Shown here: in pieces, positions 1 through 10,501 of the stretch
How the letters are laid out: the number at the start of each line of letters is the position of its first letter
Position numbering within the stretch: position 1 is the first letter of the stretch
Source of the DNA: a virus
Virus genome (UHGV): UHGV-1356964
Length of the DNA stretch: 10,501 bases
Direction: 5' to 3' (one strand)
Notes under the pieces: model-generated
Told to the model about the DNA's origin: nothing
Database searches by the model: none
The model's input: only the letters and a program-made list of their open reading frames with translations
Program-made: the position numbers and the translations under genes

Positions 1-1025
1 GTAAGGAGAAAATCCTGACCGTCGGAAAATATCCGCTTATGACTTTGCAGGAGGCAAGGGATAAAGCATGGACTGCGAGGAAAGAGATCTCGGTTGGCAT
101 CGATCCGGTAAAGGCGAAATAGGCTTCGTCTAACAACAATTCCTTTAGCGCCATTTACAAGGAATGGTACGAGCACAAGAAGCAAGTCTGGTCAGTAGGA
201 TATGCAAATGAACTTGCAAAAATGTTTGATGACGACATTTTACCCATCATCGGCGGTCTTGAAATTCAGGATATTGAGCCGATGCAACTACTGGAAGTAA
301 TCCGCAGATTTGAAGATCGCGGTGCAATGGAGCGAGCAAATAAAGCCCGCAGAAGATGCGGCGAGGTTTTCCGTTACGCTATTGTCACCGGAAGGGCTAA
401 ATATAACCCGGCACCTGACCTTGCAGACGCCATGAAAGGATACCGCAAGAAGAACTTCCCGTTTCTTCCAGCAGACCAGATCCCTGCATTCAACAAAGCA
501 CTGGCAACATTTTCAGGAAGCATCGTATCGCTCATTGCGACCAAAGTTTTACGCTACACAGCCCTAAGAACGAAAGAGCTTCGTTCCATGCAATGGAAGA
601 ACGTCGATTTTGAAAACAGGATTATCACCATCGACGCCAGTGTGATGAAGGGTCGCAAAATTCATGTGGTTCCTATGTCAGACCAGGTGGTTGAACTTCT
701 CACTACGCTAAGCTCAATCACTAAACCAGTATCAGAGTTTGTTTTTGCCGGTCGCAACGATAAGAAGAAGCCAATCTGCGAGAACGCGGTATTACTTGTG
801 ATCAAACAAATCGGCTATGAAGGTCTGGAAAGCGGTCACGGATTCAGGCATGAATTCAGCACGATTATGAACGAGCACGAATGGCCTGCTGACGCGATTG
901 AGGTGCAACTGGCACATGCCAACGGCGGATCTGTGCGCGGGATTTACAACCATGCTCAGTATCTCGATAAGCGCAGAGAAATGATGCAGTGGTGGGCGGA
1001 CTGGCTTGATGGGAAGGTGGAGTGA
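1..1025 (+). pseudogene. int: Tyrosine integrase (P4/IntS-like), 5' end outside window, interrupted by in-frame TAG at 120-122; longest intact ORF is 222-1025
   Basis: The frame starting at position 3 reads KEKILTVGKYPLMTLQEARDKAWTARKEISVGIDPVKAK, then TAG (120-122), then ASSNNNSFSAIYKEWYEHKKQVWSVGYANELAKMFDDD, continuing without a frame change into the 267-aa ORF 222-1025. That ORF carries tyrosine-recombinase hallmarks (HGFRHEF for the H-x-x-R box, LAHANGGSVRGIYNHAQY with the C-terminal Tyr). Integrase-like sequence on both sides of a single stop in one frame indicates a nonsense mutation, or an amber-suppressed gene, not a true gene end. Stop is TGA at 1023-1025. Confidence 0.75.
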
Positions 1026-1306
1026 TCCACCTTAACTATCGAATGACATAAAGCCTTGCAATCCAGTACAAAGCTTTGCGTTTCTCAGTTTTGCCTCAAG
1101 TGGATACAAATACCACCACCTGATGTGGTACATATCATTACATGTAAATAATTATATGATCACGAACTTACTAAAATATAAACATCACAACCCCATACAT
1201 TTATCACCTAAGTGCTTGACAAATGGCAAATGGTTTTGCAATCTTTCTTTAATTAGCATGATGTTCATGCTACTATTTGTAGAATATTTTTCAAATATGG
1301 TGATAT

Positions 1307-1615
1307 ATGTTTAAATACTTGTTTTTTATACTTACCTTTATGGTTAGTAATTCATCAAGCGCAAAGATAAATGAAATAGTATGTGGTTCTCATCTTGTTA
1401 AAGTTAACACATCAAATGCGTCCAAAGTGCATCTAGATGATGTAGAATTTAGCCTTGAAAAAGAATTTTTTAACGAGGCTCGTTCTCTTGATTATATATC
1501 TATTGATAAAGAAAAATTCACTTTAACTGAGTTTTATTCTGGTGATTATAGTATAACAATACAATCACCAGAAACTAAAAAAAGAGATATTATTATGTGC
1601 AAGTTGTTACGTTAA
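1307..1615 (+). CDS. Hypothetical small secreted protein (102 aa, signal-peptide-like N-terminus), AT-rich cargo
   Basis: ATG at 1307 with GGTGA a few nt upstream. N-terminus MFKYLFFILTFMVSNSSSA looks like a cleavable signal peptide, followed by a hydrophilic ~80-aa domain. A 102-codon open frame in ~28% GC DNA is unlikely by chance because stops are frequent there. The ORF converges on and overlaps the stop of the neighbouring - strand gene (1607-1615), which lowers confidence. Confidence 0.35.
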   Translation: MFKYLFFILTFMVSNSSSAKINEIVCGSHLVKVNTSNASKVHLDDVEFSLEKEFFNEARSLDYISIDKEKFTLTEFYSGDYSITIQSPETKKRDIIMCKLLR

Positions 1616-2725
1616 CGCTTTGTTCTTATTTGAAATTGCACATATCATAGCAATAGCCATATAAAACACAGCAAAAAACGGCAGGCTAATTTTTAAAGAT
1701 GATAGCAACATCATTAGCTTTGCCCTTTTTGTTATTTTAATTTTAATTATAAAAACACAATATAATACTATGCATAATACTCCAAATGGAAGACCGAATA
1801 TTGTAATAAAGTTTCCAAATATAGTCATATCATATAACGACTCATAAAATGATGGCGCAGATTCTGACTTACCAATCAAACCATAACCAAAAATATATAA
1901 ATTTTGATTTCCAATAAAATCAAGAATGGTCTCTATCTTTATATTATTGCTACCATCAGCCCCAGATAGAAATAAAACAATCCTGTCATTTACAATATTT
2001 AAAACAGAAAGATACCCAATCACAAATATTGCTATCACTGGGATAATCATCCTAATTCTCATCATGCCAACACATAGCATGAGAAAGCAAAGAAATATTC
2101 CAACAAATGACAATGTAAACGTCATTGAAACGCATGACAGTAAAAACAAATAATCAATCTTTTTATTAATTGCATATCGTAACGTAATTAACCACGCTGT
2201 TATTCCGCAATATACACTTGGTTCTGCAGTTAGCCCTGTTGGCCTAAACCCAACTCCAGTCATCATATTTCTTGATGGTTCACCACCAATTAGCATAGAG
2301 TAGTCAACAATAGAACCAAATAAAAGTTTCGATACTACTTGAATAAATAAAGAGAGTATGAAAACTACTAGCGCTGCATTTATGGATCTCTCTAAAGTAT
2401 CTTTATCCACCCCCTTACATCCAACATATAACAAGTATGACGACACCACCCAAATTATTACTTTAAGCGTCTGTGATAATAATATCTCATTATGCTTTGA
2501 TATATAAACTTGGATAAATGAACTTATTATAACAATAGATACCACCATTATTATAAATAATAATGACTGATACGTCATTTTACTTACACTTTTTGCGTAT
2601 AAAAAAAGGCATGCGAATGGAAATAGGAATAGTTGTACACCATAAACTGTCACCGGAGATGCTAAATCTATAATTACACCAATTACTGCAATAAAAAGGA
2701 AAAAGGCACTCATGTTAACCACCAT
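1607..2725 (-). CDS. Polytopic inner-membrane protein, Wzy/EpsG-like (candidate O-antigen polymerase / serotype-conversion protein)
   Basis: 372-aa ORF with about 10 hydrophobic helix-length segments separated by short loops, one with GGEPSRNMMTGVGFRPTGLTAEPS. Very low GC. It lacks the N-terminal motif I associate with acyltransferase-3 O-acetylases, and its size fits Wzy-type polymerases (350-450 aa). It sits in the int-tailspike slot that P22-like phages use for O-antigen modification genes. The start may be the second ATG (2711-2713), which has GGTGG 5 nt upstream. Function is inferred from topology and context only. Confidence 0.6.
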   Translation of the reverse strand: MVVNMSAFFLFIAVIGVIIDLASPVTVYGVQLFLFPFACLFLYAKSVSKMTYQSLLFIIMVVSIVIISSFIQVYISKHNEILLSQTLKVIIWVVSSYLLYVGCKGVDKDTLERSINAALVVFILSLFIQVVSKLLFGSIVDYSMLIGGEPSRNMMTGVGFRPTGLTAEPSVYCGITAWLITLRYAINKKIDYLFLLSCVSMTFTLSFVGIFLCFLMLCVGMMRIRMIIPVIAIFVIGYLSVLNIVNDRIVLFLSGADGSNNIKIETILDFIGNQNLYIFGYGLIGKSESAPSFYESLYDMTIFGNFITIFGLPFGVLCIVLYCVFIIKIKITKRAKLMMLLSSLKISLPFFAVFYMAIAMICAISNKNKALT

Positions 2726-2742
2726 GATTTTGAATTTGCGAT

Positions 2743-2771
2743 ATTGTACAATGAGCGCCTTTGCTATGCAA
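2743..2771 (-). promoter_or_regulatory. Candidate sigma70 promoter for the Wzy-like gene
   Basis: On the - strand: -35 TTGCAT (reverse complement of 2766-2771), 17-bp spacer, -10 TACAAT (reverse complement of 2743-2748), directly after the tailspike stop and 18-30 nt upstream of the candidate starts. The -10 lies inside a perfect 10-bp palindrome ATTGTACAAT (2743-2752). Confidence 0.3.
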
Positions 2772-2772
2772 T

Positions 2773-4821
2773 TTATAAATATTTCAAGACAAACATCATG
2801 AGCTCATCATATCTTACACCATATCTGTCACCGAAATCAGTTTCGTCTTTGCACCAGAACCCATACTTTTCAGGATTTAACCCATTATTGCGCATTATGA
2901 CGCCAACCGTTTGCGCCCCGACACCAAAATGATAACGCGCGTTACCACCTTTACTTCTGATGCTCTCTTTCAGCTTGTACCTGTAAATACATTTTCTTAT
3001 TTCATTTGCCGCTTGTTTTTCTTTCAATAAAAGATCATCTGAACATCCGCATGGTTCTTTCATTGATTCATCTGATGTAGTTATTACACCTGTGGTAGAA
3101 TATATTGCTGACCATCTTTTTGTTGTATCGCCTAATGCCGTATCTGAGTCACCTTCAGGAGCTAATCTATTATAGCCACTAATAAGAAGGTCATTTTTTG
3201 GGAGCTCTTTTGATACTCCACCATCAGTTGATGTTAATTTAACGCCTCTTGTTCCAGGTATACTTTTTATTTCAATGCCTGCCTCTGATGTTCCTATTAT
3301 CTGTAGATCGGAATTTTTATTTCTACCATCCTGAAATGGAAGTTCAAAAACATTAGATGTAAATCTCCAATCCGTATCAGAATAAAGCTCGGCTGGTGAC
3401 GAGTTATCGCGCTGTATTATAATGGCACCTTTTCCGCTATCTCGTCTCCGACAACCGGCAATGTTTGCTTGGTTGGGATCCATATTTGAGCTAACCAACA
3501 CACCATCAAACTGAGATATGCTTTCGTAATTATTAGCTCCTTGCCGCTGTGCACTTTCACTTATATAAACCCATGCCCAATCAAAATGGTTCTCATAACT
3601 TCCAACGTTCAGGTCAATCTGATACGGACGAGTGCACAACTCGCCAAAAAACCCACGGAAGTGGATATTACCTGCCACTGATGTATCACTGTTCACCGTC
3701 TTAACAATACGTACTGCGCATGGCACGTCTGCAGGCCAATTGCCCAGAGTGATATTCTCGGAGTGGCCACCAAACACGCGCAAAGAGTCGGTAGACTCAA
3801 TCCAAAAACTACAATTTCCCGTGGCATGATGGGGGTTATATATATGTATGCGCGTATTATTATTATCGCCACTGACGCTGCGTTCAAAATAAAACCCACA
3901 GTCTACACGCTCAAAGTTAGGGTTCATAATTGAGTGGTAGTACGAGCCGCTGTTTTCACCTGATACTGTTGGTCCCGGCTTGAATTTCAGTCCGACTTTT
4001 ACTCCCCTTGCACGTGGATTCTCCATTACACAAAATTGCTGTGACACACGCATGGTTGCCTGAGATTCGTCTTCAGGAGCAATGGCGTAGGCAATAACGT
4101 CAGAGTAGTTATCTGGGTTAATTACTACAGGATTGATTATGTGGCAGAAATCATGGCTCATTCTTAAACATGTAATTCCCGAGTCTCCTGCTACGATTGT
4201 TGTACCAGTAAAATCAATATACCGTGTAGATGTAACATCCTGTGTATACGAGCCATCGAACTTCATTACAAGACTTTGTGTTATGCGATATATCGCACCT
4301 ACTCTCCCTGTTAATTTACCAAAAGGTATTCCTTCGAGCCATGCTAATGCTGATAACATAGATGTGGTGTCGTCAACAATCCCATCACCAATTGCCCCAA
4401 ACTCTTCAAATGTTTTAATGGCTGTCGCCCGATGCGCTATCTGATCAATTGTTGAGCCATATTTTGTTAGACTCTGCCTTAGCTGATCAGGATCATACTT
4501 CAGCACGTTTGGAAAATAGAACTGCTGTGCACCATACGCATCATAAACAGCCATAGAATGACCTTGCACCGTAACAAACTTGGCAATCTGTCCGTTATAT
4601 ACAGGGTAACCAGCAGAATTGATAATGATTGGTTGCGAAACAGGAATGTGAGATCCGTCTTCGTTCTCTACATAAACCTGAATCTGGTTTTCAGGATTTA
4701 CCGGGTCAGTATCAATTTTACCGATATAAATTTTGCCATTGGCTACGGCTTTAAAAGAACGCGCCATAGTGAAGAGTTGCGAAGGCATACTCACTACAAC
4801 ATTGGCTGTAATGTCTGTCAT
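2773..4821 (-). CDS. Tailspike protein (P22/Sf6-type head-binding domain, beta-helix-like receptor-binding domain, C-terminal intramolecular-chaperone-like domain)
   Basis: The N-terminus [61 protein letters not shown]...VLKYDPDQ matches, from memory, the conserved head-binding domain of P22-family tailspikes. The central region is Gly/Asn/Ser/Thr/Asp-rich with many aromatics, typical of a beta-helix glycanase. The C-terminus has TSDESMK, fitting the S-D-x-x-x-K Ser/Lys motif of self-cleaving chaperone domains. GGAG lies 8 nt upstream of the ATG at 4819-4821. Confidence 0.93.
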
Positions 4822-4877
4822 TTAATTTGCTCCAGATACAAGGAATCGCCGCAGCGGGACTACGGTGAATTTTGGGC

Positions 4878-4902
4878 ATAAAAAACCCAGCCGAAGCTGG
4901 GT
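4878..4902 (-). terminator. Intrinsic terminator (- strand) upstream of the tailspike gene
   Basis: The - strand transcript would form a 7-bp stem (ACCCAGC / GCUGGGU) with a 4-nt loop, followed by UUUUUAU (reverse complement of + 4878-4884). On the + strand the stem is followed by CGTTGCG, so it is not a + strand terminator. Confidence 0.55.
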
Positions 4903-4953
4903 CGTTGCGTTGGTTATCTGTCAGTAGTTATGTACTGGCTGAAGGATTTGTAC

Positions 4954-4983
4954 AAAAAACCACCTGACGGTGGGTTAATTTTT
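4954..4983. terminator. Hairpin with flanking A and T runs (bidirectional terminator candidate; stronger on - strand)
   Basis: Stem CCACC (4960-4964), loop TGAC, stem GGTGG (4969-4973). On the + strand it is followed by GTTAATTTTT; on the - strand by UUUUUUG (reverse complement of AAAAAA at 4954-4959). The stem is short (5 bp). Confidence 0.45.
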
Positions 4984-5001
4984 GCATTTACCTGGGCCAT
5001 A

Positions 5002-5030
5002 TTGACTACTCATAAAATGAGATCAATATT
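5002..5030 (+). promoter_or_regulatory. Candidate sigma70 promoter for the small basic-protein gene
   Basis: -35 TTGACT (5002-5007), 17-bp spacer, -10 AATATT (5025-5030), about 37 nt upstream of the ATG at 5067. The spacer contains the inverted repeat CTCAT-AAA-ATGAG (5009-5021), a possible operator. The -10 is weak. Confidence 0.3.
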
Positions 5031-5066
5031 TAATCGCCCAATAACGGGTGCATGTTGAGGTATATC

Positions 5067-5246
5067 ATGGCGAAAAAACCAGGTGAAAACACAGGAAAAA
5101 ACGGCGGAATATACCAAGAAGTTGGCCCACGCGGCGGTAAGAAAGACAATTTTGCCACCGTCAAGGACAACGAAAGGCTTCCACCAACAACAAAGCCAGG
5201 TCATGGCTGGGTATTGGATAAGCGAACTCCAGACAGCAAAAAGTAA
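5067..5246 (+). CDS. Small basic Gly/Lys/Pro-rich protein (59 aa), function unknown
   Basis: ATG at 5067 with GAGG 6 nt upstream; the track's 5052 start is probably an upstream in-frame ATG without a ribosome-binding site. Product: MAKKPGENTGKNGGIYQEVGPRGGKKDNFATVKDNERLPPTTKPGHGWVLDKRTPDSKK. A + strand terminator follows immediately (5253-5275). I could not place the family from memory. Confidence 0.6.
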   Translation: MAKKPGENTGKNGGIYQEVGPRGGKKDNFATVKDNERLPPTTKPGHGWVLDKRTPDSKK

Positions 5247-5252
5247 TAATCA

Positions 5253-5275
5253 AGCCGGTTCACTCCGGCTTTTTG
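5253..5275 (+). terminator. Intrinsic terminator after the small basic-protein gene (overlaps the 3' end of the convergent peptidase gene)
   Basis: Stem AGCCGG (5253-5258), 6-nt loop TTCACT, stem CCGGCT (5265-5270), followed by TTTT (5271-5274), 7 nt after the TAA at 5244-5246. On the - strand the same hairpin is followed by a moderately U-rich tract, so it may also serve the convergent gene. Confidence 0.6.
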
Positions 5276-5625
5276 ATATGTTGCTCGCAGAACTCAACAA
5301 GCCTGCTCATTAAGTAGCAGTAAGTCTCGTTGGCTCTTCCTGGTTCAACATCAACACCTACCCTTGAGCAGATATCGAATGCCATGTGAGCGCACTCATG
5401 GGCAATAGTAGATAGTTTGCCATTGAACACGCCTATCACATGCAAAACACCATTCTCGCTACTCATTGTATGAGACGCTCCGTTGGCGTCCGAGTCATGC
5501 ACGTCAACGCCAAGTTTTTGATGCAGGCGTTGCCATTCTGGAAAGTCTCTACAAAACACAATTGTACCGCTCTCAAAGAGCGGAACGAGCATCTTTGGTA
5601 CGTTTCCAATGTTAACTTTTTTCAT
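5260..5625 (-). CDS. Small HEXXH zinc-metallopeptidase-like protein, ImmA/IrrE (DUF955)-like, 121 aa
   Basis: The motif KLSTIAHECAHMAF (x-T-[LI]-A-H-E-x-x-H) is followed about 15-25 residues later by VEPGRANETYCYLMS, which resembles the E-x-x-A-N-x-[FY]-x-x-x-L-[LM] segment after the HEXXH in ImmA/IrrE-type peptidases. AGGA lies 4 nt upstream of the ATG. There is no adjacent helix-turn-helix partner gene. Confidence 0.75.
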   Translation of the reverse strand: MKKVNIGNVPKMLVPLFESGTIVFCRDFPEWQRLHQKLGVDVHDSDANGASHTMSSENGVLHVIGVFNGKLSTIAHECAHMAFDICSRVGVDVEPGRANETYCYLMSRLVEFCEQHIKKPE

Positions 5626-5659
5626 GGTATCCTGCGAAAAACTAAGGAGAGTTAATTAT

Positions 5660-6145
5660 ATGAAAAAATCACTGTTAATTATCCCGCTTCTGCTGGCTGG
5701 GTGCGCAAAAGTAAGCGACTATCAGGCAAGTTGCGAGCAACGCTATCCAAAGCTTAGCGATATGGCTAATTGCCTTGATGCCAGCTTGAAGAACGACTCT
5801 CGCATGGCATCAGCACCAACACCTAAGCTGTATGTCCTTGCTGCGAAGATGCTCGGGCAAGGTGTCGATGAAGGCAAGATAAGTGACACACAGGCAAGAC
5901 TTGAACTTCAGAATCTTTATGTTCAATTACAAAGCCAAGAACAAGCACAACAAATAGCACAAAGCCAAGCATTCCAGCAGGCTTTATTGAATTATCAGGC
6001 TGTAAACACAATGCAAGCGATCGAGCAAAAAGCGCGCCAGCCTGTTATAACTCAACCTTACCCAACACGCGTTGACACATATACAAACTGCAATTCAGGA
6101 TTTGGAAACACGGTAACATGCAACAGTAGCAGTAATATCAGGTAG
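5660..6145 (+). CDS. Lipoprotein (161 aa; lipobox LAGC, Ala at +2, Gln-rich middle region)
   Basis: ATG at 5660 preceded by AAGGAG (5644-5649). N-terminus MKKSLLIIPLLLAGCAKVS is a classical type II signal peptide with lipobox L-A-G-C. The track's longer ORF from 5609 would overlap the divergent peptidase gene start and lacks a ribosome-binding site. The mature protein is Gln/Ala-rich with a Cys-containing C-terminal tail (TNCNSGFGNTVTCNSSSNIR). Confidence 0.8.
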   Translation: MKKSLLIIPLLLAGCAKVSDYQASCEQRYPKLSDMANCLDASLKNDSRMASAPTPKLYVLAAKMLGQGVDEGKISDTQARLELQNLYVQLQSQEQAQQIAQSQAFQQALLNYQAVNTMQAIEQKARQPVITQPYPTRVDTYTNCNSGFGNTVTCNSSSNIR

Positions 6146-6159
6146 TTATATCTTATCTT

Positions 6160-8007
6160 TTATTGCTGTTCTGCTGTAATTTGGCTTGAAAGTATAGGGC
6201 GTATCGCATTTGCAGCATTATTTAGCGCTCTTTCATAGGCTGGTGTTCCTGCTTTGGTGTTTGCCAGACGTAAGAGAGCATTCCTTGCTGCTTTGGACTC
6301 ATACAAGCGCATCATTGCACCGAAACCAGCCTCAAGCCCCATTGATACGCCAAGAGTCGCAGTTGCGCCAATCGTCCTTATCCTGTTGGCTTGCGATTGC
6401 CCCGTCTGAGTTACTACATTTGCGGTGTCTGACCTTGCTGTTTGCTGTAGAACTTCATGAAGAGCATCAAGCTCTTTCATGTGCTTTCCTGAAAAAATAG
6501 TGTTGTAAATTTCACCGCCTGACTGAGATTTCAGCTTATTAACTTCAGTGATGAACTTGGCTGGAGAGTCACCGGCCTTTTCCGCTATTTTGCTGACGTA
6601 AGCTGCACGCATAGCATCTTTCCCTTTATCATCCAGTGCGCTCCAGATTCGTTTCACGTCAGATGGTTTTCTGCTTAATACAACGGTATTTATAAGTTCA
6701 GGACTGGCTTCACTGCTTGCCTTGTTGAGCTTGTTAGCAATGTTTTTATTAAGCACCTTATTATAAACGTTTGCATAATCGGAATTTGCTTTAAGGTATT
6801 TTGCTGCGTCTGATGCACCGAGGTTTTTTGCAACTGCGTTACGAAGATCTTTTGACATTGCATTCTCTACCATATTGGTAGCTGCTTTTGCCTGGTTGGG
6901 GAAGACCATAGCATCTCCCTGAACATTAGATCTAAATGCTGTTCTGTGCTGACGCAAGAGATCAAACGTAACATCCAAATCAGTTGCAGGGTTTGCTAAT
7001 TCTTCACGTAGGTTACGCAAGGATGTAAGCAGGCTTTGATTGGCAGACGTCCCAAGCCGTTCCTGTCTTGCGATCGCTGTATTCAGAGCATTCATGGTAT
7101 TTGTGGTATCAACTGCGGCATTACCCATTTTATTGGTAACGTCATTGATAACAGCGCCAGCGGCATCCTTCCGTCCCCTTAACGTGGTGGTCAGAGATTT
7201 CACCACATCATCCGGGTTGTACTCACCAAAACGGTCAAAATAATTACTTACCAACTTACTACGCGTTGCATATTGCTCCGCTCGCTTTGAGCCTGTCCCG
7301 AGCAAAGCCCCCTCGGCATCCTGAGTTAGGCCGCGAGTGAAAGCATTTTTCGGCGGGATAACATCAGATGTCATTGGTGTCACGCCCATCGATTCTGATG
7401 TGGCAATTTTCTTCGCCACTTCTGGCGCAATATCACCTTTTATAGCCGTTATTCCACGCCCTATTCCCTTTGCTGCTGCGGAAAGAACACCCTGAGTGGC
7501 AAGGTTAACTCCGGCATTTTTAGCTGCATTTTGTGCGAAATCGCCTTTCTGATTTGTGGCCTCTGCCAGTGAGCCAATAGCCATGCTTCCTGCCGTTCCA
7601 ACTCCTGGAACTAAATACCCACCAATTGTTTCACCGGCTTGCGCGTAAGGGTCTGTCGGTCGATCGACAGGGCGATAAACATCATCCAAAACCTTGGGGC
7701 CACCAAGCCCCTGGCTGATTGCATTAATCAGGCTTGCGCCGCCCTGTAATACGTCGAATGGTATATTTACCAGACCACGACCTGCCTGTTCTGCAATTTG
7801 CCCTGCACTTTGACCACCAGTGAGCCAATCGCCAGCTTGTTGCATCAATGAAGGTTCTTCACGTGCTGGTTCATTATTGGCCTGATTAACTGTTTGTTGC
7901 TGAACAGCCTGACCAGCAAAATACTCATCAATGGCGGTGCCAATATCTTCCGTGCTCGTACCATCAGGAAAGGTAAATGTCTTACCGTTTGCAGTTACTT
8001 TCATCAT
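6160..8007 (-). CDS. Ejection (DNA-injection) protein, P22 gp16-like
   Basis: 615-aa ORF, last gene of a tightly packed - strand operon. Its start overlaps the stop of the upstream gene (ATGATGA at 8001-8007). Size and position match P22 gene 16 (609 aa); composition is Ala/Gly/Asn/Thr-rich as expected for ejection proteins. The assignment is by synteny and size, not sequence identity. Confidence 0.88.
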
Positions 8008-9410
8008 TCCACCGTAAATTGAATGCCTGATTTTGATGTATATGATCCAACCTGATTCCGTGGTTCTCCTGAAGGTGTCGAATCTTGTGCTGGCGCTGCG
8101 TCAGTATTCATTGACATATACCGCTTAACGGCACTCCCCAATGATTCACCTTTTTTAACATCCAACCCCAATATCTGACCGCCATTACGCGATTGTCCTG
8201 GGTTGCCATTCGCGCTCATCCACTCGGCTTTAAACTCATTAAACTGCGCGTTTCGTCGCTCAAGGTTTGCCATAGCATCAAGCCATCTTGCGACCGTCTC
8301 AGGGTTATCCATGTCAGTTGGTGCACCCTGCCGAACGATCTCAACATCTTTATCCGTTGCGGGGCCGGGAGGTAGGAATTTAAGAACCTGACTGTTAACA
8401 AGGGCATTTTGGCGAATGCGCAAATCACGCAATGTCGTATCGCTTCCGGTAAGTTTTGCGAACATGTTCTGTGCGTTACCGAACAAACCTGTCGTTGGTT
8501 TTTCTGCTCTGAACTGTTGAGCAAGCGCACTCATAGAATTGGCTGAGTTTGATGATGCTGTGGCATTGTTTACAGCCGTCTCGATGCCTTTTTCCATGTT
8601 TACTGACAGCTTAGGTGCTTCGCTAATCAACTGCTGAGCCTTTTCCTGCGCTTGCTGCATCTTAAACCCGAACTCTTGCTGATCCAGAGCCAAGCGTTGT
8701 GCTGCGATATTGTGCCCAGTCATTGCTGACTGATAGGAAAGGTTTTGCCCTCTCGCCTGAAGTGCCTCGCCAGCCTGATTGCTGCGGATTGTCTCTGCCA
8801 GTCTGCCTCGGTCAATTTCACGACCAGCCATTTTGTCCTGAACATTGAAGTAATCAATCGGACCAAGAGCAGCCATCCCAAGGTGATCAACAAACTCACC
8901 AAATCCTGAAGGATTCTGCTGATACATCTGAGCAACGCTGTTAGGGTCAACACCGACGCGAGTCAGTTCCTTGGCGTTGTTTTGCAGCCATGATTGCATT
9001 GCTTCTGGAGACGATGACGCAAGGCGTGCGCCAGCCGCTAAGGTGCCGATAGAATTACGCTGGTCTTCATCAATGAATCCCATGCCTTTACGAACGGATT
9101 CAATCTGGTCTGGATATTGAGTAGCCAACTGACGCAAAGCACCGCGATCACCAGACGCATAAGCATTAGCGTACGCCTGCTGAAATTCTTTCTGTCGCTG
9201 AGCCTGCTTTTCCTGCTGAAACACCCCTGCAATACCTGAAAGACCTTGCAAAGCAGTCAGCCCAACATTGTTAGCGCCTGAACGCTCAATATCATTGTTC
9301 TGCCTGATAAGCTGAAGCGTATTGCCGATGTCATTTACGCTCGGAGCGTTTGAGTTGACGCCGCCGATACCAGCTAACAATCCGCCATTTGATCCTTGCC
9401 AAGTAGCCAT
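8004..9410 (-). CDS. Ejection protein, P22 gp20-like
   Basis: 468-aa ORF between the gp7-like and gp16-like genes; size matches P22 gene 20 (471 aa). GGGG lies about 7 nt upstream of the ATG, and the stop overlaps the downstream gene's start (translational coupling). Confidence 0.88.
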
Positions 9411-9419
9411 GATTACCCC

Positions 9420-10112
9420 TTAAAACAACGAGCCAAGCAATCCGATACCAGCACCAATGCCAGCGCCCCAAGGTGTTGATGTTCCCAAAAGGCTGGCAAG
9501 ACCTGCACCGGCAATCGCACCAGACGTGCCACCGCTAATTGCAGTCTGAAGACTTGATGGTTTATTGGCATTAGCAGCGGCAAGAGCTGCGCTTTGCTGT
9601 GCAATGCTGCTCATGTTGTTGGCGTACGTCTGCCCGGCGTTTGCCTGACCTTGCAGCGCACCAAGCCCAACGTTTGCCAGATTGTTGTAATTGCTCATCT
9701 GGTTTGATAACCAAGACTGACCGAGAGTCGGCGCGATCGTAGCCAGTTGATTGCTTGTGGCTGTCGAACCAAGTCCACCCGTCGCCTCCGCAGCAGCAAG
9801 ACTCTGGTAGCGAGCCTGACCTGCAAGGTCTTTATACTGCTGAGAATTGTAATACTGATTAAGTGCCTGCCCCTGACCTTCTAAACTGGAAAGGTTCTGA
9901 AGCTGGTTAACATACTGCTCCGCAAGCGGCGTGAACGGAGCAAGGTTTTTCATGATCGTCTGCCACTGCTGATTTTGCAGGTCTGCTGCATACTTCTGAG
10001 CTTCTGCGGCATACTTTGCGCTTTTATCAGAACTGCCACCTTTCCCACCTTTTTCAGGGCAATAAGGTTCCTCGCCGCGCAGTTTTCTGCCCAGCTTAAA
10101 TGCATATAACAT
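9420..10112 (-). CDS. Ejection protein, P22 gp7-like
   Basis: 230-aa ORF (P22 gene 7 is 229 aa). Gln/Ala/Asn-rich with a Gly-rich hydrophobic C-terminus (GAGIGAGIGLLGSLF). GGGAG lies 6 nt upstream of the ATG; the gene abuts the upstream ORF's stop. Confidence 0.88.
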   Translation of the reverse strand: MLYAFKLGRKLRGEEPYCPEKGGKGGSSDKSAKYAAEAQKYAADLQNQQWQTIMKNLAPFTPLAEQYVNQLQNLSSLEGQGQALNQYYNSQQYKDLAGQARYQSLAAAEATGGLGSTATSNQLATIAPTLGQSWLSNQMSNYNNLANVGLGALQGQANAGQTYANNMSSIAQQSAALAAANANKPSSLQTAISGGTSGAIAGAGLASLLGTSTPWGAGIGAGIGLLGSLF

Positions 10113-10114
10113 GG

Positions 10115-10501
10115 CTATCTCCCGTGATTCAGGAAGTCGATTAGTTCTTCGCGTGTGGCGCTGTAAAAAGTCACGTCATCCACGCCTTTAAAGTATTTCT
10201 TGATGGTTCCGACACGCTTAAGGCCAATCATTGCGCAGTAAATCTGCCCGTGGCGGAATTTGCGTGCGGCGAACGATGTGACGCACTGAACGGTGGTGTT
10301 AGTCAGAATGTATCGCCAGAACGCCAGCCCGATTTCCTTGCTGAAGCCGCGAATCTCTGGCAGGTACATGGCGTGGCAATCGAATGTCAGCGGCTGAATC
10401 TCCTGATAGTAAACAATTCCGCCGAACTGCCCGTGCACGTTCACCTCAAAGTAACGGCATTCAGGCTTGTAGTCGTATCCATCACCGTTGTTGCTCCCGG
10501 C
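10115..10501 (-). CDS. P22 gene-14-like protein, 3' portion (5' end beyond window)
   Basis: The reading frame is open from the window edge (10501) down to TAG at 10115-10117. The track's start at 10444 is a GTG, and the frame stays open upstream of it, so the gene most likely starts outside the window. Its position immediately upstream of the gp7-like gene corresponds to gene 14 in the P22 order 26-14-7-20-16. Assignment is by synteny. Confidence 0.75.
   Translation of the reverse strand, partial: AGSNNGDGYDYKPECRYFEVNVHGQFGGIVYYQEIQPLTFDCHAMYLPEIRGFSKEIGLAFWRYILTNTTVQCVTSFAARKFRHGQIYCAMIGLKRVGTIKKYFKGVDDVTFYSATREELIDFLNHGR

Follow-up and report, generated by a model that had tools for sequence, protein, structure and literature searches.

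The window, that is, the whole 10,501-nt stretch of DNA analyzed here, opens inside a plus-strand gene that ends with its native TGA at 1023-1025. Over positions 1-1025, it shares 95-98% nucleotide identity with intS and with the integrase genes of Sf6, HK620, CUS-3 and HK633, and the region matches genes annotated as "prophage integrase IntS" in more than 2,400 complete E. coli genomes. By homology, we assign the gene to the IntS-type tyrosine integrases (Sf6/HK620/KplE1 family) of P22-like E. coli prophages. Annotated homologues place the intS start 133 nt 5' of window position 1 in a gene of 385 codons; these first 133 nt and attL fall outside the window, and both were deduced from sister loci. 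The translation of positions 3-1025 (+) reads GIDPVKAK, a stop and then ASSNNNSFSAIYKEWYEHKK, the stop being the only internal one, a TAG at 120-122. Because the window opens 133 nt inside the gene, this TAG corresponds to codon 85 of 385. The earlier note had described an integrase-like frame that continues on both sides of an in-frame amber codon; we reproduced the quoted translation exactly and found integrase homology both 5' and 3' of the TAG. The lesion is a single A to T transversion at position 120 within a run of five A residues, which changes GAAAAAGG to GAAATAGG. Since the stop amounts to a single-base difference from a known gene, chance is not in question.

The position of the stop relative to the domains of the protein was examined using Pfam and PDB. 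In Sf6 Int, Pfam identifies Arm-DNA-bind_3 at residues 2-86, Phage_int_M at 93-188 and Phage_integrase at 199-365. Window positions 1-119 (+) encode the 3' part of the arm-type DNA-binding domain (PF13356), from the second position of codon 45 to codon 84, and align without gaps to codons 45-84 of intS from Sf6 and E. coli; codons 1-44 precede the window. The remainder of the integrase frame (123-1025, +; codons 86-385 plus TGA) covers the linker, the central core-binding domain and the catalytic domain. Within it, the longest open reading frame 3' of the stop starts at Met119 (222-1025, +; 267 aa) and matches PF22022 (E = 5.7e-21) as well as PF00589 (E = 7.6e-40, profile positions 2-170 of 172). 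Structures exist for both sides of the stop: 3JU0 (residues 2-89) and 3JTZ (residues 2-78) represent N-terminal domains, while 2KJ8, deposited as "putative prophage CPS-53 integrase", represents the central domain (residues 87-197) and differs at 2 of 111 aligned residues from the integrase of the sister prophage L013, to which the window integrase is identical except at codon 85. Judged from these alignments, the stop lies almost exactly on the experimentally defined boundary between the arm-binding and the core-binding domain, in agreement with the claim that it parts the N-terminal domain from everything that follows. Reading by eye gave TALR(234), GRK(264), H(324)GFR(327), LAH(350) and GIY(360) as candidate motifs for the catalytic R-K-H-R-H-Y residues, and each of the residues concerned (R234, K264, H324-x-x-R327, H350 and Y360) is the same as in the intact sister integrase. 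The gene is thus by descent an IntS/P4-like heterobivalent tyrosine integrase whose three-domain frame is interrupted by the TAG at codon 85, which makes the present sequence a pseudogene or null allele.

Alignment to intact homologues, which had been proposed as a means of identifying the ancestral codon, gave AAG (Lys). This codon is found opposite the TAG in Sf6 and three E. coli homologues and in 21 of the 21 fetched loci that span the site. Among 120 protein homologues (81-98% identity), column 85 is occupied by K in 102, by R in the other 18 and by a stop in none, and residue 85 is the sole window residue missing from all 120. The nucleotide comparison gave the same picture: position 120 is the only base in 1-1025 that is absent from all eight homologues compared, the remaining differences from these eight being shared polymorphisms. 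As a positive control, a 30-mer carrying the AAG was found as an exact match in 1,751 complete E. coli genomes. The corresponding TAG sequences (two 30-mers and a 59-mer) matched no complete E. coli genome and no phage record, and an exact scan with a TAG 31-mer found no match in GTDB species representatives, IMG/VR or JGI metagenome contigs. The TAG at codon 85 is therefore private to this single sequence.

Sister prophages were located through an exact look-up of the tailspike product. Two of them cover the whole window without gaps, L013 (GCA_049866165.1) at 99.79% identity with 22 mismatches and L014 at 99.86%. Five further contigs, each covering only part of the window, are 99.9-100% identical to it. 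Both L013 and L014 carry a called 385-aa integrase adjoining yfdC and mlaA. Within int, the window differs from these two sisters at 12 positions, 11 of which are synonymous; the twelfth is A120T, so that K85 to stop is the only protein difference between the window integrase and the sister integrase over all visible codons. From 558 to 8330, the window shows no difference from L013 or L014, and in its entire length only two bases, T120 and A8346, are seen in no related locus. The latter is a synonymous GAC to GAT change in codon 355 of gp20.

Among the remaining differences, 10 of the 11 synonymous changes in int cluster within 169 nt (389-557), and a second patch, at 10265-10354 in the gp14-like gene, has eight differences from the sisters within 90 nt, among them I50V. 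The differences in these patches are mostly synonymous. Because nearly all of the variant bases occur in other alleles, both patches look like short recombination tracts rather than point mutations.

The late genes, which lie on the minus strand, comprise the gp14-like gene, gp7, gp20, gp16 and a tailspike gene with a P22 head-binding domain. All of them are open and equal in length to those of the sisters. Candidate lesions elsewhere were considered and dismissed: the gp14-like gene at 10115-10501, which appears truncated in the list of open reading frames (109 aa), has a frame that is open to the window edge, and the length differences of 372 versus 368 aa and 178 versus 161 aa reflect the choice of start codon, with no mismatches to the sisters there. 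The absence of indels relative to the sisters over 10.5 kb bears out the earlier suggestion of recent decay in an otherwise intact window. Relatives at 99.8-99.9% identity carry AAG and a 385-aa product, and because nothing else in the 10.5 kb has decayed, the event appears very recent. A long-standing pseudogene is ruled out, given that there is no second lesion and that the protein otherwise equals that of an intact sister.

A singleton of this kind raises the question of whether T120 is real. If it were a sequencing or assembly error, the true base would be A and the integrase intact. This reading draws on the occurrence of T120 in no other sequence of any collection searched, on its being one of just two private bases in 10.5 kb and on its location within the run of five A residues. 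As a rule, however, errors in homopolymers are insertions or deletions, so an A to T substitution would be an untypical one. In addition, no GATC or CCWGG methylation motif lies over the site, the assembly appears accurate, with neither indels nor any other aberrant change relative to the sisters, and real, independent nonsense and frameshift alleles of intS exist in other genomes. We therefore regard an error as unlikely, though it deserves to be kept in mind.

The explanation that we consider probable is a very recent, strain-private A to T null mutation, K85amber, which leaves the prophage defective in excision. Unless the host suppresses amber codons, translation would stop after an 84-residue arm-binding fragment, and the core-binding and catalytic domains would not be made. 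Lacking these, the prophage should be unable to perform Int/RDF-dependent excision unless a related integrase were supplied in trans. "Excision-defective and locked in" was one of several readings offered in the earlier note, and it is the best of them, based on our analysis of what the stop leaves, namely the arm fragment alone, and on the requirements described for the family.

These requirements are known from KplE1, which has one common recombination module with HK620, Sf6 and CUS-3 (PMC2951348). The N-terminal domain of IntS binds arm sites and is needed for intasome assembly, and excision of the KplE1/HK620/Sf6 module requires IntS together with the RDF TorI (PMC2951348). IntS also represses its own promoter via sites overlapping attL, and its level is normally kept low (PMC2951348). 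The proposal that a tRNA gene and attL should lie directly upstream of the window holds by comparison with the sister loci, in which some 160 nt separate the end of argW, encoding tRNA-Arg(CCU), from the int ATG, so that argW ends about 295 nt before window position 1. At its 3' end, argW of the sisters includes the 16-nt core CTGCAGGGGACACCAT; this sequence is the annotated attP core of Sf6 and has also been described for KplE1 (PMC2951348). An argW-adjacent int whose promoter is overlapped by attL is found in both sisters (L013 and L014) and in the related loci L001, L003 and L005-L009. The closest known system is IntS of KplE1 (CPS-53) in E. coli K-12 with its Sf6/HK620/CUS-3 orthologues, which are argW-specific and possess a DUF4102/Arm-DNA-bind_3 N-terminus. 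The window gene resembles this group in its three-domain architecture and, through its sisters, in the argW attL core; in contrast to it, the window copy carries AAG to TAG at codon 85 and, as written, encodes only the 84-residue arm-binding domain.

A knockout presupposes that the amber codon is not decoded. We considered that a supE- or supF-type suppressor, or near-cognate decoding, might yield full-length Int with Gln, Tyr, Lys or a similar residue at position 85. The frame 3' of the stop indeed equals an intact sister integrase in protein sequence, but this is equally expected from a fresh knockout. Residue 85 lies between two domains, and the protein might tolerate a substitution there, yet the position is K or R only in the 120 homologues. 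Basal UAG read-through is low in E. coli. Little protein may suffice, given that IntS is autoregulated to a low level (PMC2951348); on the other hand, the stop is conserved in none of the 21 loci, 120 proteins and 1,751 E. coli genomes. Taken together, these points make read-through very improbable. Programmed recoding is excluded, since the stop is conserved nowhere among the relatives.

The amber codon could also be bypassed by splitting the protein. The earlier note had raised the possibility of a truncated integrase made from the ATG at 222. This is indeed the first in-frame ATG, GTG or TTG after the stop and opens the 267-aa frame, in which the catalytic domain is intact; what found no support is the notion of a useful enzyme, as the product would be missing its arm domain along with 32 central-domain residues. 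A start at Met119 removes residues 87-118 of the domain defined by 2KJ8 (87-197) and 27 of the 96 Phage_int_M profile positions, and a start at Met139 (ATG 282) removes still more of the central domain, even though gene callers start a 247-aa product at the codon equivalent to ATG 282 in other disrupted loci. ATG 222 sits 99 nt after the stop, and the 20 nt before it contain no Shine-Dalgarno-like purine run, which is a weak argument by itself because no strong one precedes the native int start either. The two pieces might also cooperate, as the 84-aa fragment matches a self-folding domain (PDB 3JTZ and 3JU0). In this family, however, it is arm binding covalently joined to the catalytic core that assembles the intasome (PMC2951348), and no homologue keeps a split arrangement as a conserved state. 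That an integrase initiated at ATG 222 or ATG 282, with or without the separate arm domain, still recombines is thus hardly credible.

Returning to K85amber as a null mutation, its consequences for the phage would depend on the 75% of the prophage that lies outside the window, and the following predictions are therefore conditional on inducibility. P22 Δint prophages are locked in and replicate in situ (PMC8575938), and absent or late excision, as in Δint or Δxis mutants or upon delayed expression of int-xis, lowers phage titres and raises lateral transduction to a high level (PMC8575938). An otherwise inducible prophage would be expected to behave as P22 Δint does, with in situ replication, few viable phage and strong lateral transduction. 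Because the late operon points toward int and argW, headful packaging in situ would run from the late operon through int and argW and enter yfdC-mlaA-fadL. The likeness to laboratory P22 Δint and Δxis strains lies in a P22-like headful-packaging prophage without integrase. The differences are that the lesion here is a natural point mutation and that the integrase is of the IntS/Sf6 type at argW, while P22 Int acts at thrW; the shared phenotype is an expectation. Amber mutants in a heterobivalent tyrosine integrase have long existed in the form of the lambda int ambers, whose phenotype is conditional on a suppressor host. Those were selected in the laboratory, whereas the window allele was found in a sequence. 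Excision might be leaky, since IntS of KplE1 acts at low concentration and some low natural UAG read-through is possible.

The truncated product might itself have an effect. Because the 84 residues correspond to an independently folding domain and IntS represses itself at attL, the fragment might persist as a repressor or dominant-negative factor. In an extended scenario, which we put forward as a long shot, free arm domain made from the autoregulated intS promoter would occupy the P' arm sites overlapping PintS and attL, repress the locus and act in a dominant-negative manner on incoming Sf6/HK620-type integrases, while the locked-in, inducible prophage would stably retain a Wzy-like O-antigen gene and launch lateral transduction of the yfdC-mlaA-fadL side.

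Disruption of intS is not restricted to the window. In a small set of loci fetched from E. coli genomes and metagenome contigs, we found a nonsense mutation at W376 (L001, NZ_OZ197100), a 1-nt deletion at nt 346 (L020, SRR30408954), an IS1 junction at about nt 280 (L004, ERR15405303), a 5' deletion to nt 386 (L021) and a 2-nt indel near the 3' end (L025). Strains 88-3493 and GF3-3 (L011 and L012) carry a truncation at nt 283 (about codon 94) associated with ISEc46, an IS200/IS605 element with TnpB, and two remnants (L028 and L031) retain only the last 84 nt of the gene. The sample is biased, as some loci were retrieved through their truncated products; exact look-ups of the 267-aa and 247-aa products encoded after the stop brought up only other integrases with disruptions of their own, namely an IS1 cut, a 1-nt deletion and a 5' deletion. 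These loci show that integrase loss at argW is common in E. coli. They share with the window the inactivation of the same gene at the same chromosomal site; unlike them, the window carries an independent lesion and 9.5 kb of intact neighboring phage genes, while several of the others are deletion remnants. Because other genomes carry independent intS lesions, K85amber is an ordinary event: although this particular allele has no earlier record, events of its kind are well known.

For annotation, the consequence is that the gene should be recorded as an intS pseudogene (K85 amber) in a prophage predicted to be excision-defective unless a helper provides integrase. The importance beyond annotation is small, as this is one more case of the frequent loss of integrase from argW prophages in E. 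coli. Provided that T120 is genuine and that the remaining prophage can be induced, the strain would represent a natural counterpart of P22 Δint and could be used to gauge lateral transduction driven by a naturally locked-in P22-like prophage. We can only speculate that the prophage is becoming a fixed conversion element; the gene adjacent to int may encode a Wzy-like O-antigen polymerase.

This gene belongs to an AT-rich insert (about 31% GC; window 1100-2770) of two genes between int and the tailspike gene, with open reading frames at 1307-1615 (+) and 1607-2725 (-). Neither has a significant match in Pfam, PHROGs, NCBIfam or PADLOC. The 368/372-aa product is a polytopic membrane protein in which about 10 segments are hydrophobic. 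Its homologues form only 13 clusters; UniRef names one of these, from Salmonella bongori and 57% identical, "O-antigen polymerase". The N-terminus of the 102-aa product resembles a signal peptide. In relatives, the slot between int and the tailspike gene is occupied by O-antigen-modifying genes (oac, GT2 and acetyltransferases). From these sequence features, the AT-rich pair may form a Wzy-like seroconversion module.

Two further observations concern the context of the prophage. The segment between the tailspike gene and gp16 (4822-6159) is devoid of mnt/arc/ant (immI) and sieA, which are present in many related prophages (L008 and L022-L031), and holds instead three small genes of unassigned function (PHROG 3202, 1365 and 6067). 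In E. coli MLI104K1 (L010, NZ_CP116923.1, 1394719-1400354), we found a prophage remnant with an intact intS, both AT-rich genes and the same tailspike type; the remnant is 99.0% identical to window 1-4773 and ends at an IS1 beside a truncated dsdX. This remnant implies that the block of int, membrane-protein and tailspike genes can outlast deletion of the remaining phage.

Follow-up and report, generated by a model that had tools for sequence, protein, structure and literature searches.

What does the AT-rich DNA between the integrase and tailspike genes of this P22-like prophage encode, and could it change the O-antigen of the host? Polymerase-replacement seroconversion is textbook knowledge for Salmonella phage epsilon15 and Pseudomonas phage D3. 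For Escherichia coli, a review of O-antigens raises polymerase replacement as a possibility only, for the O118/O151 pair (PMC7685785). The window analyzed here is a 10,501-nt stretch of the virus genome UHGV-1356964, and the original prediction, made from its letters alone, had proposed that the island encodes a Wzy-like polymerase in the place of the usual gtrABC or oac genes, by which the prophage may alter the O-antigen. We conclude that the island is probably one half, the cargo, of a cassette for serotype conversion that a P22-like prophage at argW carries in O166 E. coli and that would lead to an altered O-antigen receptor; its effect on O-antigen biochemistry is one that we infer from sequence, structure and genomic context. 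We class the system as polymerase seroconversion of the epsilon15/D3 type, in a variant form.

Composition and gene content of the island

The prophage is of the P22 type, as originally proposed, and the locus lies at tRNA-Arg argW/intS; in the carrier genomes, RefSeq annotation puts intS beside the tRNA-Arg gene argW. GC content falls sharply after int, from 0.478 on the integrase side to 0.311 in the island (31% versus 48% in the flanks), and the earlier hand counts proved exact (0.30 at 1101-1160, 0.233 at 1741-1800 and 0.60 at 9001-9060). The recovery ascribed to the tailspike gene is only partial there, reaching 0.416; positions 4822-10501 have a GC content of 0.479 and all 1747-bp stretches starting beyond position 4000 have at least 0.434. 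In composition, the island resembles the host O-antigen gene cluster (GC 0.303); the host wzy gene itself stands at 0.276.

The predicted absence of gtrABC and oac held, with zero gtrA, gtrB, gtrC or acyltransferase-3 domains among the island ORFs in Pfam and NCBIfam. Oac, Gtr, transporter and defence-system readings were all rejected on zero family matches. A 63-aa ORF at 1123-1314 was also rejected as a gene, being conserved only in near-identical DNA and having no counterpart in the related locus L011, and an Rfam search of the window gave no match. The features are collected in Table 1.

Table 1 Features of the integrase-tailspike region of the window
Feature	Position	Strand	Remarks
IntS-type tyrosine integrase, 3' part	1..1025	+	Pfam Phage_integrase 7.6e-40; window starts inside gene
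AT-rich cargo island between integrase and tailspike	1026..2772		GC 0.311
Partner, 102-aa secreted protein	1307..1615	+	Sec-type signal peptide; convergent on polymerase gene
Overlap of convergent 3' ends, 9 nt	1607..1615		same arrangement in L011, L012, L020 and L021
Wzy-type repeat-unit polymerase candidate, 368 aa	1607..2713	-	longest ORF extends to 2725 (372 aa)
Candidate sigma-70 promoter of the polymerase gene	2743..2771	-	TTGCAT-17 nt-TACAAT
Tailspike receptor-binding part, residues 114-682, with C-terminal chaperone-like end	2773..4482	-	weak Peptidase_S74 match
Tailspike P22-type head-binding N-terminal domain	4483..4821	-	Pfam Head_binding 1.1e-66; outside mobile cassette

The 372-aa ORF on which the original prediction centred exists (1607-2725, minus strand). 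The start codon conserved among relatives is the ATG at 2713, which is identical to the RefSeq start and yields a protein of 368 aa. The suggestion that this gene has its own promoter fared less evenly. A promoter consensus scan gives it no support, since 12 sites were found where 12.2 are expected by chance and the TTGCAT/TACAAT element was not among them; a terminator consensus scan was likewise at chance level in this AT-rich DNA. Conservation does speak for a promoter: the candidate -35 hexamer TTGCAT (2766-2771), which begins one base past the tailspike stop codon, and the candidate -10 hexamer TACAAT (2743-2748) are both invariant in four diverged loci, including a Salmonella bongori remnant, whereas the sequence of the 17-nt spacer varies.

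A family of putative Wzy-type polymerases

The 368-aa protein is most likely a member of a family of Wzy-type repeat-unit polymerases that had not been catalogued before and that has a WaaL/SEDS (GT-C_B) fold. Direct annotation was negative: the protein matched nothing in Pfam, NCBIfam, PHROG, PADLOC or PDB sequence models, including a PDB sequence search run with two profiles, and the HMM match to Wzy_C or EpsG that the original prediction had envisaged was missing for the protein itself (PF04932, PF14897 and TIGR04370, even at E ≤ 1). Direct model matches are often missing for Wzy enzymes, with 150 of 363 seed polymerases falling into CAZy families (PMC10920833). Nothing placed the protein in an unrelated family such as a transporter or defence protein.

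Hydropathy and an AF2 model (pLDDT 75.6, pTM 0.80) give about 10-11 membrane helices, in agreement with the earlier estimate of about 10. Loops 137-168 and 255-311 face the side opposite to the K/R-rich loops and are, by the positive-inside rule, predicted to be two large periplasmic loops; model confidence is lowest (pLDDT <50) in loop 143-158, which contains R152. In Foldseek searches, the same two matches ranked first, the top structural match being the ligase WaaL. Structure comparison of the model points to the fold common to WaaL and SEDS proteins (GT-C_B), with likeness to WaaL (7TPG/7TPJ) and to the SEDS proteins FtsW and RodA.

A homologue search returned 395 representative relatives at E ≤ 1e-3, and a third search, with a broad profile, added just two further usable proteins. 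Pfam Wzy_C is matched by 19 of 122 relatives (best E 2.3e-10), and in three sampled relatives with weak matches it maps to the region equivalent to about 190-290; a first sample of 10 distant relatives had given zero Wzy_C matches. HHalign aligned the family profile with the colanic-acid polymerase WcaD (probability 87%, E 3.8e-6) and with epsilon15 gp21 over residues 104-323 (probability 77%, E 2e-5). At 77-87% probability these links are remote; the controls K-12 WaaL, host Wzy and host Wzx reached at most 1.3%.

Conservation within the family is concentrated on a defined set of residues. All 122 sequences have R161, E168, P169 and G311, and over 92% retain Q129, R152, G164, S206, R/K263 and G280; R152 is found in 113, R248 in 106, R/K263 in 121 and D299 in 87. 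The conserved set in the two large loops comprises Q129, R152, R161, G164, E168-P169, S206, R248, D257 and S259, together with the motifs R/K263-X16-GxG and D299-X11-G311-X3-G315, in which GxG and G-X3-G match the placement of the GN1 and GN2 motifs described earlier (PMC12502699, PMC10920833). No histidine is invariant in the 122-sequence alignment.

Genomic context of the relatives

All five non-phage relatives examined are found at the wzy position of Wzx-dependent polysaccharide clusters and are the sole candidate polymerase there: in a cpxA-secB O-antigen cluster, a wzx-GT4-X contig, an Acinetobacter K locus, a Vibrio vulnificus capsule locus with wzc and wzx, and a Vibrio parahaemolyticus locus. 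None of these five chromosomal relatives lies in a core-LPS (waa) locus, and the phage copies lie between int and tailspike. A scan of genome contigs gave two loci. The fold, the WcaD and gp21 profile matches, the Wzy_C matches of relatives, the five wzy-position contexts and the unrelated host wzy all support the Wzy-type reading advanced in the original prediction.

Another glycan could be the target, with the protein polymerizing or ligating O-antigen capsule, colanic-acid or ECA units, or acting as a WaaL/PglL-like ligase of Und-PP-linked glycans. Such a role would suit a protein whose top structural match is a ligase and whose best profile match is a colanic-acid polymerase. We nonetheless regard it as distinctly unlikely: ligases need a catalytic His (PMC10920833) and the family has no invariant one, profile similarity to K-12 WaaL is absent (HHalign 0.1-0.3%), the chromosomal relatives hold wzy positions and none is in a core-LPS locus, and the gene shows strict linkage with both an O-antigen-type tailspike and a single O-genotype. 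Assignment as a WaaL ligase (GT121) was rejected because of the polymerase-type genomic context, the absent conserved His and the absent profile similarity. WcaD, the best profile-profile match, shares R-x-T-x-L-x-x-E-P, the LS-S-G helix and R...G-x-[DE]-G-S with the family, but it is a chromosomal housekeeping polymerase with a different repeat unit, and about 100 columns align.

Distribution and conservation of the phage-borne copies

The original prediction regarded such cargo as unusual for this phage group, and the gene is indeed rare: tblastn found no homologue in 50,697 phage records, and among 5426 complete E. coli genomes, 5 have the island. The phage-borne polymerase copies have diverged to 57-77% identity, yet all keep the family-wide signature residues. 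In five or more diverged phage contexts, both island genes remain intact ORFs, and their order, their overlap and the upstream element are conserved. The polymerase gene is truncated in OZ197100 (267 aa) and decayed in MLI104K2, which indicates that it is dispensable.

These two damaged copies, and a GC content equal to that of O-antigen clusters, would be expected if the island were low-GC DNA captured from an O-antigen cluster and now decaying as a functionless passenger. The intact ORF pairs in diverged contexts and their conserved arrangement argue otherwise, as do 26 columns that remain invariant in the second gene product at 33-34% identity, and we find this explanation scarcely credible.

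A conserved secreted partner

The signal peptide of the 102-aa protein is predicted to be cleaved after SSA at residue 19, leaving a mature protein of about 83 residues, and two cysteines, C26 and C98, are invariant. Homologues in L011 and L020, at 33-34% identity, occupy the same convergent, 3'-overlapping position, and the invariant columns include the motif FTLTE..SG.Y..QSP. A word-index search had returned near-identical copies only; the diverged homologues were obtained by local tblastn of neighbouring loci. As judged from these comparisons, the convergent partner is a newly recognised conserved companion of the phage-borne polymerase. It was found only beside phage-borne copies and is absent next to all five chromosomal-cluster copies examined; the Salmonella bongori copy of the polymerase gene also stands without it. 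Searches of Pfam, NCBIfam, PHROG and PADLOC gave no family match for the partner, comparison with Iap-type inhibitors gave no similarity, comparison with gp22 gave an HHalign probability of 0.3%, and a single-sequence structure model was unusable (pLDDT 38).

Neither the conserved partner gene nor the cassette structure had figured in the original prediction.

The membrane protein and the secreted protein might form a non-enzymatic exclusion or interference pair that sequesters Und-PP-linked units or blocks Wzy/Wzz or DNA entry. No further glycan enzyme is encoded in the island, no function is known for the small partner, and Gnarl proteins, which are small phage proteins, can perturb O-antigen synthesis on their own (PMC12373910), all in keeping with such a pair. 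Retention of every family-wide signature residue at 57-77% identity, zero defence-family matches and the presence of relatives in place of Wzy in biosynthetic clusters nevertheless make it very unlikely.

Linkage to the tailspike

This receptor-binding part of the tailspike occurs only in the same five E. coli genomes as the island. In L011, L012 and L020, a receptor-binding part with 72%, 80% and 73% identity, respectively, is each time followed by a polymerase-like gene and a partner gene. The whole tailspike is 80% identical in L012, and the N-terminus is swapped in the others, for Tail_spike_N in L011 and for another N-terminus in L020. In these sequence comparisons, the receptor-binding domain, polymerase and partner travel together behind three different tailspike N-termini, an arrangement newly found here.

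A more far-reaching reading, which we put forward tentatively as possible but doubtful, is that the cassette is self-contained and mobile, both reads and rewrites the receptor, and hops between unrelated tail architectures. The partner would then be a new periplasmic factor, a soluble, disulfide-bonded functional analogue of Iap and gp22 that switches off the EpsG-type Wzy or redirects the Wzz/Wzx hand-off. Were this reading true, it would describe the first case of seroconversion by polymerase replacement on record for E. coli and imply an unrecognised structural subtype of O166. If the cassette works as in the scheme proposed below, the linkage of a receptor-binding domain with a receptor-modifying enzyme would show how the match between the two specificities survives mosaic exchange among phages.

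O166 hosts and their own polymerase

Enterotoxigenic and outbreak lineages are known among O166 strains. The O166 wzy, found in 18 of 5426 genomes, is present in every one of the four E. coli genomes that contain at least 97% of the island. The association could merely reflect host range set by the tailspike; strict linkage to one receptor-binding domain and to O166 hosts makes a changed linkage that affects the tailspike more plausible. The O-antigen cluster of the host is complete and contains wzx, glycosyltransferase genes and an EpsG-type wzy (1.5e-30), and comparison with the host's own wzy, a check raised by the original prediction, revealed no similarity to the phage protein. The host wzy is apparently intact and full-length in three of the four carriers; in the other, MLI104K1, a 1-bp deletion that lies in no homopolymer run shifts its reading frame. 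Among O166 strains, O166:H15 JNE21-009 has the island, and JNE21-003 and JNE070796 are without it, giving natural near-isogenic pairs.

The phage enzyme could be a redundant or back-up polymerase that leaves unchanged the linkage formed by the host, or that restores O-antigen where the host wzy is broken, so that smooth LPS is maintained. The frameshift in MLI104K1 fits this role, as do the uniform O166 genotype of the near-complete-island carriers (4/4) and the repeat-unit specificity of Wzy enzymes. We consider it unlikely, however. The phage and host enzymes come from unrelated families (WaaL-like fold versus EpsG), and elsewhere different families correspond to different stereochemistry (PMC10920833, PMC4815439). 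Moreover, three carriers have a full-length host wzy, and an enzyme that remade the receptor of the phage's own tailspike would provide no superinfection exclusion.

Proposed mechanism

We therefore favor seroconversion by the phage polymerase and propose the following scheme. In the lysogen, the polymerase gene would be transcribed from its own promoter just past the tailspike stop codon. The substrate would be Und-PP-linked O166 repeat units, which host glycosyltransferases make and host Wzx flips, and the phage enzyme would join them through an inter-unit linkage other than that formed by host Wzy. Judged by analogy to WaaL-like enzymes of the Wzy_C type, this polymerase probably works with inversion and forms beta linkages. 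With its backbone altered, the O-antigen would escape binding or cutting by the linked tailspike, with the outcome that the lysogen would be protected from superinfection and released virions would not be lost to the debris of lysed cells. The secreted partner would most plausibly act in the periplasm, either silencing the resident Wzy, as Iap does in D3 and gp22 in epsilon15, or aiding the phage polymerase; of all steps in the proposal, this role of the partner is the least secure. We are aware of no O166 sub-factor that would result from a conversion of this kind. In Kapi1, a related argW phage, LPS was unchanged when the ORF between tailspike and integrase was expressed or deleted (PMC8787464); that ORF showed no similarity to the phage polymerase, as judged from the collection of 50,697 records, which may not include Kapi1.

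If the proposal is true, O166 would exist in two backbone variants that wzx/wzy genotyping cannot distinguish, with effects on serotyping, vaccine antigens and phage-therapy host range. It would also assign a function to a polymerase family with several hundred representative sequences and without a curated model, and make the secreted partner a new candidate regulator of the Wzy step.

Comparison with known systems

As in the epsilon15 and D3 modules, the phage Wzy is unrelated and additional to the host Wzy; a counterpart of their membrane-peptide inhibitors (Iap/gp22) was not found. Epsilon15 is likewise a temperate podovirus, with the genes for polymerase gp21 and small gp22 directly beside the gp20 tailspike gene, and gp21 shares with the family Q129, S206, R248, R/K263, FGxG and the position of the HN motif. 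However, gp21 and the phage polymerase have no pairwise tblastn similarity, gp21 matches the ligase family directly whereas the window protein matches no curated model, the invariant R161...E168-P169 loop of the family falls in a gap of the gp21 alignment, and the family Asp aligns with a His of gp21. Gp22, the alpha-polymerase inhibitor, is a 66-aa two-helix membrane peptide encoded on the same strand as gp21, whereas the window partner is a secreted 102-aa protein of unrelated sequence whose gene is convergent with the polymerase gene. The hosts also differ, being Salmonella group E1 for epsilon15 and E. coli O166 for the window phage.

In D3, Wzy-beta, an inverting polymerase of the Wzy_C type, acts together with the inhibitor Iap, which silences the host enzyme (PMC4815439). 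Shared with D3 would be a phage-supplied second polymerase from the O-antigen-ligase superfamily that has essential Arg residues and two large periplasmic loops and replaces the product of an unrelated host Wzy (PMC4815439). D3 is, however, a siphovirus whose unit (iap, wzy-beta, oac) is not linked to a tailspike, and it needs an O-acetylase, of which there is none in the window island. Iap is a short hydrophobic peptide and the window partner a secreted 102-aa protein, and His300 of Wzy-beta is essential whereas no His is conserved in the window family.

The gtrABC and oac cargo of P22, Sf6, Sf101 and CPS-53 shares with the island the int-tailspike slot, the phage type, the kind of attachment site and the presumed alteration of the O-antigen. 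It differs in that side chains are glucosylated or acetylated rather than the backbone polymerized, and its genes have no homology to those of the island. In other E. coli genomes, the int-tailspike slot holds acyltransferase genes.

Composition and layout of the island

The sharp fall in GC content that had been read from the sequence was confirmed, and the hand counts were exact (0.30 at 1101-1160, 0.233 at 1741-1800 and 0.60 at 9001-9060). The island as a whole has a GC content of 0.311, against 0.478 on the integrase side and 0.479 in all sequence beyond the tailspike, and the lowest value of any island-length stretch starting past position 4000 is at least 0.434. GC content rises again in the tailspike, as noted from the sequence, but the recovery is partial (0.416 in the tailspike gene). 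The flanking genes encode an IntS-type integrase, which adjoins the tRNA-Arg gene argW in near-identical copies from complete genomes, and a tailspike with a P22 head-binding domain, past which P22-type ejection proteins are encoded. Both island genes are annotated as "hypothetical protein" in RefSeq, where the membrane protein starts at the ATG at 2713 (368 aa); this ATG is conserved in diverged relatives. The 63-aa ORF, upstream of the 102-aa ORF and overlapping its start, is probably not a gene: only near-identical DNA copies preserve it, and nothing equivalent exists in the diverged phage-borne locus L011.

Coordinates of features in the window
Feature	Position	Strand	Remark
Island	1026-2772		
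63-aa ORF	1123-1314	+	island ORF
Hairpin followed by a T-run	1254-1272		
102-aa ORF	1307-1615	+	island ORF
372-aa ORF	1607-2725	-	island ORF
TTGCAT-17-TACAAT element	2743-2771	-	one base past the tailspike stop codon
Receptor-binding domain	2773-4482		
Accessory-gene region	5010-6145		
64-aa ORF	in 5010-6145		phrog_3202
121-aa ORF	in 5010-6145	-	phrog_1365
Lipoprotein-like ORF	in 5010-6145		phrog_6067; conserved part begins at MKKSLLIIPLLLAGC

Identification of a putative Wzy-type polymerase

Searches of Pfam, NCBIfam, PHROGs, PADLOC and PDB sequences gave no direct match to the membrane protein, whose close family is very small (13 clusters among 5.8 billion proteins); at E ≤ 1e-3, the close-family profile extends this to 395 representative relatives. 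The HMM test proposed for the 372-aa protein thus yielded no direct family assignment, but Pfam Wzy_C was matched individually by 19 of 122 aligned relatives. Against the 122-sequence profile, the colanic-acid polymerase WcaD scored 87% probability (E 3.8e-6) and the phage epsilon15 polymerase gp21 77% (E 2e-5), with all controls (K-12 WaaL, host Wzy and host Wzx) at or below 1.3%. A close relative from Salmonella bongori bears the UniRef name "O-antigen polymerase". Four independent lines of evidence, including profile homology, signature residues and the wzy-like genomic context of relatives, identify the family as putative Wzy-type repeat-unit polymerases, in support of the original prediction of a Wzy-like island cargo.

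As judged from the alignment, the island enzyme retains all signature residues. Among the 122 sequences, whose identity to the window protein ranges from 15 to 77%, R161, E168, P169 and G311 are invariant (122/122), followed by G164 and R/K263 (121), G280 (120), Q129 and S206 (119), R152 (113), G282 (110), R248 (106), G315 (101), S259 (100), D257 (92) and D299 (87). The signature residues sit in loops 137-168 and 255-311, whose position opposite the K/R-rich loops predicts a periplasmic location. R/K263-X16-GxG followed by D299-X11-G-X3-G is the counterpart of the published GN1 and GN2 motifs of Wzy_C-type polymerases (PMC12502699). An Asp lies near the His position (PMC12502699), the same substitution described by a CAZy study for inverting WaaL/SEDS-clan polymerases (PMC10920833).

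All five chromosomal relatives examined reside in Wzx-dependent polysaccharide clusters: a cpxA-secB interval shared with wzx, three GT4 genes and a glycerophosphotransferase gene, a contig with the order wzx-GT4-X, an Acinetobacter K locus, a Vibrio vulnificus capsule locus that also contains wzc, wzx and a gene for an initiating transferase, and a Vibrio parahaemolyticus locus. Three of these clusters (cpxA-secB, Acinetobacter and V. vulnificus) were seen whole, and in each the relative is the only membrane protein to which no other role is assigned; in the remaining two, the contig stops a short way from its gene.

The phage-borne polymerase genes are mutual mosaics (alignment A1, P0002, P0004 and P0005 against the window protein). 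The first half of P0002 follows P0004 and P0005 and its second half follows the window protein; P0004 changes to the window sequence near residue 305, indicating recombination inside the gene.

A conserved, predicted secreted partner

Comparison of homologues indicates that the 102-aa ORF is a genuine gene, conserved as a partner of the phage polymerase gene. In the phage-borne loci L011 and L020, homologues with only 33-34% identity are likewise convergent with the polymerase gene and overlap it at the 3' ends; near-identical copies are present in L012 and L021. All share an N-terminal hydrophobic signal with a small-x-Ala end, two invariant cysteines and an FTLTE..SG.Y...QSP motif (26 invariant columns in total). 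The partner is therefore predicted to be a secreted protein of ~83 residues, probably disulfide-bonded. It accompanies phage-borne polymerase genes only, being found with none of the five cluster-borne copies nor at the S. bongori remnant locus, and it bears no resemblance to Iap, epsilon15 gp22 or Gnarl proteins.

Linkage to one tailspike specificity

The cassette is linked to one tailspike specificity. The five E. coli genomes that contain the tailspike receptor-binding part (residues 114-682) are precisely the five that carry the island. In L011, L012 and L020 (72%, 80% and 73% identity, the 80% spanning the whole tailspike), this part is followed by a polymerase-like gene and partner. Three N-terminal adaptors are fused to it: P22 Head_binding; Tail_spike_N, whose contig also encodes Dit- and baseplate-type proteins; and a third type. 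Because the receptor-binding part recurs with polymerase and partner behind three adaptors, the moving unit comprises all three. Counterparts of the receptor-binding domain also occur in ~157 kb Salmonella/E. coli phages (38, SS3, SS9, SeKF_64 and PhaxI; 60-68% identity) and in the 41-kb phage vB_EcoS_P1338; the same receptor specificity module is therefore in circulation among phages of widely differing kinds.

The TTGCAT-17-TACAAT element is a reasonable candidate for a lysogenic promoter. Both hexamers are invariant and the spacer variable in four loci, among them the S. bongori remnant, which keeps just the last tailspike codons beside it. A generic promoter scan lent no above-chance support to the prediction that the polymerase gene has its own promoter. 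The decayed S. bongori islands (L004-L007, e.g., FR877557.1 528-529 kb) contain an intact, 57%-identical polymerase-like gene, with an IS element, an integrase fragment and an acyltransferase-3 gene as neighbours.

Near-complete islands are confined to O166 hosts with an unrelated Wzy

Island carriers number 5 of 5426 complete E. coli genomes: the polymerase gene is full-length in MLI104K1, E7476 and O166:H15 JNE21-009, truncated in OZ197100 and decayed (89% identity) in MLI104K2. The O166 wzy, found in 18 genomes overall, lies in the O-antigen cluster of all four genomes with at least 97% of the island (~1e-10 by chance at face value, the strains not being independent samples) and is absent from MLI104K2. 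Because other O166:H15 isolates from the same Japanese series do not have the island, it is a variable accessory within O166. The MLI104K2 remnant (NZ_CP116925.1 ~1451-1455 kb) comprises several pieces of island and tailspike at 89-93% identity without annotated genes, and would fit cassette decay in a non-cognate O-antigen background.

JNE21-009 has a complete host cluster (galF-wzx-GT2-wzy-GT4-GT-GT-galE-gnd), whose EpsG-family Wzy (1.5e-30) resembles the phage enzyme in neither pairwise nor profile comparison. In MLI104K1, the host O166 wzy (host O-antigen locus L015 3001-4073, NZ_CP116923.1) is a pseudogene: loss of one C at gene position 731, away from any homopolymer run, truncates Wzy near residue 243 of 357. 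This single case fits functional replacement by the phage enzyme, which could be the sole functional polymerase in this strain.

Proposed mechanism and comparison with known systems

We propose that, in the lysogen, the phage enzyme would polymerize host-made, Wzx-flipped O166 units via a different linkage, probably beta by analogy with other WaaL-like/Wzy_C-type polymerases (PMC4815439, PMC10920833). The altered O-antigen would then escape recognition by the linked tailspike. The least secure part of the model is the role of the partner, which may shut down the host's own Wzy; in Pseudomonas, polymers are mixed when a second polymerase acts without an inhibitor (PMC4815439), and Iap, epsilon15 gp22 and Gnarl proteins are precedents for small phage proteins that disturb O-antigen synthesis (PMC12373910).

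The closest system is epsilon15, whose tailspike gene directly precedes polymerase gp21 and inhibitor gp22; D3 is a second precedent for phage-borne polymerase conversion. In contrast to both, the partner here is a predicted soluble secreted protein in place of a membrane peptide, the two genes are convergent, the cassette moves between phage types together with a receptor-binding domain, and its carrier is a P22-like phage of E. coli. A standard review of E. coli O-antigens merely hypothesizes polymerase replacement (PMC7685785). The slot between int and tailspike in P22-like phages usually holds gtrABC or acyltransferases (PMC8787464), and the polymerase family has no homologue among 50,697 deposited phage genomes and is covered by no curated model; polymerase cargo is indeed unusual for this phage group, as anticipated.

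A small accessory-gene region separates the tailspike gene from that of the gp16-type ejection protein. It occupies the P22 position of sieA/immI, and its ORFs are thus candidate exclusion genes.

Follow-up and report, generated by a model that had tools for sequence, protein, structure and literature searches.

A new family of small proteins marks a previously undescribed cassette for polymerase-type seroconversion in E. coli O166 and related enterobacterial prophages; its function is predicted. The member studied here is encoded in a stretch of 10,501 nucleotides from the virus genome UHGV-1356964 (the window), tail to tail with the gene of a Wzy-family membrane protein. We propose that it is a putative periplasmic accessory factor of a polymerase-replacement cassette, which would neutralise or redirect the resident polymerisation machinery of the host. 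To this reading we assign a probability of about 0.4.

The window covers the integrase side of a P22-like prophage inserted at the tRNA-Arg gene argW. The order is intS, small gene (plus strand), membrane protein (minus), tailspike (minus) and P22-type ejection proteins. Its features are:

1..1025, plus strand: 3' part of intS, the argW-site integrase (Pfam Phage_integrase); marks the prophage end; TAG at 120-122
1299..1304, plus strand: Shine-Dalgarno-like GGTGAT, from the sequence; the ATG is 2 nt downstream
1307..1615, plus strand: small gene, 102 codons plus TAA; very likely exported protein of a new family (ORF, PGAP CDS, homologues, dN/dS)
1307..1363, plus strand: predicted signal peptide, codons 1-19; predicted signal peptidase I site after SSA; no lipobox
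1364..1612, plus strand: mature protein of ~83 amino acids, 9.6 kDa, pI 5.6; predicted eight-stranded up-and-down beta-barrel; invariant Cys26 and Cys98
1607..1615: tail-to-tail stop-stop overlap of 9 nt, TTACGTTAA; contains TTA 1607-1609 of the minus-strand membrane-protein gene
1607..2725, minus strand: Wzy-family membrane protein, putative phage O-antigen polymerase; 372 amino acids from the ATG at 2725, 368 from the PGAP start at 2713
2773..4821, minus strand: tailspike; P22-type head-binding N-terminus, amino acids 1-113 (Pfam Head_binding, E 1e-66)
~2773-4482, minus strand: receptor-binding part of the tailspike, amino acids 114-682; travels with the cassette

At 120-122 intS has a TAG nonsense codon; the corresponding codon of nine related loci is AAG (Lys). 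The integrase is probably truncated, and the prophage is therefore likely unable to excise. Between the tailspike and the ejection-protein genes are two moron-like ORFs, 5660-6142 (plus) and 5260-5625 (minus), neither with a Pfam match; the former starts with MKKSLLIIPLLLAGC, a lipoprotein signal with a lipobox.

The small gene and its predicted product

The earlier note, made from the letters of the sequence alone, had described a 102-codon frame whose stop overlaps that of the Wzy-like gene. This is exactly what we found, with an ATG at 1307, a TAA at 1613-1615 and nine shared nucleotides. It had also remarked that the DNA is AT-rich and that long frames are rare there by chance. Indeed, the G+C content of the small ORF is 27.8% compared with 43.9% for the entire window, and an ORF of at least 102 codons in any of the six frames occurred in 18 out of 5000 composition-preserving shuffles of 1026-1700 (675 nt; 0.36%). 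The length is unusual, yet alone it is not decisive. In E. coli genomes of RefSeq, PGAP calls the same frame a CDS; the products, WP_072667295.1 and WP_000477644.1, are each named 'hypothetical protein'. At the position equivalent to GGTGAT of the window the homologues in loci L030 and L035 carry AGGAGG or AGGATG.

A word-index search with the small protein returned only copies of 97-100% identity. An exhaustive phmmer search of 1.84 billion representatives yielded two proteins of 102-103 amino acids with 37% identity, and a profile search added a third group of homologues. Identity between the three subfamilies is 33-55%, and the alignment covers their full length; the sole indel amounts to one codon. 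In homologues at 33-40% identity frame, length, signal peptide, cysteine pair and motifs are all preserved. Twenty-four positions are invariant in the six aligned sequences, including A19, C26, C98, FxNE, DY, FTLT, SGxY and QxP. Synonymous and non-synonymous substitutions were compared, a check which the earlier note had suggested. The dN/dS of the small gene was 0.23-0.38 (Nei-Gojobori; pairs with unsaturated dS); for L033 versus L034 dS was 0.39 and dN 0.088. This indicates that the frame 1307-1615 is under purifying selection. Selection was looser on the small gene than on wzy, for which omega was 0.13-0.18; dN of the small protein was 2-2.7 times that of Wzy. The former opinion that the ORF could equally be spurious is rejected by conservation at the protein level together with a dN/dS below 1, and we consider it practically certain that the small gene is real.

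Upstream of the small gene a promoter scan performed no better than with shuffled sequence and detected no convincing -35/-10 pair. A -10-like hexamer prefixed by TTTGT is located 20-40 nt before the start codon, one per subfamily (TAGAAT, TAGTAT, TGATAT; upstream regions of the window at 1280-1285, of L040 and of L035), with a recognisable -35 in none of them. The ORF of 63 amino acids at 1123-1314 (plus), which has a hydrophobic tail and overlaps the start of the small gene, was considered as an Iap-like candidate. It was rejected as probably spurious because it is broken in L005 and missing from the other subfamilies. An Rfam scan of the window gave no match. Between the small gene and the convergent wzy no intrinsic terminator was found. 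Consequently, transcripts of wzy and tailspike would run antisense through the small gene; such a transcript would extend to a weak hairpin at 1130-1114. This, and the AT-richness of the region, is what could be expected if the ORF were spurious or had a role only as DNA or RNA, i.e. as a 3' antisense or transcription-interference region for wzy. A region of that kind does not explain why distant homologues preserve a reading frame with its signal peptide, cysteines and motifs and with a single one-codon indel, why synonymous changes per site exceed non-synonymous ones, or why a frame of a length seen in 0.36% of shuffles yields a confident AlphaFold2 fold. We regard it as extremely unlikely.

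Scans of the small protein against Pfam, PHROGs, NCBIfam and PADLOC gave only weak and mutually inconsistent matches; those to DUF6488 (E 0.1), Y_Y_Y, frataxin and Csx19 (E 0.003) were rejected as noise. Sequence-profile searches of the PDB were empty. A collection of 50,697 phage records contained no DNA or protein match to either the small gene or the wzy gene, and pattern scans of contigs from viruses, GTDB genomes and metagenomes retrieved one further near-identical locus. A literature search with the RefSeq accessions of the small protein found no citing paper. As judged by these searches, the small protein is a member of no described family.

That the gene might specify a small exported protein had been proposed before, and the alignment bears it out. 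By inspection, the N-terminus MFKYLFFILTFMVSNSSSA, followed by K at the cleavage point, has n-, h- and c-regions and an AxA-type cleavage site. The homologues have their cleavage sites in the same alignment column (ANA/G, VSA/D and VGA/N). Six out of six sequences show, again by inspection, a positively charged n-region, a hydrophobic core and small side chains at -3 and -1, and A19 is invariant at -1. The mature protein is acidic and hydrophilic (GRAVY -0.37); the signal peptide is the sole hydrophobic stretch. Export of the product to the periplasm is very likely.

AlphaFold2, with an alignment of only four sequences as input, modelled the small protein with a pLDDT of 80 and a pTM of 0.68. 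The model consists of a disordered N-terminus (the first 17-20 residues, with a pLDDT below 50 at residues 1-3 and 11-17) and, from residue 21 to 101, eight beta-strands in succession. Cys26 and Cys98 probably form a disulfide which closes the barrel. From the order of the strands, three invariant loop motifs are placed at one pole of the barrel, T35-x-N37-x-S39, N56-E57 and S78-G79-x-Y81. Taken from the predicted secondary structure, the shared pole suggests a conserved binding face.

A Foldseek search against BFVD returned uncharacterised phage proteins alone, at E 1e-4 or weaker. The generic fold of the small protein also resembles periplasmic lysozyme inhibitors and T6SS immunity proteins. 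Possibly, the gene is an independent moron which hitch-hikes beside wzy, e.g. a periplasmic superinfection-exclusion, anti-hydrolase or immunity-type protein; one example would be a PliC/MliC-like barrel which blocks a lysozyme, or the lytic transglycosylase of ejection proteins that enter the cell. However, the resemblance to the periplasmic eight-stranded barrels PliC/MliC, PhiA and ACP is generic and no higher than to unrelated barrels, and the small gene is associated with a polymerase and not with cell-wall genes. The Pfam MliC/PliC models matched none of six members of the small-protein family at E up to 10. We consider a hitch-hiking moron unlikely.

The Wzy-family neighbour and the mobile cassette

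The membrane protein encoded opposite the small gene is a polytopic inner-membrane protein with the fold common to Wzy, WaaL and SEDS proteins. Models from Pfam, NCBIfam and PHROG, including Wzy_C and O-ag_pol_Wzy, did not match the protein of the window, and Wzy_C matched one out of ten family members at E 0.006. Wzy proteins are described as highly sequence-variable (PMC12502699); therefore, the missing match to curated models weighs little. Two homologues with 34% identity to the window protein, P0014 and P0015, are encoded in Wzx/Wzy-type clusters right after wzx (Polysacc_synt) and GT4 genes, and proteins of this type are the sole unassigned polytopic proteins of their polysaccharide clusters. 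Because this is the classical position of wzy, the designation Wzy-family polymerase was accepted, as the earlier note had surmised, and we infer polymerase activity from it.

The wzy genes are mosaic. The first 295 codons of the L005 wzy are of L034 type (99% identical), those from 296 to the end are of window type (100% identical), and the small gene beside it is of window type as well. The breakpoint is near a conserved SAPSFYESLYDMTIFGN block (window 1607-2725; L004, L005, L034). The same type of small protein is found beside Wzy bodies which are just 58% identical (N-terminal 295 residues). The hybrid pairings indicate that the small protein is not tuned to the body of the adjoining polymerase. 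The small gene is invariably co-inherited with the final ~75 codons of wzy. Hybrid Wzy-family polymerases are evidently viable. At 8186-8260 of L044, an epsilon15-like contig, the last ~22 Wzy codons are frameshifted (LKISLPF, then SIWLCLCFW and a stop) next to an intact small gene; this is either real or an assembly error.

The earlier note had speculated that the small gene could be a partner of the Wzy-like gene, and the two are linked wherever the polymerase is phage-borne. Each locus retrieved via a divergent Wzy homologue (77, 66, 58 and 58% identical) has the small gene, in convergent orientation and with an overlap at the 3' end of wzy. Conversely, loci retrieved via distant homologues of the small protein all carry Wzy. 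In every phage-type locus found, the small gene runs towards and into the 3' end of a gene for a Wzy/WaaL-fold protein, which adjoins a tailspike whose receptor-binding domain is homologous. The convergent genes share 9, 14 or 6 nt depending on the subfamily; the arrangement is conserved, the sequence is not.

Three phage backbones carry the cassette. P22-like carriers have a Head_binding tailspike N-terminus and use the argW site and at least one other chromosomal site (L014). In epsilon15-like carriers the order is Rz, GH19 endolysin, holins, small gene, Wzy and tailspike. The third type is characterised by Gp10_C and Tail_spike_N domains. The receptor-binding parts of the tailspikes are 65-96% identical across all cassette loci, whereas the N-terminal adaptors differ and match the respective backbone (window, L024, L030, L034, L035, L040 and L045 compared). 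A shared receptor-binding domain together with a backbone-matched adaptor indicates that the mobile unit comprises the receptor-binding domain of the tailspike, Wzy and the small gene. The tailspike pattern looks like clean domain swapping with the conversion cassette carried along. Neither an iap homologue nor another conserved small ORF was found in the cassette loci (tblastn of the epsilon15 Iap against all loci). As the small gene travels with polymerase and tailspike, it is the sole candidate for an accessory factor of the cassette. It is likely that the small gene is functionally tied to the Wzy cassette; the physical overlap alone could explain the co-inheritance.

At the argW locus of E. 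coli some prophages are cut down to int, small gene, wzy, tailspike and IS1 (L001, L020, L026). They abut a truncated dsdX and both cassette genes are intact. This suggests that the conversion end of the prophage was kept after the remainder had been lost.

Cases of Wzy without an intact small gene are few. The two chromosomal-cluster Wzy homologues of 34% identity have no small gene. In Salmonella bongori (L006-L009) a Wzy homologue with 57% identity, intact in several assemblies, resides together with an Acyl_transf_3 gene in an island flanked by IS3; L008 also contains an integrase fragment. An OspG-kinase-like gene is near the island in L006. Directly downstream of the S. bongori Wzy, in the expected convergent orientation, is a remnant of the small gene (L006 ~6114-6230, minus strand). 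Its N-terminal half is replaced by IS3-like sequence and the rest has a frameshift and a stop. According to its sequence the remnant is the decay of a real gene. An intact Wzy beside a decayed remnant implies that the small gene is dispensable there, and not that it is spurious. Thus, a broken frame beside an intact Wzy, which according to the earlier note would speak against a gene, does occur once; it is a decayed remnant in an IS-ridden island and does not point to a spurious ORF.

These cases bear on the question whether the phage Wzy needs the small protein as an obligate helper or subunit, be it to fold, to be active, to form its specific linkage or to control chain length. The strict co-occurrence and overlap with Wzy in three subfamilies and on three backbones agree with such a role, as does the invariable co-inheritance of the Wzy 3' end with the small gene. 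Yet the Wzy homologues of chromosomal clusters manage without such a partner, the S. bongori Wzy is intact while its small gene has decayed, and one small-protein type is paired with the divergent Wzy bodies described above. In addition, the 2-2.7-fold excess of dN over that of Wzy is unusual for an obligate subunit. An obligate helper is quite improbable.

E. coli O166 hosts and known conversion systems

The cassette is present in five of the 5426 complete E. coli genomes. One of them, MLI104K2 (L002, NZ_CP116925.1), was set aside. Both of its cassette genes are broken; its argW-prophage region is 88.9% identical, rich in frameshifts and has fragmentary CDS calls including housekeeping-adjacent genes. 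Because the frameshifts extend across the entire region, it was treated as an error-rich assembly and not as gene decay. Each of the four good carriers has the O166 O-antigen wzx/wzy cluster (L046-L049: NZ_AP041814.1, NZ_CP116923.1, NZ_CP035817.1 and NZ_OZ197100.1), compared with 18 of 5426 genomes overall; the cassette is absent from 14 of these 18. If genomes were independent, the chance of four out of four would be (18/5426)^4, i.e. ~1e-10; since they are related, the real probability is less extreme. The O166 wzy of the host is unrelated to the phage Wzy, and three carriers have it intact. In MLI104K1 the resident wzy has a 1-nt deletion outside a homopolymer (AAATACTTTC changed to AAATATTTC) and is annotated as frameshifted. 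The prophage remnant of MLI104K1 (int, small gene, wzy, tailspike and IS1) has kept both cassette genes. This single case suggests that the phage polymerase can substitute for the resident wzy.

In the Pseudomonas phage D3 and the Salmonella phage epsilon15 a phage wzy is accompanied by an inhibitor which acts on the polymerase of the host (PMC4815439, PMC3715488, PMC12004945). The D3 Iap is a membrane peptide of 31 amino acids and a reported mimic of TM2 of Wzz (PMC12004945). For E. coli, a 2019 O-antigen review raised a polymerase inhibitor with a second wzy only as a hypothesis (PMC7685785). The cassette shares with D3 Iap/Wzy-beta a temperate phage with its own O-antigen polymerase and one adjoining small accessory gene, and a host which keeps its resident wzy (PMC4815439, PMC12004945; intact in three O166 carriers here). 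Unlike in D3, the small protein is a 102-residue precursor with a cleavable signal peptide and a predicted soluble beta-barrel, and its gene is convergent with wzy, outside of the wzy unit. With epsilon15 (gp21, Wzy; gp22, inhibitor of the alpha-polymerase) it has the slot in common, i.e. lysis cassette, small gene, wzy and tail fibre or tailspike; some carriers actually are epsilon15-like prophages with a tailspike N-terminus 76% identical to gp20. However, the epsilon15 Iap has 66 amino acids and two TM segments, and its gene is co-directional with and upstream of wzy.

Sequence comparison with Iap proteins was done for that of epsilon15 alone. BLASTP of the small protein against NP_848230 produced a 3-residue match at E = 10. 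Neither was there a significant profile-profile match between the Wzy family described here and the epsilon15 Wzy (hhalign probability 2%). The Iaps are short hydrophobic membrane peptides of 31-66 residues with one or two TM segments, and the small protein is not of this kind. Its gene is directly beside the phage wzy in all phage loci, in convergent orientation and without an iap-wzy operon. Viewed as an analogy, the likeness to the D3/epsilon15 inhibitor is only positional. Thus, the comparison with these inhibitors, which the earlier note had offered as speculation, holds for the place beside a phage wzy; it fails for the protein, a predicted soluble barrel without similarity to the epsilon15 Iap.

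The gtrABC/oac modules of P22, Sf6, SfV and Kapi1-type argW phages are likewise located between integrase and tailspike and presumably change the O-antigen receptor (PMC8787464). In contrast to the presumed polymerase replacement, they glucosylate or acetylate, and they share no homology with the cassette. Kapi1 is an argW P22-like phage which modifies the O antigen. Its candidate genes at the integrase-tailspike position are unrelated to the cassette genes, as concluded from the absence of a match in the phage database.

Proposed role of the secreted barrel

We propose that the small product would be exported by the Sec pathway, cleaved after residue 19 and folded in the periplasm into an eight-stranded barrel of ~83 residues. 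Its gene would be the accessory part of a mobile lysogenic-conversion cassette which has moved among P22-like, epsilon15-like and third-type prophages. The phage Wzy would join the host O units by a different linkage, and the secreted barrel would act, from the periplasmic side, on the host's own machinery for O-antigen assembly. Its target may be the resident Wzy or the coupling of Wzy to Wzz or WaaL. As a consequence the phage polymerase would prevail, the surface would be altered and phages with the cassette tailspike would cease to adsorb. The role would then be that of a functional counterpart of the D3/epsilon15 Iap on an unrelated soluble scaffold.

Observations in favour of such an inhibitor include the resident wzy of O166 carriers, which is a competitor, and the position of the small gene in the iap slot of epsilon15-like prophages; D3 and epsilon15 provide a precedent. 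Several argue against it. The small protein lacks similarity to the epsilon15 Iap and has a soluble instead of a TM architecture. Its gene is convergent with wzy and has no convincing promoter, whereas iap is co-transcribed from upstream. It is intact in MLI104K1 despite the broken resident wzy. The lysozyme inhibitors and T6SS immunity proteins with a similar generic fold weigh on the same side, as does the fact that the activity of the neighbouring polymerase is deduced. Because the small gene is present beside a competing polymerase, absent in chromosomal clusters and indifferent to the Wzy body, an antagonist fits better than an obligate subunit. Because the negative cases are few and co-inheritance is in part forced by the overlap, the inhibitor or redirector model is held at the probability given at the outset.

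To our knowledge, a soluble inhibitor of Wzy that acts in the periplasm is without precedent. It is possible, if rather doubtful, that the protein is the founder of a new class of phage proteins, which would be soluble, antagonise the resident Wzy, Wzz or WaaL in the periplasm and differ in mechanism from the transmembrane Iap peptides. Such a class would permit serotype conversion by polymerase replacement in E. coli O166 and its relatives. If the protein is not an inhibitor, it still represents an orphan family which is clearly delimited and readily accessible to genetics.

The cassette provides a concrete and testable E. coli case of polymerase-replacement seroconversion. With it, P22-like and epsilon15-like prophages bring in a second Wzy, unrelated to the resident one, and the E. 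coli carriers of the cassette, four good complete genomes, have the O166 cluster. If the proposal is correct, the barrel would be a new kind of natural inhibitor of the Wzy pathway and, being soluble, easy to handle experimentally. It would be useful for dissecting the interplay of Wzy, Wzz and WaaL and would be relevant to serotyping, phage therapy and the prediction of host range.

Follow-up and report, generated by a model that had tools for sequence, protein, structure and literature searches.

Two terminator-like hairpins upstream of a P22-type tailspike gene probably mark the scar of a mnt-arc-ant deletion

Introduction

In P22-like phages, the region between gene 16 and the tailspike gene is variable and independently expressed, and it has been termed the 'ant moron' (PMC2629481). 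This region is believed to influence the frequency with which polymerase that initiated at PLate reaches the tailspike gene (PMC2629481), and coliphage HK620 has been described as carrying a degraded ant (Villafane et al. 2008, PMC2629481). In P22 itself, the mnt, arc, sar, and ant genes of the region lie between two hairpins. The P22 ant terminator and the expression of the P22 tail-protein gene have reportedly been the subject of experiments by Berget, Poteete and Sauer 1983 (J Mol Biol 164:561) and by Adams, Brown and Casjens 1985 (J Virol 53:180). The GenBank record of HK620 (AF335538) lists three sites in the corresponding part of its genome: tANT, described as a remnant of P22 ant, tMNT, described as a remnant of P22 mnt, and a bidirectional tORF59A. 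The arrangement that we analyze here is therefore already known: it has been part of the HK620 annotation since 2001, and it was treated as one of the 'ant moron' variants in 2008.

The stretch of DNA that we analyzed, referred to throughout as the window, is the 10,501-nt UHGV virus genome UHGV-1356964. A preliminary description of this DNA had taken two hairpins directly upstream of its tailspike gene to be tandem terminators that insulate the tailspike gene from lysogen-state transcription. In this study, we compared the 164-nt interval that holds the two hairpins with P22, HK620, Stx phages, and related prophages, and we arrive at a reading of the interval in which the pairing of the two hairpins is historical.

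Results

The minus strand of the window belongs to a P22-like (Lederbergvirus) prophage and corresponds to the last part of its late operon. The ejection genes precede the accessory region on this strand, with the gene 16 homologue last among them, and the accessory region comprises three genes in the 1.3 kb between the gene 16 homologue and the tailspike gene (Table 1). Residues 1-113 of the tailspike constitute a P22-type head-binding domain. The predicted lipoprotein gene occupies the position of P22 sieA, is antisense to the late operon, and converges on gene 16; the same gene set as around this gene is found in a prophage of E. coli N-01. The preliminary description had placed both hairpins between the accessory genes and the tailspike ATG on the sense strand of the late operon, and had held that late transcription would have to run antisense through accessory genes to reach the tailspike gene. 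Both statements agree with the layout that we observe: late transcription from gene 16 must traverse two antisense accessory genes, the lipoprotein gene and the orf59a-like gene, both of which are on the plus strand. The label 'peptidase' that had been given to the hkcC-like product did not hold up, since its sole basis is an HExxH motif. Searches of Pfam and NCBIfam with this product returned 0 matches, and its only match is a PHROG family without an assigned function.

Table 1. Positions of the features discussed in the text.
Feature	Position	Strand	Description
Tailspike gene	2773-4821	-	ATG at 4821; 682 aa; Pfam Head_binding at residues 1-113, E = 1e-66
Tailspike ribosome-binding site	4830-4833	-	GGAG
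Leader hairpin	4849-4865	-	CCGUAGU-CCC-GCUGCGG; 27 nt before the ATG; without a U-run
Proximal hairpin (t_ant)	4876-4903	-	Intrinsic terminator predicted from structure and homology; homologue of P22 t_ant and HK620 tANT
ant remnant	4921-4935	-	Last four codons and stop (V H N Y stop), GTACATAACTACTGA
Filler bases at deletion junction	4936-4938		Three bases, CCA on the minus strand
mnt remnant	4939-4967	+	Last seven codons (L K D L Y K K) at 4939-4959
Distal hairpin and U6 run	4954-4973	-	HK620 tMNT; relic of the hairpin spanning the P22 mnt stop codon
orf59a/hkcD homologue	5067-5246	+	59 aa; phrog_3202 (PHROG listing: unknown function); antisense to late operon
Third hairpin	5252-5271	both	Between the convergent orf59a-like and hkcC-like genes
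hkcC homologue	5260-5625	-	121 aa; HExxH motif; sense to late operon
Predicted lipoprotein gene	5660-6145	+	Lipobox LLAGC; phrog_6067 (PHROG listing: unknown function)
Gene 16 homologue	6160-8007	-	DNA ejection protein; last late gene ahead of the accessory region

The hairpin that lies closer to the tailspike gene has the features of an intrinsic terminator, namely a G+C-rich stem, a short loop, and an adjoining U-tract. Its stem is formed by 4884-4891 paired with 4896-4903 (8 pairs, 5 of them G-C) and is closed by a UUCG loop, so that the minus strand RNA reads GACCCAGC-UUCG-GCUGGGUU followed by UUUUAUGCCC. The hairpin has a calculated energy of -13.5 kcal/mol. For the 43-nt segment around it, the fold energy is -15.3 kcal/mol (z = -3.0), and 2 of 200 shuffled sequences fold equally well. 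The U-tract directly after the stem is UUUUUUAU, counting the last two stem bases, and extends down to about 4878. This hairpin, 57 nt upstream of the tailspike start, is the same stem-loop as the annotated P22 ant terminator (t_ant) except for one T fewer in the run after the stem, and we refer to it as t_ant as well.

The distal hairpin is smaller. Its stem pairs 4960-4964 with 4969-4973 (5 pairs, 4 of them G-C), and the minus strand RNA reads CCACC-GUCA-GGUGG followed by UUUUUUGUAC, with UUUUUU directly after the stem. The core has an energy of -7.6 kcal/mol, which is at the weak end for terminators; in context its z-score is -2.96, and 3 of 200 shuffles fold equally well. Both hairpins are thus present where the preliminary description had placed them, and both are terminator-like on the minus strand only: each has a U-tail score of 4.5 on that strand, compared with 1.3 (proximal) and 1.7 (distal) on the plus strand. 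The window as a whole contains 21 terminator-like sites versus 10.1 (sd 3.4) in shuffled sequences, or about twice the expectation, so a single 5-bp match is not convincing on its own. The decisive evidence for both sites is homology, as both are conserved in P22, HK620, and many prophages. A third hairpin, which was absent from the preliminary description, lies between the hkcC-like gene and these two sites. It is strong on the plus strand, where its context folds at -17.9 kcal/mol (z = -6.25) and its U-tail score is 2.95; on the minus strand the U-tail is poor (score 1.1). It corresponds to HK620 tORF59A and to the terminator annotated for mnt in P22.

HK620 is 95.6% identical to the window across 4483-5653 (1.17 kb). 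HK620 tANT and tMNT are exactly the two hairpins described above, annotated on the late sense strand. The two loci share the hairpins, the spacing between them, and the deletion junction described below, as well as the flanks, which consist of hkcC, the region of orf59a/hkcD, and a tailspike whose head-binding domain is of the P22 type. They also show differences. HK620 has lost a G from the 3' arm of t_ant, which reduces the hairpin to -8.2 kcal/mol compared with -13.5 kcal/mol in the window; the orf59a-like gene is intact in the window, whereas it is interrupted by a stop codon in HK620; the window carries the lipoprotein gene in place of HK620 hkcB; and the tailspike bodies are different. 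Among the forms of the 'ant moron', the window is a further one of the HK620 type in which another gene lies beside gene 16, and it falls within the variation already described.

As with HK620, the comparison with P22 is one of homology. The preliminary description had drawn a parallel to the P22 arrangement, and this parallel is correct and stronger than was supposed there, the annotated ant terminator of P22 having its counterpart in the proximal hairpin. Not only the stem-loop and U-tract (one T apart) but also their position relative to the ant stop codon are the same in both, the orf59a and hkcC region is 96.9% identical, and in each case the late genes end with the tailspike gene, which follows an accessory region transcribed mostly in the opposite direction. 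Unlike the window, which retains codon remnants of mnt and ant, P22 keeps mnt, arc, ant, and sar; it also has sieA where the window has the lipoprotein gene, and its t_ant is separated from gene 9 by an additional segment of ~110 nt that includes a further hairpin. The P22 pid locus, a 'moron' locus with transcript data, was considered as a counterpart of the region and rejected; pid transcription starts at nt 40,880 of NC_002371. Stx phages (933W and relatives) contain, in their nin region, the same two hairpins in the same order and orientation, with codon remnants of mnt and ant between them. The Stx-phage scar has a different ant-side junction, retains more of ant, and lies in the early-right operon with no tailspike gene downstream. 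In these phages the t_ant core, CCCAGCTTCGGCTGGG, is kept together with its T-run while the flanks diverge.

The sequence between the two hairpins consists of the ends of two genes. On the minus strand, the ant remnant is identical to the ant 3' end in E. coli P22-like phages (e.g. L006 and L040). On the plus strand, the mnt remnant holds the distal hairpin in its last codons. The C-terminus of P22 Mnt is ...LKDLYKKTT, and the P22 mnt stop codon, TGA, lies inside the loop of the distal hairpin; in the window, the loss of 1 nt in an A-run breaks the frame ahead of the former stop. The junction reads AAATCCTTCAG-CCA-GTACATAACTACTGA, and a three-way comparison shows that its three filler bases adjoin an 8-nt sequence, TCCTTCAG, that is common to both parent sequences. 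The two stems are 56 nt apart here versus 1467 nt in P22, and in relatives that have the full cassette the two hairpins are 1443-1958 nt apart. Neither the operators nor sar are present in the window, and mnt, arc, and ant have lost their bodies. A search of 4600-5700 against Rfam at E <= 1 returned no match above threshold to sar or to any other family; a sub-threshold match to istR in this segment (19 bits versus a gathering score of 45) was taken as chance.

The same junction occurs in other genomes. The exact 29-nt junction is present in 15 IMG/VR contigs, HK620 among them, and a 91-nt junction query is covered by ~20 of 5426 complete E. coli genomes at 97-100% identity. An exact scan for the junction in species-representative genomes gave no match. 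When the whole window was compared with E. coli, the best match extended over only 67% of it. We conclude, with good confidence in the explanation as a whole, that ~1.45 kb with mnt-arc-ant was deleted and that the 164-nt interval is the resulting scar, in which only the two hairpins that had flanked the cassette on the sense strand of the late operon are left. Such a deletion would have brought the two boundary hairpins together, and what had been taken for tandem terminators would then be the boundary hairpins of immI, the secondary-immunity cassette. Judged from these sequences, the tandem arrangement looks like a by-product of the deletion and not like an insulator built for the tailspike gene.

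The two hairpins have fared differently among loci that carry the scar. The t_ant stem is invariant in the 13 distinct scar loci (99% of cells paired), the exception being HK620 with its lost G, and we read this pattern as purifying selection on t_ant. By contrast with this stem, 4 of the 8 distal pairs in the 13 distinct scar sequences depart only through unpaired cells. Uncompensated breaks are seen as CCAACC in L086 and L094, GGTGA in L089, and GGTTG in L090. In E. coli CUVM3, the distal hairpin and its U-run are destroyed and t_ant is perfect; the scar region of CUVM3 and four other E. coli prophages is only 81% identical, and CUVM3 is the one of these that was read. The distal structure does not appear to be maintained by selection in relatives with the same arrangement.

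Intact mnt genes of the E. coli type have an 8-pair distal hairpin of -12.2 kcal/mol. In P22, the distal stem includes a G-U pair on the minus strand RNA (-8.2 kcal/mol), which on the plus strand RNA is an A-C mismatch (-4.8 kcal/mol). The size of the stem follows the mnt allele, with KKPT alleles giving an 8-bp stem and P22-type KKTT alleles a 5-bp stem; the variation in the distal stem is in part an old polymorphism of intact mnt genes. The version in the window has lost one further base from the run, breaking the mnt frame. We read the changes in the distal hairpin as relaxed constraint after the loss of mnt. The picture of a decaying relic is not uniform, since the scar loci L088, L092, L095, and L097 retain a perfect 8-bp distal hairpin. 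A covariation test on the scar loci found no compensatory (double) changes in either terminator stem, so a recent shared ancestry could account for part of the conservation of t_ant.

We surveyed 80 IMG/VR loci in which the N-terminal domain of the tailspike is at least 95% identical to that of the window. The t_ant hairpin is present together with the ant 3' end in 36 of the 80 loci and without the body of ant in 5. It is absent before the tailspike gene in 38 loci: in 15, only mnt is present and the Mnt operator palindrome abuts the tailspike leader, and in 23 a different gene of the Arc family is found. The one locus left has an unrelated upstream architecture. These architectures indicate that t_ant travels with ant or its remnant and not with the tailspike gene. 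Within 600 nt upstream of the ATG, the sense strand carries a single strong terminator-like site in 52 of the 80 loci, no such site in 27, and two in 1. A terminator ahead of the tailspike gene is not a general requirement.

The preliminary description had named a strong independent promoter immediately upstream of the tailspike ATG as a finding that would speak against its model. Our promoter search, which was a consensus scan only, yielded no sigma-70-like site on the minus strand between t_ant and the ATG (4822-4883) at the standard threshold, and a relaxed consensus scan requiring at least 7 of 12 matches gave no candidate in the same segment, in keeping with what that description had expected. 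Upstream of the hkcC-like gene, a perfect TATAAT with a poor -35 element is found on the minus strand at 5660-5655. The sole promoter-like site for the orf59a-like gene is at 5002-5030, which is downstream of the distal hairpin. BTP1, a P22-like prophage, has several secondary promoters on both strands at its tailspike gene and produces a long RNA, STnc6030, that is antisense to the neighbouring DNA-injection gene and to the tailspike 5' end (PMC7067206). These secondary promoters suggest that sole dependence of the tailspike gene on late read-through may not hold across the group.

The tailspike leader contains a further small hairpin (Table 1). Across 33 distinct relatives, 98.7% of its cells are paired, with changes that are wobble-compatible on the sense RNA; compared with shuffled sequences it is not significant (59 of 500; fold z = -1.4). 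We also noted complementarities of 9-11 nt between the hairpin arms and the orf59a coding region, 170-310 nt away, that could suggest alternative anti-terminator pairings. They are at chance level for a 1-kb region and were rejected.

Discussion

The comparisons above suggest how the inherited parts may work. The t_ant hairpin is most likely still an efficient Rho-independent terminator, and it would stop ordinary polymerase approaching the tailspike gene from upstream, for example after initiation at a putative hkcC promoter or at spurious sites in the lysogen. Polymerase from the late promoter, modified by a Q-type antiterminator (gp23 in P22), would read through t_ant, and the tailspike would thereby be expressed as the last gene of the late operon. 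Terminators inside an operon that is read by a termination-resistant polymerase are likewise a feature of lambdoid Q- and N-type antitermination. We draw this link by inference, as the antiterminator gene and its target site lie outside the window; so does the late promoter, the window ending inside the ejection and tail genes. In intact cassettes, the distal hairpin probably kept sense-strand transcription from entering mnt and ant. In the window it would be a weakened relic that causes at most partial termination. The two structures with their homology, the junction, the pattern of conservation, and the lack of a promoter-like site are seen in the sequences, whereas we infer termination, with its efficiency, and antiterminated read-through from P22, and likewise infer this native role of the distal hairpin.

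The proposal that the two hairpins insulate the tailspike gene can be kept in part. Both are terminator-like on the strand that the proposal requires, and insulation by them is mechanically plausible, as a consequence of inherited parts and not of design. What does not carry over is the tandem pair as such, which appears to be a deletion by-product with a decaying distal member, and a purpose-built double insulator is weakly supported. A similar revision applies to the source of the transcription. The hkcC-like gene had been named as this source, and it is indeed co-directional with the tailspike gene, but its transcripts would meet the third hairpin, with its poor minus strand tail, ahead of the distal hairpin and t_ant.

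A broader reading, which we offer tentatively and regard as possible though not probable when all of its parts are taken together, is that the scar is a recurrent footprint. Three types of junction have been seen (the HK620 type, the E. coli CUVM3 type, and the type of Stx phage 933W), and they fall in two different operons. Under this reading, immI would be a mobile moron whose sense-strand terminators at both boundaries survive independent deletions of the interior. The terminator at the mnt stop codon would act at the entry and shield ant from read-through, and t_ant would act at the exit; the exit terminator and the leader hairpin may then have been retained to tune tailspike dosage.

That the pair is instead a selected double barrier in front of the tailspike gene, coupled with silencing of the lipoprotein and orf59a-like genes by putative antisense interference, seems unlikely to us. 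It would account for two terminator-like sites on the correct strand, for two accessory genes that are antisense to the late operon, and for the scar loci in which the full 8-bp distal hairpin is kept; in addition, the hkcC-like gene is co-directional with the tailspike gene and has a TATAAT upstream, and the poor minus strand U-tail of the third hairpin could let some of its transcripts reach the pair. However, a single deletion that the window has in common with HK620 explains the tandem layout, and the distal hairpin is broken without compensation in L086/L094, L089, and L090 and destroyed in CUVM3. Likewise, 27 of the 80 relatives are without a strong sense-strand terminator within 600 nt of the ATG and just 1 of the 80 has two, and the pair is also found in the nin region of Stx phages, where there is no tailspike gene nearby.

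We see a small chance that the distal hairpin acts on the plus strand, either as a terminator or attenuator (of RNA antisense to the tailspike gene or of the former mnt) or as a stabilizer upstream of orf59a. The hairpin is located at the mnt stop codon in intact cassettes, our scan lists it on the plus strand too, with the tail GTTAATTTTT, and the long BTP1 RNA that is antisense to the tailspike 5' end and the DNA-injection gene (PMC7067206) would be a precedent for transcription in this direction. Its plus strand properties argue otherwise: the U-tail score is only 1.7, the fold z-score is -1.2, and in P22 the stem on this strand has the A-C mismatch and an energy of -4.8 kcal/mol. Moreover, the P22 record puts the mnt terminator after orf59a and not at the distal hairpin, and the sole promoter-like site of the orf59a-like gene, at 5002-5030, is downstream of the hairpin.

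We give little credence to the idea that the hairpins are mainly RNA stability or processing elements, protecting 3' ends or yielding a processed tailspike mRNA, and do not stop polymerase. At the P22 pid locus, the terminator loop is needed for transcript stability (PMC8835761), which provides a precedent, and the small conserved hairpin in the tailspike leader would fit such a role as well. Nevertheless, both stems are immediately followed by U-runs, as is characteristic of termination, the records of P22 and HK620 call the proximal site a terminator, and stabilization and termination can coexist. Finally, 5-bp stems with a T-run are common and ~10 terminator-like sites arise per shuffled window, yet the likelihood that both sites are chance hairpins without function is negligible given that they are kept in P22, HK620, Stx phages, and dozens of prophages, that the t_ant core is retained though its flanks diverge, and that both fold z-scores are about -3; for the proximal hairpin, its conservation has already refuted a chance origin.

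Reading the interval as a deletion scar has consequences chiefly for how it is annotated. Its label should be an immI (mnt-arc-ant) deletion scar with a P22-type ant terminator and a relic hairpin, in line with the existing HK620 record. Past correct annotation, the significance is small. For the engineering of P22-like or HK620-like phages or of their tailspikes, t_ant should block expression from upstream promoters unless the late antiterminator is present. The locus also illustrates that what seems to be a design of tandem terminators can have arisen as a by-product of history, and it provides a clean example of a moron whose boundary terminators outlive the genes that they served.

Candidate deletion scars of the immI cassette in other phages

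In the nin region of phage 933W, t_ant, the terminator hairpin proximal to the tailspike gene, and the distal hairpin stand in tandem, with codon remnants of mnt and ant between them. The same tandem pair is found in further Stx phages. In 933W and these phages it lies within the early-right operon, with orf12 on one side and a roi homologue on the other. The ant-side junction of the Stx phages, 933W included, differs from that of the window: ...AAATCCTTCAG AGTAAGTTTACCTCCTTCACTGCATTACTACTGA... This pair appears to be a second scar, left by deletion of the mnt-arc-ant cassette. A third variant is carried by a prophage of E. coli CUVM3, in which t_ant is perfect and the distal hairpin and its U-run have been lost by mutation.

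In the mnt-only relatives, a palindrome resembling the Mnt operator (AGACCACAGTGGTCT) is located immediately 5' of the tailspike leader, and remains of the ant promoter region likewise adjoin the leader. In these relatives, transcription from a Mnt-controlled promoter might reach the tailspike gene.

The tailspike leader

P22 (L002) and the loci L003, L004, L010, L018, L021, L054 and L064 carry an additional segment of approximately 78-110 nt between t_ant and the tailspike leader, which is missing from the window. The segment lies between copies of a direct repeat, which in P22 reads GGCTACGGTGAATTTT, and holds a hairpin followed by A's, both arms of which vary among the variants.

The leader of the window forms a small hairpin of its own. 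Across 33 distinct relatives, 98.7% of its cells are paired, every substitution is compatible with wobble or Watson-Crick pairing on the sense RNA, and one double change (C-G to U-A) is present. Compared with shuffled sequences, this hairpin is not significant (59/500), and its fold z-score is -1.4. Non-homologous leaders (the L020 class and L005) also form a hairpin 25-34 nt 5' of the ATG.

Features of the tailspike region and of its relatives. Coordinates are those of the window unless a locus is named.
Feature	Location	Strand	Description
ORF of 372 aa	1607-2725	-	48 nt 3' of tailspike gene, same strand
Leader hairpin	4849-4865	-	CCGUAGU-CCC-GCUGCGG; 27 nt 5' of tailspike ATG; without U-run
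Promoter-like site	5002-5030	+	TTGACT, 17 nt, AATATT; 5' of orf59a-like gene
hkcC homologue	5260-5625	-	HExxH motif, as HECAH
TATAAT	5660-5655	-	perfect; 5' of hkcC homologue
Lipoprotein gene	5660-6145	+	ends 14 nt from gene 16 (-) stop
Tandem hairpins, 933W	L099 1500-1620		nin region
Third scar variant, CUVM3 prophage	L102 150-240		precise junction CCTTCAG|TACAT
Mnt-operator-like palindrome	L008 2900-3000; L100 460-540		mnt-only relatives
Additional segment, P22	L002 2400-2505		between t_ant and tailspike leader
Variant hairpin of additional segment			arm pairs GACCTACAA/TTGTAGGTC; GCACTACAC/GTGTAGTGC; CACTACG/CGTAGT

Neighboring genes

The ORF downstream of the tailspike gene matched nothing in Pfam, PHROGs or NCBIfam, and the tailspike body past residue 113 has no Pfam match.

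The promoter-like site on the accessory side is found in P22 and HK620 too and, P_mnt being deleted, would be the only candidate promoter of the orf59a-like gene. That gene is intact in the window, whereas the HK620 copy has a stop codon.

The product of the hkcC homologue was called a peptidase in the preliminary description. Apart from the HExxH motif, its sole match is phrog_1365, a PHROG of unknown function, and it matches no Pfam or NCBIfam family; the label is therefore unverified. In a promoter consensus scan, the -35 element that accompanies its TATAAT is poor.

The lipoprotein gene occupies the position held by sieA in P22. A terminator scan of the window found no convincing + strand terminator 3' of this gene. 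Its transcript would enter gene 16, the ejection gene, at the 3' end and in antisense orientation. Such a transcript is reminiscent of STnc6030 of BTP1, an antisense RNA that mediates superinfection exclusion (PMC7067206).

What the first reader, a model, noticed from the sequence alone, without database searches (positions are those of the whole stretch)
4990..6159. The immI/sieA-equivalent hotspot holds a non-canonical three-gene set, each gene with its own expression signals
In P22 the region between gene 16 and the tailspike gene holds sieA and the arc/mnt/ant immunity genes (established). Here none of those is recognisable. Instead there is an outer-membrane-type lipoprotein (+), an ImmA/IrrE-like HEXXH peptidase (-) and a 59-aa basic protein (+), arranged divergent/convergent with individual ribosome-binding sites, a promoter candidate and a terminator. 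This slot is a known site for superinfection-exclusion and host-takeover cargo, so the trio is a candidate for an undescribed exclusion, antirepressor or defence module expressed from the prophage.
Basis: partly seen in the sequence, partly recalled or inferred. Interest (0 to 1): 0.75.

Follow-up and report, generated by a model that had tools for sequence, protein, structure and literature searches.

The report
Lipoprotein cassette in P22 sieA slot
This stretch is the well-known variable "ant moron" of a P22-like prophage: two of its three genes are ordinary P22/HK620 genes of unknown function, and only the lipoprotein gene, which replaces the exclusion gene sieA behind the same promoter, is an untested candidate phage-exclusion protein.

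Summary
The three ORFs, their orientations and their signals are real. The claim that nothing from P22 is recognisable is wrong. Window 4938-5653 is 97.3% identical to P22 itself and 4822-5653 is 97.5% identical to HK620. The 59-aa gene is P22 orf59a (HK620 HkcD, YjzC family). The HEXXH gene is hkcC, which is intact in P22. A mnt 3' stub, the tANT and tMNT terminators and the P_sieA promoter with its Shine-Dalgarno (SD) sequence are also present. mnt, arc and ant have been deleted, as in HK620.

The trio is not one module. hkcC and orf59a form a conserved convergent pair (78 of 78 loci, six further genera, also siphovirus-type prophages). The lipoprotein gene travels independently. It lies next to gene 16 in P22-like prophages of about 10 enterobacterial genera and in 186 of 5426 complete E. 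coli genomes.

In 80 viral contigs the sequence is conserved up to the SD and diverges immediately after it. At least 12 unrelated ORF families follow, including SieA and HkcB, and 11 of them are envelope-targeted. The lipoprotein is the commonest (18 of 80).

HkcC is a small HExxH...E zincin-like protein, not demonstrably ImmA/IrrE.

Best reading: the lipoprotein is a prophage-expressed envelope moron and a positional substitute for SieA. This function is untested.

The parts
4822..4937 (.). HK620-type remnant left by deletion of ant/arc/mnt. Contains the tANT hairpin terminator at 4884-4903, which reads on the - (late) strand.
   Evidence: 97.5% identical to HK620 but absent from P22. HK620 annotates 'terminator associated with remnant of P22 ant gene' here. 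Terminator scan.
4938..4973 (+). 3' stub of mnt (last ~10 codons, ...LKDLYKK, with a 1-base deletion) and the tMNT hairpin at 4960-4973.
   Evidence: Alignment to P22 mnt 3' end. HK620 annotation tMNT. Hairpin.
5002..5030 (+). Promoter-like site TTGACT-17-AATATT upstream of orf59a. Conserved in P22 and HK620.
   Evidence: only 1 site found against 2.9 expected by chance, so weak evidence. Conservation.
5067..5246 (+). orf59a (P22 ORF59a, HK620 HkcD): 59-aa basic protein of the YjzC family, function unknown.
   Evidence: phrog_3202 E = 7e-31. Pfam YjzC 19.4 bits, below the cut-off of 25. Relatives are named YjzC and distant hits carry PF14168.
5252..5271 (.). Bidirectional hairpin terminator shared by the convergent orf59a and hkcC genes (HK620 tORF59A).
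5260..5625 (-). hkcC: 121-aa stand-alone HExxH...E zincin-like protein on the late-operon strand.
   Evidence: HK620 hkcC. Intact in P22. phrog_1365 E = 3e-39. H76, E77, H80 and E100 are invariant in 61 homologues of 21-43% identity. AF2 pLDDT 89.
5595..5649 (+). P_sieA-equivalent promoter (embedded in the first codons of hkcC) and SD CTAAGGAG. The cassette junction lies at 5649/5650.
   Evidence: P22-pbi annotates P_sieA at the equivalent position. The 110 nt before the junction differ from P22 at 2 positions and from HK620 at none. Conserved in 80 of 80 contigs, with identity collapsing at 5650.
5660..6145 (+). Lipoprotein gene (161 aa; lipobox LAG|C15; mature protein with conserved Cys25, Cys38 and two C-terminal Cys). 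It occupies the sieA/hkcB position, convergent with gene 16 (14-nt gap, no terminator).
   Evidence: phrog_6067 E = 3e-109. Context. No terminator downstream above chance level.
6160..8007 (-). Gene 16 (DNA ejection/transfer protein), left boundary of the hotspot (context).
   Evidence: phrog_770 E = 8e-279. Alignment with P22 and HK620 gene 16 annotations.
2773..4821 (-). Tailspike gene (P22 head-binding domain at the N-terminus), right boundary of the hotspot (context).
   Evidence: Pfam Head_binding E = 1e-66.

Best explanation
The region is the 'ant moron' (immI/sieA region) of a P22-like (Lederbergvirus) prophage in its HK620-type degraded form. mnt, arc and ant have been deleted, leaving terminator stubs. 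What remains is two independent units.

Unit 1 is the conserved convergent pair hkcC and orf59a. Both are canonical P22 genes of unknown function. hkcC encodes a small HExxH...E zincin-like protein on the late-operon strand, so it is probably made during lytic growth. orf59a encodes a YjzC-family basic protein on the opposite, mnt/sieA strand.

Unit 2 is a lipoprotein gene that has replaced the sieA/hkcB ORF exactly after the Shine-Dalgarno sequence. It therefore inherits the P_sieA promoter and ribosome-binding site that drive sieA in P22 lysogens.

Inferred mechanism: the prophage expresses the lipoprotein at a low level. It is lipidated, probably sorted to the outer membrane and exposed in the periplasm. 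There it acts at the cell envelope as a functional substitute for SieA, most likely by hindering DNA delivery by incoming P22-like phages.

Shown here: the anatomy, the homology, the junction, the independence of the units, and expression of a 97.5%-identical homologue in a lysogen. Inferred: the localisation and the exclusion function.
For: Anatomy:
- 97.3% identity to P22 and 97.5% to HK620 over 4938/4822-5653.
- Matching HK620 and P22 annotations. hkcC is intact in P22. The literature names hkcC and 59a as P22 ant-moron genes.

Junction:
- Homology to P22 and HK620 stops right after CTAAGGAG.
- In 80 IMG/VR contigs the equivalent of 5540-5649 is conserved at nearly every position (one polymorphic dinucleotide at 5636-5637). 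Identity falls to about 23% at 5650.
- The ORF after the SD falls into at least 12 unrelated families. The lipoprotein is the commonest (18), followed by a 129-aa signal-peptide protein (11), SieA (10) and HkcB (9). Eleven of the 12 have an N-terminal hydrophobic segment.
- No locus has the lipoprotein together with SieA or HkcB.

Promoter: 85 bp upstream of P22 sieA plus the gene give exclusion of at least 10^7-fold (PMC10883804). The window shares 79 of those 85 bp, with 2 mismatches.

Independence: the lipoprotein gene always abuts gene 16, but its other neighbours vary across E. coli, Salmonella, Serratia, Yersinia, Morganella and Proteus. It occurs with three gp16 types.

Lipoprotein features: the lipid Cys is invariant and the lipobox Gly and Leu are at least 90% conserved in 36 homologues. 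The +2 residue is Ala. Four further conserved Cys suggest a periplasmic, disulfide-bonded protein.

Expression: Gally prophage gene GALLYPH_13 (97.5% identical) gives 70 normalised reads in LB against a prophage background of 15.6, while the neighbouring ejection genes stay at background. It rises by log2FC 2.55 in macrophages (PMC9928086 S1/S4 tables).

Pairing: hkcC and orf59a are convergent with a 10-30 nt gap in 78 of 78 loci. These include Rosenbergiella, Klebsiella, Xenorhabdus, Proteus and Pasteurellaceae prophages of other types.
Against: - No phenotype is known for the lipoprotein family. Pfam, NCBIfam and PADLOC give nothing.
- In LF82 the homologue fell just below the authors' 5x moron threshold in LB, and its upstream region differs from the window's.
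- It is induced in macrophages together with four neighbouring genes. This could point to a host-interaction role rather than phage exclusion.
- The consensus promoter scan does not detect P_sieA. It is a weak promoter, known only from P22 work.
- Sharing a slot with SieA does not prove sharing its function.
Confidence: 0.55

Rival explanations
1. One reading: the lipoprotein, the HExxH peptidase and the 59-aa protein form one undescribed three-gene exclusion, antirepressor or defence module.
For: The three genes are adjacent and compact, each with its own signals. The same trio recurs in about 18 of 5426 E. coli genomes, in 18 of 80 IMG/VR contigs and in one Morganella prophage, L017.
Against: The lipoprotein gene occurs without hkcC and orf59a in Yersinia, Morganella, Serratia, Proteus phage Brookers, E. 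coli O26 and Gally. hkcC and orf59a occur with at least 11 other slot genes, and in P22 with sieA. The recombination junction lies between hkcC and the lipoprotein gene. No PADLOC hit.
Confidence: 0.04
2. The lipoprotein is a lysogenic-conversion factor for host interaction or envelope fitness (Bor/Iss-like: serum, macrophage or stress survival), not a phage-exclusion protein.
For: The homologue GALLYPH_13 is up about 6-fold in macrophages (q = 5e-27). Prophage outer-membrane lipoproteins such as lambda Bor have this role (own knowledge). The family is widespread in pathogenic E. coli, including O26:H11 and the AIEC strain LF82.
Against: Deleting the whole Gally prophage did not change LF82 survival in macrophages. 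The induction covers five adjacent genes, including the tailspike gene, so it may be a regional effect. The only characterised occupant of the slot, SieA, acts on phage DNA entry. The family also occurs in Proteus, Morganella, Yersinia and Serratia (and in Pectobacterium by protein hit only, context not examined), which have very different lifestyles.
Confidence: 0.22
3. The active product of the slot is, at least in part, an RNA. Transcription from P_sieA runs past the lipoprotein stop codon, antisense into the 3' end of gene 16. This would interfere with late mRNA of incoming related phages, as reported for BTP1 STnc6030.
For: Only 14 nt separate the lipoprotein stop from the gene 16 stop, and no terminator above chance level follows on the + strand. 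In BTP1 an RNA antisense to the gene 16 3' end excludes BTP1, and the escape SNPs map in the gene 16 3' end (PMC7067206).
Against: The ORF is under clear protein-level conservation: 52-97% identity across genera, with an invariant lipobox Cys and further conserved Cys. The slot holds 12 unrelated protein families, 11 of them with export signals. That pattern argues for protein function. No Rfam match.
Confidence: 0.08
4. HkcC is an ImmA/IrrE-type protease that cleaves a repressor and so acts as an anti-repressor or induction switch.
For: HExxH motif with a downstream Glu. It lies in the immunity I region next to mnt in P22. The hkcC/orf59a pair travels with mnt-like and Bro-N antirepressor genes in Proteus and Xenorhabdus prophages.
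Against: No hit to Peptidase_M78 or to any other Pfam or NCBIfam model, for the window protein or for 60 of 61 relatives. In BFVD, IrrE-named models appear only at E > 0.03 and TM about 0.3, while SprT-like and metalloprotease names score 4e-5 to 3e-3. There is no adjacent HTH repressor partner here. Homologues occur in lytic phages and next to lysis and terminase genes.
Confidence: 0.06
5. hkcC and orf59a are a two-part system. The lysogen-strand gene makes a small YjzC-type effector, and the late-strand zincin neutralises or processes it when the phage itself goes lytic.
For: The convergent pairing is strict, with a shared bidirectional terminator, in 78 of 78 loci. It holds across six further genera and across phage types, down to 46%/64% identity. 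The opposite strands imply different expression phases.
Against: Purely inferential. More distant hkcC homologues (38-42%) lack any orf59a partner. 11 of 80 near-identical hkcC contigs lack orf59a. YjzC proteins also occur outside phages.
Confidence: 0.1

Closest known systems
Phage HK620 region between gene 16 and gene 9 (hkcB, hkcC, HkcD, tMNT/tANT remnants)
   Same: Window 4822-5653 is 97.5% identical. It has the same degraded immI region, the same hkcC and orf59a/HkcD genes, the same terminators and the same promoter and SD.
   Different: HK620 has hkcB (109 aa, N-terminal TM segment plus coiled coil) after the SD. The window has the 161-aa lipoprotein gene there.
Phage P22 immI/sieA region ('ant moron': sieA, hkcC, orf59a, mnt, arc, ant)
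   Same: Same position between genes 16 and 9. orf59a, hkcC, P_sieA and the SD are 97.3% identical.
   Different: mnt, arc, ant and sar are deleted except for a 10-codon mnt stub. sieA is replaced by the lipoprotein gene.
P22 SieA (inner-membrane superinfection-exclusion protein acting on the gp16/gp20 ejection conduit)
   Same: Same slot, same strand, same promoter and SD. The two are mutually exclusive in 80 contigs. Both are envelope proteins.
   Different: No sequence similarity. SieA has three predicted TM helices and sits in the inner membrane. The lipoprotein has only a cleavable lipoprotein signal and is predicted to be periplasm-exposed, probably anchored in the outer membrane. Its function is untested.
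Exclusion lipoproteins of other phages (T5 Llp, phi80/N15/HK022 Cor, Streptococcus TP-J34 Ltp)
   Same: Small prophage- or phage-encoded lipoproteins that block entry of related phages at the envelope (Ltp: abstract and the citation seen; Llp and Cor: own knowledge).
   Different: No detectable sequence relationship. The window protein matches only phrog_6067, of unknown function. Those proteins target FhuA or the tape measure of siphoviruses, whereas any target here would belong to a podovirus. No phenotype is known.
BTP1 STnc6030 antisense RNA
   Same: An exclusion determinant transcribed opposite to the late operon at the gene 16 3' end of a P22-like prophage.
   Different: STnc6030 is described as non-coding and spans a gene 16-tailspike junction. 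Here a conserved protein-coding cassette is present.
Small stand-alone zincin-like phage proteins (SprT-like/'metalloprotease' annotations; gluzincin HExxH+E signature)
   Same: HkcC has invariant HExxH and a Glu 20 residues after the second His. That is the spacing in thermolysin-type gluzincins (own knowledge). It gives significant Foldseek hits to phage proteins annotated as SprT-like or metalloprotease.

Membership tests
P22-like 'ant moron' / immI region | Lies between the gene 16 (ejection protein) and gene 9 (tailspike) homologues of a P22-like late operon | tested here: met
   Gene 16 at 6160-8007 (-), tailspike at 2773-4821 (-). Definition from PMC2629481.
P22-like 'ant moron' / immI region | Functional mnt-arc-ant(-sar) antirepressor circuit | tested here: not met
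   Only the last ~10 codons of mnt and the terminator remnants remain. No Rfam sar match.
P22-like 'ant moron' / immI region | Nucleotide homology to the P22 or HK620 region | tested here: met
   97.3% (P22, 716 bp) and 97.5% (HK620, 832 bp).
SieA superinfection-exclusion proteins (types A-C) | Sequence homology to SieA, including the FxRYPxEAxxFNK motif | tested here: not met
   The lipoprotein matches only phrog_6067. Its homologue list contains no SieA. The motif is absent from its sequence. Motif taken.
SieA superinfection-exclusion proteins (types A-C) | Integral inner-membrane protein with three or more TM helices | tested here: not met
   The only hydrophobic segment is the signal peptide, residues 4-14. 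The mature part is hydrophilic (GRAVY -0.56).
SieA superinfection-exclusion proteins (types A-C) | Position convergent with gene 16, expressed from P_sieA | tested here: met
SieA superinfection-exclusion proteins (types A-C) | Blocks DNA injection by P22-like phages | not testable with these tools
   Needs plating and K+ efflux assays.
Bacterial lipoproteins (signal peptidase II substrates) | Positively charged n-region, hydrophobic h-region and lipobox [LVI][ASTVI][GAS]C | tested here: met
   MKK-SLLIIPLL-LAG|C15. C15 is invariant, and G14 and L12 are at least 90% conserved in 36 homologues.
Bacterial lipoproteins (signal peptidase II substrates) | Outer-membrane sorting (no Asp at +2, the Lol-avoidance rule; own knowledge) | tested here: met
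   The +2 residue is Ala, invariant (A16). This is a prediction only.
Bacterial lipoproteins (signal peptidase II substrates) | Actual lipidation and localisation | not testable with these tools
   Needs globomycin or palmitate labelling and cell fractionation.
ImmA/IrrE (Peptidase_M78) metalloproteases | Match to the family profile | tested here: not met
   No Pfam or NCBIfam hit at E <= 0.1 for HkcC. None of 61 relatives hit M78 at E <= 0.01.
ImmA/IrrE (Peptidase_M78) metalloproteases | Fold similarity | tested here: not met
ImmA/IrrE (Peptidase_M78) metalloproteases | HExxH motif | tested here: met
   H76-E77-C-A-H80, invariant. The motif is not specific to this family.
ImmA/IrrE (Peptidase_M78) metalloproteases | Adjacent cognate HTH repressor (ImmR-like) | tested here: not met
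   The neighbours are orf59a and the lipoprotein gene.
Zincin (gluzincin-type) metalloproteins | HExxH plus a third ligand Glu on the following helix | tested here: met
   H76, E77, H80 and E100 are the only invariant columns among 61 sequences of 21-43% identity. The model places them on helices 71-89 and 100-114.
Zincin (gluzincin-type) metalloproteins | Structural or profile similarity to a solved zincin | tested here: inconclusive
YjzC family (PF14168) | Match to the family profile | tested here: inconclusive
   The window protein scores 19.4 bits against a cut-off of 25, over nearly the full profile length. Relatives of 76-81% identity are named YjzC family by UniRef, and more distant hits carry PF14168.

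The most novel reading that the evidence does not exclude
The position directly after the conserved P_sieA promoter and SD in P22-like prophages may be a plug-in slot. It would hold a natural library of at least 12 unrelated envelope-targeted proteins that all serve superinfection exclusion. Its commonest occupant, this lipoprotein, would then be the first outer-membrane or periplasmic blocker of a podovirus ejection-protein conduit (gp7/gp20/gp16). That would be a mechanism distinct from inner-membrane SieA and from receptor-masking lipoproteins such as Llp and Cor.
Probability: 0.3. Interest if true: 0.7.

Novelty: new member of a known kind. Interest (0 to 1): 0.38.

Why it matters
The region itself is textbook P22 biology, and two of the three genes are long-known ORFs. 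The finding as written is therefore much less novel than claimed.

What remains useful is a sharply defined and testable system. One invariant promoter and ribosome-binding site is followed, in different prophages, by a dozen unrelated small envelope proteins. Only one of these, SieA, has a known function.

The lipoprotein is the commonest of them. It is present in about 3% of complete E. coli genomes and in at least ten enterobacterial genera. If it and its slot-mates block DNA delivery, they would give new handles on how podovirus ejection proteins cross the envelope, and on prophage-conferred resistance relevant to phage therapy.

The strict hkcC/orf59a pairing also gives a first clue for two P22 genes that have had no function for 40 years.

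Tried and rejected
- Pfam, NCBIfam and PADLOC scans of all three proteins gave nothing beyond a sub-threshold YjzC hit.
- The profile search of HkcC against PDB sequences gave only weak metzincin hits, E = 0.025. I use these only as a hint.
- I asked whether Gally gene 14, in the hkcC position, is an hkcC homologue. It is not.
- I asked whether the window exists as such in complete E. coli genomes. At most 67% is covered, because the tailspike and O-antigen part differs, so the source strain was not identified.
- Rfam and tRNA scans of the window were empty.
- A literature search for any study of the lipoprotein family found none in the held library. This is not proof of absence.
- The consensus promoter scan does not pick up P_sieA. 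The promoter assignment therefore rests on the P22 annotation and on published function, not on my scan.
Full report
**What the window is.** The late genes of a P22-like (Lederbergvirus) phage lie on the minus strand. They are a DUF2824/gene 14-like ORF, gene 7, gene 20 (8004-9410), gene 16 (6160-8007) and a tailspike gene with the P22 head-binding domain (2773-4821). A low-GC membrane-protein gene and an integrase gene follow. The finding covers the stretch between gene 16 and the tailspike gene. Casjens and co-workers named this stretch the "ant moron". They described it as being in rapid flux, with ten types among sixteen genomes (PMC2629481).

**Check of the observation.** The three ORFs exist as described.
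- A 59-aa basic protein (5067-5246, +, pI 9.9).
- A 121-aa HExxH protein (5260-5625, -).
- A 161-aa protein with a canonical lipoprotein signal, MKKSLLIIPLLLAG|C (5660-6145, +).

All three have many homologues and strong PHROG matches. The signals are also present: Shine-Dalgarno (SD) sequences, one promoter-like site before the 59-aa gene, and hairpin terminators. Six terminator-like sites were found against 1.6 expected by chance.

**The claim that nothing from P22 is recognisable is wrong.**
- Megablast shows window 4938-5653 to be 97.3% identical to P22 itself. Window 4822-5653 is 97.5% identical to HK620.
- By the annotations of those records, the 59-aa gene is P22 orf59a (HK620 "HkcD") and the HExxH gene is HK620 hkcC. 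The hairpins are HK620's tANT, tMNT and bidirectional tORF59A.
- The hkcC ORF is intact in P22, though not annotated in that record. The literature lists hkcC and 59a as the two P22 ant-moron genes of unknown function.
- The last ten codons of mnt survive at 4938-4968.

The window therefore carries the HK620-type degraded immI region. Most of ant, all of arc and most of mnt are deleted.

**The junction.** Homology to P22 and HK620 stops exactly after the SD sequence CTAAGGAG (5642-5649). After it, P22 has sieA, HK620 has hkcB and the window has the lipoprotein gene.

P22-pbi annotates P_sieA at the position equivalent to window 5595-5625, inside the first codons of hkcC. Leavitt et al. showed that sieA with 85 bp of upstream DNA gives exclusion of at least 10^7-fold (PMC10883804). 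The window shares 79 of those 85 bp, with two mismatches.

I fetched 80 IMG/VR contigs that carry hkcC at 98-99% identity. In all 80 the equivalent of 5540-5649 is conserved at nearly every position, apart from one polymorphic dinucleotide at 5636-5637. Identity collapses to about 23% at 5650.

The ORF after the SD falls into at least 12 unrelated families:

| Slot ORF family | Contigs |
|---|---|
| Lipoprotein, 161 aa | 18 |
| Signal-peptide protein, 129 aa | 11 |
| SieA | 10 |
| HkcB | 9 |
| Eight others | 1-8 each |

Eleven of the 12 have an N-terminal signal or transmembrane segment. No contig has the lipoprotein together with SieA or HkcB. This is a plug-in slot for envelope proteins, and the lipoprotein is its commonest occupant in this sample.

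**The trio is not a module.** The lipoprotein family comprises 90 clusters across E. coli, Citrobacter, Serratia, Klebsiella, Cronobacter, Yersinia, Pectobacterium, Morganella, Providencia, Proteus and Tatumella. Wherever I examined its context, it sits convergent with gene 16 in a P22-like prophage (contexts seen in E. coli, Salmonella, Serratia, Yersinia, Morganella and Proteus). Its other neighbours vary:
- none in Yersinia and Morganella;
- mnt only in E. coli O26 and Proteus phage Brookers;
- a Bro-N antirepressor gene in Serratia;
- an unrelated 139-aa gene plus mnt in phage Gally;
- a complete immI region plus orf59a and hkcC in E. coli 2013C-4991.

It occurs in 186 of 5426 complete E. 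coli genomes and with three different gp16 types.

hkcC and orf59a, in contrast, are a tight pair. They are convergent with a 10-30 nt gap in 78 of 78 loci where both were found. These include Morganella, Proteus penneri, Xenorhabdus, Rosenbergiella, Klebsiella oxytoca and a Pasteurellaceae genome. In several of these genomes the pair sits among the tail genes of siphovirus-type prophages, sometimes beside mnt-like and Bro-N genes. More distant hkcC homologues (38-42% identity) sit between lysis and terminase genes, without orf59a.

**What the proteins are.**
- *ORF59a.* It is a YjzC-family protein. It scores below the Pfam threshold on its own, but its relatives are named YjzC and distant hits carry PF14168. 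Its function is unknown.
- *The lipoprotein.* It has an invariant lipid Cys, Ala at +2 (predicted outer-membrane sorting) and two invariant Cys in the N-terminal domain. Two further Cys lie in a C-terminal hairpin. A helical N-terminal domain is modelled with confidence (residues 18-95, pLDDT 79-90). A Gln-rich helix and the C-terminus are poorly modelled. Fold search was uninformative, and there is no PADLOC hit.

**Expression evidence from the literature.** Phage Gally of E. coli LF82 carries a 97.5%-identical lipoprotein gene, GALLYPH_13. In the LF82 RNA-seq tables it gives 70 normalised reads in LB against a prophage median of 15.6. The adjacent ejection genes stay at 12-14. This is 4.5-fold, just under the authors' 5-fold "moron" cut-off. 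The gene rises by log2FC 2.55 (q = 5e-27) in macrophages, together with its four neighbours (PMC9928086). So the family is transcribed from a prophage, on the strand opposite to the late genes. [quoted passage not shown]

**Mechanism.** I commit to the following. The lipoprotein is a prophage-expressed envelope moron driven by P_sieA. It is a positional and probably functional substitute for SieA, hindering DNA delivery by P22-like phages from the periplasmic side. I give this about 0.4-0.45. The anatomical statements stand at above 0.9.

The rivals are as follows.
- A host-interaction factor of the Bor type, about 0.22. It is favoured by the macrophage induction and disfavoured by the lack of a ΔGally phenotype.
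- An antisense-RNA effect on gene 16, as proposed for BTP1 STnc6030. It is possible because no terminator follows the gene. It is unlikely to be the main function, given the protein-level conservation.
- For hkcC and orf59a, a speculative two-part system expressed in opposite phases.

**Novelty and score.** The hotspot, orf59a and hkcC are already known. The lipoprotein family is uncharacterised, but it fits a known kind: a prophage envelope moron and exclusion candidate in a known slot. The slot census and the hkcC/orf59a pairing are modest new observations. They make long-standing unknowns directly testable. Interest 0.38.

Noticed in passing
window 3-1025 (+), stop codon at 120-122: The IntS-type integrase reading frame enters from the left edge of the window and is interrupted by an in-frame stop codon (...GIDPVKAK*ASSNNN...). 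The listed 267-aa ORF starts downstream of it. The integrase may be a pseudogene, which would make this a defective or locked-in prophage.
   Followed up: partly
window 1000-2800 (ORFs 1307-1615 + and 1607-2725 -): A low-GC island (28-34% against 42-54% elsewhere). It holds a 372-aa polytopic membrane protein and a 102-aa protein, neither with any Pfam, PHROG or NCBIfam match. It sits where HK620 has an 'O-antigen modification protein' similar to an O-antigen polymerase. It is probably a serotype-converting gene acquired from elsewhere.
   Followed up: partly
window 5540-5649 and loci L030-L109: An invariant promoter and SD is followed by at least 12 unrelated small ORF families, 11 with signal or TM segments. 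They include a 129-aa secreted protein (11 contigs) and several TM proteins of 62-109 aa. Apart from SieA, no function is known for them (HkcB is annotated 'unknown').
   Followed up: yes
L013 5001-5556, L014 5001-5563, L019 6001-6580, L020 5947-6527, L021 5908-6563: The hkcC/orf59a convergent pair also occurs outside P22-like phages. It is inserted among the tail genes of siphovirus-type prophages (Rosenbergiella, Klebsiella oxytoca, Xenorhabdus, Proteus penneri) and in a Pasteurellaceae genome. In some cases it lies next to mnt-like and Bro-N antirepressor genes, as if the whole immI-type unit were mobile.
   Followed up: partly
L022-L026, L029 (about 5000-6400): More distant HkcC homologues (38-42% identity) in Kluyvera, Citrobacter, Mixta and Atlantibacter prophages sit just after lysis genes and before terminase genes, without an orf59a partner. 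This fits a late, lytic-phase role for the family.
   Followed up: no
window 2773-4821 (-): The tailspike has the P22 head-binding domain only in its first ~115 residues. The rest is unrelated to P22 gp9. There is a weak C-terminal match to the endosialidase intramolecular chaperone domain (Peptidase_S74, E = 0.027). No complete E. coli genome in the collection covers more than 67% of the window, mainly because of this part.
   Followed up: no
L003 2947-3366 (phage Gally GALLYPH_14): In Gally the hkcC position is occupied by an unrelated 139-aa gene. In the published LF82 RNA-seq data it is strongly expressed in some non-LB conditions (log2 values about 10-11) and is induced in macrophages. 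Its function is unknown.
   Followed up: partly
loci with HkcB: All 9 contigs with hkcB in the slot carry the HK620-type gene 16, whereas the lipoprotein and SieA occur with several gp16 types. This could reflect simple linkage or a functional match between the slot protein and the ejection protein.
   Followed up: no

Follow-up and report, generated by a model that had tools for sequence, protein, structure and literature searches.

Which kind of protein is encoded by the small gene between the ejection genes and the tailspike gene of P22-like phages, and is it tied to antirepression? We examined this question in a stretch of 10,501 nucleotides (hereafter, the window) that forms the right end of a prophage of the P22-like (Lederbergvirus) type. 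Its minus strand carries, in this order, gp14 (DUF2824), gp7, gp20, a gp16-type ejection protein, hkcC and a tailspike with the P22 head-binding domain; the plus strand carries a lipoprotein gene, orf59a and a short integrase gene. An earlier note on this DNA had read the ORF between gp16 and the tailspike as an ImmA/IrrE-like metallopeptidase lying where P22 encodes its antirepressor, without the helix-turn-helix (HTH) repressor with which such peptidases are paired. The ORF (121 aa, minus strand) and its HECAH...ANE motif are real, and the neighbors are orf59a, the lipoprotein gene, gp16 and the tailspike gene, so that no HTH partner is adjacent.

The coding sequence occupies positions 5260..5625 of the minus strand, and the protein begins with MKKVNIGNVP. 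It is 98.3% identical to HkcC of coliphage HK620, and an ORF of P22 is equally close (98.3% protein identity). The same ORF is present in P22 and many P22-like Salmonella phages, in which it is often left without annotation or labeled hypothetical. Judged by its sequence, the ORF is hkcC, a conserved accessory gene in P22-like phages. The position between gene 16 and the tailspike gene, the convergent orf59a and the terminator shared with it are the same in HK620, P22 and the window, and hkcC itself shows no material difference from that of either phage. In contrast, the divergent slot of the window holds a lipoprotein gene, not hkcB or sieA.

HkcC of the window matched the profile of phrog_1365 (the HkcC / Orf129 family, function unknown) over its full length (residues 1-121; E=2.6e-39), as did 86 of 86 aligned relatives; phrog_1365 has no Pfam model. 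All 88 of the 88 close full-length copies of hkcC were intact with a pN/pS of 0.04, and their 42 DNA alleles encoded only 9 protein variants. These values indicate that hkcC is a real gene under strong purifying selection. An exhaustive HMMER search for the family yielded 278 representative clusters; almost all of these proteins stand alone and are 105-140 aa long. Pfam detected no domain in ten longer members. Two single-sequence oddities are probably deletion or assembly chimeras rather than real fusion architectures. One (P0027) is an HkcC fragment with PF10548, which we take to be the C-terminal domain of the P22 antirepressor, and the other (P0030) is the N-terminus of PF04492, presumably a replication-protein domain, joined to the C-terminus of HkcC.

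P22 and its relatives are model phages, and a 1.4-kb query across the hkcC region matched 1024 of 5426 complete E. coli genomes, about one fifth; among the matches listed, the small genes beneath the query were annotated as hypothetical proteins. In this region of P22, hkcC and 59a are listed with function unknown (PMC2629481; PMC4837284), and our literature search (hkcC, orf59a, YjzC, phage metalloprotease anti-defence) found no functional study. The gene is already named, and the zincin assignment that we propose appears to be unannotated so far.

We asked whether HkcC belongs to the ImmA/IrrE family. The earlier note had called the motif and the segment downstream of it typical of these peptidases, a statement that was borne out by no search we ran. 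It had also named an HMM comparison with DUF955 / Peptidase_M78 as its check, an empty result counting against it, and this comparison was empty: PF06114 (Peptidase_M78/DUF955) did not match HkcC of the window at E<=1 in Pfam and matched none of its 86 relatives at E<=0.1. As a control, the ImmA-type 'metallo-protease' orf122 of phage Sfi21, which is of similar size (122 aa), matched PF06114 at 6e-14. The Sfi21 gene adjoins an HTH gene, orf127, which we take to encode a cI-like repressor. No HTH gene was found next to the HkcC-family gene in P22, HK620, ST64T, mEp044, phCDa or the metagenomic loci. When the HkcC profile was aligned to Peptidase_M78 with hhalign, the probability was 15% over 27 columns that covered the edge strand and HExxH only, and viral models labeled IrrE superimposed on HkcC with TM scores of 0.28-0.30. 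We concluded that HkcC is not a detectable member of the ImmA/IrrE family and is not paired with an HTH repressor.

HkcC does share with ICEBs1 ImmA and Sfi21 orf122 the character of a small HExxH protein of zinc-protease type from a temperate phage, and in P22 it lies near lysogeny-control genes. It differs from them in having no match in sequence, profile or fold, in the absence of an adjacent co-transcribed HTH repressor, and in its orientation with the late genes rather than inside a lysogeny operon. A genuine M78 peptidase that had drifted past detection and acted on a repressor encoded elsewhere in the prophage would share the HExxH-plus-Glu logic and the small size of orf122, all of these proteins lying within the wider zincin superfamily. 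Given the results of PF06114, hhalign and the IrrE-labeled models, together with the absence of an HTH neighbor in every context examined, we consider such drift very improbable.

The part of the earlier reading that stood is that of a zinc peptidase. The HExxH motif is encoded at positions 5386..5400 of the minus strand (codons H76-E77-C78-A79-H80, HECAH) and falls in a predicted helix (residues 71-88). The predicted third metal ligand, E100, is encoded at 5326..5328 of the same strand, within the ANET motif (ANETYCY segment) at the start of a helix that spans residues 100-116. In an alignment of 86 HkcC homologues whose identity to the window query ranged from 24 to 74%, the only invariant columns were H76, E77, H80 and E100; G49, G90 and Y104 were nearly invariant. 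By our estimate, a random 121-aa protein contains HExxH by chance in about 0.3% of cases. E100 lies 20 residues past H80, the same distance as that from H146 to E166 in thermolysin, so that HkcC resembles thermolysin-type gluzincins and minigluzincins in the spacing of HExxH and Glu and in the 'NE' context. A phmmer search paired the HkcC motifs with those of thermolysin and neutral protease, a weak match that was not significant (E=0.1).

The AlphaFold2 model of HkcC, built on the family alignment, had a pLDDT of 94.2 and a pTM of 0.87. It consists of two strands, a helix (residues 28-37), strands 49-56 and 59-66, the helix 71-88 that bears HExxH and the helix 100-116 that bears E100, that is, b-b-a-b-b-a(HExxH)-a(E100). 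HExxH on one helix and a Glu on the next, the hallmark of zincins of the gluzincin type, are thus seen in both the alignment and the model, and the modeled layout is compatible with the zincin core as set out in PMC5512222. Against predicted viral structures (BFVD), the model gave 26 matches at E<=1e-3 with TM scores up to 0.87. The matched models come from many unrelated phages, of which we believe several to be virulent. The few labeled matches were named SprT-like, metalloprotease or PolyVal metallopeptidase, and the best model with the SprT-like label reached a TM of 0.71.

Membership in the SprT-like family itself was not seen. HkcC of the window had no match to PF10263 in Pfam and none to the SprT zinc ribbon, and 16 of the 86 relatives matched the SprT-like model weakly (best E 1e-4). 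In a control search, E. coli SprT matched PF10263 at 2.4e-23 and the Zn ribbon as well. As judged from the predicted structures, the nearest labeled relatives in fold are SprT-like proteins and the metallopeptidases of polyvalent proteins. In its predicted fold, HkcC would share with these Peptidase MA-type zincins an HExxH helix followed by a Glu-ligand helix, a small beta sheet and a backing helix, but the 121-aa protein is not fused to other domains and is without the SprT zinc ribbon. HkcC may therefore be classed as a putative zincin, a gluzincin-type metallopeptidase-like protein. The family would be a distinct minimal variant within the known zincin superfamily, and phrog_1365 would rank among the smallest zincins.

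In the reading that we prefer, and to which we assign a probability of roughly 0.6, HkcC works in the cytoplasm as a minimal, stand-alone zincin peptidase, and hkcC is an accessory gene of the late operon. In the proposed mechanism, H76 and H80 of the active-site helix and E100 of the next helix would hold one Zn2+, and E77 would activate a water molecule. The peptide substrate would lie along the edge strand (residues 59-66), above the helix. By inspection, HkcC has no signal peptide, and it contains five cysteines; from these features we would expect it to act in the cytoplasm. A strictly conserved site of zinc-protease type under purifying selection offers a direct handle on the function of hkcC, and the P22 immunity I region would be mapped more completely once the substrate is identified.

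The flanks of hkcC bear on its expression. A hairpin at 5252..5271, detected by a terminator scan, would act as a bidirectional terminator on both strands, common to the convergent hkcC and orf59a. The hairpin reaches into the final hkcC codons; its HK620 counterpart is annotated as tORF59A, and an equivalent hairpin lies between the HkcC-family gene and orf59a in a second phage lineage (L089). At the other end, a conserved PsieA-type promoter with its 5' UTR and RBS extends over 5599..5659 on the plus strand, as placed by an offset estimate from the P22 PsieA annotation and by alignment. This stretch, nearly invariant in the alignment of the window, HK620 and P22, reaches into the first hkcC codons and drives the cargo gene on the opposite strand. 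On the hkcC strand, a promoter scan found no promoter-like site, the scan being a simple and insensitive one. Genes 7, 20, 16 and 9 have the same orientation as hkcC, for which we found no convincing separate promoter; we therefore infer that HkcC is most probably translated from the antiterminated late transcript in the lytic cycle. The argument for late expression is one from orientation, and hkcC may also have a promoter that is expressed in the prophage.

The slot between gene 16 and hkcC always contained one small gene on the opposite strand (5599-6145 in the window, and the loci L007-L097). In most loci examined, the start codon of this cargo gene lay 31 nt from that of hkcC, behind the shared PsieA-type promoter and 5' UTR. 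At least 11 apparently unrelated cargo genes occupied the slot, including those for SieA, HkcB and a 161-aa lipoprotein; others encode 62-149 aa. Most cargo proteins begin, by inspection, with a hydrophobic segment resembling a transmembrane helix or signal peptide. The slot has the appearance of a hot-swap site at which genes for envelope or superinfection-exclusion functions are exchanged. In the window, its occupant at 5660..6145 on the plus strand, where P22 has sieA and HK620 has hkcB, encodes the lipoprotein (161 aa, lipobox LLAGC, phrog_6067 at 4e-109). A requirement of HkcC for exclusion by SieA can be dismissed: exclusion is obtained with sieA and the 85 bp of DNA upstream of it (PMC10461980).

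The earlier note had also suggested that the gene might replace Ant. In P22, the order is 16, sieA, hkcC, orf59a, mnt, arc, ant and 9. In HK620, gene 16 is followed by hkcB (opposite strand), hkcC, the bidirectional terminator, HkcD (opposite strand), remnants of the mnt and ant terminators, and gene 9. The window shows the HK620-type deletion of mnt, arc and ant between gene 16 and the tailspike gene. A terminator scan located two hairpins at 4884..4973, between the tailspike gene and orf59a, as a remnant of the deleted mnt/ant region; the homologous hairpins of HK620 are annotated as the remnants tANT and tMNT, and here the window matches HK620. The statement that the gene sits where P22 encodes its antirepressor therefore holds insofar as the window, like HK620, is without mnt, arc and ant, but P22 has hkcC besides mnt-arc-ant. 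Of 89 P22-like loci with hkcC, 21 also held a P22-type ant, 53 had mnt/arc only and 15 had none of mnt, arc and ant. Because P22 has hkcC together with Ant, as do these 21 loci, a functional replacement of Ant by HkcC is ruled out. Together with the convergent orf59a, hkcC is part of the conserved core of a variable 'ant moron' region.

The convergent partner orf59a (HkcD; 5067..5246, plus strand) encodes a 59-aa protein of the YjzC family (phrog_3202, 1.3e-31). Its homologues are named YjzC family by UniRef, and its match to PF14168 was weak. The AlphaFold2 model of Orf59a (pLDDT 87.6) shows three main strands, as in a small all-beta protein. GPRGG is invariant in the YjzC family, PPT is kept in nearly all members, and Orf59a is 60-80% identical across prophages of Enterobacterales, far more conserved than HkcC. 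A tail-to-tail arrangement with an HkcC-family gene, the two genes having a hairpin terminator in common, was found in five contexts: P22-like phages of E. coli and Salmonella, P22-like prophages of Morganella, the L089 lineage, another locus (L005) and Xenorhabdus. In Xenorhabdus, identity to HkcC has fallen to about 30% or less, and that to Orf59a is still 76%. The P22 copy of orf59a is located between mnt and its terminator and is therefore cotranscribed with mnt and probably expressed in lysogens. In prophages of Salmonella bongori (L129-L131), an orf59a homologue was found without an HkcC-family gene, between the lysis genes and a GmrSD_N / HEPN pair, in surroundings that resemble a defence island.

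Further, hkcC and its convergent orf59a are followed by an Ant/KilA-type gene in three phage groups, namely the P22-like phages, the L089 lineage and a Xenorhabdus prophage. In the L089 lineage, this module stands directly after a Q-like antiterminator gene, and the Ant-like protein scored 3.6e-49; in the Xenorhabdus prophage (L132), it comes after holin, lysozyme and Rz genes and precedes a KilA-N/P63C gene. The recurrence suggests a functional tie between the cassette and the gene that follows it. An antirepressor role, as the earlier note had proposed, is again conceivable in view of this recurrence, but the tie is not obligate: the 15 P22-like loci mentioned above have no mnt, arc or ant, and in the Orf129 clade the gene lies beside the terminase. 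A tie of HkcC to antirepressor modules is thus possible in a non-obligate form.

HkcC might then be a protease of the antirepressor module, an unrelated zincin that follows an ImmA-like logic and cleaves Orf59a, Mnt, Arc, Ant or a prophage repressor so as to control or supplement antirepression. The recurring gene order in three separate groups speaks for this proposal, as do the cotranscription of orf59a with mnt in P22 and the persistence of the orf59a pairing where HkcC identity is about 30% or less. On the other hand, hkcC remains intact and about 98% identical in the 15 of 89 loci without mnt, arc and ant, among them the window and HK620, and it is intact in 11 P22-like loci (of the 89) that have no orf59a. 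The Orf129 clade has no orf59a, and an Ant-like neighbor was found there only once. Further, a homologue is present in a virulent N4-like phage, which has no lysogeny, the convergent hkcC is not co-transcribed with orf59a, and neither Pfam nor hhalign found a relationship with M78. To our knowledge, decades of immI genetics have defined mnt, arc, ant and sar and needed no further gene, which also counts against such a protease. We regard this proposal as unlikely.

In a bolder version, hkcC, orf59a and the Ant/KilA-type gene would form a mobile three-part 'anti-immunity' module, in which antirepression is controlled or complemented through proteolysis by a minimal zincin that is no relative of ImmA. 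Possible targets for removal are the YjzC-family protein and a repressor of the RHH or C2 type. If true, the protease-switch logic of ImmA/ImmR would have been invented independently inside one of the best-studied regulatory regions of any phage. We mention this version as a speculation with rather little probability.

The pairing of hkcC with orf59a could alternatively reflect a two-gene conflict module (toxin and antidote, or protease and inhibitor) that the prophage would express to keep out other phages. The convergent pair is kept in five contexts, it is flanked by the hot-swap slot for envelope/exclusion-type genes such as sieA, and Orf59a, predicted to fold into a small beta protein, varies far less than HkcC. 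However, the genes are convergent and form no operon, each of them occurs without the other, and the Orf129 clade is without orf59a. In HK620, orf59a (L001, 4067-4246; also L085) carries a premature stop codon (GAA to TAA) after residue 17 of 59 while the adjoining hkcC is intact, which argues against an essential antidote. The earlier idea of an exclusion system formed with the neighboring genes found no backing in PADLOC, which gave no meaningful match for HkcC or the genes around it. NCBIfam scans likewise returned nothing meaningful, the lantibiotic matches being below threshold and probably due to chance. Further, sieA alone suffices for exclusion (PMC10461980). A conflict module of this type is quite improbable.

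The genomic contexts of the family speak for the late-operon setting of our preferred reading. In temperate phages, the HkcC-family gene was always co-oriented with the late genes, and its start and stop codons were often a few bases from, or overlapped, the next late gene. In P22-like phages, hkcC comes after genes 7, 20 and 16, which encode ejection proteins. In the Orf129 clade, the gene lies between the lysis cassette and the gene for the terminase small subunit (ST64T and 4 of 5 metagenomic loci tested); it is directly upstream of the small-subunit gene in four loci, with one ORF between them in ST64T, and gaps to the next gene are often 3-6 nt. The mEp044 homologue is likewise upstream of terminase. 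In another context, the gene is located between the adaptor and head-closure genes, with overlapping stop and start codons, and in others it comes after a MuF-like head gene or a major-tail gene.

Some of these contexts would suit an effector of invasion or counter-defence. HkcC would then be a stand-alone peptidase of the polyvalent type, packaged or made very early, that cleaves a defence protein of the host or a resident prophage or processes a protein inside the head. The position directly after the ejection genes 7, 20 and 16 fits such a role, as do a locus (L099) in which the HkcC-type gene follows and overlaps a MuF-like head-morphogenesis gene, another (L005) in which a gene for an internal virion protein lies upstream, the first place in a rightward cluster of small genes in phage phCDa, and the 'PolyVal Metallopeptidase' model among the BFVD matches. 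Domains of this kind have been proposed to be processors or effectors delivered with DNA (PMC5512222). However, the internal ejected proteins given in the papers that we consulted (including PMC8402733) are only gp7, gp16 and gp20, with no mention of HkcC; a 2026 preprint abstract reports a fourth. The N-terminal trimming of gp7 is done by the host protease OpdA (PMC8402733), no PADLOC or anti-defence annotation was found, and the evidence from neighborhoods is heterogeneous. We consider delivery or very early action as an effector improbable. Nor is HkcC the protease that cuts 20 residues from the start of gp7, a step carried out by OpdA of the host (PMC8402733).

The homologue in phCDa, which is virulent and N4-like, is the first gene of its rightward small-gene cluster. 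From the genome layout, we take this cluster to consist of early genes. Since the homologue opens an apparently early cluster, the timing of expression may differ between phages. The alternatives considered above are not exclusive of the zincin reading, with whose biochemical core they are compatible. The recurrent pairing with a YjzC-family protein, and neighbors that serve antirepression, exclusion and ejection, suggest that HkcC takes part in conflicts between phage and host or between phages.

Several further observations were made in the family and the window. In three lambdoid loci (L105, at 6355-6993, L118 and L121), a second HExxH protein is encoded 4 nt after the HkcC-like gene and upstream of terminase. 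It matches Pfam PF18894, 'Putative phage metallopeptidase', and bears the PHROG label 'transposase', so that two putative metallopeptidases would stand in tandem.

The integrase ORF of the window (222-1025) encodes 267 aa and begins within the central domain (Phage_int_M positions 28-96); the N-terminal part is therefore apparently absent, and the gene may be truncated. Positions 1000-3000 form a block of low GC content (27-35%, compared with about 45-50% elsewhere). The block encodes a 102-aa protein with a hydrophobic N-terminus (1307-1615) and a 372-aa hydrophobic, apparently multi-pass membrane protein (1607-2725, minus strand); for the latter, comparison with HK620 hkcF revealed no similarity, and neither Pfam nor PHROG yielded a family. 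The block occupies the position at which P22-like phages carry genes for O-antigen modification.

What the first reader, a model, noticed from the sequence alone, without database searches (positions are those of the whole stretch)
5660..6145. Prophage-encoded outer-membrane-type lipoprotein next to the ejection-protein genes: candidate superinfection-exclusion factor
Clear lipobox (LLAGC) with Ala at +2, which predicts outer-membrane sorting; Gln-rich, coiled-coil-like middle region; its own ribosome-binding site; transcribed opposite to the late operon, so probably expressed in the lysogen. Small phage lipoproteins such as Cor and Llp are established blockers of receptor use or DNA entry. 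Inference: this one may block entry of related phages.
Basis: partly seen in the sequence, partly recalled or inferred. Interest (0 to 1): 0.55.

Follow-up and report, generated by a model that had tools for sequence, protein, structure and literature searches.

The report
Prophage lipoprotein in the sieA slot
A small, conserved lipoprotein gene of a P22-like E. coli prophage sits exactly where phage P22 keeps its superinfection-exclusion gene sieA, behind the same promoter, so it is a strong but untested candidate for a new protein that stops related phages from delivering their DNA.

Summary
Window 5660-6145 (+) encodes a 161-aa lipoprotein precursor with lipobox LAG|C and Ala at +2. It is under strong purifying selection (dN/dS 0.04-0.14). 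It belongs to phrog_6067, whose function is unknown, and has no Pfam, NCBIfam, PADLOC, PDB or fold match.

The new result is positional. The DNA from orf59a through hkcC, the annotated P22 sieA promoter (31/31 bases) and the ribosome-binding site is about 98% identical to P22. Homology breaks at the start codon, where P22 has sieA and this prophage has the lipoprotein. It is therefore an ORF-for-ORF replacement in the sieA cassette.

None of 90 lipoprotein-bearing loci carries SieA type A or B. A third exported protein occupies the same slot in other E. coli prophages.

Published RNA-seq covers the 97.5%-identical copy in E. coli LF82 prophage Gally. That copy is transcribed in the lysogen while the neighbouring late genes are silent, and it rises about 16-fold in macrophages.

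The protein is unrelated to SieA, Cor, Llp or Ltp. Remote relatives sit on integrase-primase islands.

Best reading: an envelope exclusion factor that works as an analogue of SieA. No functional test exists. The suggested coiled coil is not supported.

The parts
5660..6145 (+). Lipoprotein precursor gene (161 aa), member of phrog_6067
   Evidence: ORF and translation. phrog_6067, E = 2.9e-109. 90 homologue clusters across Enterobacterales. dN/dS 0.04-0.14.
5660..5704 (+). Signal peptide and lipobox (MKKSLLIIPLLLAG|C). Cys15 is the predicted lipidated first residue of the mature protein; Ala16 is at +2.
   Evidence: G14, C15 and A16 invariant. 111 of 120 relatives have a lipobox and none has Asp at +2.
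5708..5884 (+). N-terminal helical domain (residues 17-75) with the conserved Cys25/Cys38 pair. This is the most conserved part and the part shared with remote relatives.
   Evidence: AlphaFold2 pLDDT 88-96. C25 and C38 invariant in 120 sequences. Profile hits cover positions 1-100.
5885..6034 (+). Gln-rich long helix (residues 76-125)
   Evidence: 16 Q in residues 76-127. A single helix H76-125 is predicted. No heptad signal.
6071..6139 (+). C-terminal beta-hairpin (residues 138-160) closed by Cys144/Cys154, motif TxC-x3-GN-x-V-x-C
   Evidence: Strands 138-146 and 152-160. C154 invariant. 96 of 120 relatives have a C-terminal Cys-Cys loop.
5644..5651 (+). Ribosome-binding site AAGGAGAG. It also marks the left recombination joint of the cassette.
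   Evidence: Sequence. Homology with P22, Gally and O26 prophages changes partner here.
5595..5625 (+). Exact copy of the annotated P22 sieA promoter (TTGGTACGTTTCCAATGTTAACTTTTTTCAT), lying inside the 5' end of the divergent hkcC gene
   Evidence: P22 record BK000583 annotates this promoter. 31/31 identity and its position in the window. The P22 85-bp upstream fragment sufficed for SieA function (PMC10883804).
5260..5625 (-). hkcC homologue (121 aa, phrog_1365). It is the left flank shared with P22 at 98% amino-acid identity and contains HECAH (an HExxH motif).
   Evidence: The gene name comes from PMC2629481.
5052..5246 (+). orf59a homologue (64-aa ORF, phrog_3202), part of the shared 'ant moron' flank
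6160..8007 (-). Gene 16 homologue (ejection protein). It is the right flank, convergent with the lipoprotein gene, with 14 bp between the stops.
   Evidence: phrog_770. 75% identical to P22 gp16.

Best explanation
The gene is an alternative occupant of the sieA position in the 'ant moron' of P22-like prophages.

Proposed mechanism: it is transcribed in the lysogen from the conserved sieA promoter. The product is exported, lipidated at Cys15 and, having no Asp at +2, probably moved by the Lol pathway to the inner leaflet of the outer membrane. From there its helical domain, a long Gln-rich helix of about 7.5 nm and a disulfide-closed C-terminal hairpin project into the periplasm. In that position it interferes with a step after adsorption in infection by P22-like phages. 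That step would be the passage or assembly of the gp7/gp20/gp16 ejection-protein conduit, approached from the outer-membrane side. It would thus be a functional analogue of the unrelated inner-membrane protein SieA.

Shown: gene reality, the lipoprotein signal, the cassette replacement with the promoter retained, mutual exclusivity with SieA A/B, and transcription in a lysogen.

Inferred: outer-membrane location, the exclusion activity and its target.
For: 1. Same slot and signals. P22 sieA lies convergent with gene 16, 22 bp from its stop, and has its own promoter. In the window, 5230-5649 matches P22 at 410/420 bases. This stretch includes the annotated sieA promoter (31/31) and 77/79 of the bases between P22 position -85 and the ribosome-binding site. 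Homology ends at the start codon. In P22, sieA with 85 bp of upstream DNA, in single copy, gave at least 10^7-fold exclusion (PMC10883804).

2. Mutual exclusivity. None of 90 lipoprotein loci has a SieA type A hit or a type B hit. Only 22 of 66 P22-like phages carry sieA.

3. A slot for envelope proteins. In other E. coli prophages the same hkcC-promoter-RBS flank is followed by a third ORF with a Sec-type signal peptide (phrog_2651). Recombination joints cluster at the RBS and start codon.

4. Expression. LF82_138, which is 97.5% identical, averages 70 normalised reads in LB against a prophage median of 15.6. It is second only to the c2 repressor. Adjacent gene 16 stays at background.

5. Extracytoplasmic features are invariant.

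6. Indifference to ejection-protein type. Copies at least 97% identical sit next to at least three gp16 types that are about 34% identical to each other, and next to gp20 at 36-100% identity. P22 and HS1 SieA show the same indifference.

7. Mobile, patchy relatives. Remote relatives are cargo on integrase-primase islands, one of them beside a T5orf172 gene. They are rare and patchy.
Against: No exclusion phenotype has been measured for any family member.

Moron slots can hold functionally unrelated genes, so position is only circumstantial evidence.

The authors of the LF82 study did not class the gene as a moron: it is 4.5-fold above background and their cut-off was 5-fold. Its strongest induction is inside macrophages and without macrophages in what I take to be cell-culture medium, which could point to a host-interaction role.

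PADLOC has no model that matches.

One remote relative lies among housekeeping genes.

The predicted helix starts only 2-3 residues after the lipidated Cys. From memory, a tether that short may hinder Lol-dependent sorting, so the compartment is uncertain.

The fold gives no functional clue.
Confidence: 0.45

Rival explanations
1. A lysogenic-conversion envelope factor that benefits the host for reasons unrelated to phages, for example stress tolerance, serum or macrophage-related fitness, or envelope remodelling. This would resemble lambda Bor or TraT. It would occupy the slot only because the slot tolerates independently expressed morons.
For: Transcript level (log2 fpkm+5) rises from about 6.1 in LB to about 8 in the B1/B6 samples. 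I take these to be bacteria without macrophages, probably in cell-culture medium. It reaches 10.3 inside macrophages at 1 h. The gene is found in pathogenic lineages: AIEC LF82, O26:H11 and O104:H4. One remote relative lies in a housekeeping neighbourhood.
Against: Deleting the whole Gally prophage did not change LF82 survival in macrophages (PMC9928086). The entire right end of the prophage is induced together, including mnt and the tailspike gene, so induction is not specific to this gene. There is no similarity to Bor, TraT or any known virulence lipoprotein. The exact replacement of sieA, and a third exported protein in the same slot, fit a phage-directed role better.
Confidence: 0.25
2. 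A Cor/Llp-type receptor blocker: an outer-membrane lipoprotein that inactivates an outer-membrane protein used as a receptor (for example OmpA, OmpC or FhuA). It would stop adsorption or triggering rather than trans-periplasmic DNA delivery, and it might act on unrelated phages.
For: It is a small phage lipoprotein without Asp at +2, like Cor. Seven of 120 relatives touch phrog_1119 (Cor). From my own knowledge, some P22-like phages such as Sf6 use OmpA/OmpC as secondary receptors.
Against: The profile-profile match to HK022 Cor covers only 25 columns, all within the signal peptide, lipobox and the residues just after it. The only PDB hit to T5 Llp (8a60) likewise covers the signal peptide, with E = 0.58. 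At 146 mature residues with a long helix, the protein is built differently from Cor (77-aa precursor in HK022) and T5 Llp (83-residue chain 8a60_B). The slot's characterised occupant acts on DNA delivery, not on adsorption.
Confidence: 0.15
3. A phage-cycle function rather than a prophage function, for example a lysis or release accessory (spanin-like) or an aid to virion release.
For: It is a predicted outer-membrane lipoprotein with conserved periplasmic Cys residues, as o-spanins are. From the gene order, late-operon transcripts must cross this region to reach the tailspike gene. PMC8022706 describes the region as lying inside the late operon.
Against: It is on the strand opposite to the late operon and outside the lysis cassette. 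Gally has its own Rz. It is transcribed in the uninduced lysogen while the lysis genes are silent. It is absent from most P22-like phages: only 5 of 50,697 phage records carry it.
Confidence: 0.05

Closest known systems
P22 SieA (phrog_7745; types A, B and C of Leavitt et al. 2024, PMC10883804)
   Same: Same genomic slot and orientation, convergent with gene 16. Same promoter and ribosome-binding site in the hkcC-flanked version. Similar size (164 versus 161 aa). Expressed from the prophage. Mutually exclusive in 90 loci. Found next to many ejection-protein types.
   Different: No sequence similarity. SieA is a polytopic inner-membrane protein with a cytoplasmic FxRYPxEAxxFNK motif. This protein has one cleavable lipoprotein signal, no transmembrane helix and conserved periplasmic disulfide pairs, and it is predicted to be anchored in the outer membrane.
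Cor (phi80, N15, HK022; phrog_1119) and T5 Llp
   Same: Small phage-encoded lipoproteins carried as morons. The signal peptide and the first mature residues are similar (CAGV versus CAKV).
   Different: Homology stops after about 25 residues. The mature protein is about twice as long and has a different predicted architecture. Cor and Llp block FhuA, a receptor that, to my knowledge, P22-like phages do not use.
Ltp of Streptococcus phage TP-J34 (lipoprotein that blocks DNA injection by binding the tape-measure protein)
   Same: The proposed logic is the same: a prophage lipoprotein outside the cytoplasmic membrane that intercepts the phage's own DNA-delivery proteins (known from PMC3952083 and the reference list of PMC10883804).
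   Different: Gram-positive host. No sequence match appeared in the PDB profile searches, whose library should include the solved Ltp structure. The fold differs.
Defence hotspots of temperate phages and satellites (interchangeable cargo at a fixed locus)
   Same: One locus with conserved flanks carries at least five unrelated alternatives: SieA types A, B and C, this lipoprotein, and the exported phrog_2651 protein. The joints lie at the RBS or start codon. Remote relatives sit on integrase-primase islands.
   Different: All the occupants I examined (SieA A and B, this lipoprotein, phrog_2651), and SieA C as described in PMC10883804, are single small envelope proteins, not multi-gene cytoplasmic immune systems. 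The hotspot idea comes from my own knowledge and I did not check it against a paper here.

Membership tests
Bacterial lipoprotein precursors (Lgt/LspA/Lnt substrates) | N-terminal signal peptide ending in a lipobox [LVI][ASTVI][GAS]C | tested here: met
   MKKSLLIIPLLLAG|C. Invariant G14 and C15. 111 of 120 relatives have a lipobox.
Bacterial lipoprotein precursors (Lgt/LspA/Lnt substrates) | Actual lipidation, and outer-membrane sorting when Asp is absent at +2 | not testable with these tools
   Ala16 is invariant in close homologues, and no Asp at +2 occurs in the 111 relatives with a lipobox. Localisation needs fractionation, globomycin treatment or a C15A mutant.
phrog_6067 (unknown function) | Full-length profile match | tested here: met
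   E = 2.9e-109 over 1-161/161. All 120 members of alignment A3 match.
SieA superinfection-exclusion proteins (phrog_7745) | Sequence homology to SieA type A, B or C | tested here: not met
   BLASTP finds no alignment with P22 SieA. Against HS1 type B, E = 0.18 over 32 residues. The PHROG assignment differs. Type C sequence was not tested directly.
SieA superinfection-exclusion proteins (phrog_7745) | Polytopic inner-membrane topology | tested here: not met
   No hydrophobic segment in the mature protein (maximum 19-residue Kyte-Doolittle mean 0.47). SieA topology as described.
SieA superinfection-exclusion proteins (phrog_7745) | Position between gene 16 and the immI/tailspike genes, convergent with gene 16, with its own promoter | tested here: met
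SieA superinfection-exclusion proteins (phrog_7745) | Blocks DNA injection by P22-like phages | not testable with these tools
   Needs plating, K+ efflux and DNA-entry assays.
Cor superinfection-exclusion lipoproteins (phrog_1119) | Homology of the mature protein | tested here: not met
   hhalign aligns only 25 columns, all signal peptide and lipobox. The window protein has no phrog_1119 hit.
Moron (independently expressed insert in a phage operon) | Own promoter and expression from the repressed prophage | tested here: inconclusive
   The promoter is identical to the annotated P22 sieA promoter. The LF82 homologue is 4.5-fold above prophage background, just under the 5-fold cut-off used by the authors. 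That copy has a different upstream flank.
o-spanin (Rz1-type lysis lipoprotein) | Embedded in or next to Rz in the lysis cassette, and expressed late | tested here: not met
   It lies between gene 16 and the tailspike gene on the opposite strand. It is expressed in the lysogen while the lysis genes are silent.

The most novel reading that the evidence does not exclude
The sieA position of P22-like prophages is a dedicated hotspot of interchangeable envelope exclusion cassettes that swap by recombination at the ribosome-binding site or start codon. Its occupants are SieA types A, B and C, this lipoprotein, and an exported phrog_2651 protein. Under this reading the phrog_6067 lipoprotein family is a previously unrecognised exclusion factor anchored in the outer membrane, also carried by satellite-like islands across Proteobacteria. 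It would attack the podovirus ejection-protein conduit from the opposite side of the periplasm to SieA.
Probability: 0.35. Interest if true: 0.65.

Novelty: new variant of a known kind. Interest (0 to 1): 0.5.

Why it matters
About two thirds of sequenced P22-like phages lack sieA, and how those prophages defend the same entry route has not been worked out. A lipoprotein that replaces sieA ORF-for-ORF behind the sieA promoter gives a direct candidate that is cheap to test.

If it excludes phages from the outer-membrane side, escape mutants would report on which ejection or needle proteins act there. That would complement the gp16/gp20 escape data obtained for SieA.

The gene is in 186 of 5426 complete E. 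coli genomes, including O26:H11, O104:H4 and AIEC LF82. It could therefore affect phage typing and phage therapy with P22-like and related podoviruses.

The cassette structure also shows recombination joints placed precisely at translation signals.

Tried and rejected
- Domain and family searches. Pfam, NCBIfam and PADLOC returned nothing for the protein. Pfam also returned nothing convincing for ten remote relatives.
- PDB by sequence profile. Only sub-threshold hits, either to lipoprotein signal peptides (FlgP, T5 Llp) or to generic helices.
- Cor homology. Suggested by 7 of 120 relatives hitting phrog_1119. Rejected, because the match is confined to the signal peptide.
- Coiled coil. Rejected by the heptad and hydrophobic-moment shuffle tests.
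- Consensus promoter scan. Found no strong sigma-70 site upstream. The promoter call therefore rests on identity with the annotated P22 sieA promoter.
- Species-representative genomes. Gave only 5 loci, as expected for an accessory gene.
- Literature. Searches for the accession numbers and for a P22-like lipoprotein exclusion factor found no study of this protein.
- Remote relatives.

Full report
**What the window is.** The 10.5-kb window is the right end of a P22-like (Lederbergvirus-type) prophage of E. coli.

| Coordinates | Strand | Gene |
|---|---|---|
| 222-1025 | + | IntS-type integrase, cut by the window edge |
| 1307-2725 | both | low-GC module |
| 2773-4821 | - | tailspike with the P22 head-binding domain |
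| 5052-5246 | + | 64-aa ORF |
| 5260-5625 | - | 121-aa ORF |
| 5660-6145 | + | the gene in question |
| 6160-8007 | - | gene 16 homologue (ejection protein) |
| 8004-9410 | - | gene 20 homologue (ejection protein) |
| 9420-10112 | - | gene 7 homologue (ejection protein) |
| 10115-10444 | - | gene 14 homologue |

Related prophages are integrated next to an Arg tRNA gene beside intS.

**Check of the observation.** The ORF, its start (ATG 5660), the AAGGAGAG ribosome-binding site at 5644-5651 and the stop (6143-6145) are as described.

- The product begins MKKSLLIIPLLLAG|CAKV.
- In 27 homologues down to 50% identity, G14, C15 and A16 are invariant.
- In a 120-member alignment that includes remote relatives, 111 have a lipobox and none has Asp at +2.
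- The mature part has no hydrophobic segment.
- It carries two conserved Cys pairs, C25/C38 and C144/C154. The second pair faces across a predicted beta-hairpin. This fits a protein folded in the periplasm.
- The middle is Gln-rich, with 16 Q in residues 76-127, and is predicted as one 50-residue helix.
- A heptad and amphipathicity test is no better than shuffled sequence, so 'coiled-coil-like' is not supported.
- The gene is convergent with gene 16, with 14 bp between the stops.
- Purifying selection is strong: dN/dS is 0.044 against the Gally copy at dS 0.24, and 0.14 against the O26:H11 copy.

**Distribution.** The protein belongs to phrog_6067, function unknown. It has no Pfam, NCBIfam or PADLOC match.

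- Ninety clusters of homologues occur across Enterobacterales: Escherichia, Citrobacter, Serratia, Klebsiella, Cronobacter, Yersinia, Pectobacterium, Morganella, Providencia and Tatumella. One of the named ones is called 'lipoprotein', one carries what looks like a mis-assigned GspK name, and the rest are 'hypothetical protein'.
- Five sequenced phages carry it, all P22-like and all in the same position.
- It is in 186 of 5426 complete E. coli genomes, including O26:H11 11368 and O104:H4.

**The key result: it sits in the sieA cassette.** In P22 (BK000583), sieA lies immediately after gene 16 on the opposite strand and has its own annotated promoter. It is followed by an unannotated stretch, orf59a, mnt, arc and ant.

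- The window's 121-aa ORF is 98% identical to a P22 ORF in that unannotated stretch, and the 64-aa ORF matches orf59a.
- The literature calls these genes hkcC and 59a, and calls the whole region the 'ant moron' (PMC2629481).
- At the DNA level, window 5230-5649 matches P22 at 410 of 420 positions.
- The annotated sieA promoter is present exactly, at window 5595-5625.
- Of the bases from P22 position -85 to the ribosome-binding site, 77 of 79 are identical.
- Homology ends within a few bases of the start codon. Beyond that point P22 has sieA and the window has the lipoprotein.
- Leavitt et al. showed that sieA plus 85 bp of upstream DNA, in single copy at galK, excludes P22 at least 10^7-fold (PMC10883804).

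The lipoprotein gene therefore sits behind expression signals that are known, in their P22 context, to work in a lysogen.

**Mutual exclusivity and a third occupant.** Across 90 loci that carry the lipoprotein, tblastn finds no SieA type A and no type B (HS1 SieA). In the Proteus phage Brookers the slot holds only an Arc-family gene and the lipoprotein.

- Among the E. coli genomes that match window 5400-5900 (306 genomes), 19 have the whole hkcC-promoter-lipoprotein junction.
- About 15 of 40 evenly sampled records match only up to window 5653.
- Most of the rest match only from 5621-5659 onward.
- In two of the 'left-flank only' genomes the same promoter and RBS, identical to P22 up to the GTG start, are followed by a different ORF. 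It is about 129 aa, has a Sec-type signal peptide and belongs to phrog_2651, function unknown.

The slot thus carries at least five unrelated alternatives: SieA A, B and C, the lipoprotein, and phrog_2651. All are small envelope-targeted proteins, and the joints lie at the translation signals.

**Expression.** The copy in E. coli LF82 prophage Gally (GALLYPH_13 = LF82_138) is 97.5% identical. The figures below are from S1 Table of PMC9928086.

| Measure | LF82_138 | Comparison |
|---|---|---|
| Normalised reads, overnight LB | 70.2 | prophage median 15.6; c2 repressor 727 |
| log2(fpkm+5), LB | 6.29 / 5.96 | gene 16 stays at 3.6-4.2 in all conditions |
| log2(fpkm+5), B1 samples | 7.87 / 8.15 | |
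| log2(fpkm+5), B6 samples | 8.02 / 8.22 | |
| log2(fpkm+5), macrophages 1 h | 10.29 / 10.30 | |
| log2(fpkm+5), macrophages 6 h | 8.70 / 8.54 | |

- In LB the gene is the second most expressed in the prophage, after the c2 repressor. At 4.5-fold above background it falls just under the authors' 5-fold moron cut-off.
- I infer that B1 and B6 are bacteria without macrophages, probably in cell-culture medium.
- The whole right end of the prophage, including mnt and the tailspike gene, rises together in macrophages.
- Deleting Gally did not change macrophage survival.
- The Gally copy has a different upstream neighbour. This shows lysogenic expression of the family, not use of the P22-type promoter.

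**Structure and remote relatives.** With a 120-sequence alignment AlphaFold2 gives a mean pLDDT of 79.6.

- Residues 17-75 plus the start of the long helix form a compact helical domain (pLDDT 88-96).
- One helix runs from residue 76 to 125.
- A Pro-rich linker follows, then a beta-hairpin at 138-160.

A profile search of 1.84 billion representative proteins finds 242 relatives. Most are 100-190 aa, and they share the signal peptide, the N-terminal domain and usually the C-terminal Cys loop. The informative contexts are:

- two small islands with an integrase plus a primase/helicase, one of them next to a T5orf172 gene;
- one variable region next to a DUF4365 gene;
- one housekeeping neighbourhood.

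The relatives of that last protein are few and patchy. The family looks like mobile accessory cargo.

**Comparison with known exclusion proteins.** There is no similarity to SieA A or B. The match to HK022 Cor is confined to 25 columns of signal peptide and lipobox. The PDB hit to T5 Llp is of the same kind and not significant. Nothing resembling Ltp was found. Copies of the lipoprotein at least 97% identical sit next to at least three gp16 types about 34% identical to each other, and next to gp20 at 36-100% identity. This resembles the reported indifference of P22 and HS1 SieA to ejection-protein type.

**Interpretation.**

- Best reading (about 0.45): an envelope exclusion factor that stands in for SieA, acting after adsorption on DNA delivery by P22-like phages. 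It is probably anchored in the outer membrane and reaches into the periplasm.
- Rival (0.25): a host-fitness lipoprotein unrelated to phages.
- Rival (0.15): a Cor/Llp-like receptor blocker.
- Rival (0.05): a phage-cycle function.

The gene itself, the lipoprotein signal, the cassette swap, the mutual exclusivity and lysogenic transcription are shown. Localisation, activity and target are inferred. No published functional study of this protein was found.

**Verdict.** The protein is an uncharacterised family in a well-known functional slot, best described as a new variant of a known kind. Interest is moderate (0.5). The hypothesis is specific, and the strains and assays already used for SieA could test it directly.

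Noticed in passing
window 5260-5625 (-): The 121-aa ORF divergent from the lipoprotein gene (phrog_1365, the hkcC homologue) contains an HExxH motif (HECAH), as in zinc metallopeptidases. It is 98% identical to an ORF in P22 that the BK000583 record leaves unannotated. The sieA promoter lies inside its first codons.
   Followed up: partly
L108 3257-3646 and L109 (E. coli A42 and PK13 prophages): A third alternative gene sits in the sieA slot behind the identical hkcC, promoter, RBS and GTG start. It is a roughly 129-aa protein with a Sec-type signal peptide (VKQFLTAMFLFISFGATA/ECW...), assigned to phrog_2651, function unknown.
   Followed up: partly
window 1307-2725: A low-GC module (28-31% against 44% for the window) lies between the tailspike and integrase genes. 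It comprises a 372-aa polytopic membrane protein (-) and a 102-aa ORF (+). Neither has a convincing Pfam, PHROG, NCBIfam or PADLOC match (the only hit is a weak Csx19 match for the 102-aa ORF, E = 0.0028). It sits where P22 has gtrABC and the O26 prophage has an acyltransferase, so it may be an O-antigen modification cassette.
   Followed up: no
window 5252-5271: A GC-rich hairpin flanked by T runs on both strands lies between the orf59a homologue and hkcC. By the alignment it falls at about L003 5219-5238, overlapping the terminator that the P22 record annotates for mnt (L003 5213-5235).
   Followed up: partly
L085 and L087 (IMG/VR contigs): The lipoprotein, mnt-like and tailspike genes are retained, but genes 16, 20 and 7 are missing downstream. 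They are replaced by a portal-gene fragment and early ea genes. These look like rearranged or degraded prophages that kept the lipoprotein.
   Followed up: partly
L095-L097 and L092-L094 (metagenome contigs): Remote relatives of the lipoprotein (38-46% identity over the N-terminal domain) are cargo on small islands with an integrase plus AlpA/primase or a DUF3987 helicase. In one case the neighbour is a T5orf172/MUG113 gene.
   Followed up: partly
window 4822-5051, compared with L005 and L003: This prophage's 'ant moron' lacks mnt, arc and ant altogether. Only the orf59a homologue, hkcC and the lipoprotein remain. Close relatives with the same lipoprotein carry mnt alone or the full mnt-arc-ant set.
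   Followed up: partly
L001 5447-5866 (Gally GALLYPH_14 = LF82_139): In Gally the divergent neighbour of the lipoprotein gene is a different 139-aa protein (phrog_6823, with a weak PEGA-domain hit). In the LF82 data set it is induced even more strongly than the lipoprotein, reaching log2 11.0 in macrophages.
   Followed up: no
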